The notes below the pieces were generated by a model. That model was given only the letters and a program-made list of their open reading frames with translations, was not told where the DNA came from and did not search any database. DNA of 54,733 bases from Acidobacteriota bacterium (GTDB lineage Bacteria > Acidobacteriota > CAIWXX01): positions 1-54,733 of the forward strand of contig JBFMAF010000005.1 in assembly GCA_040755995.1 (NCBI GenBank), written 5' to 3'. Positions 1-54,733 of this stretch are shown in pieces (position 1 is the stretch's first letter; each line of letters starts with the position of its first letter). The position numbers were made by a program, and so were the translations under genes.

Positions 1-177
1 GGAACTTTGGCGACGGGACAGTTCCGATGCCCGGCGGGTCGAGCCTCCGCGTCTCGGTGTCACCGCGTCCCCGTGTCGGCCCCTTGCAGAGTCACTCCTT
101 CCGGCGGGGGCGGCGTGCCGGCCCGGAGTTTGAATGCGGTACCGGGCTGTTGATACACTGTGCCCGGCAGAAGAAGT

Positions 178-1104
178 ATGGCCGCAGAAATACTCGACGG
201 AAAGCGGATAGCCGAAGACATCAAGGCCGAGGTCGCGCGGGAAGTGCAGGAGCTCACGCGTGGTGGAGCCCGTAAGCCGAAGCTTGTCGCCGTGCTGGTC
301 GGCGAGAATCCCGGCAGCCAGGTCTACGTCCGTAGCAAGACCAAGACAGCCGCCTCGCTCGGCATCGACTCGGAGACGCTGCGGCTTCCTGCGGAGACGA
401 CCGCCGCCGCGCTGCTCGATGAAGTCGCGCGGCTCAACGCCGACCACAGTGTCGACGGCATCCTGGTCCAGCTCCCGCTTCCGCCGCAGATCGACGCCGA
501 TCGGGTGCTCGAGCGGATCGACGTCGCGAAGGACGTCGACGGATTCCATCCGATCTCGATCGGCCGCCTGACGCTGGGCCAACCGTGTCTGCCTCCGTGC
601 ACTCCCGCCGGCATCATCGAGATCCTGCGCAGAAACGGTGTCGAGATCGCCGGTGCGCGCGCGTGCGTCCTGGGGCGAAGCCGGATCGTCGGCAAGCCCG
701 TGGCATCGCTGCTGCTCAACGCTCATGCCACGATCACCGTCTGCCACTCGAAGACGCGCGACATCGCGTCGGCCGTTCGCGAGGCGGATATCGTGGTGGC
801 GGCCATCGGGCGTGCCGGCTTCGTGACGGGCGGCATGGTCCGCCCGGGAGCAGCCGTGATCGACGTCGGGATCAACGAGCTCCGGAGCCTCGAGGAGCTG
901 CGCCGGTTCCACGACGGCGGGGAGCTCGCGCGGCGCACCGCCGAGATCGCCGAGAAAGGGCGCACGCTCGTCGGCGACGTGGAGTTCAAGTCGGTCCAGG
1001 CCGTGGCGGGTAAGATCACGCCCGTGCCCGGAGGCGTCGGGCCGCTCACGATCGCCATGCTAATGAGGAACGTCGTCGCGGCCCGGCGCAGCCGGGGCGC
1101 CTGA
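178..1104 (+). CDS. folD: bifunctional methylenetetrahydrofolate dehydrogenase/cyclohydrolase
   Basis: ILDGKRIAE N-terminus, YVRSK, GILVQLPLP, KDVDGFHP, PCTPAG, GRSRIVGKP, ITPVPGGVGPLTIAMLM motifs. ATG at 178 chosen over the upstream GTG. Confidence 0.97.
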   Translation: MAAEILDGKRIAEDIKAEVAREVQELTRGGARKPKLVAVLVGENPGSQVYVRSKTKTAASLGIDSETLRLPAETTAAALLDEVARLNADHSVDGILVQLPLPPQIDADRVLERIDVAKDVDGFHPISIGRLTLGQPCLPPCTPAGIIEILRRNGVEIAGARACVLGRSRIVGKPVASLLLNAHATITVCHSKTRDIASAVREADIVVAAIGRAGFVTGGMVRPGAAVIDVGINELRSLEELRRFHDGGELARRTAEIAEKGRTLVGDVEFKSVQAVAGKITPVPGGVGPLTIAMLMRNVVAARRSRGA

Positions 1105-1763
1105 TGCGTCGCGCTCGTTCCATCTTGCGCGTGGGGCTTACGGGCGGCATCGCGTGCGGCAAGAGCGCGGTCACGCGGGAGCTCGGCCGGCTGGGCTGCA
1201 CGATCATCGACGCGGACCTCATCGCGCGTGAAGTCGTCGAGCCGGGACGGCCGGGTTGGAAGAAGGTTGTCGAGCACTTCGGCGAGCGTATATTGCTGCC
1301 GGACAGCCAGATCGACCGCAGCGCGCTCGCTCGCATCGTCTTCGCCAAGGAAGCGCAGCGGCGCGCGCTTAACCGGATCCTTCATCCGCTGATCATCGAG
1401 GTGGAGGAAGAGCGCATCGGCTGGCTGGTGAGGCACGGCTTCCGCGGGATCGTGATAGTTGAGGCCGCACTGTTGATCGAAGCGGGCAGGCACAAGAACT
1501 ACGATCAGCTTATCGTCGTGTACTGCGATCCGAAAGTGCAGCTCAAGCGCCTGACCATGAGGGACGGGATCAGCATAGCGGAGGCCCGGCGCCGGATCAG
1601 AGCGCAGATGGACATTGAAGAGAAGAAGAAGCTGGCCACGCACGTCATCGACGCATCCGGCAGCTTGCGGGACACCCAGCGGGAGGTCCAGAAAGTCTAC
1701 TGCTCGATCATCAATGAGTTCCTCAGGCGGGGAGAGACCCGAGCCGAGCCGCCCGCCGGATGA
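1104..1763 (+). CDS. coaE: dephospho-CoA kinase
   Basis: VGLTGGIACGKS P-loop, IDADLIAREVV, LNRILHP, EAALLIE, RIRAQM. Start overlaps the folD stop (TGATG). Confidence 0.96.
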   Translation: MRRARSILRVGLTGGIACGKSAVTRELGRLGCTIIDADLIAREVVEPGRPGWKKVVEHFGERILLPDSQIDRSALARIVFAKEAQRRALNRILHPLIIEVEEERIGWLVRHGFRGIVIVEAALLIEAGRHKNYDQLIVVYCDPKVQLKRLTMRDGISIAEARRRIRAQMDIEEKKKLATHVIDASGSLRDTQREVQKVYCSIINEFLRRGETRAEPPAG

Positions 1764-1840
1764 ATGCGGAATCGGAGCCGGCCCCGGCTCCGGCCGGACT
1801 GATCGCGTTGCGTGCCGGTGGCGCCGTCCTGCGGGAGCGG

Positions 1841-2458
1841 CTATCTCTCGGTCCGCAGCCTGAAAGTCGTGATGTCGCGCGCCAGAGCCTCGATCTGTAC
1901 GCCGTCGGCCGCGAAGTCCACCTTGATGTTGGCCCCGTTGAACAGCACCTGAGAGCGATCGAACAGATCGCGCGTCGTGATCTCGCCATCGAGGAACCGG
2001 CGGAGCTGGGCGACGGTGAAGACGTAGCCGATGGTCTCGTTCGTATCCGTCGGCTGGACGGGCATCATGGAGCTCTTTGAGGCAGTCTTGATCTGGATCC
2101 TGATCCCGTCGACCTCCTTGATGTTGCCCCCGAGTTTCATGTAAGTCTGGGCTACCGGCTTGCCGACAGTCTCCCACAGAGCCCCCGCGCGCACCGAATC
2201 GCGATGCCTGAGCGGGTCGAAGATATAGGGCAGCGTGCCGGTGAAGGTGTAGTAGGCGAAGCCCTTGTAGTCCTCGAAATTGGAGAAAATCTCCGGCAGG
2301 GCCGATCCGAGAATCCGAGCAGCCGAGACCTCCTGCGCAACGCGCTTCGGCACGTCCCCATAGTTCTTCTTGAGATAGTCCACATTCGGATTCCCGCCCA
2401 TCAAGGGTGCGGCGACTAGTACGAGAAGACTGAGCCCCGTGACCGATCTTCCTATCAT
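1841..2458 (-). CDS. hypothetical exported protein
   Basis: 205-aa ORF with a hydrophobic signal-like N-terminus and GGAGGAG RBS; no recognisable family motif. Confidence 0.75.
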   Translation of the reverse strand: MIGRSVTGLSLLVLVAAPLMGGNPNVDYLKKNYGDVPKRVAQEVSAARILGSALPEIFSNFEDYKGFAYYTFTGTLPYIFDPLRHRDSVRAGALWETVGKPVAQTYMKLGGNIKEVDGIRIQIKTASKSSMMPVQPTDTNETIGYVFTVAQLRRFLDGEITTRDLFDRSQVLFNGANIKVDFAADGVQIEALARDITTFRLRTER

Positions 2459-2574
2459 CGCATCTCCTCCTGGATCTCTACCCCCTGACTCTATTGCTTT
2501 GTGCTGGGTTCTTCAAGGGCGCGATCGGCTGGTGGTCTGCCGCATTGAGGGCGGAACCTGGGCTGCGGGCGAGA

Positions 2575-3336
2575 TCAGGCGGGACTCGTGATCCTCCGCC
2601 AGACGCACGCGGCCACGATGGCGGCAGCCGCGATCAGCGCCACAGCGTCGGAGAGGTTCCAGGACCTTTCGTCGATCGAGCTCCTCGGCCCCGCTCCGAA
2701 CCCGCGGCATTCGAGGGCCATCGCGAGGCCGTCGGCATCGCGCAGACCTTGAGAGATGATGGGGACGAACAGCGGGAAGTAGCCTCGAATGCGCTGAAAC
2801 ACGTTGCGGCGAGCCAGGTCGAATCCGCGGCTCTTCTGCGCCAGCACGACAGTCTCGACCGTGCTGAAGAACAGCGGAACAAGGCGGAAGCTGAGAGACA
2901 GGGCGAAGCTCATGCGATACCCCATCCCGAGGCTCTGGCAACCCTGGCTGAATTCCTCGACCGGTGTGACCGTGAGGAAGCTCAGGCCGAGAATCATCAA
3001 CGTCAGCAGCCGGATGCCCATCGCCGTACCGTACGCCACCGACTCCGAGCTGACCCGCAGGAAGTGCCACTCGAAAATCGGAATCCCACCCTGCTTGAAG
3101 ACCGCCCAGATCGCCACGGTCAAGATGAAGAACAGCAGCATGAACGGGAGCAACCGGCGCAGGTTTCTCATGGAACCCGTCATCGCGGCCAGCAGGAGTG
3201 CCAGGAGAAGCAGCAGCATCTGTTCGCGGATCTGCATGAGAACGACGGGCGCTACGAACAGCAGCAGCAATCCGAGGATCTTCGCACCGGGATGCAGTCG
3301 ATGAAAGAGCGTCGTTCCTGCGACGTAGAGGTCCAT
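2575..3336 (-). CDS. ecfT: energy-coupling factor transporter transmembrane component T (CbiQ/EcfT family)
   Basis: LHPGAKI N-terminus, several TM helices, two X-R-G motifs (AQKSRG, ALECRGF). Confidence 0.9.
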   Translation of the reverse strand: MDLYVAGTTLFHRLHPGAKILGLLLLFVAPVVLMQIREQMLLLLLALLLAAMTGSMRNLRRLLPFMLLFFILTVAIWAVFKQGGIPIFEWHFLRVSSESVAYGTAMGIRLLTLMILGLSFLTVTPVEEFSQGCQSLGMGYRMSFALSLSFRLVPLFFSTVETVVLAQKSRGFDLARRNVFQRIRGYFPLFVPIISQGLRDADGLAMALECRGFGAGPRSSIDERSWNLSDAVALIAAAAIVAACVWRRITSPA

Positions 3337-3342
3337 GCCCTA

Positions 3343-3429
3343 AAGGTTCAAGGTTCAAAGTTCAAGGTTCAAAGTTCTAAGCGCCCCAGGCTCCCGGAAC
3401 CTTGAACCGGGAACCGTGAACCTTGAACC
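3343..3429. repeat. heptamer tandem/inverted repeat element
   Basis: Five copies of AARGTTC at 3343-3377, then about five inverted GAACCNN copies at 3397-3429. Confidence 0.9.
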
Positions 3430-3432
3430 AGT

Positions 3433-3699
3433 CTATCGGACCGGGATCACCTGCTCCAGCTCGGGAACTTCCTCACGCAGGACACGCTCGACTCCGTAAA
3501 GGAGCGTCATCTGGGCCGACGGGCATCCCGCGCACATCCCCATGAGCCGGACCTTGGCGGACTTGCCGACCACCTCAACCAGCTCCACGTCGCCCCCATC
3601 CATCTGAAGCGCAGGCCGGATCTTGTCCAGTGCCTTCTCGACTTTCCGCTCCATCTCCGTAATCTCTCTCTGCCTGGCCTTTTCCTGCGTGTCCGCCAT
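3433..3699 (-). CDS. NifU C-terminal domain (Nfu-type Fe-S carrier) protein
   Basis: IRPALQMDGGDVELV and GMCAGCPSAQMTL (CxxC) motifs; AAGGAGG RBS before the ATG at 3699. Confidence 0.93.
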   Translation of the reverse strand: MADTQEKARQREITEMERKVEKALDKIRPALQMDGGDVELVEVVGKSAKVRLMGMCAGCPSAQMTLLYGVERVLREEVPELEQVIPVR

Positions 3700-3741
3700 T
3701 GTTCCTCCTTGGGAGACTGGTTCGTACCCGCTCCGATGTGC

Positions 3742-3770
3742 AGAATATCGGCGGGCCTCGGAATTGTCAA
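3742..3770 (-). promoter_or_regulatory. sigma70-type promoter for nifU-ecfT
   Basis: TTGACA-17 bp-TATTCT on the minus strand. Confidence 0.65.
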
Positions 3771-3855
3771 GGAAGCCATCGCGCGCGAGCGACATCGGGC
3801 CACCTGATTGCGGATGTTGTTGAACTGCCCTACTCTCTATGTTAGAGTCGCAGCC

Positions 3856-4572
3856 GTGCTGAGGAAGCTGTTCAAGTTCCTGGCATGGTGCGTCGCGCTT
3901 GCAGCGGCTGGGATCCTTTCAGGTTGGATCACCATGAACACGCTGATCAAGGGCGAGGAGATCAAGGTGCCGGACATTCTGGGTAAGACGACCGAAGAGG
4001 CCTATCAGACTCTCAGCGAGGCGGGGCTGTATCTCAGCAAGGTGGACACCCAGCCCGACGAACATCTTGCGCCCGATCGCATCCTAAGCCAGGACCCGCC
4101 TGCCGGCACGGCCATCAAGAAGAACCGCAAGGTACGAGTCATTGTGAGCAGCGGCTCGGAGACCGTGACCGTCCCGGATCTCCAGGACAAGTCGTCCCGT
4201 GCCGCGTCGCTGGTGTTGCGCGAGGCGGGGCTGCGGCTGGGTATGGTCGCTCAGGCATCTTCGCCAAGGACGGCCGCCGGCGAGGTCATCGCGCAACAGC
4301 CCGAGCCCGGCACCGAGGACCTCCGCGACAACAGCGTCAACATCCTCGTCAGCAGCGGAGCCACCGAGCCGGAGTTCGTCATGCCGGACCTGATTGGAAA
4401 AGAGGTCAAGGCAGTCGCGCCCGCACTGCGCGACTGGGGGTTCCAGATCGGGAGCGTTCACTACCAGAACTATCCTGGAATCAAGCCGGGGCTCATCATC
4501 AAGCAGGCCCCGCTGGCCGGTTACAAGATCAAGAAGGGAAACCTGGTCTCCCTGGAAGTCAGCCAGGAATGA
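3856..4572 (+). CDS. PASTA domain-containing membrane protein (3 PASTA repeats)
   Basis: N-terminal TM, then VPDILGK, VPDLQDK and MPDLIGK repeats with Q-x-P-x-x-G motifs. Start GTG 3856 is inferred (ORF is open from 3808). Confidence 0.9.
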   Translation: MLRKLFKFLAWCVALAAAGILSGWITMNTLIKGEEIKVPDILGKTTEEAYQTLSEAGLYLSKVDTQPDEHLAPDRILSQDPPAGTAIKKNRKVRVIVSSGSETVTVPDLQDKSSRAASLVLREAGLRLGMVAQASSPRTAAGEVIAQQPEPGTEDLRDNSVNILVSSGATEPEFVMPDLIGKEVKAVAPALRDWGFQIGSVHYQNYPGIKPGLIIKQAPLAGYKIKKGNLVSLEVSQE

Positions 4573-5246
4573 ACGCCCTGCTCGCTCCTTCGCTCCTCTC
4601 GGCAGACTTCGTCCACCTCGCCGAGGATATCGCGCTGGTGACCGAGGCCGGCGCGGATCTTCTGCACCTGGATGTAATGGACGGCCATTTTGTCCCGAAT
4701 ATCACGTTCGGGCCGCCGGTGGTCAGGGCCATCCGCAAGGCATCACGAATCCCGCTGGACGTCCACCTGATGATCTCCCGTCCCGACGATTTCATCGAAG
4801 AATTCGCCCGTGCCGGAGCTGACTGGATATCGGTGCACGTCGAAGCATGCTCGCACCTGCATCGCACCATCCAACTGATCAAGTCTCTGAAGGCCATGGC
4901 CGGCGTGGCGCTCAACCCCGCGACCCCGATCTCTGCGCTCGAAGAGATCGTCTCGGAGGTGGACTACGTGCTCGTCATGTCCGTCAACCCGGGATTCGGC
5001 GGGCAGAATTTCATCCACTCTGCGACCTCCAAGATCTCCAAGCTCTCGTCTCTGCTGAACGATCGAGGGCGGAGCGTCCCGATCGAAGTCGATGGCGGGG
5101 TCGGGCCGCGGAACGTGCAGGAGCTCCTGCAGGCGGGGGCCCGCGTGATCGTAGCGGGCAACTCGATCTTCGGCGCCCCGGACCCTCGCGCCGCGGTCGC
5201 GGCGATGAAAGACGCGTTCAAGAAAGCGGGGGCGCTTCCCGCATGA
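4569..5246 (+). CDS. rpe: ribulose-phosphate 3-epimerase
   Basis: APSLLSADF, HLDVMDGHFVPNITFG, DVHLMI, MSVNPGFGGQ, IEVDGG. Confidence 0.98.
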   Translation: MNALLAPSLLSADFVHLAEDIALVTEAGADLLHLDVMDGHFVPNITFGPPVVRAIRKASRIPLDVHLMISRPDDFIEEFARAGADWISVHVEACSHLHRTIQLIKSLKAMAGVALNPATPISALEEIVSEVDYVLVMSVNPGFGGQNFIHSATSKISKLSSLLNDRGRSVPIEVDGGVGPRNVQELLQAGARVIVAGNSIFGAPDPRAAVAAMKDAFKKAGALPA

Positions 5247-6184
5247 GGGCCCTTGTCACAGGAGTAGCCGGGTTCATAGGGAGCCACCTGGCAGCATCCC
5301 TCTTGCGCGACGGGCACGAAGTCACCGGGGTGGATTGTTACACGGACTACTACGCGCGCGACCTCAAGGAGAGGAATCTGCAGCCGTTGCTCAGGACCCG
5401 AGCGTTCCGCTTCGTGGCGAGCCCGCTGCAGGGGCTCGACCTCCCGCCGCTCATGCGCGAATGCGAGGCCATCTTCCACATGGCGGCCCAGCCGGGCGTG
5501 CGGGCCAGCTGGGGGCGGGAGTTCGAGATCTACACGACCCACAACGTGCTCGTCACCCAGAAGATGCTCGAAGCCGCCGTCGGCGCGGAAATCCGACGGT
5601 TCGTATATGCATCGTCTTCGTCAGTATACGGAGACACGCCGAAGCTGCCGTCGAGCGAAGAAGATCCGGTGTGCCCGCTGTCTCCTTACGGTGTCACGAA
5701 GCTCGCCGCCGAGAACCTCGCGCGCCTCTATCACGCCAACTATGGTGTGCCCACGGTCTCGCTTCGCTACTTCACCGTCTACGGCCCGCGCCAGCGGCCC
5801 GACATGGCGTTCCACCGCTTCATGCGCGCGGCCGTTCGCGGCGAGGAGCTGCTTGTATACGGCGACGGCCTGCAGACGCGCGATTTCACCTACGTCGATG
5901 ACGTCGTCGCGGCCACGCGGGCGGCCGGCGAGCTGGGTGTCGCGGGCGGTGTGTACAACATCGGGGGCGGCCACAGGGTGTCGTTGAACGAGGTGATCGA
6001 GAGCATCTGCGCGACGGCCGGGAGGCCGGTCACGGTCAAGCGCCTCGGAAAAGAGAGGGGCGACGTCAAGCATACATGGGCGGACACCACTCGGGCGCGC
6101 GCCGACCTGAAGTTCGCTCCTGCAACCGATCTCCGCGATGGACTTCAAGAGGAACTCAAATGGATTCGACTCGTCTACGCCTGA
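5243..6184 (+). CDS. NAD-dependent nucleotide-sugar epimerase/dehydratase (extended SDR, UDP-glucuronate epimerase-like)
   Basis: TGVAGFIG, HMAAQPGVR, ASSSSVYG, YGVTK (YxxxK), RYFTVYGPRQRPDMA. Confidence 0.93.
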   Translation: MRALVTGVAGFIGSHLAASLLRDGHEVTGVDCYTDYYARDLKERNLQPLLRTRAFRFVASPLQGLDLPPLMRECEAIFHMAAQPGVRASWGREFEIYTTHNVLVTQKMLEAAVGAEIRRFVYASSSSVYGDTPKLPSSEEDPVCPLSPYGVTKLAAENLARLYHANYGVPTVSLRYFTVYGPRQRPDMAFHRFMRAAVRGEELLVYGDGLQTRDFTYVDDVVAATRAAGELGVAGGVYNIGGGHRVSLNEVIESICATAGRPVTVKRLGKERGDVKHTWADTTRARADLKFAPATDLRDGLQEELKWIRLVYA

Positions 6185-6930
6185 TACTGTTGTTGCTGAT
6201 CCTCGCGGTCGGCTGCGGGAAGAACCCCAAGCCGACGACCCCGGCCAACATCCCGTCCGACCAGGTGCTCTACGATCAGGGCACGGCCGCGTTGGAGAAG
6301 GAGGACTGGGACAAGGGCCGGACTCTTCTCCAACAACTCGTCGACAGTTACCCGCAGAGCGCCCTTGCCCAGCGCGCGCGCATCGCCATCGCCGACAGTC
6401 ACTTCAAGCAGAACGACGAGACGCATCGCGCCCAGGCCGCTGTCGAATACCAGACCTTCATCTCGCTCTATCCGTTCAGCGAGTGGGCGGCATACTCGCA
6501 GTTCCAGCTCGGGATGCTGAGATTCCGGCGCATGCGAATCGCGGCCCGCGATCAGACTGAGACGCGAGACGCCCTGCAGGCGTTCCAGCGTGTCGTGTCA
6601 GAGTACCCAGGGAGCCAGTACGCCGATCAGGCCCGGCAGAAGGCCGTCGAGTGCCAGGACCGGCTCGCCGAGCACGAGCTGACGGTCGGGATTTTCTACT
6701 ACAAACGGAAGTCATACGCCTCCGCCGTGTCTCGATTCAAGCTGGTAATGGCGGAGTATCCGAATTTCTCCCAGATGGACAAGCTTTACTTCTACCTTGG
6801 CGAGAGCCTTGCCAAAGACGGCAAGCGCGATGAGGCAGTTCCGTACTACCAGAAGGTGGCAGACAAGAGCCCGCCCTCGGAGTACAAACAGAAATCTCTG
6901 GAACGGCTCCGGGAGTTCGGCCCGAAGTGA
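6160..6930 (+). CDS. bamD: outer membrane protein assembly factor BamD (lipoprotein)
   Basis: Lipobox LAVGC, TPR helices, RDQTET, LAEHELTVGIFYYKR...SAVSRF typical of BamD/ComL. Confidence 0.88.
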   Translation: MDSTRLRLILLLLILAVGCGKNPKPTTPANIPSDQVLYDQGTAALEKEDWDKGRTLLQQLVDSYPQSALAQRARIAIADSHFKQNDETHRAQAAVEYQTFISLYPFSEWAAYSQFQLGMLRFRRMRIAARDQTETRDALQAFQRVVSEYPGSQYADQARQKAVECQDRLAEHELTVGIFYYKRKSYASAVSRFKLVMAEYPNFSQMDKLYFYLGESLAKDGKRDEAVPYYQKVADKSPPSEYKQKSLERLREFGPK

Positions 6931-6938
6931 GCCGGGTA

Positions 6939-7106
6939 GGTCAGGCGTAGGGCGTTCATACATATGCAGCGGGGGTTCGAGGCTTGGAGTGGAGCGGACG
7001 CGGAGACACAGTGGCCCGGTGACAGGACCGGAGTCTATGCGCGTCTCCACTCGTGAGCCGGAGAAACCTCATCATACCCATACACCTTCATAGCCACGGC
7101 GTGGCC
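6939..7106 (+). ncRNA. candidate structured RNA or leader (rod-shaped; identity unknown)
   Basis: Nested stems 6939-6943/7102-7106, 6972-6977/7065-7070, 6981-6985/7055-7059, 6987-6994/7045-7052, 6998-7002/7040-7044, 7016-7020/7027-7031. Confidence 0.3.
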
Positions 7107-7125
7107 ACAAGTCAGGAGTGACAGC

Positions 7126-8478
7126 ATGAGGCTGGTCGAACCGTACAAGACCAAGATGGTCGAGCCGATCCGGTTGATCTCGCGCGAGGAGCGCGAGCAG
7201 GAACTCATACGCGCCGGGTACAATGTCTTCCAGATCCCGGCGAGCAGTGTCTATGTGGATCTGCTCACCGACAGCGGCACAGGCAGCATGTCTGACAGCC
7301 AGTGGGCGTCGCTGATGCGGGGTGACGAGGCGTACGCAGGCAGCGGCAGCTACTTCAGGCTATGCGAGAGCATCCGCGGGATCTTCGGGTACGACCACGT
7401 GATCCCCACGCATCAGGGGCGCGCCGCCGAACACGTGCTCTTCACGGCATGCGTCAAGGCGGGGCAGATCGTCCCCAGCAACATCCACTTCGACACGACC
7501 CGGGCCCACATCGAGAACCGCCGGGCCGAGGCGCGCGACCTCGCCGTCGATGAGGCGTACGACACGGCGCTCGAACGCCCGTTCAAGGGCGACATGGATT
7601 GCGCGCTGCTCGATCGGCTGCTGAGCACGCAGCGAGAGATGGTTCCGCTGGTCATGCTCACCGTGACGAACAACGGCGCCGGCGGGCAGCCCGTGAGTAT
7701 GGCGAACGTGCGGGCGGTCTCGGAAATCTGCCGGAGGCACAAGACGCCGCTGTTCTTCGACGCGGCGCGTTTCGCCGAGAACGCATTTTTCGTGAAGGAG
7801 CGCGAGCCGGGGTACGGTTCGAAGGAGATCATCGAGATCGCGCGTGAAATGTTCTCGTACGGCGACGGCGCCACGATGTCGGCCAAGAAGGACGGGCTCG
7901 TGAACATCGGCGGTTTCGTCACGCTCAGAGACAAGGCCCTGGCCGACAGGATCAGGCAGTTTCTGATTCTCTACGAAGGCTTCCCGACATACGGCGGGCT
8001 TGCCGGCCGCGACATGGAAGCGGTAGCCGTCGGCCTCCGCGAGTCGCTCAAGGACGACTACCTGGCGTTCCGCATCGGGCAGGTACGGATGGTGTGCGAC
8101 ATGCTGCACGAGGCGGGAGTGCCCGTCATCCGGCCCGCGGGTGGGCATGCGGTTTATCTCGATGCGCGCCGCTTCCTTCCTCACGTTCCTCCATCCCAGT
8201 TCCCCGGCCAGGCCGTCGTGTGCGCCCTGTACCTCGACGCCGGCATTCGCACAGTCGAGATCGGATCGCTGATGTTCGGCAAGAGCGCTGAGAGCCCTAG
8301 GCTCGAGCTGGTCCGGATGGCGATACCACGCCGCGTGTACTCGAACGACCAGTTGCGGTACGTGGCCGATGCGGTGATCGAGCTCCATCGGCGGCGCGAG
8401 CAGTTGCGCGGGCTGCGCCTCGTAGAGGCCGCGTGGGTGCTTCGCCACTTCACCGCGCGTCTCGAGCCGATGAGCTGA
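7126..8478 (+). CDS. tnaA: tryptophanase (beta-eliminating lyase family)
   Basis: DLLTDSGT, GDEAYAG, THQGRAAE, MSAKKD PLP lysine. HFDTT, VEIG and LRHFTA residues match tryptophanase rather than tyrosine phenol-lyase. Confidence 0.88.
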   Translation: MRLVEPYKTKMVEPIRLISREEREQELIRAGYNVFQIPASSVYVDLLTDSGTGSMSDSQWASLMRGDEAYAGSGSYFRLCESIRGIFGYDHVIPTHQGRAAEHVLFTACVKAGQIVPSNIHFDTTRAHIENRRAEARDLAVDEAYDTALERPFKGDMDCALLDRLLSTQREMVPLVMLTVTNNGAGGQPVSMANVRAVSEICRRHKTPLFFDAARFAENAFFVKEREPGYGSKEIIEIAREMFSYGDGATMSAKKDGLVNIGGFVTLRDKALADRIRQFLILYEGFPTYGGLAGRDMEAVAVGLRESLKDDYLAFRIGQVRMVCDMLHEAGVPVIRPAGGHAVYLDARRFLPHVPPSQFPGQAVVCALYLDAGIRTVEIGSLMFGKSAESPRLELVRMAIPRRVYSNDQLRYVADAVIELHRRREQLRGLRLVEAAWVLRHFTARLEPMS

Positions 8479-8559
8479 TTCGGCTTTGCCTTCGGTTGCG
8501 ATGAGAGGTATCCTATCGTTTCCCGCTCGGCGGGTTTTCTTCGAAGAAAGGAACGACGC

Positions 8560-9879
8560 ATGGGTTTGAGACAGGGGACCGAGATTCGACAGGCGAAGGG
8601 GCCGCTGGGCGTTCTGCTGCCCGGCATGGGGGCGGTTGCCACGACATTCATCGCAGGCGTCATGAATATCCGGCGTGGGCTCGCGAAGCCAATCGGGTCG
8701 CTGACGCAGATGGGAACGATTCGACTCGGCAAGCGCACGGACAACCGCTGCCCCAAGATTCGCGATTTCATCCCTCTCGCGTCCCTCGACGATCTCGTCT
8801 TCGGCGGCTGGGACATCTACTTTGACGACGCCTATCAGGCGGCACTGAAGGCGGGGGTGCTGACGGCGGAGCATCTCGCGCCGATCAAGGACGAGCTCCA
8901 GAAGATCAAGCCCTGGCCCGCAGTCTTCGAGAACGCATGGGTGAAGAAGCTGCATGGCGAGAACGTGAAGAATGGGAAGACGAAGGCCGAGTTGGCCGAG
9001 CAGCTCGGCGCGGACATCGCCGCCTTCAAGAAGCAGCACAACCTCGACCGGATGGTGGCGGTCTGGTGCGGCTCGACCGAAGTCTACCGCACGCCCGCCG
9101 AAGTCCACTCCTCTCTGGCGAAGTTCGAGAAAGGGTTGCTCGAGAACGACCCCGAGATCTCGCCCTCGCAGGTATATGCGTATGCGTGCGTGAAAGCAGG
9201 AGTGCCGTATGCCAACGGAGCGCCGAATCTGACGGTCGACGTAGAGGCCATGTGGGAGCTCGCCAAGAAGAACGGGGTACCGATTACGGGCAAGGACTTC
9301 AAGACCGGCCAGACTCTGATGAAGACGATCTTGTCGCCGGGTCTGAAGGCCCGGTTGCTGGGCCTCGACGGATGGTACTCCACCAACATCCTAGGCAACC
9401 GCGACGGCGAGGTTCTCGACGATCCGGAGTCGTTCAAGACGAAGGAGGTATCGAAGCTGGGCGCGCTGGAGTACATCCTGCAGCCGCACCTGTACCCGGA
9501 TCTCTACTCCGGCTTCCACCACCTCGTGAGGATCAACTACTACCCTCCGCGCGGGGACAACAAGGAAGGTTGGGACAACATCGACATACGGGGCTGGCTG
9601 GGATACCCGATGCAGATCAAGGTGAACTTCCTCTGCCGGGACTCGATCCTCGCAGCTCCGATCGTGCTCGACCTCGCCCTCTTCCTGGACCTCTGCCAGA
9701 GGTCGGGAATGTACAGCACCCAGGAATGGCTGTCGTTCTACTGGAAGAGCCCGATGACTCCGCCTGGCCTCTACCCCGAGCACGACCTCTTCATCCAGCT
9801 CATGAAGCTGAAGAACACGCTGCGATACCTGCGCGGTGAGGAGCTCATCACGCACCTGGGCGCGGAGTACTACGATTAG
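8560..9879 (+). CDS. ino1: myo-inositol-1-phosphate synthase
   Basis: GMGAVATT, GSLTQMG, GKDFKTGQT, STNILGNRDG, GDNKEGWD, CRDSILAAP. Confidence 0.95.
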   Translation: MGLRQGTEIRQAKGPLGVLLPGMGAVATTFIAGVMNIRRGLAKPIGSLTQMGTIRLGKRTDNRCPKIRDFIPLASLDDLVFGGWDIYFDDAYQAALKAGVLTAEHLAPIKDELQKIKPWPAVFENAWVKKLHGENVKNGKTKAELAEQLGADIAAFKKQHNLDRMVAVWCGSTEVYRTPAEVHSSLAKFEKGLLENDPEISPSQVYAYACVKAGVPYANGAPNLTVDVEAMWELAKKNGVPITGKDFKTGQTLMKTILSPGLKARLLGLDGWYSTNILGNRDGEVLDDPESFKTKEVSKLGALEYILQPHLYPDLYSGFHHLVRINYYPPRGDNKEGWDNIDIRGWLGYPMQIKVNFLCRDSILAAPIVLDLALFLDLCQRSGMYSTQEWLSFYWKSPMTPPGLYPEHDLFIQLMKLKNTLRYLRGEELITHLGAEYYD

Positions 9880-9953
9880 CGGGGCGGGGCCTCGCACCGA
9901 CCTGCGTGTCGCTTGGCCGCACCCGGCGATGACGCACCGCGGCAGGAACCAAC

Positions 9954-10826
9954 TTGCATACCCGTGAACGCGTGAGAGCCGCGTTCCGCATCGCGGCGAT
10001 CTTCGCATTCACAGGATCGTTGGCCGCGGTGGCCGCGTCCGAAGATGCTGGACTCAACGAACCGCAGATGTACACCTACCGTGAGATCGATGGAACACCG
10101 CTCCACGCCTACGTGTTCGCACCGGCCGATCGGGGCAAGGCGGAGCCCGCCAACGCGATACTCTTGGTTCATGGGGGCGGCTGGAGCGCGGGGAGCGCGG
10201 AATGGACATTCGATGCCGCCCGGCAGTTCGCCGAATCGGGCCTGGTGGCAATCTCGATACAGTACCGGCTATCTGAGGGTGACGTCACTCCAATCGAAGC
10301 GCTGGATGACGTGTGCGCTGCCTTCAGATGGGCTCGTGAGAATACCGGCAGGCTCGGCATCACAGGGTGCGTGCTTGGGTACGGGGTGTCCGCCGGCGGC
10401 CATCTCGTTGCTCTGGCTGCCACCCGAGGCTGTTCGGGCGGGGTCGGGCCCGACGCCCTGCTCCTTTGGTGCCCCGCCCTCGACGTTGCCGCCGACGGGT
10501 GGTTTCAGAGGAAGCTCAACGGTCGTGCCAGCTCAGTGACGTACTCGCCGGTCGAATATGTCTCGGGGTCGACACCGCCCACATCGATTGTTCATGGAGC
10601 CGAGGACACGCTCACACCGCTCTCCGGCGCCAGGCGGTTTTGCGACCGCTTGATCGAGGCAGGCGGGATATGCGAACTGAACGCATACAAGGGGTTGGGT
10701 CACCTGCTCACGCGCAACCTGGAAAATCAAGAGAGCGAATTCGACCCCGACCCCAACGCTCGCGCGGATGGGATTGCTCGACATCTGGCCTTCCTGAGGA
10801 TTCTGGGCCTCGTGCCCAACGAATGA
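9954..10826 (+). CDS. alpha/beta hydrolase (HSL/BD-FAE-like esterase), probably exported
   Basis: HGGGW oxyanion motif, GVSAGG nucleophile, HGAEDTL Asp, GLGH His. Start may be GTG 9972. Confidence 0.9.
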   Translation: MHTRERVRAAFRIAAIFAFTGSLAAVAASEDAGLNEPQMYTYREIDGTPLHAYVFAPADRGKAEPANAILLVHGGGWSAGSAEWTFDAARQFAESGLVAISIQYRLSEGDVTPIEALDDVCAAFRWARENTGRLGITGCVLGYGVSAGGHLVALAATRGCSGGVGPDALLLWCPALDVAADGWFQRKLNGRASSVTYSPVEYVSGSTPPTSIVHGAEDTLTPLSGARRFCDRLIEAGGICELNAYKGLGHLLTRNLENQESEFDPDPNARADGIARHLAFLRILGLVPNE

Positions 10827-11177
10827 TCCGTTCTCCTGCGCCGTAGGCTCTGGCTCGCGCGGCCGGGCGTGTTGAGATTGGCTCCCCCGCTCCACGGGGA
10901 GCCCGGCGACAGCCACGCGTCCTGGATCTGGTGCTGGCGTAGGCGTTCGAAAACCGATCCGAGCTGCTCGTTTCATTGTTCGGCGAACGCGACGCGCCGG
11001 CATTCGATGGGTAGGTGTCGCCGGCGTGTCGGGTCGCATCGGTCGCATGAGACCTGCGAATCGGGCGTGGACCATTCGTCACAGCCTGGTGGGGTTCTGT
11101 CCCAGGAGGGTGCCGGAGGGGATCATTGCACTTGACGCCGGCGCCGAAATGGTCGATGTAGTGATGTGGAGAGAGAA

Positions 11178-12359
11178 ATGTCGAGCAGGGTTCTCGCTCT
11201 CGTCCTGACCGGCTTGGCGGGCCTCACCCTCCCGGCCTCCGCCCGCGACTTCTACCAGGGATCCGTCAACGCCCTCCGGGCGCATCTCCAGGCGACGCTA
11301 GGCCGGGAGGCCGGTTCCCGCGAGAAGATACCCTTCGAAATCCCGCCGGATCTGCTGGCTCGCGTGCGGTCGGAGACGAGCCGCTTCGCGAGTCCGAGGG
11401 AGAAGGTGCGGACGATCATGGAAATCATCGTCAGCAAGTCCAACCTTGGTTTGACGTACGACCCGGTGTCGACACTGACGGCCGGGGACGTGATTGAGCG
11501 GGGGCGAGGCAACTGCCTGTCGCTGGCGAATCTCTTTGTCGGGATGGCGCGGGCGAGCGGGTTGAACGCGTGCTATGTGCATGTGACGGAGGTCGAGCGG
11601 TTTCGAGTAGCTTTCTCGGAGACGCGGGACGGTGCGGTGATCCACAGCACCCACATATGCTCGGGGATCAAGGAAACCGGTTCGATGGCGCTGATCGACT
11701 TCAGCCCCGGCGCCACTCGGCAGTACCGGCAATACGTCGTCATCGACGACGTTACGGCTCTGGCGCACTTCTACACGAACCTTGCCTTCGAGATCGGATA
11801 TCACTCGCCGCAGATTCCTCCGGACGAGCGCGACGGCCTCGAGGTGGGCTACCAGAGAAAGGCGCTTGCAGTGAAACCGGACTTCTACCAGGCCATGGGC
11901 AATCTCGGCGCGTTCTACCGCCGGCGGGGCGAACTGGACAAGGCGCTTGAGTGTTTCGGAGAGGCGCTGCGTGTGAATCAGGACTATGCTGACGCATACA
12001 GCAATCGCGCCTCGGTGTACGTAGAGATGGGCCGCCCCAGCGAGGCAGTAAACGAGATCAGGAAGGCGCTGCGTCTCGGCCCGGCCAATCCGTTTCTCCA
12101 CTACTCGCTTGGCCGGATTCTACAAGCCGCCGGCAAGACCGAGGAAGCCGCCGAATGCTACGAGAAGGCAATCGATCGCGCGAAGAACGCGAGCTTCTAC
12201 GTGGCGCTCGGGCGCTGCCGCCTTGCCCTCGGCCAGAAGGACGAGGCCATCAAGGCGTTTCGAAAGGCAGTCGAGCTTCAGCCGGGCCACACCGAAGCAA
12301 CCCGCCTTCTGGGACTGACCAGCCCCGAGCCCGCGACTCCGAACAAGGAAGCTGGCTAG
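11178..12359 (+). CDS. transglutaminase-like domain plus TPR repeat protein
   Basis: Signal peptide; GNCLSLANLF (Cys), THIC (His), IDF (Asp) triad; C-terminal TPRs. Confidence 0.85.
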   Translation: MSSRVLALVLTGLAGLTLPASARDFYQGSVNALRAHLQATLGREAGSREKIPFEIPPDLLARVRSETSRFASPREKVRTIMEIIVSKSNLGLTYDPVSTLTAGDVIERGRGNCLSLANLFVGMARASGLNACYVHVTEVERFRVAFSETRDGAVIHSTHICSGIKETGSMALIDFSPGATRQYRQYVVIDDVTALAHFYTNLAFEIGYHSPQIPPDERDGLEVGYQRKALAVKPDFYQAMGNLGAFYRRRGELDKALECFGEALRVNQDYADAYSNRASVYVEMGRPSEAVNEIRKALRLGPANPFLHYSLGRILQAAGKTEEAAECYEKAIDRAKNASFYVALGRCRLALGQKDEAIKAFRKAVELQPGHTEATRLLGLTSPEPATPNKEAG

Positions 12360-12496
12360 CCATGGCCAGTCAGCGAGCACGCCAGGCCCTCGGCCGTGAA
12401 GTAGATCGCTTTGTCCCTCCCCTGCACATAGATGGCGACCCGCTCATCGGCCTGCCCCTCGTTGGGAACGAACGAAATCGGCATCTGTCCGAAACT
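12356..12496 (-). pseudogene. fragment of the N-terminal domain of an SBBP/beta-propeller surface protein
   Basis: Minus-strand frame not in the ORF track reads SFGQMPISFVPNEGQADERVAIYVQGRDKAIYFTAEGL, then stops at 12356; in-frame stop upstream. Confidence 0.55.
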
Positions 12497-12647
12497 AGTA
12501 GTAGGGTCGGACGCGACCGCAGGATCGCGCTGGCAGTGCTATTTGGAAGCCCGTCCATCCTCGTCCACACGTCCGGGCCGTACTCTGCGAGGGAGTGAAC
12601 GCAGACCAGCCCTGCGCCGGAATCTGCTTCGCTGCGGCGGGTGCGAG

Positions 12648-13064
12648 CTACTTTGTGACCTGGAACCTCAGATTCAGCGGTCGCGCAAACTTGCGCAGTT
12701 GTGGCTGCTTCGCAGTGCCCGCCACGACCCACATGGCACCATTGTACGTCTGCCGCTTGGCGTCAGACGGGATGGTGACGGTTAGAGTGACTGTGGTCAC
12801 TGTGTTGGCAGCGATGTCTCCGAACGTCGTCGGGTCCACTTTCAAAATGCCGTTGACAGATGGCGTCCAGGCGAGCTTCACGCCCTTGAGATCGATGGAG
12901 CTCTTGAAGGTCACCGTGGTCGTGTAGGTGCCGCCCACCACGATCTTTGCGCCGACATTGCCCGATGACCACTCGATCTTCGGCACGGCGGCGTCCGCCC
13001 ACGCCGCGAGGGTGATCATCGCCACGAACGCAATTCCGACTGTGACGAACCTGCTTATCCTCAT
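12648..13064 (-). CDS. hypothetical secreted beta-rich (Ig-like) protein
   Basis: Signal peptide ending ADA, Thr/Val-rich beta strands, GGAGG RBS, TTGACT-17-TATATT promoter at 13086-13114. Confidence 0.75.
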   Translation of the reverse strand: MRISRFVTVGIAFVAMITLAAWADAAVPKIEWSSGNVGAKIVVGGTYTTTVTFKSSIDLKGVKLAWTPSVNGILKVDPTTFGDIAANTVTTVTLTVTIPSDAKRQTYNGAMWVVAGTAKQPQLRKFARPLNLRFQVTK

Positions 13065-13215
13065 ACGCGCCTCCCTCTTGACCTGAATATAGGCACGACT
13101 CGAACTGAAGTCAACCCCGGTCCGGCGCGACTGTGACGCGCGTCACGCGTGCCAACGACTGCGCTCGCGGTGTGCCGTCTCCATCATGGAGCCGCGGTGG
13201 AGGGGGGCGCGGCGA

Positions 13216-14577
13216 TCAAACCATTGCCCTCTGCTTCCGCACGAAGCGATCGTAGAGCGCAAGGCCGGCCATTGACACGACACCAACCAGCGCCACCGCT
13301 GTCCACATGCGGGCAGCCTGGATTGGCTGGTTGAACTTTGCCGGTGAGGCTATGAATCGCTCGAACAGCATCCCGCCTATGGGCGCGCCTACGATGCTTC
13401 CGAGCGCGATTGGGAGGTTGGCATAGCCGAGGTACAGCCCTTCTTCGCCGCGACGGGCGATCGAGCCGAGGTACTCGTAGATTCGCGGCGAGGCCATCAT
13501 TTCGCCGACGGCCATCGCGGCGATGGACACGACCAGAAAGGCGCCGGCGACTGGAAGCGTAGCGCTCCCCCACCCTACCCGTTCGGACAGGCCAGGGAAC
13601 AGCAGCGGGGGCAGGACGTTGATCAACATCCCGGCTGTGGTGACGCCGGCGCCGATCAAGATGGACTTCACCGGCGACCAGCGTTTCACGATCTTGGTGA
13701 CGAGGAGCTGCAGAGAAACGATCATGACGGGGTTCGCGAGCGTGTACAGCTCCACAGGGGCATTCGGGTCTACGTAGCGCAGGAAGAGCGGGATCAGGTT
13801 GTAGAGCTGGACGTAGAGAAACCAGAAAAGGCCTATGACGACGAGAAAGAAGACGAATTTCGGATCCCGTAAGACCATGAAGATGCCGCCCAGGGCCTGC
13901 CCAAGGGTCTTGCGTGGAGCTGCCTCGGTGTTCTTCGCGCCGGCGACATACTCGGGCTCGCGATACAGAAACAGCACGATCAGGATCCCGAGCCCTGCGA
14001 AGACGGCCGCCACGGGAAAGAAGATGGACGGAATCCCGAGCTCCCTGCGGACGAAGTATGAAACGCTCCGGCCCGTGATCGATCCGATATTGATGACCAT
14101 GTAGAAGACGCCGAAGCCCAGCGTCGCGAACGCGCCGGACGTTTTTTGCACTGTCCCGGCGATGCATGGCTTGACGATCGATCCGCCGATGCCGATCAAG
14201 ACGATTCCGGCAACGACGGGGATAGTGTAGTCAACGGTCGTCGATGTGCCTCCGGCGAGCCTCGGCCAGAAACGCTGGACATTGCCCATGATGACGTACC
14301 CAAGAACCAGCATCACGAAGGAGACGCCGAGGGATCGTCTGAAGCCGTACTTGTCGGCCAGCGTGCCGCTGAGGATCGGCAGGAAGTAGATGAGCCCCCA
14401 GAGCAGCGATCCGTTGAGGAAGGTGGCGAAGGTGGGTGACATTCCGAGGCCTTCCTTCAGGTACACCACCACGAAGGATGCCACCGCGTAGTAGGCGGCG
14501 CGCTCGAACAGCTCGATCGTGTTCGCCGACCAGAAGGTGAATGGGAAATGCGCCTTCGTAGTACTCTCAGCCGTCAT
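13216..14577 (-). CDS. POT/PTR-like MFS peptide transporter
   Basis: ELFERAAYY (ExxERxxYY) motif, GTLADKYGFRR, FYMVINIG, about 12 TM segments. Confidence 0.9.
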   Translation of the reverse strand: MTAESTTKAHFPFTFWSANTIELFERAAYYAVASFVVVYLKEGLGMSPTFATFLNGSLLWGLIYFLPILSGTLADKYGFRRSLGVSFVMLVLGYVIMGNVQRFWPRLAGGTSTTVDYTIPVVAGIVLIGIGGSIVKPCIAGTVQKTSGAFATLGFGVFYMVINIGSITGRSVSYFVRRELGIPSIFFPVAAVFAGLGILIVLFLYREPEYVAGAKNTEAAPRKTLGQALGGIFMVLRDPKFVFFLVVIGLFWFLYVQLYNLIPLFLRYVDPNAPVELYTLANPVMIVSLQLLVTKIVKRWSPVKSILIGAGVTTAGMLINVLPPLLFPGLSERVGWGSATLPVAGAFLVVSIAAMAVGEMMASPRIYEYLGSIARRGEEGLYLGYANLPIALGSIVGAPIGGMLFERFIASPAKFNQPIQAARMWTAVALVGVVSMAGLALYDRFVRKQRAMV

Positions 14578-14590
14578 TCATCCTCCATGC

Positions 14591-14678
14591 TCCGTCTCTC
14601 CGTTTCCCCGTCTCTCCGGTTTTCCGATTCGCCGGTTCTCCGTCACTCCGGTTCCCCGTTTCCCCGCTTCTCCGGTTC
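14591..14678. repeat. octamer tandem repeat (11 degenerate copies, consensus NCCGNTTC)
   Basis: tccgtctc tccgtttc cccgtctc tccggttt tccgattc gccggttc tccgtcac tccggttc cccgtttc cccgcttc tccggttc. Confidence 0.9.
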
Positions 14679-14685
14679 ACCTCGT

Positions 14686-16089
14686 CTACCGGCGGCCCTC
14701 CGGCGGGAAGACCGCCCACGGGTTGCTCGGCAGGTCTTTCAGAAAGCCCTCCTGCCAGTCGTACTGAGTATGCCTGGCGAGGAACTCATCTGCATCGAAT
14801 GCGATGTCGCACGGATGTCCCCACTTAGCCCACAGCTGCCAACGTCTCGCCATCGTCGAGTCCACCGCCTTCCCATCGATGGCTCCGAACGGACGGTACG
14901 GCGGATCGCTCCCCGGCACCATTCCATTGTCAAGCTCGCCGTGCCCGCAGATCGTCCGGCCGCTCGGGGTCTCTCGCTCCAGGCAGAGGTCGTAGTGATC
15001 CGCCAGAAGCTTCTTGGCGATCTCTACGTCGATCTTGCCGTAGTACTGCTTCATGAGCTGCTTCCATCGCTCGCGACGCGCCACCGAGAAATCGCGGATG
15101 TCATCGTACGCCGCACTGGTCTCATCCCGGAGTATCGCCAGGTCGTCAGCGACGTTCGAGCCAGTGAAAAAGCCGTCCTTCTTCTTCACCAGGCGATGAT
15201 GCTCGAGACCCAGCTCCAGCCGCGCGATTTCTCCAGTCCGTATGTCGCCAAGCAGCCAGGAATTGGCATAGGCCCCATTGTTTCTCTCGATCATGATCTG
15301 GGCCCACTCATCGATGCTGTTCGCGTACTGCATGGCTCGACGGGCGCGCTCGAAAACCGGAATCCCTTTCTCATCGAACCCGTCGAATCCGCCGATCGTG
15401 GTCTCCGTGCCCACCAGCCCGGCTCGCGTGATGAAGAAATCCGTGACGCTGTAGATGCACGGACCCCAGCTCTGCATCAGAATCCCGTGACCGTTCGCCG
15501 GCTGGACGTCCACGATGATATTGCAGAACCTCAGGTCCACATAGTCGTCCCATGAGTTGTGAGCCATGACTATCTGCCCGCCCGTCGTGGCTGACCCCGT
15601 GGCTATGAAGGCGCTGCAGCCCGGTCCATGCAGCCCCAATCTCTTCTCCTCCGCCGGCCACCAGTACCATAGGACGTCCAGGAAGCCGTTCATGAAGAGC
15701 ATCTCATCGTACGTCACCTTCTTTCCAGCACATTCCATCCCGGCGACCATGCCCTTCATCTCCTGCACGTACTCATCCGAGACCTTACCTTTGAAAAGCT
15801 TGCCAGCCGTCTTCACGAAGTATCCAAGGTCCCGCGCTGTCTCGAACTTGGCGGTATGGGCCAGCGTCTGCCTGAACTCGTCGATCTCGGCCGCCGTCAA
15901 GTACCCTCTCTGGAAGCCGATCTCGAACGGCGTTCCCCCCAGGTGCACGAACACCCAGCCGTCCTTGTCGACCCGATAGGACTGCTTGAGCCAACCTTCT
16001 TCCTGAGGAGTCAGATCTCGCACGGCCCCGGCATGAAGCAGAGATGCCGAAACCACAATCAATACCAGCTGCAGTCTCTTTGTCCTCAT
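14686..16089 (-). CDS. C45-family / phospholipase B-like Ntn hydrolase, exported
   Basis: G|CSAFIATG autoproteolytic Cys, IVMAHNSW, DFFIT, ETTI, NNGAYANSWL; signal peptide after ATG 16089. Confidence 0.88.
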   Translation of the reverse strand: MRTKRLQLVLIVVSASLLHAGAVRDLTPQEEGWLKQSYRVDKDGWVFVHLGGTPFEIGFQRGYLTAAEIDEFRQTLAHTAKFETARDLGYFVKTAGKLFKGKVSDEYVQEMKGMVAGMECAGKKVTYDEMLFMNGFLDVLWYWWPAEEKRLGLHGPGCSAFIATGSATTGGQIVMAHNSWDDYVDLRFCNIIVDVQPANGHGILMQSWGPCIYSVTDFFITRAGLVGTETTIGGFDGFDEKGIPVFERARRAMQYANSIDEWAQIMIERNNGAYANSWLLGDIRTGEIARLELGLEHHRLVKKKDGFFTGSNVADDLAILRDETSAAYDDIRDFSVARRERWKQLMKQYYGKIDVEIAKKLLADHYDLCLERETPSGRTICGHGELDNGMVPGSDPPYRPFGAIDGKAVDSTMARRWQLWAKWGHPCDIAFDADEFLARHTQYDWQEGFLKDLPSNPWAVFPPEGRR

Positions 16090-16168
16090 CTCCTCGCCTC
16101 CAGAGGCACGCGGCATAGATCCTACCATGACAAGGCAAGCTCCGAAGAGCAAAATGCAAGAGTGGCGC

Positions 16169-16197
16169 TTGACCAGACGCGAATCAACAATGATAAT
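16169..16197 (+). promoter_or_regulatory. sigma70-type promoter for fabI
   Basis: TTGACC-17 bp-GATAAT. Confidence 0.5.
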
Positions 16198-16234
16198 CCC
16201 GGCGGGCAGGGCAGGATTAGAGCGGAGGGCGAAC

Positions 16235-17017
16235 TTGCTACTCGATGGCATGACGGGTCTGATTCTTGGCATTGCAAACCAACGCAGCCTGGCCTATGCG
16301 ATAGCCCAGGCCACTTCGGCGGCCGGGGCCAAATTGATCGCGACGTACCAGAATGAACGGCTCCGGCGGAATGTCGAGCCGCTGGCGGCAACCCTCAACA
16401 ACCCTCTCGTGCTGCAGTGCGACGTCGCCAGCGACGAGCAGATTCTGAGGCTCTTCGCCTCGATTCGCGAGAATACGGACCGACTCGATTTTGTCGTTCA
16501 CGCTATTGCGTACGCGCTTCGCGACGATCTCGAGGGCGAGTACGTGGATACCTCACGCGAAGGCTTCCGCGTGGCACACGACGTTTCGGCGTATTCGCTC
16601 ACGGTTCTCGCGCGCCACGCGGCGCCGCTCATGACGGGCACGGAGGAGGTGCCGCGCGGAGGCAGCATCGTCACGCTGACGTACCTCGGCGGCCAGCGCG
16701 TCATCCCGCACTACAACGTCATGGGTGTCGCGAAGGCGGCGCTGGAATCCTCCGTTCGGTACCTCGCCTATGACCTCGGCAAGAAGAATATCCGCGTGAA
16801 CGCGATCGCCGCGGGGCCGGTGCGCACATTGGCCGCGGCCGGTATCTCGCGTTTCTCCTGGATGCTGCACCACCAGGAAGCCTACTCGCCGCTCGGGCGC
16901 AACATCGAGCCCGAGGAGGTCGGAGCCGCCACCGTCTTCCTGGTCTCGCACATGGCCCGCAGCATCACCGGCCAGATCCTCCACGTCGACTGCGGCTACC
17001 ACATCATGGGAACTTAG
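16235..17017 (+). CDS. fabI: enoyl-ACP reductase (NADH)
   Basis: GIANQRSLA, VHAIAYA, SAYSL, YNVMGVAKAALE, GPVRTLAA; TTG start preceded by GGAGG. Confidence 0.96.
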   Translation: MLLDGMTGLILGIANQRSLAYAIAQATSAAGAKLIATYQNERLRRNVEPLAATLNNPLVLQCDVASDEQILRLFASIRENTDRLDFVVHAIAYALRDDLEGEYVDTSREGFRVAHDVSAYSLTVLARHAAPLMTGTEEVPRGGSIVTLTYLGGQRVIPHYNVMGVAKAALESSVRYLAYDLGKKNIRVNAIAAGPVRTLAAAGISRFSWMLHHQEAYSPLGRNIEPEEVGAATVFLVSHMARSITGQILHVDCGYHIMGT

Positions 17018-17206
17018 CAAGGCACTGCGTCACGCACTCCTCGGGCAGTGTCCTTGAGCGGGCGTCGTCAGGTTAGTAAGCTCGGTCCCATGTTGCGAAT
17101 TCATGCCGAGCACGTGCACCGCCGCGGCGGCCGATCTCACCTGATCGCGATGGTCAACTTGCCGATGGCCTCCCAGGGGCACGACCGGGAGCCGCCACCG
17201 CCGCGC

Positions 17207-18133
17207 TCATTCCCGCGGCTCGGCGGGCTGCGTCTGGGGCGGGAGGACCTTCTCCTCCACGCGCACCTCCAGGCGCTTGAAGTTCGAGTAGACTGCCTTT
17301 CCCGTGATGGTCCCCGGGACCCCGAGCGACTGGGGGCTCCGTTCCCCGATCAGCGCCGGCTTCCATGCCCCCGACTTCAGATATAGATCCGCGCGCTTCG
17401 GATGATCATAGCTCTCCGACATCTTCGCGGGGACGACCATGCCGAGCTGCTTGTCCAAGCGATACTCGACGGCAATCTTCGCGCGGAGGTCCGCGGCGGT
17501 ATCGTCGACTACCAACAAGGTCCTGTGCATCACGCCGGTGGCCGGTTCGAACTCGAGCTCGCCCTTCGCGAACAGGTCGCGACCAGAGAAGTCATGATAG
17601 AGCGACGGTGGCGTCGTCTCTGCGAACTCGACACACCACAGCCATGCACCATCCTTCATCCGCTCAGCCTTCTTGGTGAACTGGCACCGCGACCGGTTCG
17701 CGGGGTCCAGGTGGATGAGCGCGCGCGTCGGGACGTTGAAGTCGCGGTAGACTTTCCCAATGTTGTACTGGGCGCTCTCTGCCGCGATCTGCTTCGCCTG
17801 CTCGAGAGCCGTTGCGAAGGGCTGTAGAAAGAGCTTCTGGATTCTCTCCTCACGATCACGCACCGGCTTTCCGTCGACCTTGAAGACGTCGCGATAGACG
17901 ACCCATGCGCGGGCCGCCTCCCACCAGAGCAGCAGCACGTCGGATTCGAGTCTCCTGGACTGGCGAGTCGCGCCATTGGCGTCGAGGACCTCCTGCGAAT
18001 AGTGCTCCTCGGCGATGATCCTCGAAAACGACTCCCGAAAGCCGTTCACCCAGTTCGCCGCACGATCCAGAGCCTCCTCGAGATCGCCGCGGCGCGCCGA
18101 CAGGACGGGTTGCGTCTCGGAGACCGCTCGCAT
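17207..18133 (-). CDS. hypothetical protein (Acidobacteria-type beta-rich domain)
   Basis: 308-aa ORF with protein-like composition (RDVFKVDGKPVRDREERI, ESAQYNIG, VPAKMSESY, YSNFKR); function not recognised. Confidence 0.75.
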   Translation of the reverse strand: MRAVSETQPVLSARRGDLEEALDRAANWVNGFRESFSRIIAEEHYSQEVLDANGATRQSRRLESDVLLLWWEAARAWVVYRDVFKVDGKPVRDREERIQKLFLQPFATALEQAKQIAAESAQYNIGKVYRDFNVPTRALIHLDPANRSRCQFTKKAERMKDGAWLWCVEFAETTPPSLYHDFSGRDLFAKGELEFEPATGVMHRTLLVVDDTAADLRAKIAVEYRLDKQLGMVVPAKMSESYDHPKRADLYLKSGAWKPALIGERSPQSLGVPGTITGKAVYSNFKRLEVRVEEKVLPPQTQPAEPRE

Positions 18134-18166
18134 GGTGATTCGGGAGCGGCAGCAGTCGGCGTAGCG

Positions 18167-18420
18167 CTACACTCGGACCCCGTATGCCAGCCCATCCCCC
18201 AACGGCAGAATCAGCGACGGAAGACTCGGATGAGTGGTGAATCTGCATTGAACTCAGCCATGGCCTCGGTGGACTCAGCCTGGTCCGGCGAGAGCAGCTT
18301 CCCGGTTGCGACCTGCCCCTTCCAGAGTACGTTGTCGGCCAGTATCACAGCGCACGCGCGGGATGAGCAGCTCGAGGCAGGCCGAGTGCTCGCTCTTGAC
18401 CGCGTCGGCGGCGAAAGAAT
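18167..18420 (-). pseudogene. O-methyltransferase (Methyltransf_3-like) C-terminal remnant with two frameshifts
   Basis: Three successive frames give DAVKSEHSACLELLIPRVR / VILADNVLWKGQV...AEFNA / THPSLPSLILPLGDGLAYGVRV*. Confidence 0.75.
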
Positions 18421-18610
18421 CGCATGTTCATGCGATTGCAGAAAGCCCGTGCCGGCCGACAATAAGAGTGAAGGATCAAGGTGAATATGCGAGAACAGGT
18501 AGGCTTCATGATGGAAAAGGAGGAGTCATGACGACCAGAATGGCAAGGCTCGAAGAGGACGTAGCGACGCTCGAAAGAGCTCTTGTGTCGATTGTTGAGG
18601 GAGGCGACCG

Positions 18611-19273
18611 ATGAGAGTACTCATTGCAGACGACGATCCCGTAACTCGAAGCCTGCTGGAGTCCCACCTTACTGAATGGGGATACGACGTAACGGGTTGT
18701 GCGGATGCTGCGGAGGCGTGGCGGATCCTACAAGAGAATGATGGCCCAAGACTGGTGCTTCTGGACTGGACGATGCCAATGATGGATGGGCTGGCCGTTT
18801 GCCGCGAGGTTCGTGATTTGGCGAAGGACGACTACCTCTACGTCATCTTGTTGACTGCTCGAGGGGAGAGAGAGGACATAGTTGAGGGCTTGGAAGCTGG
18901 CGCGGATGATTACATCATCAAGCCCTTCGACCGCCATGAGCTAAGAGCTCGCGTCGGGATCGGACGGAGAATCCTGGAGCTGCAATCTCGGCTGGTTGCT
19001 TCCAACAACGAGCCGAAACAGGTCGATGCAGACCTCACGGACGCTCTTGCCACTGAAAAGAAACTGAGCGGTTTCTTGCCCATTTGCGCCACCTGCAAGA
19101 AGATTCGCGATGACAACGGCCGCTGGCAACAAGTCGAAATCTATGTGCGGGATCACTCGGAGGCACAATTCAGTCACAGCATGTGTCCAGATTGCGCTGG
19201 GAAGATCTATGCTGAGTTTTACCGGCGAGCACAGGTGTTGGGGGACCCAACGGGCGTGGACACGAGAGCCTGA
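18611..19273 (+). CDS. response regulator (REC plus C-terminal Cys/His domain)
   Basis: IADDD, LLDWTMP, LTA, DDYIIKP; C-terminal LPICATCKKIRDD...FSHSMCPDC. Confidence 0.92.
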   Translation: MRVLIADDDPVTRSLLESHLTEWGYDVTGCADAAEAWRILQENDGPRLVLLDWTMPMMDGLAVCREVRDLAKDDYLYVILLTARGEREDIVEGLEAGADDYIIKPFDRHELRARVGIGRRILELQSRLVASNNEPKQVDADLTDALATEKKLSGFLPICATCKKIRDDNGRWQQVEIYVRDHSEAQFSHSMCPDCAGKIYAEFYRRAQVLGDPTGVDTRA

Positions 19274-19607
19274 CCTTGCGACGGGGCGCATTTGTTCCGT
19301 CAACCTCTTCGATGCCCTCCTCACCGACCGCGTCCATTCAGGGCCGTTCGCTATAGCCTGATCATCGATGCGCCCTGGCGCAGAGCGATGCTCTGTGACG
19401 TGAAAGCGTGCGGCAATTCATTTCACTTGAATCACCAAGACTGCTAAGATCTAGGTCGCCGACAAGCCACGGTCGGGCAGGCCAGGTGAGCACTAGCCTC
19501 TCTTCCACGTCCTTGAGCGGAAACGGCCCACGGTCTTTGACGTCCTGCAACGGAGGCGGTGCGTGCAGGGTCTGAGACACAGCGTCGCCGGCAGAGAGAA
19601 GGGTATC

Positions 19608-22595
19608 ATGTTTGCCCGCGTCCTCCGCTTGCTGGGGGCGCTCATTATCATGCTACCGCCGTCCCCGCTCACCGGGCTGGATCCGCACAAGGCGATCACG
19701 CAATATGGTCTTGACGTGTGGACGAGAAAGGACGGCCTGCCACAGAACTCCATCACGAGCATCATTCAAACGCGCGACGGGTATCTGTGGTTCGGGACCG
19801 AGGAAGGCCTGGCCCGCTTTGACGGCGTCCGTTTCACACTCTTCAATTCCCGCAACACTCCCGCGCTCGCGGAACAGACCGTCTGCACGCTCTTGGAGGA
19901 CCAGAGCGGAACCCTTTGGATAGGGACTCTGTCCCATCTCGTGTCATATCGCGATGACAAGTGGACATCCTACACGCTGCCGAAAGAGTACGCAGGCCGG
20001 CTGTCCTACTGCCTCTATCAGACCACAAGTGGCGAGTTCTGGGTGGGAAACCGGAAGAAGGTCGGCACGTTTCATGGAGGGACGATTGAGGATTCCCGGG
20101 ACGCGAAGGGGAACACGATCAACGGAGCCATGGCCATCTGTGAAACGAGCGACGGCAGCGCGTGGTTTGCTTCCCGGGGTCTCTACAGCCTGAAGGGTGG
20201 TGCATACTCGCCGATATGTGTTACCCCATCAGGCATCCTGTTGTCGTGCATGGTGACCAGTCCAGGTGGCGCGATCTGGTTCGGCACGTACGGGGCAGGG
20301 CTGGGCCACCTCGAAAAGGGGAGATGTTCCTATCTCACCACCAGAGACGGCCTCGCCAGCGATCTGGTCAGCACCCTTCTCTTCGACCGGAATGGGAATC
20401 TGTGGATCGGCACGGTCGATGGCGGGTTGCAGCGATTGAGCGGTGGCTCGCTCAGCACTCTGACCGACACCAACGGTCTCTCCAGCAGTCAGATCTACTG
20501 TCTGTATGAGGACCGCGAGGGAAGCCTCTGGGTCGGCACCAACGGCGGAGGGCTGAACCGGTTGAGAGATGGCAGGTGCACGACATACTCGACCACGGAA
20601 GGCCTGAAAGGAAGTTTTGTCCAGGCTGTCTCTGAAGGAACGGACGGCTCAGTATGGATTGGTACGAATGATGGGGGCCTCAGTCGCCTCAAGGATGGGA
20701 AGTTCATCGCAAACTACTCGACGAAGGACAGCCTTTCGAATGAGTCAGTGACCTGCCTGTTGAACGACCGGTATGGCGTACTGTGGATCGGCACAGGAGG
20801 CGGTGGCCTGCATCAATTGATCGATGGAAAGATTCGACCCTTTCCTCGAGAAAGAGGATATCCAGGACCTTTACTGTTCACCATCTACGAGGATCACGCC
20901 GGTGGGCTCTGGATCGGAACAGACGCGGGCCTTTGGCAGATGCGAGATCAGCGACTCAATCGGGTTTCGGGGTTCGGTGAATCCCCGATTTGCATGGAGG
21001 AAGACAGCCAGGGGACGCTCTGGATCGGTACGAACCACGGTGGCTTGAAGGGCCTCGCCAATGGACAGCTGATCTCGTTCACTACAAAGGAAGGGCTCTC
21101 AAACGACATCGTGGTGTGTATCCATGAGGATGAGACCGGGGCGCTTTGGATAGGGACAGCGGGCGGCGGGCTGAATCGTCTTCAGTGCAACAAGCTCACT
21201 CGTATCACGACACGAGACGGCCTCTTCAGCGATTCCGTCTATCAAATAATGCAGGACGCACGGGGAAACCTCTGGATGGGCTGCAACAACGGCATCTTCT
21301 ATGCGAGCCTCAAGGAGCTCAACCAGTTCGCTGAAGGGCTCGTCAAGTCTGTCAAGTGCGTTTCCTTCGATGAGTCCGATGGGATGAGGAACAGAGAGTG
21401 CAACGGTGGCGGCCAGAACTATGCTCTGAAGGCCAGGGATGGTTCGCTCTGGTTTGCGACTGTGGACGGTGTCGTGCGAATCGATCCGGAGCAGGTCGCG
21501 ACAAACACGCTCCCTCCGCCGGTACACCTCGAACAGCTGGTCGTCAACGGCCGCGTCGTGGGCGGCGGGGGCAGCGGCTTCCCCGCCGTTCTACCGCCGG
21601 GGAGCAACAGGCTCGAGTTCCGATACACGGGTCTCAGCTTTCTGAAGCCCCTGAAAGTGCAGTTCCGCTACAAGCTGGACGGTCTAGACGCCGACTGGAT
21701 CGCGGCGGGATCGCGCAGGGAGGCCTTCTACACCAATGTCCCGCCGGGAAAGTACACATTTCGAGTCATCGCCACCAACAGCGATGGCGTCCGGAACGAT
21801 AGGGGCGCGTGGCTGGATTTCCGCATCCGGCCACACTTCTACCAGACGCCATGGTTCTATGCCCTGCTGACCTTACCCGTGATCGGGGCCGTGTTCGCCG
21901 TGCACCGCTATCGGCTGCAGCGGGTGCTCGAGCTGGAGCGGGTGCGGATGCGTATTGCCGCGGACCTGCACGACGAAGTCGGGGCCGGCCTCACTCGGAT
22001 CGTTATCGTCGGCGAAATGCTGCAACGACAACTCGGTCTGAGTCACGACAAGGCCTCTGAGCTTGCGTCGAACGTCGCGGACATCTCTCGAGGGTTGATC
22101 GACTCGTTGACCGACGTTGTGTGGTTCATCGATCCCAAGATGGATGACGTCCAGAGCCTCATCACCCGCATTCGTAGGTTCTCATCCGACATCCTCGAGG
22201 CAAGAGGCATCAAGTGGGAGCTGTCGGTGCCCGAGGACCTGCCGCGCATTCGAGTCGGTTCCGATCACCGCCGCCAGATACTGCTGATCGTCAAGGAAGC
22301 CGTCAACAACATCGTCCGCTATGCGTCGTGTTCCACGGTTCTAGTCGGTCTCGAGCTTTCGGACGGCAGAATCGTGGGAGAGATCCATGACGACGGACAG
22401 GGGTTCGATTGCCGCATGGTCAAGCCGCGCGGTGGCGGGAGGGGGCTCGCAGGCATGAAGGCCCGAGCCGAACGGCTCGGCGGCACGCTCTCGGTCAGCT
22501 CCGAGCCCGGAAACGGGACTCGTGTGTCTTTCGCGATTCCGTTGACCACGCATCGGCATGCGCTGGCGCGGCGCGTCACTTCACCTCGAACGTGA
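19608..22595 (+). CDS. two-component sensor: Reg_prop beta-propeller, Y_Y_Y and HisKA_3/HATPase domains
   Basis: Many D-x-x-G-x-LWIGT repeats, FRYKL...YTN...GKYTFRV, one TM, RIAADLHDEVG, KEAVNN, DDGQGF, GLAGM. Confidence 0.93.
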   Translation: MFARVLRLLGALIIMLPPSPLTGLDPHKAITQYGLDVWTRKDGLPQNSITSIIQTRDGYLWFGTEEGLARFDGVRFTLFNSRNTPALAEQTVCTLLEDQSGTLWIGTLSHLVSYRDDKWTSYTLPKEYAGRLSYCLYQTTSGEFWVGNRKKVGTFHGGTIEDSRDAKGNTINGAMAICETSDGSAWFASRGLYSLKGGAYSPICVTPSGILLSCMVTSPGGAIWFGTYGAGLGHLEKGRCSYLTTRDGLASDLVSTLLFDRNGNLWIGTVDGGLQRLSGGSLSTLTDTNGLSSSQIYCLYEDREGSLWVGTNGGGLNRLRDGRCTTYSTTEGLKGSFVQAVSEGTDGSVWIGTNDGGLSRLKDGKFIANYSTKDSLSNESVTCLLNDRYGVLWIGTGGGGLHQLIDGKIRPFPRERGYPGPLLFTIYEDHAGGLWIGTDAGLWQMRDQRLNRVSGFGESPICMEEDSQGTLWIGTNHGGLKGLANGQLISFTTKEGLSNDIVVCIHEDETGALWIGTAGGGLNRLQCNKLTRITTRDGLFSDSVYQIMQDARGNLWMGCNNGIFYASLKELNQFAEGLVKSVKCVSFDESDGMRNRECNGGGQNYALKARDGSLWFATVDGVVRIDPEQVATNTLPPPVHLEQLVVNGRVVGGGGSGFPAVLPPGSNRLEFRYTGLSFLKPLKVQFRYKLDGLDADWIAAGSRREAFYTNVPPGKYTFRVIATNSDGVRNDRGAWLDFRIRPHFYQTPWFYALLTLPVIGAVFAVHRYRLQRVLELERVRMRIAADLHDEVGAGLTRIVIVGEMLQRQLGLSHDKASELASNVADISRGLIDSLTDVVWFIDPKMDDVQSLITRIRRFSSDILEARGIKWELSVPEDLPRIRVGSDHRRQILLIVKEAVNNIVRYASCSTVLVGLELSDGRIVGEIHDDGQGFDCRMVKPRGGGRGLAGMKARAERLGGTLSVSSEPGNGTRVSFAIPLTTHRHALARRVTSPRT

Positions 22596-22806
22596 TGCCC
22601 GTCCAGAAGCTCTCGTAGTCCGCGTCCTTGCACTCCTGGCATTCGCGCACGCGAATCCGAAGCGGAGCCACCGGCGCGGTCGTGTGATCGTGCAGAGAGC
22701 TTGACGGCCCGGTCATTTCGTCCTATATGTGAGGTATCGGGTGAGGGAGGTGTAGCCCACCAAGGGGCGCCAGTGCATGGGCAGATCGACAAGGTGGTCA
22801 CAGGCT

Positions 22807-23475
22807 ATGGAGCCTCTGCTCAGCTTGCCACGGGCCAGGCGAGATGACTGGGGAGTGGGGACGCTTTCTCCGGAGGCCGAGGCGCGCTTCATCGAAGGTG
22901 TCGAGTATTGCGGGAGGTTCTTCATGGGCATGGCCGAAGCGCAGAAGGCGCTCTACAGGTTGACCGAGATCCTCGAACGCGAGAACCTACCCTACGCGAT
23001 CATCGGAGCCTTCGCGCTCAACGAGTACGGGCACCGGCGCGTAACTGTCGATGTCGATATCGTCATGCGGGAGGAAGACCTGCAGATTTTCAAGCAATAC
23101 CACCTCGGCAAGGGCTACGCGGAACGTGCACCGGGCACAGGGAAGCTGCTCGACACGGAGTTCGATGTCAACGTGGACGTGTTGAGCACAGGAAGGTTTC
23201 CCGGTGATGACCAACCGAAGCCCATCTCATTCCCGGACCCGGCGTCGGCCGCCGTGCGCGGGAAGCGCTTCGCATTGCTGCCGATGCCTCGATACATAGA
23301 GCTCAAACTCGCCTCCGGTATGGTCGCTCCTCACCGCGGCAGAGACCTCGTGGACATTCAGGATCTTATCAAGGGTGCCGACCTGCCACGCGAGTTCGCC
23401 AACGAGCTGCACCCCTGGGTCCGCGAGAAGTTCCTGGAGATCTGGCAGCTCGCTCAGATCCCCGATCCGTTCTAG
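22807..23475 (+). CDS. nucleotidyltransferase-superfamily protein (AbiEii-like)
   Basis: AIIGAFAL...RRVTVDVDIV (DxD), LKLASG and RGRDLVDI motifs. Start uncertain (22777, 22807 or 22855). Confidence 0.7.
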   Translation: MEPLLSLPRARRDDWGVGTLSPEAEARFIEGVEYCGRFFMGMAEAQKALYRLTEILERENLPYAIIGAFALNEYGHRRVTVDVDIVMREEDLQIFKQYHLGKGYAERAPGTGKLLDTEFDVNVDVLSTGRFPGDDQPKPISFPDPASAAVRGKRFALLPMPRYIELKLASGMVAPHRGRDLVDIQDLIKGADLPREFANELHPWVREKFLEIWQLAQIPDPF

Positions 23476-23683
23476 CTGGAGAAGACAGAGATGGGTCCGA
23501 GCCGTGTGGGCGGGGAGCGCAGATGTATGAGATTCGTGGCCGTTGCTGGAACCGCGGCCCATCGAAGCGTGCAGCAGAATCCGTGCGGCCGGCGCGAACA
23601 GGTGAGTCCAGGCGCGGCGCCCACCACGGTGCGACTGAGAAGATGGGCGCGTTCCGACTGACTGCGCCGCCGGGAGCGACCAG

Positions 23684-25081
23684 ATGCGACCTGAATCGCT
23701 TGCGATTGCCGGCGTAGCGATCGCGGCCGGATGCCTCGCCGCGGAGACGGCTTCACCCACGCTGGACCGGGTCAAGGTTGTGGCCGTGACTGGGGGCGAA
23801 GAGGGGTGCTCGGCCCGGCCGGAGATTGCAGCCACGGCCTCGCGAGTCTTCGTTCTGTATCTGGGACATGTCACAACAGGAACCGCCCGGACATTCGACC
23901 TGAAGATTTTTGACGCCGGTCTCGATGCGGTGCTCGTCACAAAGACGCTGGTTTCGACATCTGCGGAATACGGCGGCCCCACTGACATTCGGATTGCATC
24001 GGAAGGGCAGAGCCTTTACGCATTCTATGAGACAAACAAGCCGAGGTCGCCTTCGACGGGAGTGACGTACCTTTGGGGGGCGAAGTACACCATGGACGAC
24101 GACTTCCCTCGCGTGGCCTATACATCGACCCCCATCGCGACCAGCAGGCCTCTGGCAGAGCTTGAGGATGGGGATGAACTGCTTGATGACCCCGCCCCTC
24201 TGATCGGGCCCAGCAGCGTGTTCGTGATCACTCGCCTCAAGTACTCGTTGTCGACATCGGGCAGAACAGCTTACAGGGTACGCGAGTTCAGCAAGAACGA
24301 TCTCTCCGGGATCCGCACCTACGACGTCGATCTTTCCGATGCGGCGGACGGACGCGCTCGCGTGGCCAGCCTCCTTTTCGACGGCGAGAGCATCTTCATC
24401 GCTCTCGCCACAACAGTTTCAAACCAAGGGACGATGGAGGAGACTGACGACGGTGCCCCATCGGACATCGTGCTGGTCAGGATGAGGCCGGACTGGACCT
24501 ACGATCCCCATCACGACGTCATGACGATCTCGGCCGAACCCGATGACAGAGAGAACTACGTTGCCGGGCTCGAAACGGACGGACAGCATTTCTACATCAC
24601 CTACAAGCAGGCAGTCGGCATTCCGCCATCGGGAGAACAGAGAGCCTGGATCAAGGTCCTTGACCTCAACTTCAACCCGGTTCTCTCCGAAGTAGTGAGG
24701 AGCACAGTGTGGGGACCGGGTGGAGGCGAATTGCGACCATCACTCGAGGTCTTCCAGAACAGGATCTTCTCTGGACAAAGCACTGGAGAGGCATTGGGAT
24801 CCGGGGACGCCGCAGTGTGGGTGTACGAGCTTCAGGATAACGGACGGATCTACGGAACGGTGACCGAGAAGCGCGGCCGTCATGTGGCCCGTGCACGCGT
24901 GAAGCTTTCCGGAGGCGGATCTTCTTGGAAGACGCGGTCGTCCAGCACCGGCCAATACAGTTTGGAAGATATACCATCGGGATCATACACCCTCGGCGCC
25001 AGGAAGCGTGGTGTTGGCCAGGCCAGGAACCGGGTCGTTGTGACCACCGGCTCTACCCGAGTTGACCTGAAACTCAGGTAG
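23684..25081 (+). CDS. exported protein with C-terminal carboxypeptidase-regulatory-like (Ig) domain
   Basis: Signal-like N-terminus; beta-rich body; GRIYGTVTE...ARVKL...GQYSLEDIPSGSYTL. Confidence 0.75.
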   Translation: MRPESLAIAGVAIAAGCLAAETASPTLDRVKVVAVTGGEEGCSARPEIAATASRVFVLYLGHVTTGTARTFDLKIFDAGLDAVLVTKTLVSTSAEYGGPTDIRIASEGQSLYAFYETNKPRSPSTGVTYLWGAKYTMDDDFPRVAYTSTPIATSRPLAELEDGDELLDDPAPLIGPSSVFVITRLKYSLSTSGRTAYRVREFSKNDLSGIRTYDVDLSDAADGRARVASLLFDGESIFIALATTVSNQGTMEETDDGAPSDIVLVRMRPDWTYDPHHDVMTISAEPDDRENYVAGLETDGQHFYITYKQAVGIPPSGEQRAWIKVLDLNFNPVLSEVVRSTVWGPGGGELRPSLEVFQNRIFSGQSTGEALGSGDAAVWVYELQDNGRIYGTVTEKRGRHVARARVKLSGGGSSWKTRSSSTGQYSLEDIPSGSYTLGARKRGVGQARNRVVVTTGSTRVDLKLR

Positions 25082-25169
25082 CCAGGTGAAACGATCGCCC
25101 CAAAGGAGGTTCCGCGTGTCGCAGAGGATTCAGTTGCGCGGCGCCCCTGCGTGCTGTATGTAGATTGGG

Positions 25170-25847
25170 ATGGCGAAGCACATATTGGTGGTGGATGATG
25201 AGAAGGACATCCTGTCCATGCTCTCTTACAACTTGGAGAAGGAGGGCTACCGGGTCACTGCGGTAGGAGCCGGCAAGGCAGCCCTCAGCCGAGCGCGCGA
25301 CCTGCCTGACCTGATCCTGCTCGACGTGATGATGCCCGAAGTGGACGGGCTCGAGGTAGCGCGCCGTCTCAAGCTGGACCCCCTGACCCGCTCGATTCCC
25401 GTCGTGTTCCTGACGGCCCGGGGCAGCGAAATCGACGAAGTGGTGGGGCTCGAGCTGGGTGCCGAGGACTACATCGTCAAGCCCGTGAGCATCCCGAAGC
25501 TCCTGGCCAGAATCCGCGCGATCTTTCGCCGCCACGAGACGGCCGAACCACCGCCGCACCCGCTCCGATTCGCCGACGTCGAAATCGATCCTTCCAGTTA
25601 CAGGATCACCGCCGGCGGCATGGACGTGGCACTCACCAAGAAGGAATTCGAGATCCTGGCCCACCTGGCGGCGCGCCCGGGCAAGGTAGTTACGCGCGAA
25701 GCACTGCTTGACGCGCTGTGGGGCGATGACGTGCACGTGGTCGACCGCACGGTCGACGTCCACATACGTAAGATTCGGGAAAAGCTCGGCCGGCGCGCCG
25801 ATTGGATCGAGACGGTCAAGGGGGTGGGATATCGTATCCGTGCGTAA
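25170..25847 (+). CDS. phoB: OmpR/PhoB-family response regulator (phosphate regulon)
   Basis: VVDDE, LLDVMMP, LTKKEFEIL, DRTVDVHIRKIREKLG, IETVKGVGY; adjacent to phoR and pst genes. Confidence 0.88.
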   Translation: MAKHILVVDDEKDILSMLSYNLEKEGYRVTAVGAGKAALSRARDLPDLILLDVMMPEVDGLEVARRLKLDPLTRSIPVVFLTARGSEIDEVVGLELGAEDYIVKPVSIPKLLARIRAIFRRHETAEPPPHPLRFADVEIDPSSYRITAGGMDVALTKKEFEILAHLAARPGKVVTREALLDALWGDDVHVVDRTVDVHIRKIREKLGRRADWIETVKGVGYRIRA

Positions 25848-25860
25848 CCGGAGGCGGCCA

Positions 25861-27300
25861 ATGAGGATCAGGATACCGAAGACGCTCAGCGCGAGGCTCG
25901 GTCTGCTCACCCTCTTGCTCGTTTCGGGATCGGTCGTGGCCGCGGCATTCATTGCTAGCTGGGAAATCGAGGACTTCTTCAGGCAGCGGTTGATCCAGGA
26001 TCTGCTGCGGCAATCGCACGAGTTCGAGCTGCTCCTGAGGCAGCCGTCACCTCCCTCGTACGAGGCCCTGGCTAGAATGGCGGGCCTGCTTGGGACGCGT
26101 CTGACATTGGTGTCCTCGTCGGGCGTGGTCCTGCTGGACTCCGACGTTCCGGAGAGCCGGCTCGCGGCGCTCGATAATCATATTTCGCGTCCCGAGATCG
26201 TTCAGGCCCAGTTCGAATCTCACGGGTGGAACATCCGCCACAGCCACACCATAGGCACCGACATGCTCTATGTGGCACGCCGGTTGGAATCTCCGTTGCC
26301 CGGCAGGCCTGCCGCGTTCACCCGCGTCGCGGTGCCGCTCTTCGACGTCCATCAGGCGGCCGTGGCCATCCGATGGAAGACCGCCTCTGCGGGTCTGATC
26401 GCGCTCCTGCTCGCGACGCTCGCCGTGGTGGTTTCATCCCGGCGCTTCGTCAAGCCGGTGGCTGAGATGGCTGCGGCAGCCGAAGACATCAAGGCGGGCA
26501 ACCTCGACCGCCCCATCCCGGTCGAAAGGAACGATGAGGTCGGGCGCCTCGGCATCGCCCTCAGGGAGATGGTAGACAAGCTGAGGGCCGACATCACGCA
26601 GATGAAGAAGCTCGAGCGTATGAGGAGCGAGTTTCTGGGGAACGTGTCACACGAGCTGCGGACGCCCATCTTCGCTATCCAGGGATTCATTGAGACGCTT
26701 GTGGGAGGCGCGGTCAACGACCCCAGGGTGAACATCGAGTTCCTGAAGAAGGCCCTCGATCATACGACGCGCCTCAACGCGCTCCTGAACGACCTCATCG
26801 AGATCTCTCGCATAGAGACAGGTGAGATGAAGCTGAGCCTGCGGTACTTCAATGTGGGAGAGATGCTGGAGGGGATCCAGGAGGAGATGAAGCCGCCTGC
26901 CGATCAGAAGTCGATCGCCTTGAACCTGGCGGCGCGCCCGGACAACGCGACCGACGCACTCGGCGATCCCGAGCGTATCAGGCAGGTGATCACCAATCTG
27001 GTGGACAACGCGATCAAGTACACCAATCCAGGAGGGTCCGTAACGATCTCTGCCGCGAACGAAGCGGAGCGGGTGCGGATCGCGGTCGAGGATACTGGGT
27101 GCGGGATATCGAGCGATCACATCCCGCGGATCTTCGAGAGGTTCTACCGCGTCGACAAGGACCGTTCGCGCGAGGCAGGCGGTACCGGTTTGGGACTGGC
27201 GATCGTGAAGCACATCGTGGAGGCCCACGGAAGCCAGGTGAGCGTGGTCTCGACACCAGGGCGCGGAAGCATTTTCAGCTTTGCCCTGAAACGCCGATAG
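25861..27300 (+). CDS. phoR: PhoR-like sensor histidine kinase (2 TM, HAMP, HisKA, HATPase)
   Basis: NVSHELRTP, NLVDNAIKY, FERFYRVDKDRSR, GGTGLGLAIVKH. Confidence 0.88.
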   Translation: MRIRIPKTLSARLGLLTLLLVSGSVVAAAFIASWEIEDFFRQRLIQDLLRQSHEFELLLRQPSPPSYEALARMAGLLGTRLTLVSSSGVVLLDSDVPESRLAALDNHISRPEIVQAQFESHGWNIRHSHTIGTDMLYVARRLESPLPGRPAAFTRVAVPLFDVHQAAVAIRWKTASAGLIALLLATLAVVVSSRRFVKPVAEMAAAAEDIKAGNLDRPIPVERNDEVGRLGIALREMVDKLRADITQMKKLERMRSEFLGNVSHELRTPIFAIQGFIETLVGGAVNDPRVNIEFLKKALDHTTRLNALLNDLIEISRIETGEMKLSLRYFNVGEMLEGIQEEMKPPADQKSIALNLAARPDNATDALGDPERIRQVITNLVDNAIKYTNPGGSVTISAANEAERVRIAVEDTGCGISSDHIPRIFERFYRVDKDRSREAGGTGLGLAIVKHIVEAHGSQVSVVSTPGRGSIFSFALKRR

Positions 27301-27359
27301 CCCCGCGGCTTGGCGCGCCCGCCCGGGGCCTCCGGATCGCGGCCGGCACGATGGCAATC

Positions 27360-27737
27360 TCAAAACTCCAGGAATTCCTCCGGGTAATGAGACAGGTCGA
27401 GTTTTTCTTGCTCAGGGACGAGACGAATTCCCCACTGCTGCATCGCCAGGGCGCCGAAGAGAATCTCGATTGGAGTGCCATCCTCATCCGCCCCAATTCT
27501 GTCGACTACCATCGCGTGCGTCGACACCCGGCGTCCTTCGATCTCGGCTTCAAGAAGCGCTGTCGCCCGGGACTCCTTGGTCTCCCCGCCGAGTGCACTA
27601 CGGAATGGGACTTCGAATCGTGACGTGGTTAGCATAGCCGCCACCTCCGGCACGACATACGTATTCCGCGAGCCGCTGTCAAACAGCGTCCAGCACGCGC
27701 GCCCGTCGACCTTGATCATCCCTCGTATTCTTCCCAC
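27360..27737 (-). CDS. retropepsin-like (clan AA) aspartyl protease
   Basis: TLFDSGS catalytic motif and ILFG motif in a 125-aa protein; purine-rich RBS. Confidence 0.8.
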   Translation of the reverse strand: MGRIRGMIKVDGRACWTLFDSGSRNTYVVPEVAAMLTTSRFEVPFRSALGGETKESRATALLEAEIEGRRVSTHAMVVDRIGADEDGTPIEILFGALAMQQWGIRLVPEQEKLDLSHYPEEFLEF

Positions 27738-27806
27738 GGCCTTCCCCCCCTTGGAACCCGCGACAGTAACAGTATAGCAGCCACGCCACGGGTTCAGTAC
27801 CTCAGA

Positions 27807-27845
27807 TTAACAATTTCTTAACAGTGCGTTTATCTTCACTTCATC
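27807..27845 (+). promoter_or_regulatory. Pho box (four 11-bp-spaced direct repeats)
   Basis: TTAACA 27807, TTAACA 27818, TTTATC 27829, TTCATC 27840, directly upstream of pstC. Confidence 0.75.
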
Positions 27846-27885
27846 AGGATACCCTAATGTTCTCTTTTGAGATCGCAGGAGGGAG

Positions 27886-30507
27886 ATGGGGGTGCCTATT
27901 GAGCCGCGGATACCGGTAGAGTCCGGAACCCCACCCAAGCGCCGGCAGCGGGTGACCAGCCCGCGAGTGCTTTGGGTGGATCGGACGATGAGTGCCGCAA
28001 TTGAGCTCGGTGGGGTGGCCGTAATTGCGGCCGTGATGGGCATAATGGTCTACCTGGTGACCGTTGTCACGCCCTTGTTCCGTGCGGCCAGGATCACAGG
28101 TTCGGTGAGCTACGGCCTTATCACGAAGGAGGAGGTCCAGCGACTGCTGTTTGCGGAGGTGGACGAGTACCAGAGCCTGGGGGTCTATGTGCTGAGGTCT
28201 GGAGACGCTGTCTTCTTCGGCGCCGGCAGCGGCCACGTTCTGGACCGGCGCCGTCTCGTCCCTGACAGCGAATCGATCACCGCGTTCAGCCGCTCCGGCG
28301 CACAACAACTGGCAATCGGTCTCACCGACGGAACCGTCCGAGTCGGCAGGCTAGGGTTCGACACGTCGTTCGTGCCCGAGGCGGAGGCCCCGCGCGCGGC
28401 CGTCTCGCTTCGTCCTGGAGAACGGCTCGAGGCTCCACCCGGCGTCATCGAGCGGACATCCACGGGGGAACTGCGCCGTGTCTGGCCGAAGGTCGAGATC
28501 GAACCCCCGGTGGAGGCCGCCCCTCCGGGCGCGCCCGCCGAGCTGCTCGACTACCGTGCCGGCGACGACGAAGAACGGCTGGCGGTATTCAGGCAGGACG
28601 GTGACATTCATGTCGACGCCATCTCACGGCGGGAGAACATGCTCACCGGGGAGGCGGCTACTGAGGTTGTATCGACATCCATCCCTTTCCCCGAAGCCCT
28701 GAAACCGCTTGGCCGCCCGTCGTTCATGCTCCTGGCTTCCGCCGGCGACCAGCTGTATTTGGCATGGAAGGATGGGGTGGTCGCACGTTTCGCGTTGCAG
28801 GGCACATCCGGCCCGCAGCTCGCAGAGCGTGCCGATCTGACGCCAGCGGCGACGCTGAACGACTTCATTTTCAGCAACGGCGAACAGTCGCTCCTCGCAT
28901 CCGATTCCGAAGGGCGGGCGAACGCGTGGTTCCGCCTGCCGGCCGGTGCCGGCGCGCAGACGGCTGACGGGTTCGCGCTGGTTCTCGCGCACCGCCTGCC
29001 CAAGCTTGCGGCGGCAATCACCGCTCTCGGCATCTCTGGCCGCGACAAGACGATCATCGCCGGCGCGGCAGACGGCGAAGTGGTGCTCTACTACCTGACC
29101 TCCGAGAGGCTCCTGGCACGACTGAACTGGGCCCCCGCGGCCACCGTGCAGATCACGCCGAAGGGGGACGGCATCTTCGCGGTCGACCACGACGGGCGGG
29201 CGCTGCTGGCGGGTCTCTCCAACCCGCATCCGCAGACCACTCTCGGGAGCATCTTCCGCAAAGTCTGGTATGAAGGCTATCCGGCGCCCGCCTATACCTG
29301 GCAGTCGTCCAGCGCCACGGATGACTTCGAGCCCAAGCTCAGCCTGATCCCGCTGATCTTCGGAACTCTGAAGGCGACTCTTCACTCGATGCTCTTCGCT
29401 GTTCCGATTGCGCTTCTCGCGGCCATCTATACATCCGAGTTCCTCGATCGGCGCTACCGCGCGCCGTTGAAATCGGCGATCGAGATGATGGCGTCCCTGC
29501 CGAGCGTCGTGCTGGGGTTCATGGCTGCGCTGGTACTGGCGCCGGTGGTCGAGAAATCGGTACTGGCCGTCCTGGTCGTATTCGCCGTGCTGCCGACCGC
29601 AGTGCTCGCATTCGGCTACGCCTGGCAGCTCCTTCCGCAGCGCGCGGCGCTGATCATGAGCGGCAGGCCGCAGATGGGAATACTATTGCTGCTGGTCCTC
29701 TGCATCGCTATCGCCGCCCCGCGCCTTGGAGGCCCGATCGAGCATCTGATGTTCGCGGGCGATTTCAAGGCATGGCTCGATGGGCGGATCGGTGACGCGA
29801 CACCCGGCATCACCGTGCTGGCGTGGCCTCTCGCCGCCGGCGCTCTGTTGTTGCTGGATCGCAGGCTCATCTCCGGCGCCCTGCAGCGCCGCCTGGGCTC
29901 CGCGTCGAGATCCACCGTTGCCGCCGTCGATCTTCTGAAATACGCCGTGTTGATCGTCTTCTCCGTCGCACTGGCATGGGCCATCGGCGCCGCACTCGGC
30001 CGGCTTGGCATCGACCCGCGCCCACACGTCTTCGGCACGTACGTGCAGCGGAATGCGCTGGTGACCGGCTTCGTCATGGGATTCGCCGTGATACCCATCA
30101 TCTACACCATCGCCGAGGACTCCCTATCCGCCGTGCCGGAATCGCTGCGCTCGGCGTCCCTGGGATGCGGTGCCACGCAGTGGCAGACCGCGACACGCGT
30201 CGTGCTGCCGGTCGCCATCCCGGGTATCTTCTCGGCCCTCATGGTTGGCCTGGGGAGAGCCGTCGGCGAGACAATGATCGTGCTCATGGCCGCGGGCAAC
30301 ACTGCAGTCCTGGACCTGAACATCTTCAGCGGCCTGCGCACGCTGTCCGCCAACATCGCCGTGGAGCTGCCCGAGGCCGTGAAGGACGGCACGCTGTACC
30401 GCATGCTGTTCCTGTCGGCGTTGACGCTCTTCGCACTCACGTTCGTCGTCAACACGATCGCCGAGATTGTCCGCCAGAGATTCCGCTGGCGCACACACCA
30501 GTTGTAG
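27886..30507 (+). CDS. pstC: phosphate ABC transporter permease PstC, long form with a large beta-rich extracytoplasmic domain
   Basis: LIFGTLKA, IEMMASLPSVVLG, AEDSLSAVP, GLGRAVGETM, RTLSANIA. Confidence 0.92.
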   Translation: MGVPIEPRIPVESGTPPKRRQRVTSPRVLWVDRTMSAAIELGGVAVIAAVMGIMVYLVTVVTPLFRAARITGSVSYGLITKEEVQRLLFAEVDEYQSLGVYVLRSGDAVFFGAGSGHVLDRRRLVPDSESITAFSRSGAQQLAIGLTDGTVRVGRLGFDTSFVPEAEAPRAAVSLRPGERLEAPPGVIERTSTGELRRVWPKVEIEPPVEAAPPGAPAELLDYRAGDDEERLAVFRQDGDIHVDAISRRENMLTGEAATEVVSTSIPFPEALKPLGRPSFMLLASAGDQLYLAWKDGVVARFALQGTSGPQLAERADLTPAATLNDFIFSNGEQSLLASDSEGRANAWFRLPAGAGAQTADGFALVLAHRLPKLAAAITALGISGRDKTIIAGAADGEVVLYYLTSERLLARLNWAPAATVQITPKGDGIFAVDHDGRALLAGLSNPHPQTTLGSIFRKVWYEGYPAPAYTWQSSSATDDFEPKLSLIPLIFGTLKATLHSMLFAVPIALLAAIYTSEFLDRRYRAPLKSAIEMMASLPSVVLGFMAALVLAPVVEKSVLAVLVVFAVLPTAVLAFGYAWQLLPQRAALIMSGRPQMGILLLLVLCIAIAAPRLGGPIEHLMFAGDFKAWLDGRIGDATPGITVLAWPLAAGALLLLDRRLISGALQRRLGSASRSTVAAVDLLKYAVLIVFSVALAWAIGAALGRLGIDPRPHVFGTYVQRNALVTGFVMGFAVIPIIYTIAEDSLSAVPESLRSASLGCGATQWQTATRVVLPVAIPGIFSALMVGLGRAVGETMIVLMAAGNTAVLDLNIFSGLRTLSANIAVELPEAVKDGTLYRMLFLSALTLFALTFVVNTIAEIVRQRFRWRTHQL

Positions 30508-30519
30508 CTGTGGGGCGAG

Positions 30520-32343
30520 ATGGTGAAGGTTGAGGCACGACTCGTACTGAGAGCCCCCGAGTCAGAAGCGGAGGCAGTGGTGCTGGCGCCGCATTCGGTC
30601 GACGCGACATCGGTGTCGGCGAGCCGGCAGAAACGGCCGCGCAACGCGAATCTGGCGGCACGCGGCGACCCCTACGTCTGGCTCACCGGCTGCGGGCTTG
30701 CCGTCGCAGCACTGATGATCGCAGGTCTCCTGCTCCTGGTCTTCTACAACGGCGTTTCCACGTTCTGGCCGAAGCGGATCGTCGAGCTCACGCTGACGGA
30801 TGGATCGAAGGTGCTGGGGGAACTCTCACGCTGGGAGCGATACAAGGTGACTCCGGAGGAGCTGAATGGGCTCGGAGCGGCTGCGCAGAAGCGGATTGCT
30901 GCAGCCGGGGGCTGGAGCCGGCGATACCTCGTGCGAACCGGCAACTTCGACCTCTACGGCGACGACTTCAAGTGGGTTGAGGAATGGAAGGTGGCCAGGC
31001 AGACCTACCCCGGGGACGCGTGGATGGTCGAAAGGACCGAGTGGGGGCCGGCCATCGGCTACCTGCGCTCGCCGGCCAGGGATGGCGTCGCGATGGCCCG
31101 TGGAGCCGAAGACGTCGGGCGGGTGTTCAGCGAGGCTCACAGGCTGGCCGCAGGATATTACATGCGCATCCGCGAGCTGCAACAGAGCGACATGGGAGAG
31201 GTCAACTACCGGATGGAGAGTGCGCGGCTCCGGGTGCGAAAGGCGGCGAGGGAACACGGTGAGGGCTCCGCCGAGCATCGTGCAGCGGCCGCGCGAGCGG
31301 CCGCAGAGGAGCTGCAGCTGGAGGCGGAGTACAGGAGGCTGGACGCCGAGATCCAGCGGCTGCGCGCCGAGGACGAGCGCCTCCGCGCGCCGATCTACGA
31401 CGCGACGGGCAGGCTCATCCCCGAGCGTCCCAGCTCACCCGACACCCCAATGCTCGTCTCGCAGATAATACGTGCCTATCCGGCAAATCAGTCGTCGTTG
31501 TTCCAGCGGATTCGCACATACGTTGCGCGGTGGGCTGAGTTTCTCGCGGCGGAGCCGCGGGAGGCCAACACTGAGGGCGGTGTGATGCCGGCGATCTTCG
31601 GCACGGTCCTGATGACGTTGATCATGTCTGTGGTCGTCGCGCCGTTCGGTGTCATAGCGGCGCTCTATCTGCGCGAGTATGCGAGGCAGGGCCCGCTGGT
31701 ATCCGCCGTGCGCATCGCCGTGAACAACCTGGCCGGAGTCCCGTCCATCGTCTTCGGCGTGTTCGGGCTCGGCTTCTTCTGCTACCTGGTAGGCGCGCGC
31801 ATCGACTCGCTGTTCTATCCGGAGAAGCTGCCCGCCCCGACATACGGGACCGGCGGCATTCTCTGGGCGTCACTCACGCTGGCGCTCCTGACGGTCCCCG
31901 TTGTGATCGTCGCAACCGAAGAGGCGGTCGCGGCGGTGCCGCGGAGCATGCGGGAGGGGTCCTATGCGTGCGGCGCCAGCAAGTGGCAGACGATCTGGCG
32001 GATCGTTCTCCCGCGGGCCACTCCGGGCATCATGACGGGGCTCATTCTGGCGATGGCGCGGGGAGCCGGCGAGGTGGCTCCGCTCATGCTCACGGGTGTG
32101 GTGAAACTGGCGCCGCAGCTGCCGTTCGATTCGCACTTTCCGTTCTTCCATCTGGAGCGCAGCTTTATGCATCTGGGCTTCCACATTTACGATGTCGGCT
32201 TCCAGAGCCGCAACTCGGAGGCCGGGAAGGCGATGGTGTTCACGACTACGCTGCTGCTCATCGCTCTCATCGCCGTTCTGAACTTCGCCGCCATCCGGTT
32301 GCGGGCGAGGTTGAAGCGGAAATACAGGCCGGCACATTTCTAA
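30520..32343 (+). CDS. pstA: phosphate ABC transporter permease PstA, long form with coiled-coil insertion
   Basis: EGGVMPAIFGT, YLREYA, NLAGVPSIVFGVFG, ARGAGEVAPL. Confidence 0.93.
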   Translation: MVKVEARLVLRAPESEAEAVVLAPHSVDATSVSASRQKRPRNANLAARGDPYVWLTGCGLAVAALMIAGLLLLVFYNGVSTFWPKRIVELTLTDGSKVLGELSRWERYKVTPEELNGLGAAAQKRIAAAGGWSRRYLVRTGNFDLYGDDFKWVEEWKVARQTYPGDAWMVERTEWGPAIGYLRSPARDGVAMARGAEDVGRVFSEAHRLAAGYYMRIRELQQSDMGEVNYRMESARLRVRKAAREHGEGSAEHRAAAARAAAEELQLEAEYRRLDAEIQRLRAEDERLRAPIYDATGRLIPERPSSPDTPMLVSQIIRAYPANQSSLFQRIRTYVARWAEFLAAEPREANTEGGVMPAIFGTVLMTLIMSVVVAPFGVIAALYLREYARQGPLVSAVRIAVNNLAGVPSIVFGVFGLGFFCYLVGARIDSLFYPEKLPAPTYGTGGILWASLTLALLTVPVVIVATEEAVAAVPRSMREGSYACGASKWQTIWRIVLPRATPGIMTGLILAMARGAGEVAPLMLTGVVKLAPQLPFDSHFPFFHLERSFMHLGFHIYDVGFQSRNSEAGKAMVFTTTLLLIALIAVLNFAAIRLRARLKRKYRPAHF

Positions 32344-32397
32344 GGGATCGGGGATGCAATCAACATCACCGGGTGGGCCGACGGCAGGCGTGGCACG

Positions 32398-33276
32398 ATG
32401 AATAGCGCCTATGTGGTAGACGACCTGAGGTCGCGGCGGCCCGAGCCGGTCACCTCGCCTGGAATTCGGGACGAGTTGATCGATGTGGGCAAGGCGCATG
32501 TCGACCCTTCCGTGCTGGCTGAGAAGCCGGTCCTCGAGATCGATCAGTTCAACCTCTGGTATGGTCCGGTGCAGGCGCTGTTCGAGATTACGATGCCGAT
32601 TCCGTACGGCAAGGTGACGGCACTGATCGGGCCGTCGGGCTGCGGCAAGTCGACCCTCATTCGCTCGGTCAACCGCCTGAACGACCTGATCGACGGCGTA
32701 AGCATCCGGGGGGACATGCGTCTCAACGGCGATTCGATCTACGCGCGCGGGGTGGATGTGATCGAGCTTCGCAAGCGGATGGGCATGGTGTTTCAGAAGT
32801 CCAATCCGTTTCCGATGTCGATCTATGAGAACGTAGTCTATCCGCGGCGCATCGACGGGGAGAATCGCAGAAGCGTGCTGGATGAGACGATGGAGCGCTG
32901 CCTGCGATCTTCGGCGCTGTGGGACGAGGTGAAGGACCGGTTGAAGGAGAGCGCGTTGGAGCTTTCGGGCGGCCAGCAGCAGCGCCTCTGCATAGCGCGG
33001 GCCATCGCGGCCCAGCCCGAGGTCCTCCTCATGGACGAGCCCTGTTCGGCGCTAGACCCGATCGCCACGGCCAAGGTCGAGGAATTGATTTTCTCGCTGC
33101 GTGGCGAGTATACGGTGCTGATCGTGACGCACAATATGCAGCAGGCGGCGCGAGTCTCGGACTACACCGCCTTCATGTATCTCGGCCGCTTGCTCGAGTA
33201 CGGCCCCACGCGCGGGCTCTTCGTCAAACCGGCCCGGAAGCAGACAGAGGATTATGTTACGGGGCGATTCGGATGA
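32398..33276 (+). CDS. pstB: phosphate ABC transporter ATP-binding protein
   Basis: [57 protein letters not shown]. Confidence 0.97.
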
Positions 33277-33351
33277 TGCACGAGACGATAGCGGATTTCG
33301 CGCTCCGAATCGCGGCTTTCCCGCCTGGCAACAGATGACAAGGTGGCAACG

Positions 33352-34038
33352 ATGGAAACCCATTTTCACGAACAGCTCAATGCGCTTCGCGAGAGGCTGC
33401 TGTGGATGGCCAGCCTCGCGGAACGGATGATCAAGGACAGTGTGCAGGCGCTCGTCCTCAGGAATGACAACCTCAGGGGCAAGGTGTTCGAGCTCGAGAG
33501 CGAGGTGAATCTTCTGCACGTGGAGATAGACGACCGGTGCTGCAACCTGCTGGCACTGCATCAGCCCGTGGCGAGCGATCTGCGGACGATCATCGCCGCC
33601 CTGAAGATATGCAGCGATCTGGAACGGATCGGAGACCAGGCGGTCAACATCGCGGAGCAGGCACAGGTGTTGATCCATGCCGAACCGGTGAAGCCGCTGA
33701 TCGACATCCCGCGCATGAGCGAGATCACGCAGAGGATGGTCAAGGACGCCATCGACTCATTTGTGAACGGCGACGCCGATACGGCGCAGCGGATTCTGCT
33801 GACCGACGACCAGGTGGATGAGCTGAAGGAGCAGATCTTCCGCGAGCTGCTCACCTACATAATGCAGGACCCCGCCACCACACCTCGTGCCCTTGCGCTG
33901 CTTCTGATCTCGCGGAGCCTCGAACGGGTCGCGGACCACGCCACCAACATCGCCGAAGACGTGATCTTCATGATCAAGGCCAAGGACATCCGCCATCACG
34001 CCGGCGGGGGAGCTGCGCCAGGGTCGACTCGGGTCTGA
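33352..34038 (+). CDS. phoU: phosphate signalling complex protein PhoU
   Basis: LHQPVASDLR, DLERIGDQAVNIA, LERVADHATNIAE. Confidence 0.97.
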   Translation: METHFHEQLNALRERLLWMASLAERMIKDSVQALVLRNDNLRGKVFELESEVNLLHVEIDDRCCNLLALHQPVASDLRTIIAALKICSDLERIGDQAVNIAEQAQVLIHAEPVKPLIDIPRMSEITQRMVKDAIDSFVNGDADTAQRILLTDDQVDELKEQIFRELLTYIMQDPATTPRALALLLISRSLERVADHATNIAEDVIFMIKAKDIRHHAGGGAAPGSTRV

Positions 34039-34088
34039 GCCGTGCGCAATGCCGTCGCCGAACCGCTCGGCCTTGACTCGATCGCAAT

Positions 34089-35267
34089 CTACCTCCCCGC
34101 AGTCAGCACCAGGAACTCAACTGTGCGAACCCCCTCCTCGATCCGAATCCCGTACTTGCTTTCGAGCGACATTCGGGCTTCGCCGTAGTCGGTAGGAATG
34201 TCGAAATCGTAGGCACCAGTGAGATGCGTCTCGTCCACAGTTAGCACGCCGAAGTGGTTTCCCAAGAACCCTGCAAGGTCGCTCGTGGAGGCCGCGGCGG
34301 CGTTCCAGATGCCTCCGGTCATGGCGATTCTCATGGTGCCTGAGTGCGGAAGCAGCCTTCTCGTGTTCGTGCTCTTCATGACCCGGCAGGCAGTCCGCTC
34401 CGACACGCGACTCACGGTGAAACCGAAGCTGTCGCAGAGGTTCTGCGCAGTCTGCCTCTGCACTTCGGCCAGGCCCATCGACGACGGGGCGAAGCAGACT
34501 ACGTCCTGAGGCAGGGTCTGACTCGAGCCGCGCACGCGCACCTGTGTTGCGGGATAGTGCAAGAGCCACCCGATGATATGCGCCGCCGGCTGGCCGGTGA
34601 TGCGGATCTCGATTTGCCCCGACGCATCAGTCACGGATCGGGATTGGCCGGTGCCAGGCGCACTCTTCTTCACGACGAGCGAGATGTTCGTGGATGGCGA
34701 TGAGGCTGGCGGGGGCGGATTCGGCGGCGGTGGAGGCGGCGGCGGTGCGGGCACCGCTTCGGCGACAGGCCCCGGCTCGCTGCCCAGGAGGTTCGAGAGC
34801 GCCGAGCCCTGAAGAGCGCCCGGGTGACCTCGCCACTTCACGACACCAGTCCCGTCGATGATGTACATGTAGGGAATCGATCGAATTCCGTAACTCTTGT
34901 ACGTCTGGTGGTCTGAGTCGAGCACGATCCGCGCCTTCATCGGGAACTTCTGCATGAAGCTCATCACCCGCTCTCGTTCTTCGTCAGAGATCGAGATGAA
35001 GACTACATCGTTGCTGGCGTACCTCGTAACGAGGTCGTTCATGTGCGGGATCATGGCGCGGCACGGACCGCACCAGGTCGCCCAGAATTCGAGCAGAACG
35101 GTCCTTCCGGCGAGCGCGCCGCTGCTCCTCATGTCCCCGCTCAGCCACTCGGCGATTTCCAGTCGCGGGGCCCTCTCACCGACTGAGGGTCCCTGAGCCT
35201 GGCCAATCGTCGAACCACCCGTGAACAACAGGACCAGTATGCAGACGTGATGCAACATCGATCTCAT
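34089..35267 (-). CDS. TlpA-like thioredoxin fused via a Pro-rich linker to a TIGR03435/DUF3738-like domain
   Basis: Signal peptide, EFWATWCGPC, cis-Pro motif SIP, poly-Pro linker, C-terminal VDETHLTGAYDF...KYGI. Confidence 0.85.
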   Translation of the reverse strand: MRSMLHHVCILVLLFTGGSTIGQAQGPSVGERAPRLEIAEWLSGDMRSSGALAGRTVLLEFWATWCGPCRAMIPHMNDLVTRYASNDVVFISISDEERERVMSFMQKFPMKARIVLDSDHQTYKSYGIRSIPYMYIIDGTGVVKWRGHPGALQGSALSNLLGSEPGPVAEAVPAPPPPPPPPNPPPPASSPSTNISLVVKKSAPGTGQSRSVTDASGQIEIRITGQPAAHIIGWLLHYPATQVRVRGSSQTLPQDVVCFAPSSMGLAEVQRQTAQNLCDSFGFTVSRVSERTACRVMKSTNTRRLLPHSGTMRIAMTGGIWNAAAASTSDLAGFLGNHFGVLTVDETHLTGAYDFDIPTDYGEARMSLESKYGIRIEEGVRTVEFLVLTAGR

Positions 35268-35494
35268 ATCGCTTCTCCTACCTGGCGACCTCGATGTCAT
35301 GGGTACAGGGTAATCTCACAAGCGTCGGACTTGCAAGAGTGCGAATGGCCACGTGATCCACGCGATGGCGGCAGGTCCCCCTGTCATTACTCATGCTGAC
35401 AGCCAGGCAGTCATCACCGGGTCTCTGCGCACTATCCTCACGGCGCAGCACAGCAGGCTGGCGTGGCCACGTCGAGCTCACACTTGGTGGATGA

Positions 35495-38400
35495 TCAGGA
35501 CACCTGGCTGCCAACGACACTTCTGAGCCATTCCAGGCTTTGCTGGATTCGCGGAGCATATTGAAGATCCGGACTGGCGCGCAACGCATCCTCCAGGCAT
35601 CTGACGGCCTCGCGGAATTGGCCGGTCTCGATGTAGTTGGCGCCCAGATTGGCCAGCACTTCGGCATTGCCGGGGTCCAGAGCCAGCGCCTTCTTCAGAT
35701 AGACGACCGCCTCCTCCGGCTCCCCAGCCTGCCAATAGCTGACGCCGGCTTGATTGTACCAGCCGGCGGCCTGCGATCCCGTCGAATTGGGCGGCGCACC
35801 GGCGGCAAGCACGTCCAGTCGCTGGGCCTGGATGTTCGCGAGACGATTACCCGGCGAGGCAGCGAGCCCCTGCCGCCAGCGTTCGGCGGCCAGACGGTAC
35901 TCGCCCAGGTACTCGTATATCTGAGCTGCATCACTGTAGGCATGCATGTGCTGTGGGTTCTCGCCCGTCACCTGATCGAATTCCCGCGCGGCCTCTCGCA
36001 GCTGGCTGGCGGCGATTGTGCCACCGAACGGGAAATCGTTCCATGCTTTGAATGCGCGCAAACATCCTTCGGGATGCTGGTCGGACTGCTCCGCCGGCTT
36101 GATCTTCTCCTCCATCCACGCAAGACGCGCCTGGGGGTCGCGTTCCATCGACTCCAGGAAGCGTATCTTGTCGGCCAGATCCTGGCGATCGGGCTGGCGC
36201 TGGAGGACTTCCTTATAGATGTCCACAGCCGGTCTCAGAAAATCACCTGCTTCGAGGAAGCCGGCCAGCGGCAGCAGGAATTTCGGATCTTCGTGGCCGA
36301 GGGCCGCGGCCGACCGATATGCCCTGAAGGCCTGGGGGAGCAAACCGGACTCGCGAAGCGCATCGCCGAGCGCTCGATACACGTCCGGATCGCTTGCCCC
36401 GAACGTGACCCGTCGCAGCAAGCGGATGATGTTCAGGTCGCTTCGCGCGAGTTGCAGGACGCGGCCACTGGGACACTTCTTCCGCAGGGCCAGCAGATTC
36501 GCCGTGGCGGACTCGTACTCGCCGCTGTCTATCTCTACAGTGGTCAGATTCACCCAGGCCTGGACGAAGTCGGGCTTCAGCTGGACGGCCCGACGCAGGT
36601 GGAGCAGGGCACCGGGCAGGTCCCCGTTCTGCCAGAGAAGGAATCCAAGCGTGTTCTGGGCGTTGGCGTCGTCGGGGAACTTGCGAACACGACTTACGAA
36701 GTAGTCCCTGCGGACCCAGTCGTAGCTCAAGACACTCGCGATGTTGGCGTCCTTCGGCATGTTGGCTTCCTCGACGTAGATCTCCGCCAGCTTGAACTGA
36801 TTGTCGCTTTGCAGGAAGTAGCCCAGATTCAGCTTCTCCGAAACGAACTGGTAGTCGGCAAGCCTCCGCAGGACGGCGGTCCGGTCCACGGGCATGTTCT
36901 TCAGATAGGGTGCGATCGTGGTCTGGTTCTTCAATAGGTCGACACTGGCCTGGATGCCCTCGGGATCGAAGATCCTGGCATGGAATTGGGCCAGTGGGAG
37001 ATCGTCGGTGTTCATCCGAACGGTGTCGCGCAGGTAGCGGCGCAATTCGTCCTCGCCCAGCATGAAGAAGCTGAGGAACTTCTCGGTGGTGTCGACGCCG
37101 TACGCATCCAGTTCGGACCGCTTCAGTGTGGCAGGCAGCCGTCGTGAAATTTCCTGGTAGTCGATCTGGAGGCGCTCGGGCGTGCCCAGCATCAGGCACT
37201 GAGAGCACCCGTAGATGCTCCAGAAGCTCGCGTGTGGAAAGACCGACTGAAAGGATTTCAAGATTACCTGCAGCGAGTCGCCCGGCAGGGGTATCGGAAT
37301 CCATTGGCAGAAGACGCCTCCGTCTCTCAGCTTGCTCTTGCAGAGCTCATAAAACTCCCTCGTGTAGAGCGTCCAGGAGTCGAAGGCCACGGGATTGGTC
37401 GCATCGGAAACGATCAGAGAGTATTTCTTGGGGGTGAGCAGCAGGTGATTGCGCCCGTCGTTGAACGTCAATTCCAGCTTCGGATTGTCCAGCACTCTCA
37501 GGTTCTCGACGGCGAAGATCCTGCCCTCTTGTTGAACGTCAGGATTCAGCTCGGCACACTCGAGGCTCGACACCTCGCCCGCGCAAGCTCCCGCCGACAT
37601 ACCGGCTCCGAAGGCTATCATCAGCGCGTCGTCGGGATTCGGGTGCATGATCGCCGGCAGCACGCCCAGCATCTTGAAGAGCTGGACGTGCCAGAGGCGC
37701 GACGACGCCTCTTCAATGCCGTTCAGATACAGATCTTTGTAGCCCTCTTTGTAGAAGTCGTACACGGTCACATTCGCGATCCGACCCTCCTGGTAGCAGA
37801 GAATGTCGGCGTCGGGTTGGCTCTTGGCGTGGATCCGGCGGAAGAGCTCGGGAGGGGTGAAGGCGATGATCGCCGCCGCAAAGAGCCCCAGTGGCGCAAT
37901 CGCAGCCCACCTCGTCCGCCGCGACGGCAAAGACCCGATGACCAGAAGGCCGGCGAGAATGTTGAGGGTGGCCAGGCACACGATGCTCTTCACGATGCCA
38001 AGATGGGGCAGGAGTATGAAACCGGCTGCAAATGAGCCCAAGATCGAACCGACCGTGTTGATCGCATAGACCCGGCCGACACTCTGTCCTTCACGGCTGG
38101 GGCCGCGTTGACAGATCTGGACTGCAAGAGGCAGGGCAATACCCATCAGCGTTGCGGGGGCGACCATGATGAGACCGGCCTTGAGGACAGTGTAGAGCTG
38201 GCCGCTCTGGGCGAAGACCGGCTGATACAGCAAGTCGAAGACGAATGGTGTGGCATAGGAGAGAACGCCGATGCCCGCTTCACATGCGACGAAGAGCACC
38301 GCCGGCCGATCCCAGCTGCTGAGCCAGCGGGCGTAGAGCAGACTGCCGAGCGCGATGCCGGCCAGGAAGGTGGCCAGGATCGTGGTGAATGAGAAGACGG

Positions 38401-39205
38401 TGTTGTGGAAGAAGAGGTTCAGCATGCGGGTCCATAGCACCTCGTACGCCAGCGAGCAGAATCCCGCCAGACCACTGCCCAACAACACGAGATTCACGGT
38501 TGCCTGGGGCAGCGCAAGCGCCTCCTCGCCCGGGGCCTTCTTGGCCCGCCGAGGGGGGACCGAATCCTCCATCCACATCCTGCCCGCACAAAGCCAGGCC
38601 GAGACAGCCACGCCGAGATTGAGGGCGACTCCGACCCACGTCGTCACCCTCATGCCCACGGTTCCCAGCAGCCAGAAGCCGCTGACGACAGTGCCCGCCA
38701 TCGCTCCCGCCGTGTTCAGACCGTACAACCTCCCGACACGCCTGCCCAGGCCTGATCCGGCCGAGTGTACGTATTTCACCAGCACCGGCAGAGTCCCACC
38801 CATCAGGAAGGTGGGCACGAGAATCAAACCGAAGCACAGCAGAAACCTGATCAGATTGATCGCGGGCAGGTTGCCGGAAAACGACTGATATGCGCTGGTG
38901 TATAGAGGCGTGAGCCAGACCTGAAACTGCGGGAAGACCAACGCGAAGACGCCGATGCCTGCCTCCAGGACGGCATATAGGTGCAACAACGACCGCGGCA
39001 GTGCGTCGACATAGCGGCCCAGGGTATAGCTGCCGAGTGCCAGACCGGCCATGAAGGCGCTCAGCACAGTGCTGGTTGCCAGCATTGTGTTGCCGAAAAC
39101 GAGAATCAACATGCGAGTCCAAACAACCTGGTAGATCAGCCCAGCCGCACCCGACAACAGAAACAAGACAGCGATGATGATTTCGATCCGATTCCACTTC
39201 CTCAT
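35495..39205 (-). CDS. fused multi-TM / spermidine-synthase-like / TPR protein (1236 aa)
   Basis: SGAAGLIYQVVW and LAYEVLWTR TM repeats, LYGLNTAGA, IAFGAG, CAELNP, DGRNHL, IVSDATNP, LYTREFY; C-terminal TPRs. Confidence 0.9.
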   Translation of the reverse strand: MRKWNRIEIIIAVLFLLSGAAGLIYQVVWTRMLILVFGNTMLATSTVLSAFMAGLALGSYTLGRYVDALPRSLLHLYAVLEAGIGVFALVFPQFQVWLTPLYTSAYQSFSGNLPAINLIRFLLCFGLILVPTFLMGGTLPVLVKYVHSAGSGLGRRVGRLYGLNTAGAMAGTVVSGFWLLGTVGMRVTTWVGVALNLGVAVSAWLCAGRMWMEDSVPPRRAKKAPGEEALALPQATVNLVLLGSGLAGFCSLAYEVLWTRMLNLFFHNTVFSFTTILATFLAGIALGSLLYARWLSSWDRPAVLFVACEAGIGVLSYATPFVFDLLYQPVFAQSGQLYTVLKAGLIMVAPATLMGIALPLAVQICQRGPSREGQSVGRVYAINTVGSILGSFAAGFILLPHLGIVKSIVCLATLNILAGLLVIGSLPSRRTRWAAIAPLGLFAAAIIAFTPPELFRRIHAKSQPDADILCYQEGRIANVTVYDFYKEGYKDLYLNGIEEASSRLWHVQLFKMLGVLPAIMHPNPDDALMIAFGAGMSAGACAGEVSSLECAELNPDVQQEGRIFAVENLRVLDNPKLELTFNDGRNHLLLTPKKYSLIVSDATNPVAFDSWTLYTREFYELCKSKLRDGGVFCQWIPIPLPGDSLQVILKSFQSVFPHASFWSIYGCSQCLMLGTPERLQIDYQEISRRLPATLKRSELDAYGVDTTEKFLSFFMLGEDELRRYLRDTVRMNTDDLPLAQFHARIFDPEGIQASVDLLKNQTTIAPYLKNMPVDRTAVLRRLADYQFVSEKLNLGYFLQSDNQFKLAEIYVEEANMPKDANIASVLSYDWVRRDYFVSRVRKFPDDANAQNTLGFLLWQNGDLPGALLHLRRAVQLKPDFVQAWVNLTTVEIDSGEYESATANLLALRKKCPSGRVLQLARSDLNIIRLLRRVTFGASDPDVYRALGDALRESGLLPQAFRAYRSAAALGHEDPKFLLPLAGFLEAGDFLRPAVDIYKEVLQRQPDRQDLADKIRFLESMERDPQARLAWMEEKIKPAEQSDQHPEGCLRAFKAWNDFPFGGTIAASQLREAAREFDQVTGENPQHMHAYSDAAQIYEYLGEYRLAAERWRQGLAASPGNRLANIQAQRLDVLAAGAPPNSTGSQAAGWYNQAGVSYWQAGEPEEAVVYLKKALALDPGNAEVLANLGANYIETGQFREAVRCLEDALRASPDLQYAPRIQQSLEWLRSVVGSQVS

Positions 39206-39250
39206 CTACTCAACCAATCCCTCTCGATGAAATCCGCCCAAGGTCCGTGT

Positions 39251-39279
39251 ATCGTAGATTCCGGCGCGCCAAACGTCAA
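39251..39279 (-). promoter_or_regulatory. sigma70-type promoter for the spermidine-synthase fusion gene
   Basis: TTGACG-17 bp-TACGAT on the minus strand. Confidence 0.55.
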
Positions 39280-39360
39280 CCGAACGGAAGAGCCCCGGGG
39301 TGATCGTTTGCCCTTGGTGGGTCACCACTGCCTCCAGCCAGCTACCGGCGGGAAGTCATC

Positions 39361-39436
39361 CACAGATTGCGCTAATTGAACTGATTACGCAGATGAGAAT
39401 GGAGACGGGACCACCTCTGCGAAATCCCTGAAATCA
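39361..39436. repeat. degenerate nonamer tandem/inverted repeat (CGCAGATTN-like)
   Basis: cacagattg cgctaattg aactgatta cgcagatga at 39361-39396; inverted partial copies at 39414-39436. Confidence 0.5.
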
Positions 39437-39438
39437 AA

Positions 39439-39470
39439 AGAAAAGCCCCGCCTTGCGGCGGGGCTTTTCT
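39439..39470 (-). terminator. Rho-independent terminator (potentially bidirectional)
   Basis: Perfect inverted repeat AGAAAAGCCCCGCC-N4-GGCGGGGCTTTTCT; GCAA loop and T-tract on the minus strand, 25 bp after the protease stop. Confidence 0.9.
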
Positions 39471-39494
39471 GGCGAACCTCTCGGATGACTAGGC

Positions 39495-41495
39495 TCAGTA
39501 GCCCTGGAACTCGTAGACGGTGTAGTAGTAGGAGTTCTTCACCGTCATCCTCAGTCGGATATACTGGGCGCTCCACGCGGTCGAGTAATTGATCGTCTTC
39601 CAGCCGCCTGAAGTATTCCCTGTGCTCGACGTCTTTGTGACCCACGAGCTGCCGTTCCAGTAGTCGATGTAGTAGCTCTTCGGGAAGTTGGTCGTGCTGA
39701 ATTGCATCTTGATCTGGGTGATCGACTGCGAAGAGCCCATGTCTACGTATGCCCAGTGGGTGGTGGACGAGCTCATATACGGGGATACCCAGTAGGTGCT
39801 GGAGCTGCCGTCGACCATGTTGCTGGGCGGGTAGGTCGTGGCGTTGTAAGAGCCAGACACTGTGACCGGCTTGTTCAGGAACTTGTTCGAGGCGGGTGCA
39901 GTATAGGTCGCCGTCAGCGAGCAGCCCGAGTATGAGGTGTACCCGTAGATTCCAATGTACCAGTCGCCCGAGGCCGGATTGCTGATGGTGATGGTCTCGG
40001 CGGTGGTCGAGCCCTCAGACTTGTAGTCGTAGCTGGACGTGGTCGGCGAGGAGCCGCGCTTCACGTAGAGGTCGGCGTCTCCCGACCCGCCGCTGGTTAC
40101 GACCTTCAGCTGACTCTGGCTGGCCGGCACCGCGATCTTGTAGTGGTTCCAGCTTCCCGACGAGCCGCTGATGTTGGATACCACCTGCCCGTTGGTGATG
40201 GTCGTGACGCCGCCGCCGGACGAAGTCACAGTCAGGCTCAGGTTGGCCGTGGACGTGAGGCCGCCGCCCGAGGCCGTAACGGTGATGGTATAGGTCCCGG
40301 CCGTCGCCGTACCGGCACTGACCGTCATCGTCGAGCTGCCGCCGCCCGGGGCCGCTATGGATGTCGGGCTGAAGGAAACTGATGCGCCGGTGGGCACGCC
40401 CGAGGCCGAGAGCGAGACTGCGGAATTGAAGCCGCCGCCGACGGTCGTGGTCGCCGTGACGCTGCCCGAGGAGCTCTGTGCCACCGTGAGCGTGGAGCTG
40501 CTCAGAGCGAGGCTGAGGGTCGGGGTCTGCGTGGAGCCGCTGTAGATCACGTAGTTGGCGGCATACCCGATCTTCTGGACCCCGTACTTGATCCTCATGT
40601 AGCCGCTTTCGCCCCAGCCGGTGCCCCAGCTGTTCTTCATTATCCAGTATCCGTCCGTGCCGCCGTTATCGTCCCATCCGACCAGGACTATGGCGTGGTT
40701 CGGATTGCCACTGGCATTGCGGGTGAATATCCCGCTGGTGTAAGCCTGGAAATAGCTATCGGCATACACAGCTACCGATATTGGGCCGTACGTGTAGATC
40801 GCGTTCTTGATCTGATCTACCGTCGGCACTCCGGAGGCAGATCCAACGTAGTACCAGTTGTCCAGCTTGTACGGATGGGCACAGCTTGTGTTGCAGGATC
40901 CGGTGGTCCCGCTGGAACCGGACGTGTATGGGGCGCAACTTTCAAGGACGGCGCCGGGGTTGACGTGCATGTCGTTGGCGTCGAAGAAGCCTCCGCCGCA
41001 GTCATAGCCGTAGCTGTTGCAATTCAGCATGTTCTGCTCCGACAGATCCACCGTCGTCGCATCCTTGATTCGGATAGCGGCTTCGAAGGCGCCGCACATG
41101 GCGAAGGCCCAGCAGCTTCCGCAGTTCGCCTGATCCTTGACCGAGGTGACGCCATTCGACGAACGCCAATCAAAGGCCGTAGGCAGACCCTCCATGGGCG
41201 GAACAGTGTTCTCGATCCACCCCTGCGATGCCGCCTTCGCGGCACTGAATCCGCACAGTTCTTCCAGCGTGTGCTTCATGGCGGGGTTGCAGCCGACATC
41301 GAACTTGTGACCCCTGCGCTTGAGCTCAGTGCGCATCTTGTCGAGCTGATCCTTCCACTTGTTGCACCAGGCCGATGAGTCGTTTTCCGGACGATCGCTC
41401 GCCTGGACCTGAGTCAGGGCAGGCAAAAGCAGGAACGCGAACACCACGGCCGCTGCACCGAACGCGAACACGAACCTCTTCGGAGACTTCCTCAT
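39495..41495 (-). CDS. secreted papain-family (C1A) cysteine protease with Ser/Thr-rich Ig-like, PPC and discoidin (F5/8) domains
   Basis: DQANCGSCWAF, LSEQ, NHAIVLVGW, KNSWG; GGSGDADLYVK (PPC); NMVDGSSSTYW...YIRL...EFQ (F5/8). Confidence 0.93.
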   Translation of the reverse strand: MRKSPKRFVFAFGAAAVVFAFLLLPALTQVQASDRPENDSSAWCNKWKDQLDKMRTELKRRGHKFDVGCNPAMKHTLEELCGFSAAKAASQGWIENTVPPMEGLPTAFDWRSSNGVTSVKDQANCGSCWAFAMCGAFEAAIRIKDATTVDLSEQNMLNCNSYGYDCGGGFFDANDMHVNPGAVLESCAPYTSGSSGTTGSCNTSCAHPYKLDNWYYVGSASGVPTVDQIKNAIYTYGPISVAVYADSYFQAYTSGIFTRNASGNPNHAIVLVGWDDNGGTDGYWIMKNSWGTGWGESGYMRIKYGVQKIGYAANYVIYSGSTQTPTLSLALSSSTLTVAQSSSGSVTATTTVGGGFNSAVSLSASGVPTGASVSFSPTSIAAPGGGSSTMTVSAGTATAGTYTITVTASGGGLTSTANLSLTVTSSGGGVTTITNGQVVSNISGSSGSWNHYKIAVPASQSQLKVVTSGGSGDADLYVKRGSSPTTSSYDYKSEGSTTAETITISNPASGDWYIGIYGYTSYSGCSLTATYTAPASNKFLNKPVTVSGSYNATTYPPSNMVDGSSSTYWVSPYMSSSTTHWAYVDMGSSQSITQIKMQFSTTNFPKSYYIDYWNGSSWVTKTSSTGNTSGGWKTINYSTAWSAQYIRLRMTVKNSYYYTVYEFQGY

Positions 41496-41994
41496 TTAAT
41501 CAATCCTCCTCTTCGGCGAAAAATGGGTCTCGTTCTATGAGGCGTGTGACGACGTGAAGCCCGCCAAGCCGGCCCGTTCGCTGAACGGAACCTCCTGCCA
41601 GGCAGTTCATATCCATGGTTGGCGGAATGCATCTCTCGAGGACGGTTATTGGATTTTGTAATTACGGACGAGTTCTGATTTTCCTCACCCCCACTCTAAT
41701 AACGAGGATGCCAGCTCCGAGAATGAAAAAAAACCTATATTCTTGCGACTACCCATCCCGCCTCCAACCGGCAGCAGCAACGGCGCACGAACGGGGACCC
41801 TTCGCCTTCTCCCGAAGTGCCTCCGTGACCGTGGCTGAACCGCTTCCTGAATAGGGGAAACTGGACGCCCGCGGGTTCCCGAAGGGGAAGCCTCCTCCAC
41901 GTCCTGCCGTTCACCGGCGCGGGACCGCCGTTGGCCGAAAAATGCTGGCTGCGGTCAGGCGGGGTCCGTATAGTTGTGGTGTGAGGAGATCAAG

Positions 41995-42885
41995 ATGATA
42001 CGGATTCGAGAATTGCGGAAGAGCTACGGAGCGATCCGGGCGGTGGATGGGATCTCGCTTGAGTTCAAGCCGGGCGAGACTCTTGGCCTGCTCGGCCCGA
42101 ACGGGGCCGGCAAGACCACAATAATTCATATCCTGATCGGCGCGACCCGCGCCGACTCCGGATCGATCGAGTTGGACGGCGTGCCCGATCCGCGCGTCGT
42201 AGACGCCCGCAGGTGGATCGGGCTGGCACCGCAGGTGCTGTCGCTTTACGGCGAGCTCACGGCCGAGGAGAACCTGCGCTTCTTTGGTCGTCTCTATGGG
42301 CTCTCCGGAAAGCGCCTCGAAGAGCGCGTGGGGTGGGCGCTGGAGCTGGCCGGACTGGCGGATCGCCGGGGAGATCGTGTGGACAAGTACTCGGGCGGGA
42401 TGGCGCGGCGCCTGAACCTGGCATGCGCGATCGTGCACGACCCGCCGTTCCTGCTGCTGGACGAGCCCACAGTCGGTGTCGACCCGCAGTCGCGCAATCA
42501 CATTTTCGAAAAGATCGAGGCGCTGAAGCGTGACGGGCGCACAATTCTCTACACGACGCACTACATGGAGGAAGCGCAGCGGCTGTGCGATCGCGTGGCC
42601 ATCATGGACCATGGCAGGATTCTGGCCCTGGGCACGGTGAACGATCTCATCCGTGAGTACGGCGGCCGGTCGGTGGTCGAGGCAGTTCTTGTAAGGCTGC
42701 CGGCGCCTTCGGTCGCCTTGCCGGGCACGCTCGACGGGCTCCGCCTGCGGTTCGAGACGGAGCGACCGCTGGAAGACGTCGCGCGGCTCACAGCCGGCGG
42801 AGTCGAGTTCGCCATGCTTAACGTGCACCGTCCGGATCTCGAAACGGTCTTCCTCGCGCTTACTGGAAGGAGGCTTCGCGACTGA
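41995..42885 (+). CDS. ABC-2 type exporter ATP-binding protein
   Basis: GPNGAGKTT, YSGGMARR, LLDEPTVGVD, TTHYMEEA. Confidence 0.95.
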   Translation: MIRIRELRKSYGAIRAVDGISLEFKPGETLGLLGPNGAGKTTIIHILIGATRADSGSIELDGVPDPRVVDARRWIGLAPQVLSLYGELTAEENLRFFGRLYGLSGKRLEERVGWALELAGLADRRGDRVDKYSGGMARRLNLACAIVHDPPFLLLDEPTVGVDPQSRNHIFEKIEALKRDGRTILYTTHYMEEAQRLCDRVAIMDHGRILALGTVNDLIREYGGRSVVEAVLVRLPAPSVALPGTLDGLRLRFETERPLEDVARLTAGGVEFAMLNVHRPDLETVFLALTGRRLRD

Positions 42886-44144
42886 TGCGCACCATTGCTA
42901 CACTCGCACTCAAGGACCTGCGGATCCTGGCTCGCGACAAATCCGCGCTGTTCTGGGTCGTCGTCTTCCCACTGCTGATGGCGGTTCTGTTCGGAGCGAT
43001 GTTCGGGGGCGGTGGCGGGCGCGAACGCGCGAAGATGAAGATCGGGCTCGTGGACGAAGACAACAGCAAGGAATCGCGGGCGTTCGCCGAACAGATAGGA
43101 GCATCCGACTCGCTGGCAGTCGTCCCCACGAGCCGTCAGGAAGGGCTCGACGATGTCCGTCGTGGCAAGCTCACGGCGTGCCTCATCCTGCTCAAGGGCT
43201 TCAGCCGTTCCATGCCTGTGTTCACCGACCGGCCCGCCTACGAGGTCGGGATCGATCCGTCGCGGACCGCCGAGGCCGGGTTCCTGCAAGGGCTGTTGAT
43301 ACAGGCGATGTTCTCCAGGATGACCGAGCGCATGGCCGACCCGGCCGACTCCTCGGCTATGATCGCCCAACTCACCGCCGATCTGTGTAACGAACCGGGG
43401 CTCTCAGCCGTCCAGAGAGATGCGCTCACCTCGTTCATGCGCGAGGGAGCTCGGTTCTTCGGCACTCTCGCCCCGGAGCTGGCGAAAGGGAAAGCCCCGT
43501 TCGGGAAGATGCCGACGGTTCCCGTCACGCGCGATGCGCGGATGCCGACAAGCGGCTATCAGATTTCGTTCCCCCAGGCACTGCTGTGGGGCCTGATCGG
43601 GTCGGTCATCACATTCGCCGTCTCTATCGTTCGTGAAAGGACTCTGGGGACTCTATTGCGCCTACGCGTAGCGCCAATTCCGCACATCATGATTCTGGCA
43701 GGGAAGGCCGCGGCCTGCGCGACGACCTGTGTGCTGGTCGCAACCGCGCTGCTCTTGATCGGCATCGCGGCCTTCGGCCTCCGCGTCTACTCCCCTCTTA
43801 CGCTCGTCCTTGTAGTCGGCTGCGCCGCCACGTGTTTCACCGGAATCATGATGCTGCTCTCGGTTCTCGGCAGGACGGAGCAGGCGGTGGGCGGATCGAG
43901 CTCAGGCGTCACGATCATCATGGCGATGTTCGGCGGGGGCATGATTCCGCTGTTCATCATGCCGGGATGGATGCAGGCCGCGAGCAACTTCAGCCCGGGC
44001 AAGTGGGCGGTGCTGGCGTTCGAGGGCGCGCTGTGGCGCCAGTTCACTCCGGCCGAGATGCTCGTGCCCTGCACGGTGCTGGTCGCGGTAGGCGCGCTCA
44101 GTTTCGCGGCCGGCGCGCTTCGTCTTAGACACATGGATGCATGA
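42885..44144 (+). CDS. ABC-2 type exporter permease
   Basis: One N-terminal TM, large periplasmic loop, ERTLGTLLRL...P, five C-terminal TMs; coupled to the ATPase gene. Confidence 0.92.
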   Translation: MRTIATLALKDLRILARDKSALFWVVVFPLLMAVLFGAMFGGGGGRERAKMKIGLVDEDNSKESRAFAEQIGASDSLAVVPTSRQEGLDDVRRGKLTACLILLKGFSRSMPVFTDRPAYEVGIDPSRTAEAGFLQGLLIQAMFSRMTERMADPADSSAMIAQLTADLCNEPGLSAVQRDALTSFMREGARFFGTLAPELAKGKAPFGKMPTVPVTRDARMPTSGYQISFPQALLWGLIGSVITFAVSIVRERTLGTLLRLRVAPIPHIMILAGKAAACATTCVLVATALLLIGIAAFGLRVYSPLTLVLVVGCAATCFTGIMMLLSVLGRTEQAVGGSSSGVTIIMAMFGGGMIPLFIMPGWMQAASNFSPGKWAVLAFEGALWRQFTPAEMLVPCTVLVAVGALSFAAGALRLRHMDA

Positions 44145-44167
44145 ATCTCCCCTGAGGTGAAGCTGAA

Positions 44168-44851
44168 ATGAAAACACACTCATTGAACCGGCTCCTGTTG
44201 GGGCTTCTCGCCCTCGGCGTTGGAGTAACGCTCCTTCTCGGGAATCTCGACCTGGTCAATGTTTCGCGCGTGATACACAATTGGCCGGCAGTCCTCGTGG
44301 CAGCGGGCTTGATGAAGCTGTACCGCGCGCCGCGGTCGGGAGCGTGGGGGAGCGCTGTCGTTCTCACGCTCATCGGCGCCTGGCTCCTCCTCAACCACCA
44401 CGGCCTCCTCCGCTTCGACTGGGGCCTGCTCTGGCCCCTGCTCCTGGTGGTCATCGGCGGAATCCTCGTCGTCGGCGCTGCAACAGGCCGGAGGATGTTT
44501 CTCAGTGTGGTCACCGACGCCGGCTCCGAGGTAGACGGATTCGCTATCATGGGCGGACTTGAGAAACGCTGCACGTCGAGGTCGTTCCGAGGCGGCGATC
44601 TGCTGGCGGCTATGGGCGGGGTCGACCTGGACCTGCGCGATTCGTCGATCGCCGGCTCAGAAGCACAGATCGACGCGCTGGCCTTCTGGGGCGGAGTCGA
44701 GATCAGGGTGCCGCAGGACTGGGAGGTCGTCCTCAGCGGAGTGCCCATCATGGGCGGGGTCGAGGACAAGACGCGCCGCACGGGGCCCGCCCGCGGCCGC
44801 CTCGTCGTGCGCGGTGTGGCGATCATGGGCGGCGTCGAGGTCAAGAACTGA
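44168..44851 (+). CDS. LiaF-like membrane protein (TM region plus DUF2154-type beta domain)
   Basis: Four TMs with WP motifs; repeated AIMGG/AFWGG beta motifs. Confidence 0.85.
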   Translation: MKTHSLNRLLLGLLALGVGVTLLLGNLDLVNVSRVIHNWPAVLVAAGLMKLYRAPRSGAWGSAVVLTLIGAWLLLNHHGLLRFDWGLLWPLLLVVIGGILVVGAATGRRMFLSVVTDAGSEVDGFAIMGGLEKRCTSRSFRGGDLLAAMGGVDLDLRDSSIAGSEAQIDALAFWGGVEIRVPQDWEVVLSGVPIMGGVEDKTRRTGPARGRLVVRGVAIMGGVEVKN

Positions 44852-44907
44852 GCGCGCCTGCGCGCAGTGCCGTGTCCCGGCGGGTGACCCCGTGATAAAC
44901 TGACGGC

Positions 44908-45975
44908 ATGCACCCGATCTTCTCCGAGCCCCGGCGGCTCATATCGTATCTGCTTGCGTGGCTGCCGGCTGGGCTTCTCCTGGCGCTGCCGTTCGCCCGC
45001 GCGGAAGGAGGCACACCGAAGGAGGCGCTGCTTGTCGCTCTGCCGCTCTCCGCGCTCTCCGCCTTCATCTGCCTGGCCGCGTGGTACCCGTGCAAGGCGC
45101 TCCCTCTCCGGGAGACGTCCATATCTCGCCTCGTCGTCGCCTTTGCCGGCGCGGCGGCGTTCTCCTGCGTCATCTGGATATTCTTCGGCTGGCAATGGGT
45201 GATGCGGCTGTCCGGATTGGAAGGCATGGAGTTCGCGCCCAGCAGGTTCGCTCGACAGCTCCCGCTCCTGGCCGCCACGGGCCTGCTGCTGTTCCTTCTG
45301 TCGGCCGCGGTCCACTACGTCCTGATCGCTGTGGGCGAGAGCCACCGCGCCGAAAAGCGGGCGCTCGAGCTAGACCTGCTCGCCCGCGAAGCGCAGCTCC
45401 AATCGCTGCGCGCACAGGTCAACCCGCATTTCCTCTTCAACGTGCTGAACTCGATCACGGCGCTCATCACAGCCGATCCCGCGCGCGCGCGGCAGATGTG
45501 CGTTCTGCTGTCGGACTTCCTGCGCCTGAGCCTGCGCGCAGGAGAGCGCGAGAGGCACCCGCTCGATGAGGAGATCGCTCTGGCGGCGGGCTATCTGGCG
45601 GTCGAGCAGATACGCTTCGGCCGGCGGCTAAAGGTGGAGGCGTGGATCGACAGGTCGGCGGGGCAGGTGCTCATACCGCCGCTTCTGTTGCAGCCGCTCG
45701 TGGAGAACGCCGTGAAGCACGGCATCTCCCATCTGCTCGATGGTGGGAACGTTCGGATTCGCGCCGGAGTTCAGACCGGCCGGCTCAAGGTGGAGATCAG
45801 CAACCCGTGCGACCCCGAGCGGCCGCGGGCCTCCGGCGGCGGCATCGGCCTGGAGAATGTGCGCCGGCGGCTGCAGTCGGCATTCGGTGAAGACGCGCGC
45901 CTCGATATACAGGCGAAGCCCGATTCGTTCGAAGCCGTCGTCTATGTCCCGATTTCGCAGGGAGACCCGCCTTGA
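44908..45975 (+). CDS. LytS/YehU-family sensor histidine kinase
   Basis: AQVNPHFLFNVLN, LLQPLVENAVKHG, GIGLENVRRRL. Confidence 0.95.
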   Translation: MHPIFSEPRRLISYLLAWLPAGLLLALPFARAEGGTPKEALLVALPLSALSAFICLAAWYPCKALPLRETSISRLVVAFAGAAAFSCVIWIFFGWQWVMRLSGLEGMEFAPSRFARQLPLLAATGLLLFLLSAAVHYVLIAVGESHRAEKRALELDLLAREAQLQSLRAQVNPHFLFNVLNSITALITADPARARQMCVLLSDFLRLSLRAGERERHPLDEEIALAAGYLAVEQIRFGRRLKVEAWIDRSAGQVLIPPLLLQPLVENAVKHGISHLLDGGNVRIRAGVQTGRLKVEISNPCDPERPRASGGGIGLENVRRRLQSAFGEDARLDIQAKPDSFEAVVYVPISQGDPP

Positions 45976-46715
45976 GCGAGACGTTGCGCGTCGCTATCGT
46001 GGATGACGAGGAGCCGGCGCGCCTGCTCGTGCGGGAGCTTCTGGCCTCCTGTCCGGATGTGGAGGTCATCGCCGAGTGCACCAATGGCTTCGAGGCCGTG
46101 AAGGTCGCGACGGAGCTGCATCCGGACCTGCTGCTGCTCGACATCCAGATGCCGAAGCTGGACGGGTTCGAGGTGATCGAGCTGCTCGGCGGCAGCCAGC
46201 ACGTCATCTTCATTACGGCGTACGATACCTATGCGATCCGGGCGTTCGAGGCGAACGCGATAGACTACCTGCTCAAGCCTTTCACAACCGAGCGTCTCCG
46301 ATCGGCGATCGACCGGGCGCGCGATCACATTCTGCGTCACGAACCTCTGCCGGTCGACAAGCTTCTCGGCTCGGCCCGGCCGGCGCAGGCATTTCTGCAA
46401 CGGATACTGGTGAGAGACGGCGCGGCCGTGACGATCATCCCCGCCGACTCGCTGGACTACGCCGACGCGCAGGACGACTATGTCGGGCTGCACTTCGGCG
46501 GCCGCACGGTGCTCAAGCAGCAGACGCTCTCCGATCTCGCCTCCGCACTCGATCCGGCGCGCTTCGTCCGCATACACCGGTCGTACGTGCTGAACATAGA
46601 GCGATTGCGCAAGCTGGAGCTCTACGCGAAAGACAGCCGGGAGGCGATTCTGGCCGACGGCACGAGGCTCCCCGTCAGCCGCTCGGGCTACCAGCGCCTG
46701 CAGGAGCTGCTTTGA
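45972..46715 (+). CDS. LytTR-family response regulator
   Basis: VDDE, LDIQMP, ITAYD, DYLLKP, FVRIHRSYVLN, PVSRSGY. Confidence 0.95.
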   Translation: MSETLRVAIVDDEEPARLLVRELLASCPDVEVIAECTNGFEAVKVATELHPDLLLLDIQMPKLDGFEVIELLGGSQHVIFITAYDTYAIRAFEANAIDYLLKPFTTERLRSAIDRARDHILRHEPLPVDKLLGSARPAQAFLQRILVRDGAAVTIIPADSLDYADAQDDYVGLHFGGRTVLKQQTLSDLASALDPARFVRIHRSYVLNIERLRKLELYAKDSREAILADGTRLPVSRSGYQRLQELL

Positions 46716-46923
46716 GCCTTCTTCCAGACCGGCCGCCGGGGCCGGGGCGCGCAAGGTCGCGATGAGCGAAGCGCCGCCCACGATCAACCGAACCAGGATG
46801 GATGACGATTGCCACGCGTCTTCTCCGGCTGTGTCATAGTGTTGCACGTCTCCCTCTGACTACTGTCTACGAGGCGTCGCGCGCGTCCCGGCTCCGCGAA
46901 GCTCGCCACCTTCGAGGTCCTTC

Positions 46924-46958
46924 TTGACACGCGGCTCAGGAGGTCCTACTCTGAGCCG
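46924..46958 (+). promoter_or_regulatory. sigma70 promoter for hisC with an overlapping inverted repeat
   Basis: TTGACA(46924)-17-TACTCT(46947); CGGCTCAG 46932-46939 / CTGAGCCG 46951-46958. Confidence 0.55.
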
Positions 46959-47014
46959 GTGCCTGAGATGAGACCAACCCGTGACAGCGCATCCCGGATG
47001 GGACAGCTTCCCTT

Positions 47015-48163
47015 ATGAGACCCCTTACTGCACCTCATCTGTTGGAATTGAAGCCTTACATCCCCGGACGATCGATCGATCAGGTCAAGCGCGAGATCGG
47101 CATCGAAGAGGTGATCAAGCTGGCCTCAAATGAATGCCCTTTTGGCCCGTCGCCGCTCGCCGTGGAGGCAATGACGAGGGCACTGCGCGAAGCCCACCTC
47201 TACCCGGACGACTCTCCGGAGCTGCGCGAAGCGCTAGGCGCCAGACTGAGCGTGCCTTCCGAGCAGATCCTCGCAGGCGCCGGCGCCACCGACCTGATCG
47301 AGCTGTGTGTGCGTACCTTCATTCTGCCGGGCCAGCACGCAGTTGTGAGCGCCTGCTCGTTCCTGGCTTACACGCTCTTCCTCAAGGCCGCGGCAGCCGA
47401 TGTGACTTTCGCGCCGGCGCGCAACTTCGCCATCGACCTCGAAGCGATGGCTGCGGCGGTGCGCGAGGACACGCGGCTGATCTTCATTCCCAACCCCAAC
47501 AACCCCACAGGCTCCGCCTTCAGCACCGGCGAGCTCGATCGATTCGTCGCAAGCCTGCCGCCGGACACCGTGCTGGTGCTGGACGATGCCTACGTCGATT
47601 ACCATGACTCCCCCGATAAGCCCGATAGTCTGTCGATTCTCCGCCGCCGCGAGCGGACGGTCGTGTTGCGGTCCTTTTCGAAAGTGCACGGGTTGGCCGG
47701 AATGCGCGTCGGCTACGCAATATCCAGTTTGCCCGTGATCGAGGCGCTCAGCCGAGTGCAGCGCCCCTTCTCGGTTACCCGCGTGGCGGTCGAGGGTGCG
47801 CTGGCGGCACTCGACGACCACGAGCACGTCCGGCGCGTCATTGATCAGACACTCCGTGGACGCGTCTGGCTGAGTCAGGCGTTGCACGAAATCGGCTTCT
47901 CGCCGCTCCCTACTCAAACGAACTTCGTCACGATTCCGCTCGCAAGCGAGGCAGACGCTGCGGCTCTCGCCGAAGACCTGCTCTGCCGCGGCGTGATCAT
48001 CCGCCCGCTCGCTGCCTTCGAGATGCCCAGCGCAGTGAGGATCACTGTTGGTACTGCAGAACAGAATCAGCGGGTCATTGCGGCGGTGGCCGAGTCCTTA
48101 GAGATGGACCGAAGGTTGTTAGGCTGTAGGCTGCCAGTGCCTAATGGCATAAGTTCTCGATAG
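47015..48163 (+). CDS. hisC: histidinol-phosphate aminotransferase
   Basis: IKLASNE, YPD, PNPNNPTG, DDAY, RSFSKVHGLAGMRVGY, RITVGT. Confidence 0.92.
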   Translation: MRPLTAPHLLELKPYIPGRSIDQVKREIGIEEVIKLASNECPFGPSPLAVEAMTRALREAHLYPDDSPELREALGARLSVPSEQILAGAGATDLIELCVRTFILPGQHAVVSACSFLAYTLFLKAAAADVTFAPARNFAIDLEAMAAAVREDTRLIFIPNPNNPTGSAFSTGELDRFVASLPPDTVLVLDDAYVDYHDSPDKPDSLSILRRRERTVVLRSFSKVHGLAGMRVGYAISSLPVIEALSRVQRPFSVTRVAVEGALAALDDHEHVRRVIDQTLRGRVWLSQALHEIGFSPLPTQTNFVTIPLASEADAAALAEDLLCRGVIIRPLAAFEMPSAVRITVGTAEQNQRVIAAVAESLEMDRRLLGCRLPVPNGISSR

Positions 48164-48524
48164 TATTTCTCAACTGTGTCCCCTTCACTTCTCTACGAGG
48201 GGCTCCGCTCTGAATAGGGCATCCATGACAAGGCTGCGGTGGCTGGGCAGTCGCCTTGCAGATCGAGCCTGCTTGACTGTTCGCCAGTGACGCCGTATAT
48301 GTTCGCTGTGACTCGGCCTCGTGCGACGGGTTTGCAGCCTCTCCCAGTTCTCTTGGTTCGCGCAGGAAATCAGCGGATGGACCCGCCAGGACGACGGGGA
48401 TGTCTGACCGGTCCTGCCGAAGAACGCCTGGAAGCACGACAGCTCAAAGCTCGACTACCTCCAGTACCCTGTCACTCGAGAACAAGATTTCCGGGAGGCA
48501 GAGCGTAAGGAGCGAGGGGGTGAA

Positions 48525-50561
48525 ATGAAAACGCATCCTTGGTGTTTGCCACTTGGTGTGCCGGTGCTCGCTACCCTCGTACTGGCTGCCACGACAGCAT
48601 CCGCTGGAAACGACATCTGGGCAACGAAGGGACCCTATGGGGGCTGGGGCAAAGCTCTTGCGATAGACCCGGCCAAGCCGGCAACTATCTACGCGGGAAC
48701 GTGGGGTAGTGGCGTATTCAAGAGCACGAACGGCGGCGCTAGCTGGAAAGCGTTCAACACCGGATTAACGGATCTGAACGTCCACGCTCTTGCGATAGAC
48801 GCAGCCAATCCGACAACCCTCTACGCGGGGACCAACACTGGCGGCGTATTCAAGAGCACGAACCGTGGTGCAAGTTGGAAAAGCGTCAACAACGGCCTGA
48901 CGGATGTGACCGTGTATGCTCTTGCGATAGACTCAGCGAGCCCAGCAACCGTCTACGCGGGGACCGACGATGGCGGCATATTCAAGAGCACGAACCGCGG
49001 TGCAAGCTGGAAAGCTGTCAACAGCGGCTTAACGGATCTAACCGTCGTTGCTCTTGCGATAGACCCAGCGAGCCCAGCAACCGTCTACGCGGGGACCGAC
49101 GATGGCGGCACATTCAAGAGCACGGACGGCGGGGGTAGCTGGAAGGCCGCCAACACCGGATTGACAGACGCCTCTGTCTACGCGCTTGCGATAGGGGTCG
49201 CGAGCTCGCAAACCCTTTACGCAGGGACCTTCTATGGCGGTGTATTCAAGAGCACGAACGGTGGCGCAAGCTGGAAAGCTGTCAACAGCGGCTTAACGGA
49301 TCTGACCGTCGTTGCTCTTGCGATAGACCCAGCGAGCCCAGCAACCGTCTACGCGGGAACCTATGGTCAAGGGGTATTCAAGAGCTCGAACGGGGGCGCT
49401 AGTTGGGAAGTTGTCAACAGCGGCTTGACGAATCTGGACGTCTATGCGCTTGCGATAGACGCAGCCAACCCGGCCACCCTCTACGCGGGCACCTATGAGG
49501 GTGGCGTATTCAAGAGCACAGACGGCGGCGTTGGCTGGAAGGCGGTCAACAGCGGCCTGAAGGATCTGTATGCACGTGCTCTAGCGATTGACCCCAAGAC
49601 TCCGGAAACCTTGTACGCGGGCACCCGGGGTGGTGTATTCAAGAGCACGAACGGTGGCAGAAGCTGGAAAGCCGTCAACACCGGGTTGACGTGGCTCGCT
49701 GTCGAAGCCCTTGCCATCGACCCAACGAATCCGGCGACCGTCTACGCGGGAATCTGGGATCACGGCGTGTTCAAGAGCACGAACAGCGGCGTTAGCTGGA
49801 CGGCCACCATCGGTGTCAGTTCGGTCGAATGGCTAACGATAGACCCAACGACGCCGCGCACACTAATCGCCGCCACATTCGGCTGCATGTTCATCTCCAC
49901 CGATGAAGGAGAAACATGGAGTTCCTTCGATTCAACTGGACTCGGGATATTCCCTCTGAATGTTGTGCTCTTCAACCCCGGCGATGTCAACACCTTTTTC
50001 GCAGCAGCCTCTCACGGCGGGGTTTACTCGTACACTCGCACGTCTGTTACCCCGATGGCCCCATTGATCGAACAAATCTCGCCGGCCTCGGCCAAGGTTG
50101 GCGACAGCATCACGATCGTCGGGGTGCGCTTCGGTGCGACGCAGGGCGGGAGCACCGTGAAGTTCGGAACCATAGACGCCGGAGCAGCTCAGTCTTGGTC
50201 CGATTCAGAAATCAAGGTGCCGGTGCCCGCTGGTGCCCATAACTGCAGGGTGAGGGTGACTGTGAGCAACAGAAAGAGCAACCCGTACAGCTTCGTGGTC
50301 CTCCCTCCAACCCCGACAGGCAACGTCGAACCGACGAGCGGTCCTGCCGCGGGTGGCACCTCGGTGACGATCCTCGCCCCCGCAGGCACATCGGGCACAC
50401 AATTCAACATGCTCTTCGGCGCGGCAGTCGCGCTGGCGCCGATCACGTTCACCCAGCCCAACATCATCACCTGCATCAGCCCGCCCGGCACGGGAACTGT
50501 GGACGTGAAGGTGACATCTAGCGTCACCTCGACAACCGTCGGGACGTTCACTTACCAGTAG
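48525..50561 (+). CDS. secreted BNR/Asp-box beta-propeller protein with C-terminal IPT/TIG domains
   Basis: Signal peptide; about ten KSTxGGxSW repeats of 44 aa; PLIEQISPASAKVGDSITIVGVRFG and PTSGPAAGGTSVTI IPT motifs. Confidence 0.92.
   Translation: MKTHPWCLPLGVPVLATLVLAATTASAGNDIWATKGPYGGWGKALAIDPAKPATIYAGTWGSGVFKSTNGGASWKAFNTGLTDLNVHALAIDAANPTTLYAGTNTGGVFKSTNRGASWKSVNNGLTDVTVYALAIDSASPATVYAGTDDGGIFKSTNRGASWKAVNSGLTDLTVVALAIDPASPATVYAGTDDGGTFKSTDGGGSWKAANTGLTDASVYALAIGVASSQTLYAGTFYGGVFKSTNGGASWKAVNSGLTDLTVVALAIDPASPATVYAGTYGQGVFKSSNGGASWEVVNSGLTNLDVYALAIDAANPATLYAGTYEGGVFKSTDGGVGWKAVNSGLKDLYARALAIDPKTPETLYAGTRGGVFKSTNGGRSWKAVNTGLTWLAVEALAIDPTNPATVYAGIWDHGVFKSTNSGVSWTATIGVSSVEWLTIDPTTPRTLIAATFGCMFISTDEGETWSSFDSTGLGIFPLNVVLFNPGDVNTFFAAASHGGVYSYTRTSVTPMAPLIEQISPASAKVGDSITIVGVRFGATQGGSTVKFGTIDAGAAQSWSDSEIKVPVPAGAHNCRVRVTVSNRKSNPYSFVVLPPTPTGNVEPTSGPAAGGTSVTILAPAGTSGTQFNMLFGAAVALAPITFTQPNIITCISPPGTGTVDVKVTSSVTSTTVGTFTYQ
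48655..49800 (+). repeat. intragenic 132-bp tandem repeats (nine units)
   Basis: TTCAAGAGC anchors at 48717, 48849, 48981, 49113, 49245, 49377, 49509, 49638, 49770. Confidence 0.9.
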
Positions 50562-51003
50562 TCCGTGATCGCCTCGCGCAGAAGGGGGCAAAGCGACCCG
50601 GTGAGCAGTTCAAACTCTTCCCACAACGTCAACTTGTGGTAAAGTCGCCCGGGGGCTCCATGAAGCATCGAAAAAGGCCAACAAAATCGGCTGCCCGGGC
50701 TGGAGCACGATCGTCAACATTTCCCATTTCCGAGGAGCTCGGCCCGAAGGGCTCGGCGGCGATCGCCGCGAGGTCTCGGCCGGCGGGAACGCTGGGAACC
50801 GTCATTGATACGTCGCCGCGCGATCAGAACAGCGAAACGTGGAACGTGATCATCCGATGGGATGCAAGCAACACCATGCCAGCGTCCACTTATGGACTGC
50901 CTGCCCAAGATCGAGTTCGGCCTGGAGGCCCGCGTCATTGTGCGCCCGAACTGACGGCCGCGCCGCGACCTGGACGAAGGATGCCCTGGGACACGCTGAT
51001 GAC

Positions 51004-51033
51004 TTGCACTCAACAGCGTGGCAGGCGTAAGAT
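51004..51033 (+). promoter_or_regulatory. sigma70-type promoter for the HU-led operon
   Basis: TTGCAC-18 bp-TAAGAT upstream of the HU gene. Confidence 0.45.
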
Positions 51034-51090
51034 ATCCCTGTCCGGTTTCAAACCAACCGATCTATCATTTCATACGAGGAATCAAACAGA

Positions 51091-51402
51091 ATGGCAAAAG
51101 CAATCACGAAGACCCAGCTGATCGCAAAGCTCGCGAAAAGTTGTGAGCTTAAGAAGAAACAGGTCGCGGGCGTTCTCGACTGCATCGTCAGAATCGCTTA
51201 CAAAGAAGCGAAGAACGGCTTCACCTTCCCTGGCCTCGGCAAACTCGTCATCGTTAACCGCAAGGCGCGGATGGGCCGCAATCCGGCGACCGCTGCGCCG
51301 ATCAAGATTCCCGCCAAGCGCGTGCTGAAGTTCCGGATCGCGATGGTCGCGAAGAAATCGATTCTCCGGGCCAAATCGGGCAACGGAGGAACGGGCTGGT
51401 GA
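51091..51402 (+). CDS. HU-family DNA-binding protein (divergent copy)
   Basis: TKTQLIAKLA, FPGLGKL, RKARMGRNPAT, IKIPAKRVLKFR; GAGGA RBS. Confidence 0.93.
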   Translation: MAKAITKTQLIAKLAKSCELKKKQVAGVLDCIVRIAYKEAKNGFTFPGLGKLVIVNRKARMGRNPATAAPIKIPAKRVLKFRIAMVAKKSILRAKSGNGGTGW

Positions 51403-52028
51403 CGGTTTTCCTGCGGCGAGCAGCGGAGACGGCTGCTGCGAAGGTTGAACAGCAAGCCGACAACTCCGCCGTCAAGTACATCGAGCGATACGAAGACTTG
51501 TACATCGAGAAGGACTACAGCCTGCGTGTCAATAAGACGATCCGCCTGGTTTGCGTGAAAGGACCGCTCTGTTGTTTGACCACCGGCTGGACCAGCAACG
51601 ACGTGCCGGCAACGATCGACGAGGTCGGCTTCGAGGTGAGTGCCTTGCCCCGGTCTATCTCGGCCTTCGGTTTGTTGCTGAAGGATCAGCCGGAGCGCAA
51701 GGAGGTGGTCGTGGGCCTGCTGCCGCCGGTCAAGAACAAGAATGCGTTTTCGCTTGAGATCGTCTGGACCTGGCCGCGCTGGTGGACCGCTCTCAGGATG
51801 CATGGGCGCGACCGGGTGGTGGTAGAGCCGCTCAGCGCGGTGAAGAAGCTGCGGGTGCGGCTATTCTGTCACAAGAAGGTTTGTATAGACGGTCATCCCG
51901 GCGTGCTAGCGGTTAACCCGGACGTCGGTAGCACAACCAGCCCCACGGACGCTGGGTCGTACATCGTCCACGATTGGACCTACCATAATGCCCCCGCTAG
52001 GCGCTACGAGCTCACTTTTTCCTTCTGA
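51399..52028 (+). CDS. hypothetical predominantly beta-strand protein
   Basis: GTGA overlap with the HU stop, GGAGG RBS at 51385-51389, amphipathic beta-strand pattern; no TM or signal peptide. Confidence 0.75.
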   Translation: MTVFLRRAAETAAAKVEQQADNSAVKYIERYEDLYIEKDYSLRVNKTIRLVCVKGPLCCLTTGWTSNDVPATIDEVGFEVSALPRSISAFGLLLKDQPERKEVVVGLLPPVKNKNAFSLEIVWTWPRWWTALRMHGRDRVVVEPLSAVKKLRVRLFCHKKVCIDGHPGVLAVNPDVGSTTSPTDAGSYIVHDWTYHNAPARRYELTFSF

Positions 52029-53376
52029 GGTCGGCGCGAACACCGAGCAGGAGGTTCTGGTCGGCATCTCCGACCTCCACCTCGGTGCCTTCAACTCCAC
52101 TTGGTCTTTCTTCATCGATCAGGACGACCCCCAGTTGCGCCGGGTCTTCAGCCGAGACCCGCCCGAATACAACCTGCTGCATTCGCACTCGGCCTGGGAC
52201 CTCTGCCAGCGCGTCCTCAATTCGATCGACGCGGAGGTCGCCGACCTGGCCGCCGGCCGACCGGTCGGCGCGAGGACCCTGGTCCTAATCGGCGACATCC
52301 TTGATCTGTCGCTCGGACCGACCGCCCTCGCTTTCCTAAATGCACGCTGCTTATTTCACTTCCTCCACGAGAGCAAGAAGTTCTCGAAGATCGTCTACGT
52401 GCCGGGCAATCACGACCATCACGTCTGGCGTATGGTGGTCGAAGCCGACATGCTACAAAAGGCGGTCGCCGGCGGGAGCGCCAAGTACGAGCGCTGCTCG
52501 ATTGCTGCGCGACCGGCGCTGGCGCTGGCGCAGATGCTCGACGTCAAGACCCCCTTGACCGTCGCCTATCCGCACTACCTACATCCGCTCTCGGGCCCCA
52601 ACTTCGGCTCGGCCAGGCCGTGGCAGATCGTCTTTCACCACGGTCACCTACTCGAGCGCTGGTGGACCCTCTTGTCGGACGCCCTGGCCTCGCCGAGCGG
52701 GAAGATGCACTCCATCGAGGAGCTAGAGGCCATCAACGAGCCGCTGACCGAGCTTCTGTGGTTCTCGGTTGGCGATGCGGGCCGCTTGAGTGACATGACG
52801 AGCGCCCTCTACACCGGATCCTCGGACGCCCGTGGGCTGCGGCGCAAGGTGGATGACATTCTCGAGGGAGCCGCGAGCGAGCTGAGCGCGCGCTCGGGCG
52901 TGGCGCGTCCGTGGTGGCTTCCGTTGTGGCTCGTCAGGGCGGTGGTGCCGCGTCTGGTCGGTCGTCTGAGCGCACCGCGCAGCCGGCCGGAGCGGATGGT
53001 CGCCGCTGCCAGCACGCTGCGGGGTGACGCGCTCGGCGGCGAGCTGCTGCGCGCCGTGACCAGCTACCGGAGCCGTTATGCCCCGGTGACGCCGTCCTGT
53101 TTCATCTTCGGCCACACCCACCGGACGCAGAGCACGGTGCAGAGCACCGACACGAAGCACGGCATCGATCTCGAAGCGGCGAGCATCGTCTCAGCCACGC
53201 ATCCCCAGGGCTTTGACACCCACATCCTCAATACTGGCGGCTGGGTGGTCGAACCGCGGGGGAAGCCACCGGACGCGAGCATCTTCATCGCCGTGGGCGA
53301 GCAGTTGCGGCTGGTGTCGGTCGACATCCCGGACTCAGCCATCCAGGTTGCGCAGGCCGGCATCGGCCTGCGCTGA
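51988..53376 (+). CDS. calcineurin-like metallophosphoesterase
   Basis: All five motifs: SDLHLG, IGDILD, PGNHDH, HHGH, FGHTH, plus NTGGW. Start uncertain. Confidence 0.9.
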   Translation: MPPLGATSSLFPSEVGANTEQEVLVGISDLHLGAFNSTWSFFIDQDDPQLRRVFSRDPPEYNLLHSHSAWDLCQRVLNSIDAEVADLAAGRPVGARTLVLIGDILDLSLGPTALAFLNARCLFHFLHESKKFSKIVYVPGNHDHHVWRMVVEADMLQKAVAGGSAKYERCSIAARPALALAQMLDVKTPLTVAYPHYLHPLSGPNFGSARPWQIVFHHGHLLERWWTLLSDALASPSGKMHSIEELEAINEPLTELLWFSVGDAGRLSDMTSALYTGSSDARGLRRKVDDILEGAASELSARSGVARPWWLPLWLVRAVVPRLVGRLSAPRSRPERMVAAASTLRGDALGGELLRAVTSYRSRYAPVTPSCFIFGHTHRTQSTVQSTDTKHGIDLEAASIVSATHPQGFDTHILNTGGWVVEPRGKPPDASIFIAVGEQLRLVSVDIPDSAIQVAQAGIGLR

Positions 53377-53552
53377 GGGCACGGCGCTCGACGGCATCGT
53401 TGTCCGACTTAGCCTACCCTATGCAACTAAGACCCGGCCCCGCTGACAAGGCAGGATTGCTAGAGGCAGGAGCCGCTGGACGTGCGCCCTCGCTTCCTAG
53501 GCCGGCGACGGCCAGGTTCGAGATGCTGTGGAGGTAGCACAGGAATCTCCCG

Positions 53553-54302
53553 ATGGCGGTACTAGTTAATCACTTCGACCGCGGCAAGCCCTTCTACCCC
53601 CTCGTGATGAACTACTTGTTGCTTCTCTCGTCGATCAAAGACTTCCTTGTGGAAGGAGCACTTCAGCATGTGACTGCAACGGGGCTCGTGCAAGCCACCA
53701 CTCGGCGCATCGAGTTGCAGCCCTCACCCAGGTCCCTGCAACTAATGGGACCTATTCCGCCCAACACTCCCCTTTCCGCCGCATTCCGCATGCTGGAGCT
53801 TCGACATCCGTCACAGTTGGCGTCCAACCCCGGTGAGCCCTCCACAAGTCAACAGCTGGAGACAATCGAAAAGATACTCCAGGATCTTGAGGGGCCCTTG
53901 GAACTTCGATGCAAAGTGCAGGGCTCCCCTATCAAAGTGCCGCGCACCCTCCTCGTCGCTGAATTGCCACGCGACCCATCGTATCTTTTGTCATTCACCA
54001 TGCGAGCCGCCTCCATCCTTCTCGTCCTCGCCTACGAGCTGACCACGCAGTACCACGACAAAGGTCCTCTGTGGGAATTCCTTCGCCACTGCCGCCACGC
54101 GGCAGCCCACGGTGGCCGTTTTCACTTCAAGCCTGGTGAACCACGCCGACATGCCGAGTGGGCAGGCATTCGGCTAGATGCTTCCCTCGATGGAACGCCT
54201 CTCTTCCAGGAGTCCGCTGCGACCACAGGCCTACTGGATCCTGGTGACCCCATCCGCCTCCTCTGGGACATTGAACAAGCGTTTCCCCAGATGCGATGCT
54301 GA
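53553..54302 (+). CDS. hypothetical protein with HEPN-like R-x4-H motif
   Basis: WEFLRHCRHAAAHGGRF in a helical context. Confidence 0.6.
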   Translation: MAVLVNHFDRGKPFYPLVMNYLLLLSSIKDFLVEGALQHVTATGLVQATTRRIELQPSPRSLQLMGPIPPNTPLSAAFRMLELRHPSQLASNPGEPSTSQQLETIEKILQDLEGPLELRCKVQGSPIKVPRTLLVAELPRDPSYLLSFTMRAASILLVLAYELTTQYHDKGPLWEFLRHCRHAAAHGGRFHFKPGEPRRHAEWAGIRLDASLDGTPLFQESAATTGLLDPGDPIRLLWDIEQAFPQMRC

Positions 54303-54599
54303 GTCATCCCGAGCAGTAATTCCATGCGCTGCCTTGACTGCGGCCAGTACGCGCCGGGACCGGTGATCTGCGCCTGAGTCTGTCTCGACTGCTTCGTCGG
54401 TCGACGACCCTGCGTCCGACGTCGGAACGCACCACAACGTCAGAATCTGTCGTCGTGGCGATCGCCGCGAGAAAACGACGCGCCAGGATGCGCCACGTTC
54501 AACGATCCCGGCCGAGGTAAGGGTCTAGCATCCCCCTTTGGAGCTCGCGCCGTGCAGCCGCCGATAACCAGGTCCCCCTTTGATGATTTCCACGGTTGT

Positions 54600-54617
54600 G
54601 TTATACTAAAATATAAC
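54600..54617 (+). promoter_or_regulatory. pem/parD-type palindromic operator overlapping an extended -10
   Basis: GTTATA-CTAAAA-TATAAC palindrome containing TGnTATACT, directly upstream of the GGAGG RBS. Confidence 0.75.
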
Positions 54618-54631
54618 TCGTGGAGGTGACC

Positions 54632-54733
54632 ATGCACATCACAACTCTGCGCAAGGTAGGAGGTTCGATCATGCTGGCCGTGCCGCCGGCGCTGCTCGAC
54701 ATCCTGCACCTGCAGCCGAGCGCCAAGGTCGGG
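54632..54733 (+). CDS. pemI: AbrB/MazE-fold antitoxin, PemI/Kis type (partial, runs off the window; not in the ORF track)
   Basis: MHITTLRKVGGSIMLAVPPALLDILHLQPSAKVG closely matches the PemI/Kis N-terminus; GGAGGTG RBS. Confidence 0.85.
   Translation, partial: MHITTLRKVGGSIMLAVPPALLDILHLQPSAKVG

Follow-up and report, generated by a model that had tools for sequence, protein, structure and literature searches.

The closest described systems couple a sensor to an enzymatic effector. In the PUA-Calcineurin-CE-HAD system, according to the available part of the source, a calcineurin-like effector is triggered by phage-induced degradation of the chromosome, and its sensor also occurs with effectors of the TIR and HEPN types (10.64898/2026.01.15.699771). 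According to the same part of that source, a domain found with several types of effector is usually a sensor in a conflict system (10.64898/2026.01.15.699771). In the Schlafen protein pSlfn5, phage sensing for an RNase effector is carried out by a modular beta-sandwich that binds protein (PMC13056530, available part). HU, the kind of protein encoded by the first gene of the present locus, is inhibited by phage Gp46 (PMC8892312, available part).

The locus lies near the end of a stretch of 54,733 nucleotides (the window), which is an entire contig of its source genome (G000), an Acidobacteriota bacterium. It is comprised of three genes, encoding an HU protein, protein B and a metallophosphoesterase (Table 1). 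As in the PUA-Calcineurin-CE-HAD system, a sensor, here predicted, is coupled to a calcineurin-like effector and is reused, in the case of B with TIR. Unlike the system in the available part of that description, the predicted sensor of the window has a gene to itself and takes the form of a double beta-sandwich, not of a PUA domain, and a tagged basic leader is present. The enzyme has no N-terminal domain ahead of its metal-binding motif I (residue 29) and hence no fused PUA-like domain, and no match to a HAD phosphatase partner was found among the neighbours in the window or in L085, the only other locus of B and the enzyme seen as DNA. With pSlfn5 the locus shares a beta-sandwich domain, here a predicted sensor, that accompanies an enzymatic effector. 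In the available part of its source, the pSlfn5 sensor is Ig-like, fused to the RNase, likened to the Ig folds of integrin and complement, and has no leader peptide; B matches ribophorin I and the N-domains of M1 aminopeptidases, and the two are set apart by description only.

The models of PADLOC-DB 2.0 gave no full-length system match, only short PDC-S10 motif matches (E 7e-5 to 0.015), none of them for B. The NCBIfam anti-phage models DS-8 and DS-9 (NF053861, NF053862) did not match the window enzyme (P0001) or its relatives P0002, P0003, P0004 and P0006 at E<=0.1. Among the papers listed by literature searches, none was seen to describe the leader-B-phosphoesterase arrangement; supplements of bioRxiv preprints may list the B domain among calcineurin partners. 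The original prediction that the locus belongs to no named system is borne out by both sets of models. The cassette would work like the sensor-plus-phosphoesterase systems, yet it is a member of none, and the tagged, swappable carrier is its new element. In the preferred reading, to which a probability of about 40% is given, the three genes are a mobile and rare cassette for conflict, with B likely binding a tail carried by a swappable basic protein and gating the enzyme. That the cassette has some conflict or defence role is, by itself, slightly better than an even chance.

The coordinates and the dicodon scores, which are coding-like for all three genes (HU 36, B 54, phosphoesterase 130, with a model trained on the source genome), agree that the three overlapping frames are real. 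The stop codon of HU and the start codon of B overlap in GTGA, and B has its own GGAGG at 51385-51389, 9 nt upstream of the GTG; the overlap and the GGAGG are as had been claimed. The second overlap is less secure. It amounts to 41 nt if the phosphoesterase starts at ATG 51988, the sole ATG, GTG or TTG ahead of motif I, and the true start is uncertain since codons 1-20 from there have a non-coding score (-2.5). The single promoter-like element of the earlier account is a weak match, recognised by eye, whereas a sigma-70 scan reported nothing upstream of HU and found its sole match within 50500-54733 at 54580. A reading of B as the frameshift-split N-terminus of the enzyme was rejected because the two are separate frames, 6 nt apart, in L085, and because three close enzymes begin at motif I.

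Table 1. Features of the cassette and its immediate flanks (positions in the window)
Feature	Position	Strand	Remarks
Intergenic repeat, upstream	50613..50786		blastn: five further copies in the source genome, 74-84% identical (contigs C36, C11 twice, C33, C28)
Weak promoter-like match, TTGCAC-18nt-TAAGAT	51004..51033	+	7/12 by eye; below scan threshold
HU leader gene	51091..51402	+	103 aa; PF00216, E 1.2e-17; residues 1-94 HU, then C-terminal extension; pI 11.2
GGTGW-stop junction	51385..51402	+	conserved; includes GGAGG as ribosome site and overlaps the B start
Protein B	51399..52028	+	209 aa; no Pfam; N-terminal helix and double beta-sandwich; WxWPxWW motif; predicted sensor
Calcineurin-like metallophosphoesterase	51988..53376	+	462 aa; all five motifs and NTGGW; start codon uncertain
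Short repeat, matching an IS-like element end; right edge of the cassette	53393..53430		two copies on C24, one on C41

The conserved unit is B and the enzyme, without HU. Of the five close enzyme relatives (P0002-P0006), the three whose contexts were covered (P0002, P0003 and P0004) pair with B. P0004 and the B relative P0123 are adjacent in L085 (locus tags O7H41_21795 and O7H41_21800), which belongs to a Planctomycetota metagenome-assembled genome (JAPUJT010000204.1). P0122 and P0002 come from the same source, both on 2042-nt Logan contigs, and are presumably paired, exactly 1 of the 36 offsets tried being compatible with an overlap like that in the window; P0127 and P0003, likewise from one source and both on 10110-nt JGI contigs, are presumably adjacent. 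B and the enzyme are very probably a functional pair. The original prediction of a recurring trio is thus retained for the pair, found in three other, unrelated records (one as DNA, two by deduction), and fails for HU, which is absent in L085.

The HU of the window is a genuine member of the HU/IHF family (PF00216, 64.4 bits against a cut-off of 22.4) with the full sequence of the HU fold and the GRNP arm at residues 63-66. It is a paralogue and not the sole housekeeping hup, as had been proposed: another contig of the source genome (G000:C55:280715-280999) encodes a further HU of this subtype, which has the usual GRNPATGE and is 76% identical. At E<=1e-20, 22 of 151 genomes had an HU match; the source genome has two such matches and genomes G001 and G002 have one each. 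Two relatives from the host family are 74-75% identical to the window HU and all others at most 61%. In a quick tree of 22 rows the window HU groups with three HUs of the host family (74-76% identical) with a clade support of 96. An unpublished genome, G025, is counted in the genome tallies and was excluded from the HU alignment and tree; none of the claims depends solely on it. Between the window HU and the family HUs dN/dS is 0.12-0.19, and among the latter 0.08-0.11, at almost saturated synonymous sites. These ratios and the placement in the tree indicate an older, still selected and slightly faster copy of the host-family lineage; recent duplication of the C55 HU is unsupported, synonymous sites being near saturation (pS 0.62).

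The window HU had been described as atypical, and this is correct in part. The two cysteines and the 'AP' following the GRNP arm were rejected as special traits, both being ordinary in host-family HUs: the same two cysteines occur in the HU of G002, and 'GA(P/A/T)IKIPAK' after GRNP is common in the subtype. The substitutions G68A and K85M (AK to AM) occur in none of the other 19 HUs aligned. The real addition is a C-terminal tail of 9 residues ending in GGTGW, and it is this tail, the two substitutions and the operon with B that distinguish the window HU from its paralogue on C55.

In L085 there is no HU ahead of B. Its place is taken by a Lys/Ser-rich frame of 45 codons at 936-1073 (10 of its 45 residues are Ser), which has its own GGAGG and ATG, ends in DGGGTGW-stop and overlaps the B start by TAATG; the window HU ends in NGGTGW-stop with GTGA. 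A frame of such length, starting with ATG behind a Shine-Dalgarno sequence, occurs in 1.1% of shuffles (chance 0.011), and this small gene is absent from the protein collection searched. Both carriers have a pI of 11.2. In view of this 45-residue basic peptide and of the nesting of the window HU among host-family HUs, the claim that HU is a fixed member of the system is not supported; HU would be a carrier brought in as a replacement within this lineage. By eye, the segment AKIRKDRLL of the L085 peptide resembles AKVAKDTVL of the C-terminal HU helix, a likeness that may be compositional.

The last 18 nt of the two leaders (window 51385-51402 and L085:1056-1073) are identical at 15 positions, and all three changes are silent (simulated p about 0.008). 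The B genes of the two loci are 43% identical in DNA, and none of their 203 windows of 18 nt reaches 15 matches, the maximum being 13. A GGTGW end is found in one of the 5394 called genes of the source genome, and one of its 447 coupled genes, which is the window HU itself; the DNA pattern of the junction occurs in 14 of 400 other genomes, in none of them ahead of a B gene. The evidence for the tail comes from two loci, the motif was defined post hoc from those same loci, and its first two glycines are explained by GGAGG. The tail probably acts as a peptide. Recurrence of B with the enzyme, together with a second, unrelated basic carrier that has this tail, makes an undescribed, putative defence cassette that reads the tail likely.

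The same junction can be explained in another way. B and the enzyme would form a two-gene unit, likely of sensor and effector, and the upstream frame would be a leader for translational coupling, with HU captured by chance as a supplier of promoter and ribosome traffic and with a tail that has no role as a peptide. The junction does double as a ribosome site and an overlap, and GG at positions -5/-4 is threefold enriched in the coupled genes of the source genome (14 of 447, against 58 of 5394 called genes). The carriers are unrelated, the HU nests in the host lineage, and B domains are also fused to TIR and other enzymes, all of which a coupling leader would accommodate. It accounts less well for the fact that all three changes are silent and that TGW is kept beyond GGAGG; no conserved RNA fold was detected at the junction (z -0.26 and 0.46), both carriers are strongly basic, and the HU is under purifying selection. 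A pure coupling leader is regarded as somewhat unlikely.

Proteins with the same ending are also found in phages. Three viral contigs (L166, L215 and L169) encode proteins of about 750 residues, tape-measure-like by length, that end in GGTGW-stop and are coupled to the next gene. They were retrieved by a scan for GGTGW itself and so have no value as evidence, and would become a lead if B senses phage C-termini. The scan of viral contigs gave at least 120 matches, and among the matches listed none lies near B or the enzyme by profile.

Protein B was modelled from an alignment of six rows with a pLDDT of 92 and a pTM of 0.85; this model supersedes a poor single-sequence fold (pLDDT 45.6). The predicted beta-sandwich matches ribophorin I (6s7o_E: Z 15.1, rmsd 2.9, 173 residues aligned) and the N-domains of M1 aminopeptidases (Z 11-14; 13.7 for 5fwq_A). 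It is 209 residues long, aligns to the N-domain only and has no zinc catalytic domain of the M1 aminopeptidases. Among the structural look-alikes in the Atlas are clusters with TIR, guanylate cyclase, deformylase-HTH, Metallophos and DUF2207 (TM 0.71), to be taken as leads in which one predicted model is compared with another. A viral fold search returned only M1-like proteins of giant viruses. Neither B nor its five standalone relatives match Pfam, and the likeness to DUF2207 (PF09972) is structural only. B is predicted to share the fold of ribophorin I, the M1 N-domains and DUF2207-like proteins; in contrast to these, to which it is 5-15% identical, it has no Pfam match and no peptidase domain, neither a signal peptide nor a membrane anchor was seen, and it forms a WxWPxWW family of its own.

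A full HMMER search found ten relatives of B: five standalone proteins of 207-233 residues, one in which B precedes a TIR domain (P0128), two in which B follows a phosphoesterase (P0130 and P0131) and two in which it precedes hydrophobic segments. In the last two (P0126 and P0129) the B domain is attached to membrane segments with exported domains. The phosphoesterase part of P0130 is DS-9-like and matches the anti-phage phosphoesterase model NF053862 in part. The fused phosphoesterases have no significant similarity to the window enzyme (E 0.31 for P0130), and B has thus been paired with this class of enzyme at least twice. Reuse of the domain with TIR and with other phosphoesterases is the ground on which B is predicted to be a sensor. 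The beta-sandwich of the original prediction is upheld by the model, and the adaptor role given to it is not, as B looks more like a sensor than a passive adaptor.

The distribution of B is patchy. Among 401 genomes of the phylum it was found in one, that of the window, with seven candidates scored per genome shown. No relatives were found in viral contigs, plasmids, phages or two other genomes of the class, and word-index searches with B returned B itself or three rows of its own alignment.

The enzyme carries, intact, the five metal-binding motifs previously reported (D29/H31, GD102-103, GNHD140-143, HHGH217-220 and GHTH375-378), which place it in the calcineurin-like metallophosphoesterase superfamily; its activity is predicted. 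Its score with the Pfam Metallophos model, 18.6, is below the cut-off of 21.5, and Atlas features and structure assign it to PF00149. The five close relatives are 44-50% identical and about 200 distant ones 22-33%. In a quick tree of 48 rows (P0001-P0012 and 36 proteins of 380-559 residues from loci L085-L125), the window enzyme and P0002-P0006 form a clade on a long branch (1.77) with an SH-aLRT support of 100. The distant relatives are uncharacterised PF00149 enzymes of 400-500 residues from Thermodesulfobacteriota and other bacteria, in which the metal ligands, GNHDHH, HHGH, GHTH and NTGGW are conserved across 120 relatives; they differ from the window enzyme in their low identity to it and in having no B at their loci. 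Over the 164 loci listed, a B profile matched only the window and L085, leaving 162 without B. A metagenome scan gave only distant enzymes among the matches listed; further close loci may exist beyond these and beyond the matches listed by a scan of genomes.

The enzyme could also be a metabolic hydrolase of lipid or sugar phosphoesters, with B as an accessory substrate-binding subunit and no conflict system at all. The commonest neighbours of the distant relatives are histidine kinases, at 21 loci, followed by GMC oxidoreductases at 17 and glycyl-radical enzymes at 9, with 147 of the 160 loci listed having a recognised frame; a 5'-nucleotidase and hydrolases are also found. These metabolic neighbours count against a defence ancestry of the enzyme, and B does resemble non-catalytic domains of ribophorin I and peptidases. 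The B-linked clade is nevertheless separate, none of those neighbours is present in the two loci seen, and the patchy spread, the mobile flanks and the B-TIR fusion fit poorly with a metabolic enzyme; this alternative is considered quite unlikely. The enzyme may resemble LpxH-like lipid pyrophosphatases; searches of NCBIfam and of PDB sequences gave no match. As an observation in its own right, the widespread family of 400-500-residue metallophosphoesterases at loci L005-L164 lies beside GMC oxidoreductases (17) and pairs of a glycyl-radical enzyme and its activase (9).

Most of the 54-kb window is housekeeping, and the defence-like setting is restricted to the last 4 kb. On C36, the copy of the upstream intergenic repeat has a TIR gene, an integrase and PemK as neighbours, and the copy on C41 of the short repeat at the right edge is next to rve transposase genes. 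The latter, two in number, belong to an IS-like element (G000:C41:20245-23754) that also contains a CHC2-zinc-finger/Toprim gene and whose end matches window 53393-53430. A contig of run X1 matches window 53398-54357 with 8 differences, and its first 250 nt are off the window, as expected of a variable site but equally of an IS at this position. Among the contigs of sequencing runs placed on the window, none covers B or the enzyme. Downstream of the cassette lie a frame with an RxxxxH motif, one more repeat and the beginning of a MazE-like gene, a copy of which is found on C10 ahead of PemK, an integrase and a NACHT protein. As to the proximity to defence and mobile genes that was originally suggested, the flanks carry repeats of mobile elements and the first part of a toxin-antitoxin pair; upstream, the surroundings are housekeeping genes. 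L085 is 4.5 kb long, and its cassette is flanked by two direct repeats of 218 nt (38-252 and 3351-3568; 78%).

Several other elements were noted in these regions. The RxxxxH frame (53553-54302, + strand) encodes 249 residues with RHAAAH, a putatively HEPN-like motif; it has atypical codon use, a near-identical copy with different upstream DNA in run X1, and no match in Pfam, NCBIfam, PADLOC or PHROG. A family of small mobile islands (window 54468-54733; G000:C10:570-7171; G000:C36:340904-343651) shares repeats, MazE/PemK and a tyrosine integrase and carries TIR or NACHT-FGE-sulfatase genes as cargo; the window contig stops inside the MazE-like gene. Upstream, 48525-50561 (+ strand) encodes a BNR/Vps10-repeat and IPT/TIG protein with internal repeats of 132 nt and many paralogues, on C36, C30, C55, C9 and C33. 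Each L085 repeat encodes a gene end, SNGNGG-stop, that is slightly like the window HU tail SGNGGTGW, probably by chance.

The conflict cassette, as preferred here, is supported by conservation of the junction, the basic carriers, the B fusions, the patchy spread and the repeat-bounded loci; against it stands the occurrence of the B fold in non-defence proteins (ribophorin I, aminopeptidases, DUF2207). Its putative operation can be outlined as follows. Overlap of the leader with B would yield matched amounts of both. The basic body of the carrier would park the tail on nucleic acid, and in the window the carrier would likely form pairs with the other HU of the host as well. B would bind the C-terminal GGTGW of the leader and thereby gate the phosphoesterase, and through the carrier this switch would depend on how the chromosome or protein synthesis is faring. 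A tail that holds B and the enzyme off, in the manner of an antitoxin, is moderately favoured over a tail that acts as an activator. Stripping or destruction of the carrier during infection, through degradation of host DNA, phage HU-binding proteins or translation shut-off, would then release the enzyme. The substrate is likely a nucleotide or lipid phosphoester.

A wider, new class of chromosome guards, in which a C-terminal GGTGW tag of five residues on interchangeable nucleoid-binding carriers, here the HU of the host itself, would be read by a so far unnamed family of beta-sandwich sensors, also wired to TIR, cyclase and other phosphoesterases, and in which loss or release of the carrier upon infection would fire the effector, is unlikely. 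The weakest alternative is signalling directed at chromatin, in which B would dock GGTGW and deliver the carrier as a substrate from which the enzyme strips a mark, either a phosphate or a nucleotide: protein phosphatases are among the calcineurin-like folds, the L085 leader is Ser-rich and histone-tail-like and the Thr is kept in the tag, but no kinase or transferase lies in either locus seen, the window HU tail is not Ser-rich and NCBIfam gave no protein-phosphatase match, which makes it very unlikely.

If the preferred reading is true, a bacterium's own nucleoid protein would have been made into bait by a short tag, and prokaryotes would thus have a counterpart of integrated decoys. C-terminal peptides would then be the class of ligand of a beta-sandwich domain, as yet without a name, whose recurrent partners are TIR, cyclase, deformylase and phosphoesterase domains. 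Even without a role in defence, B and the enzyme are a conserved, undescribed pair.
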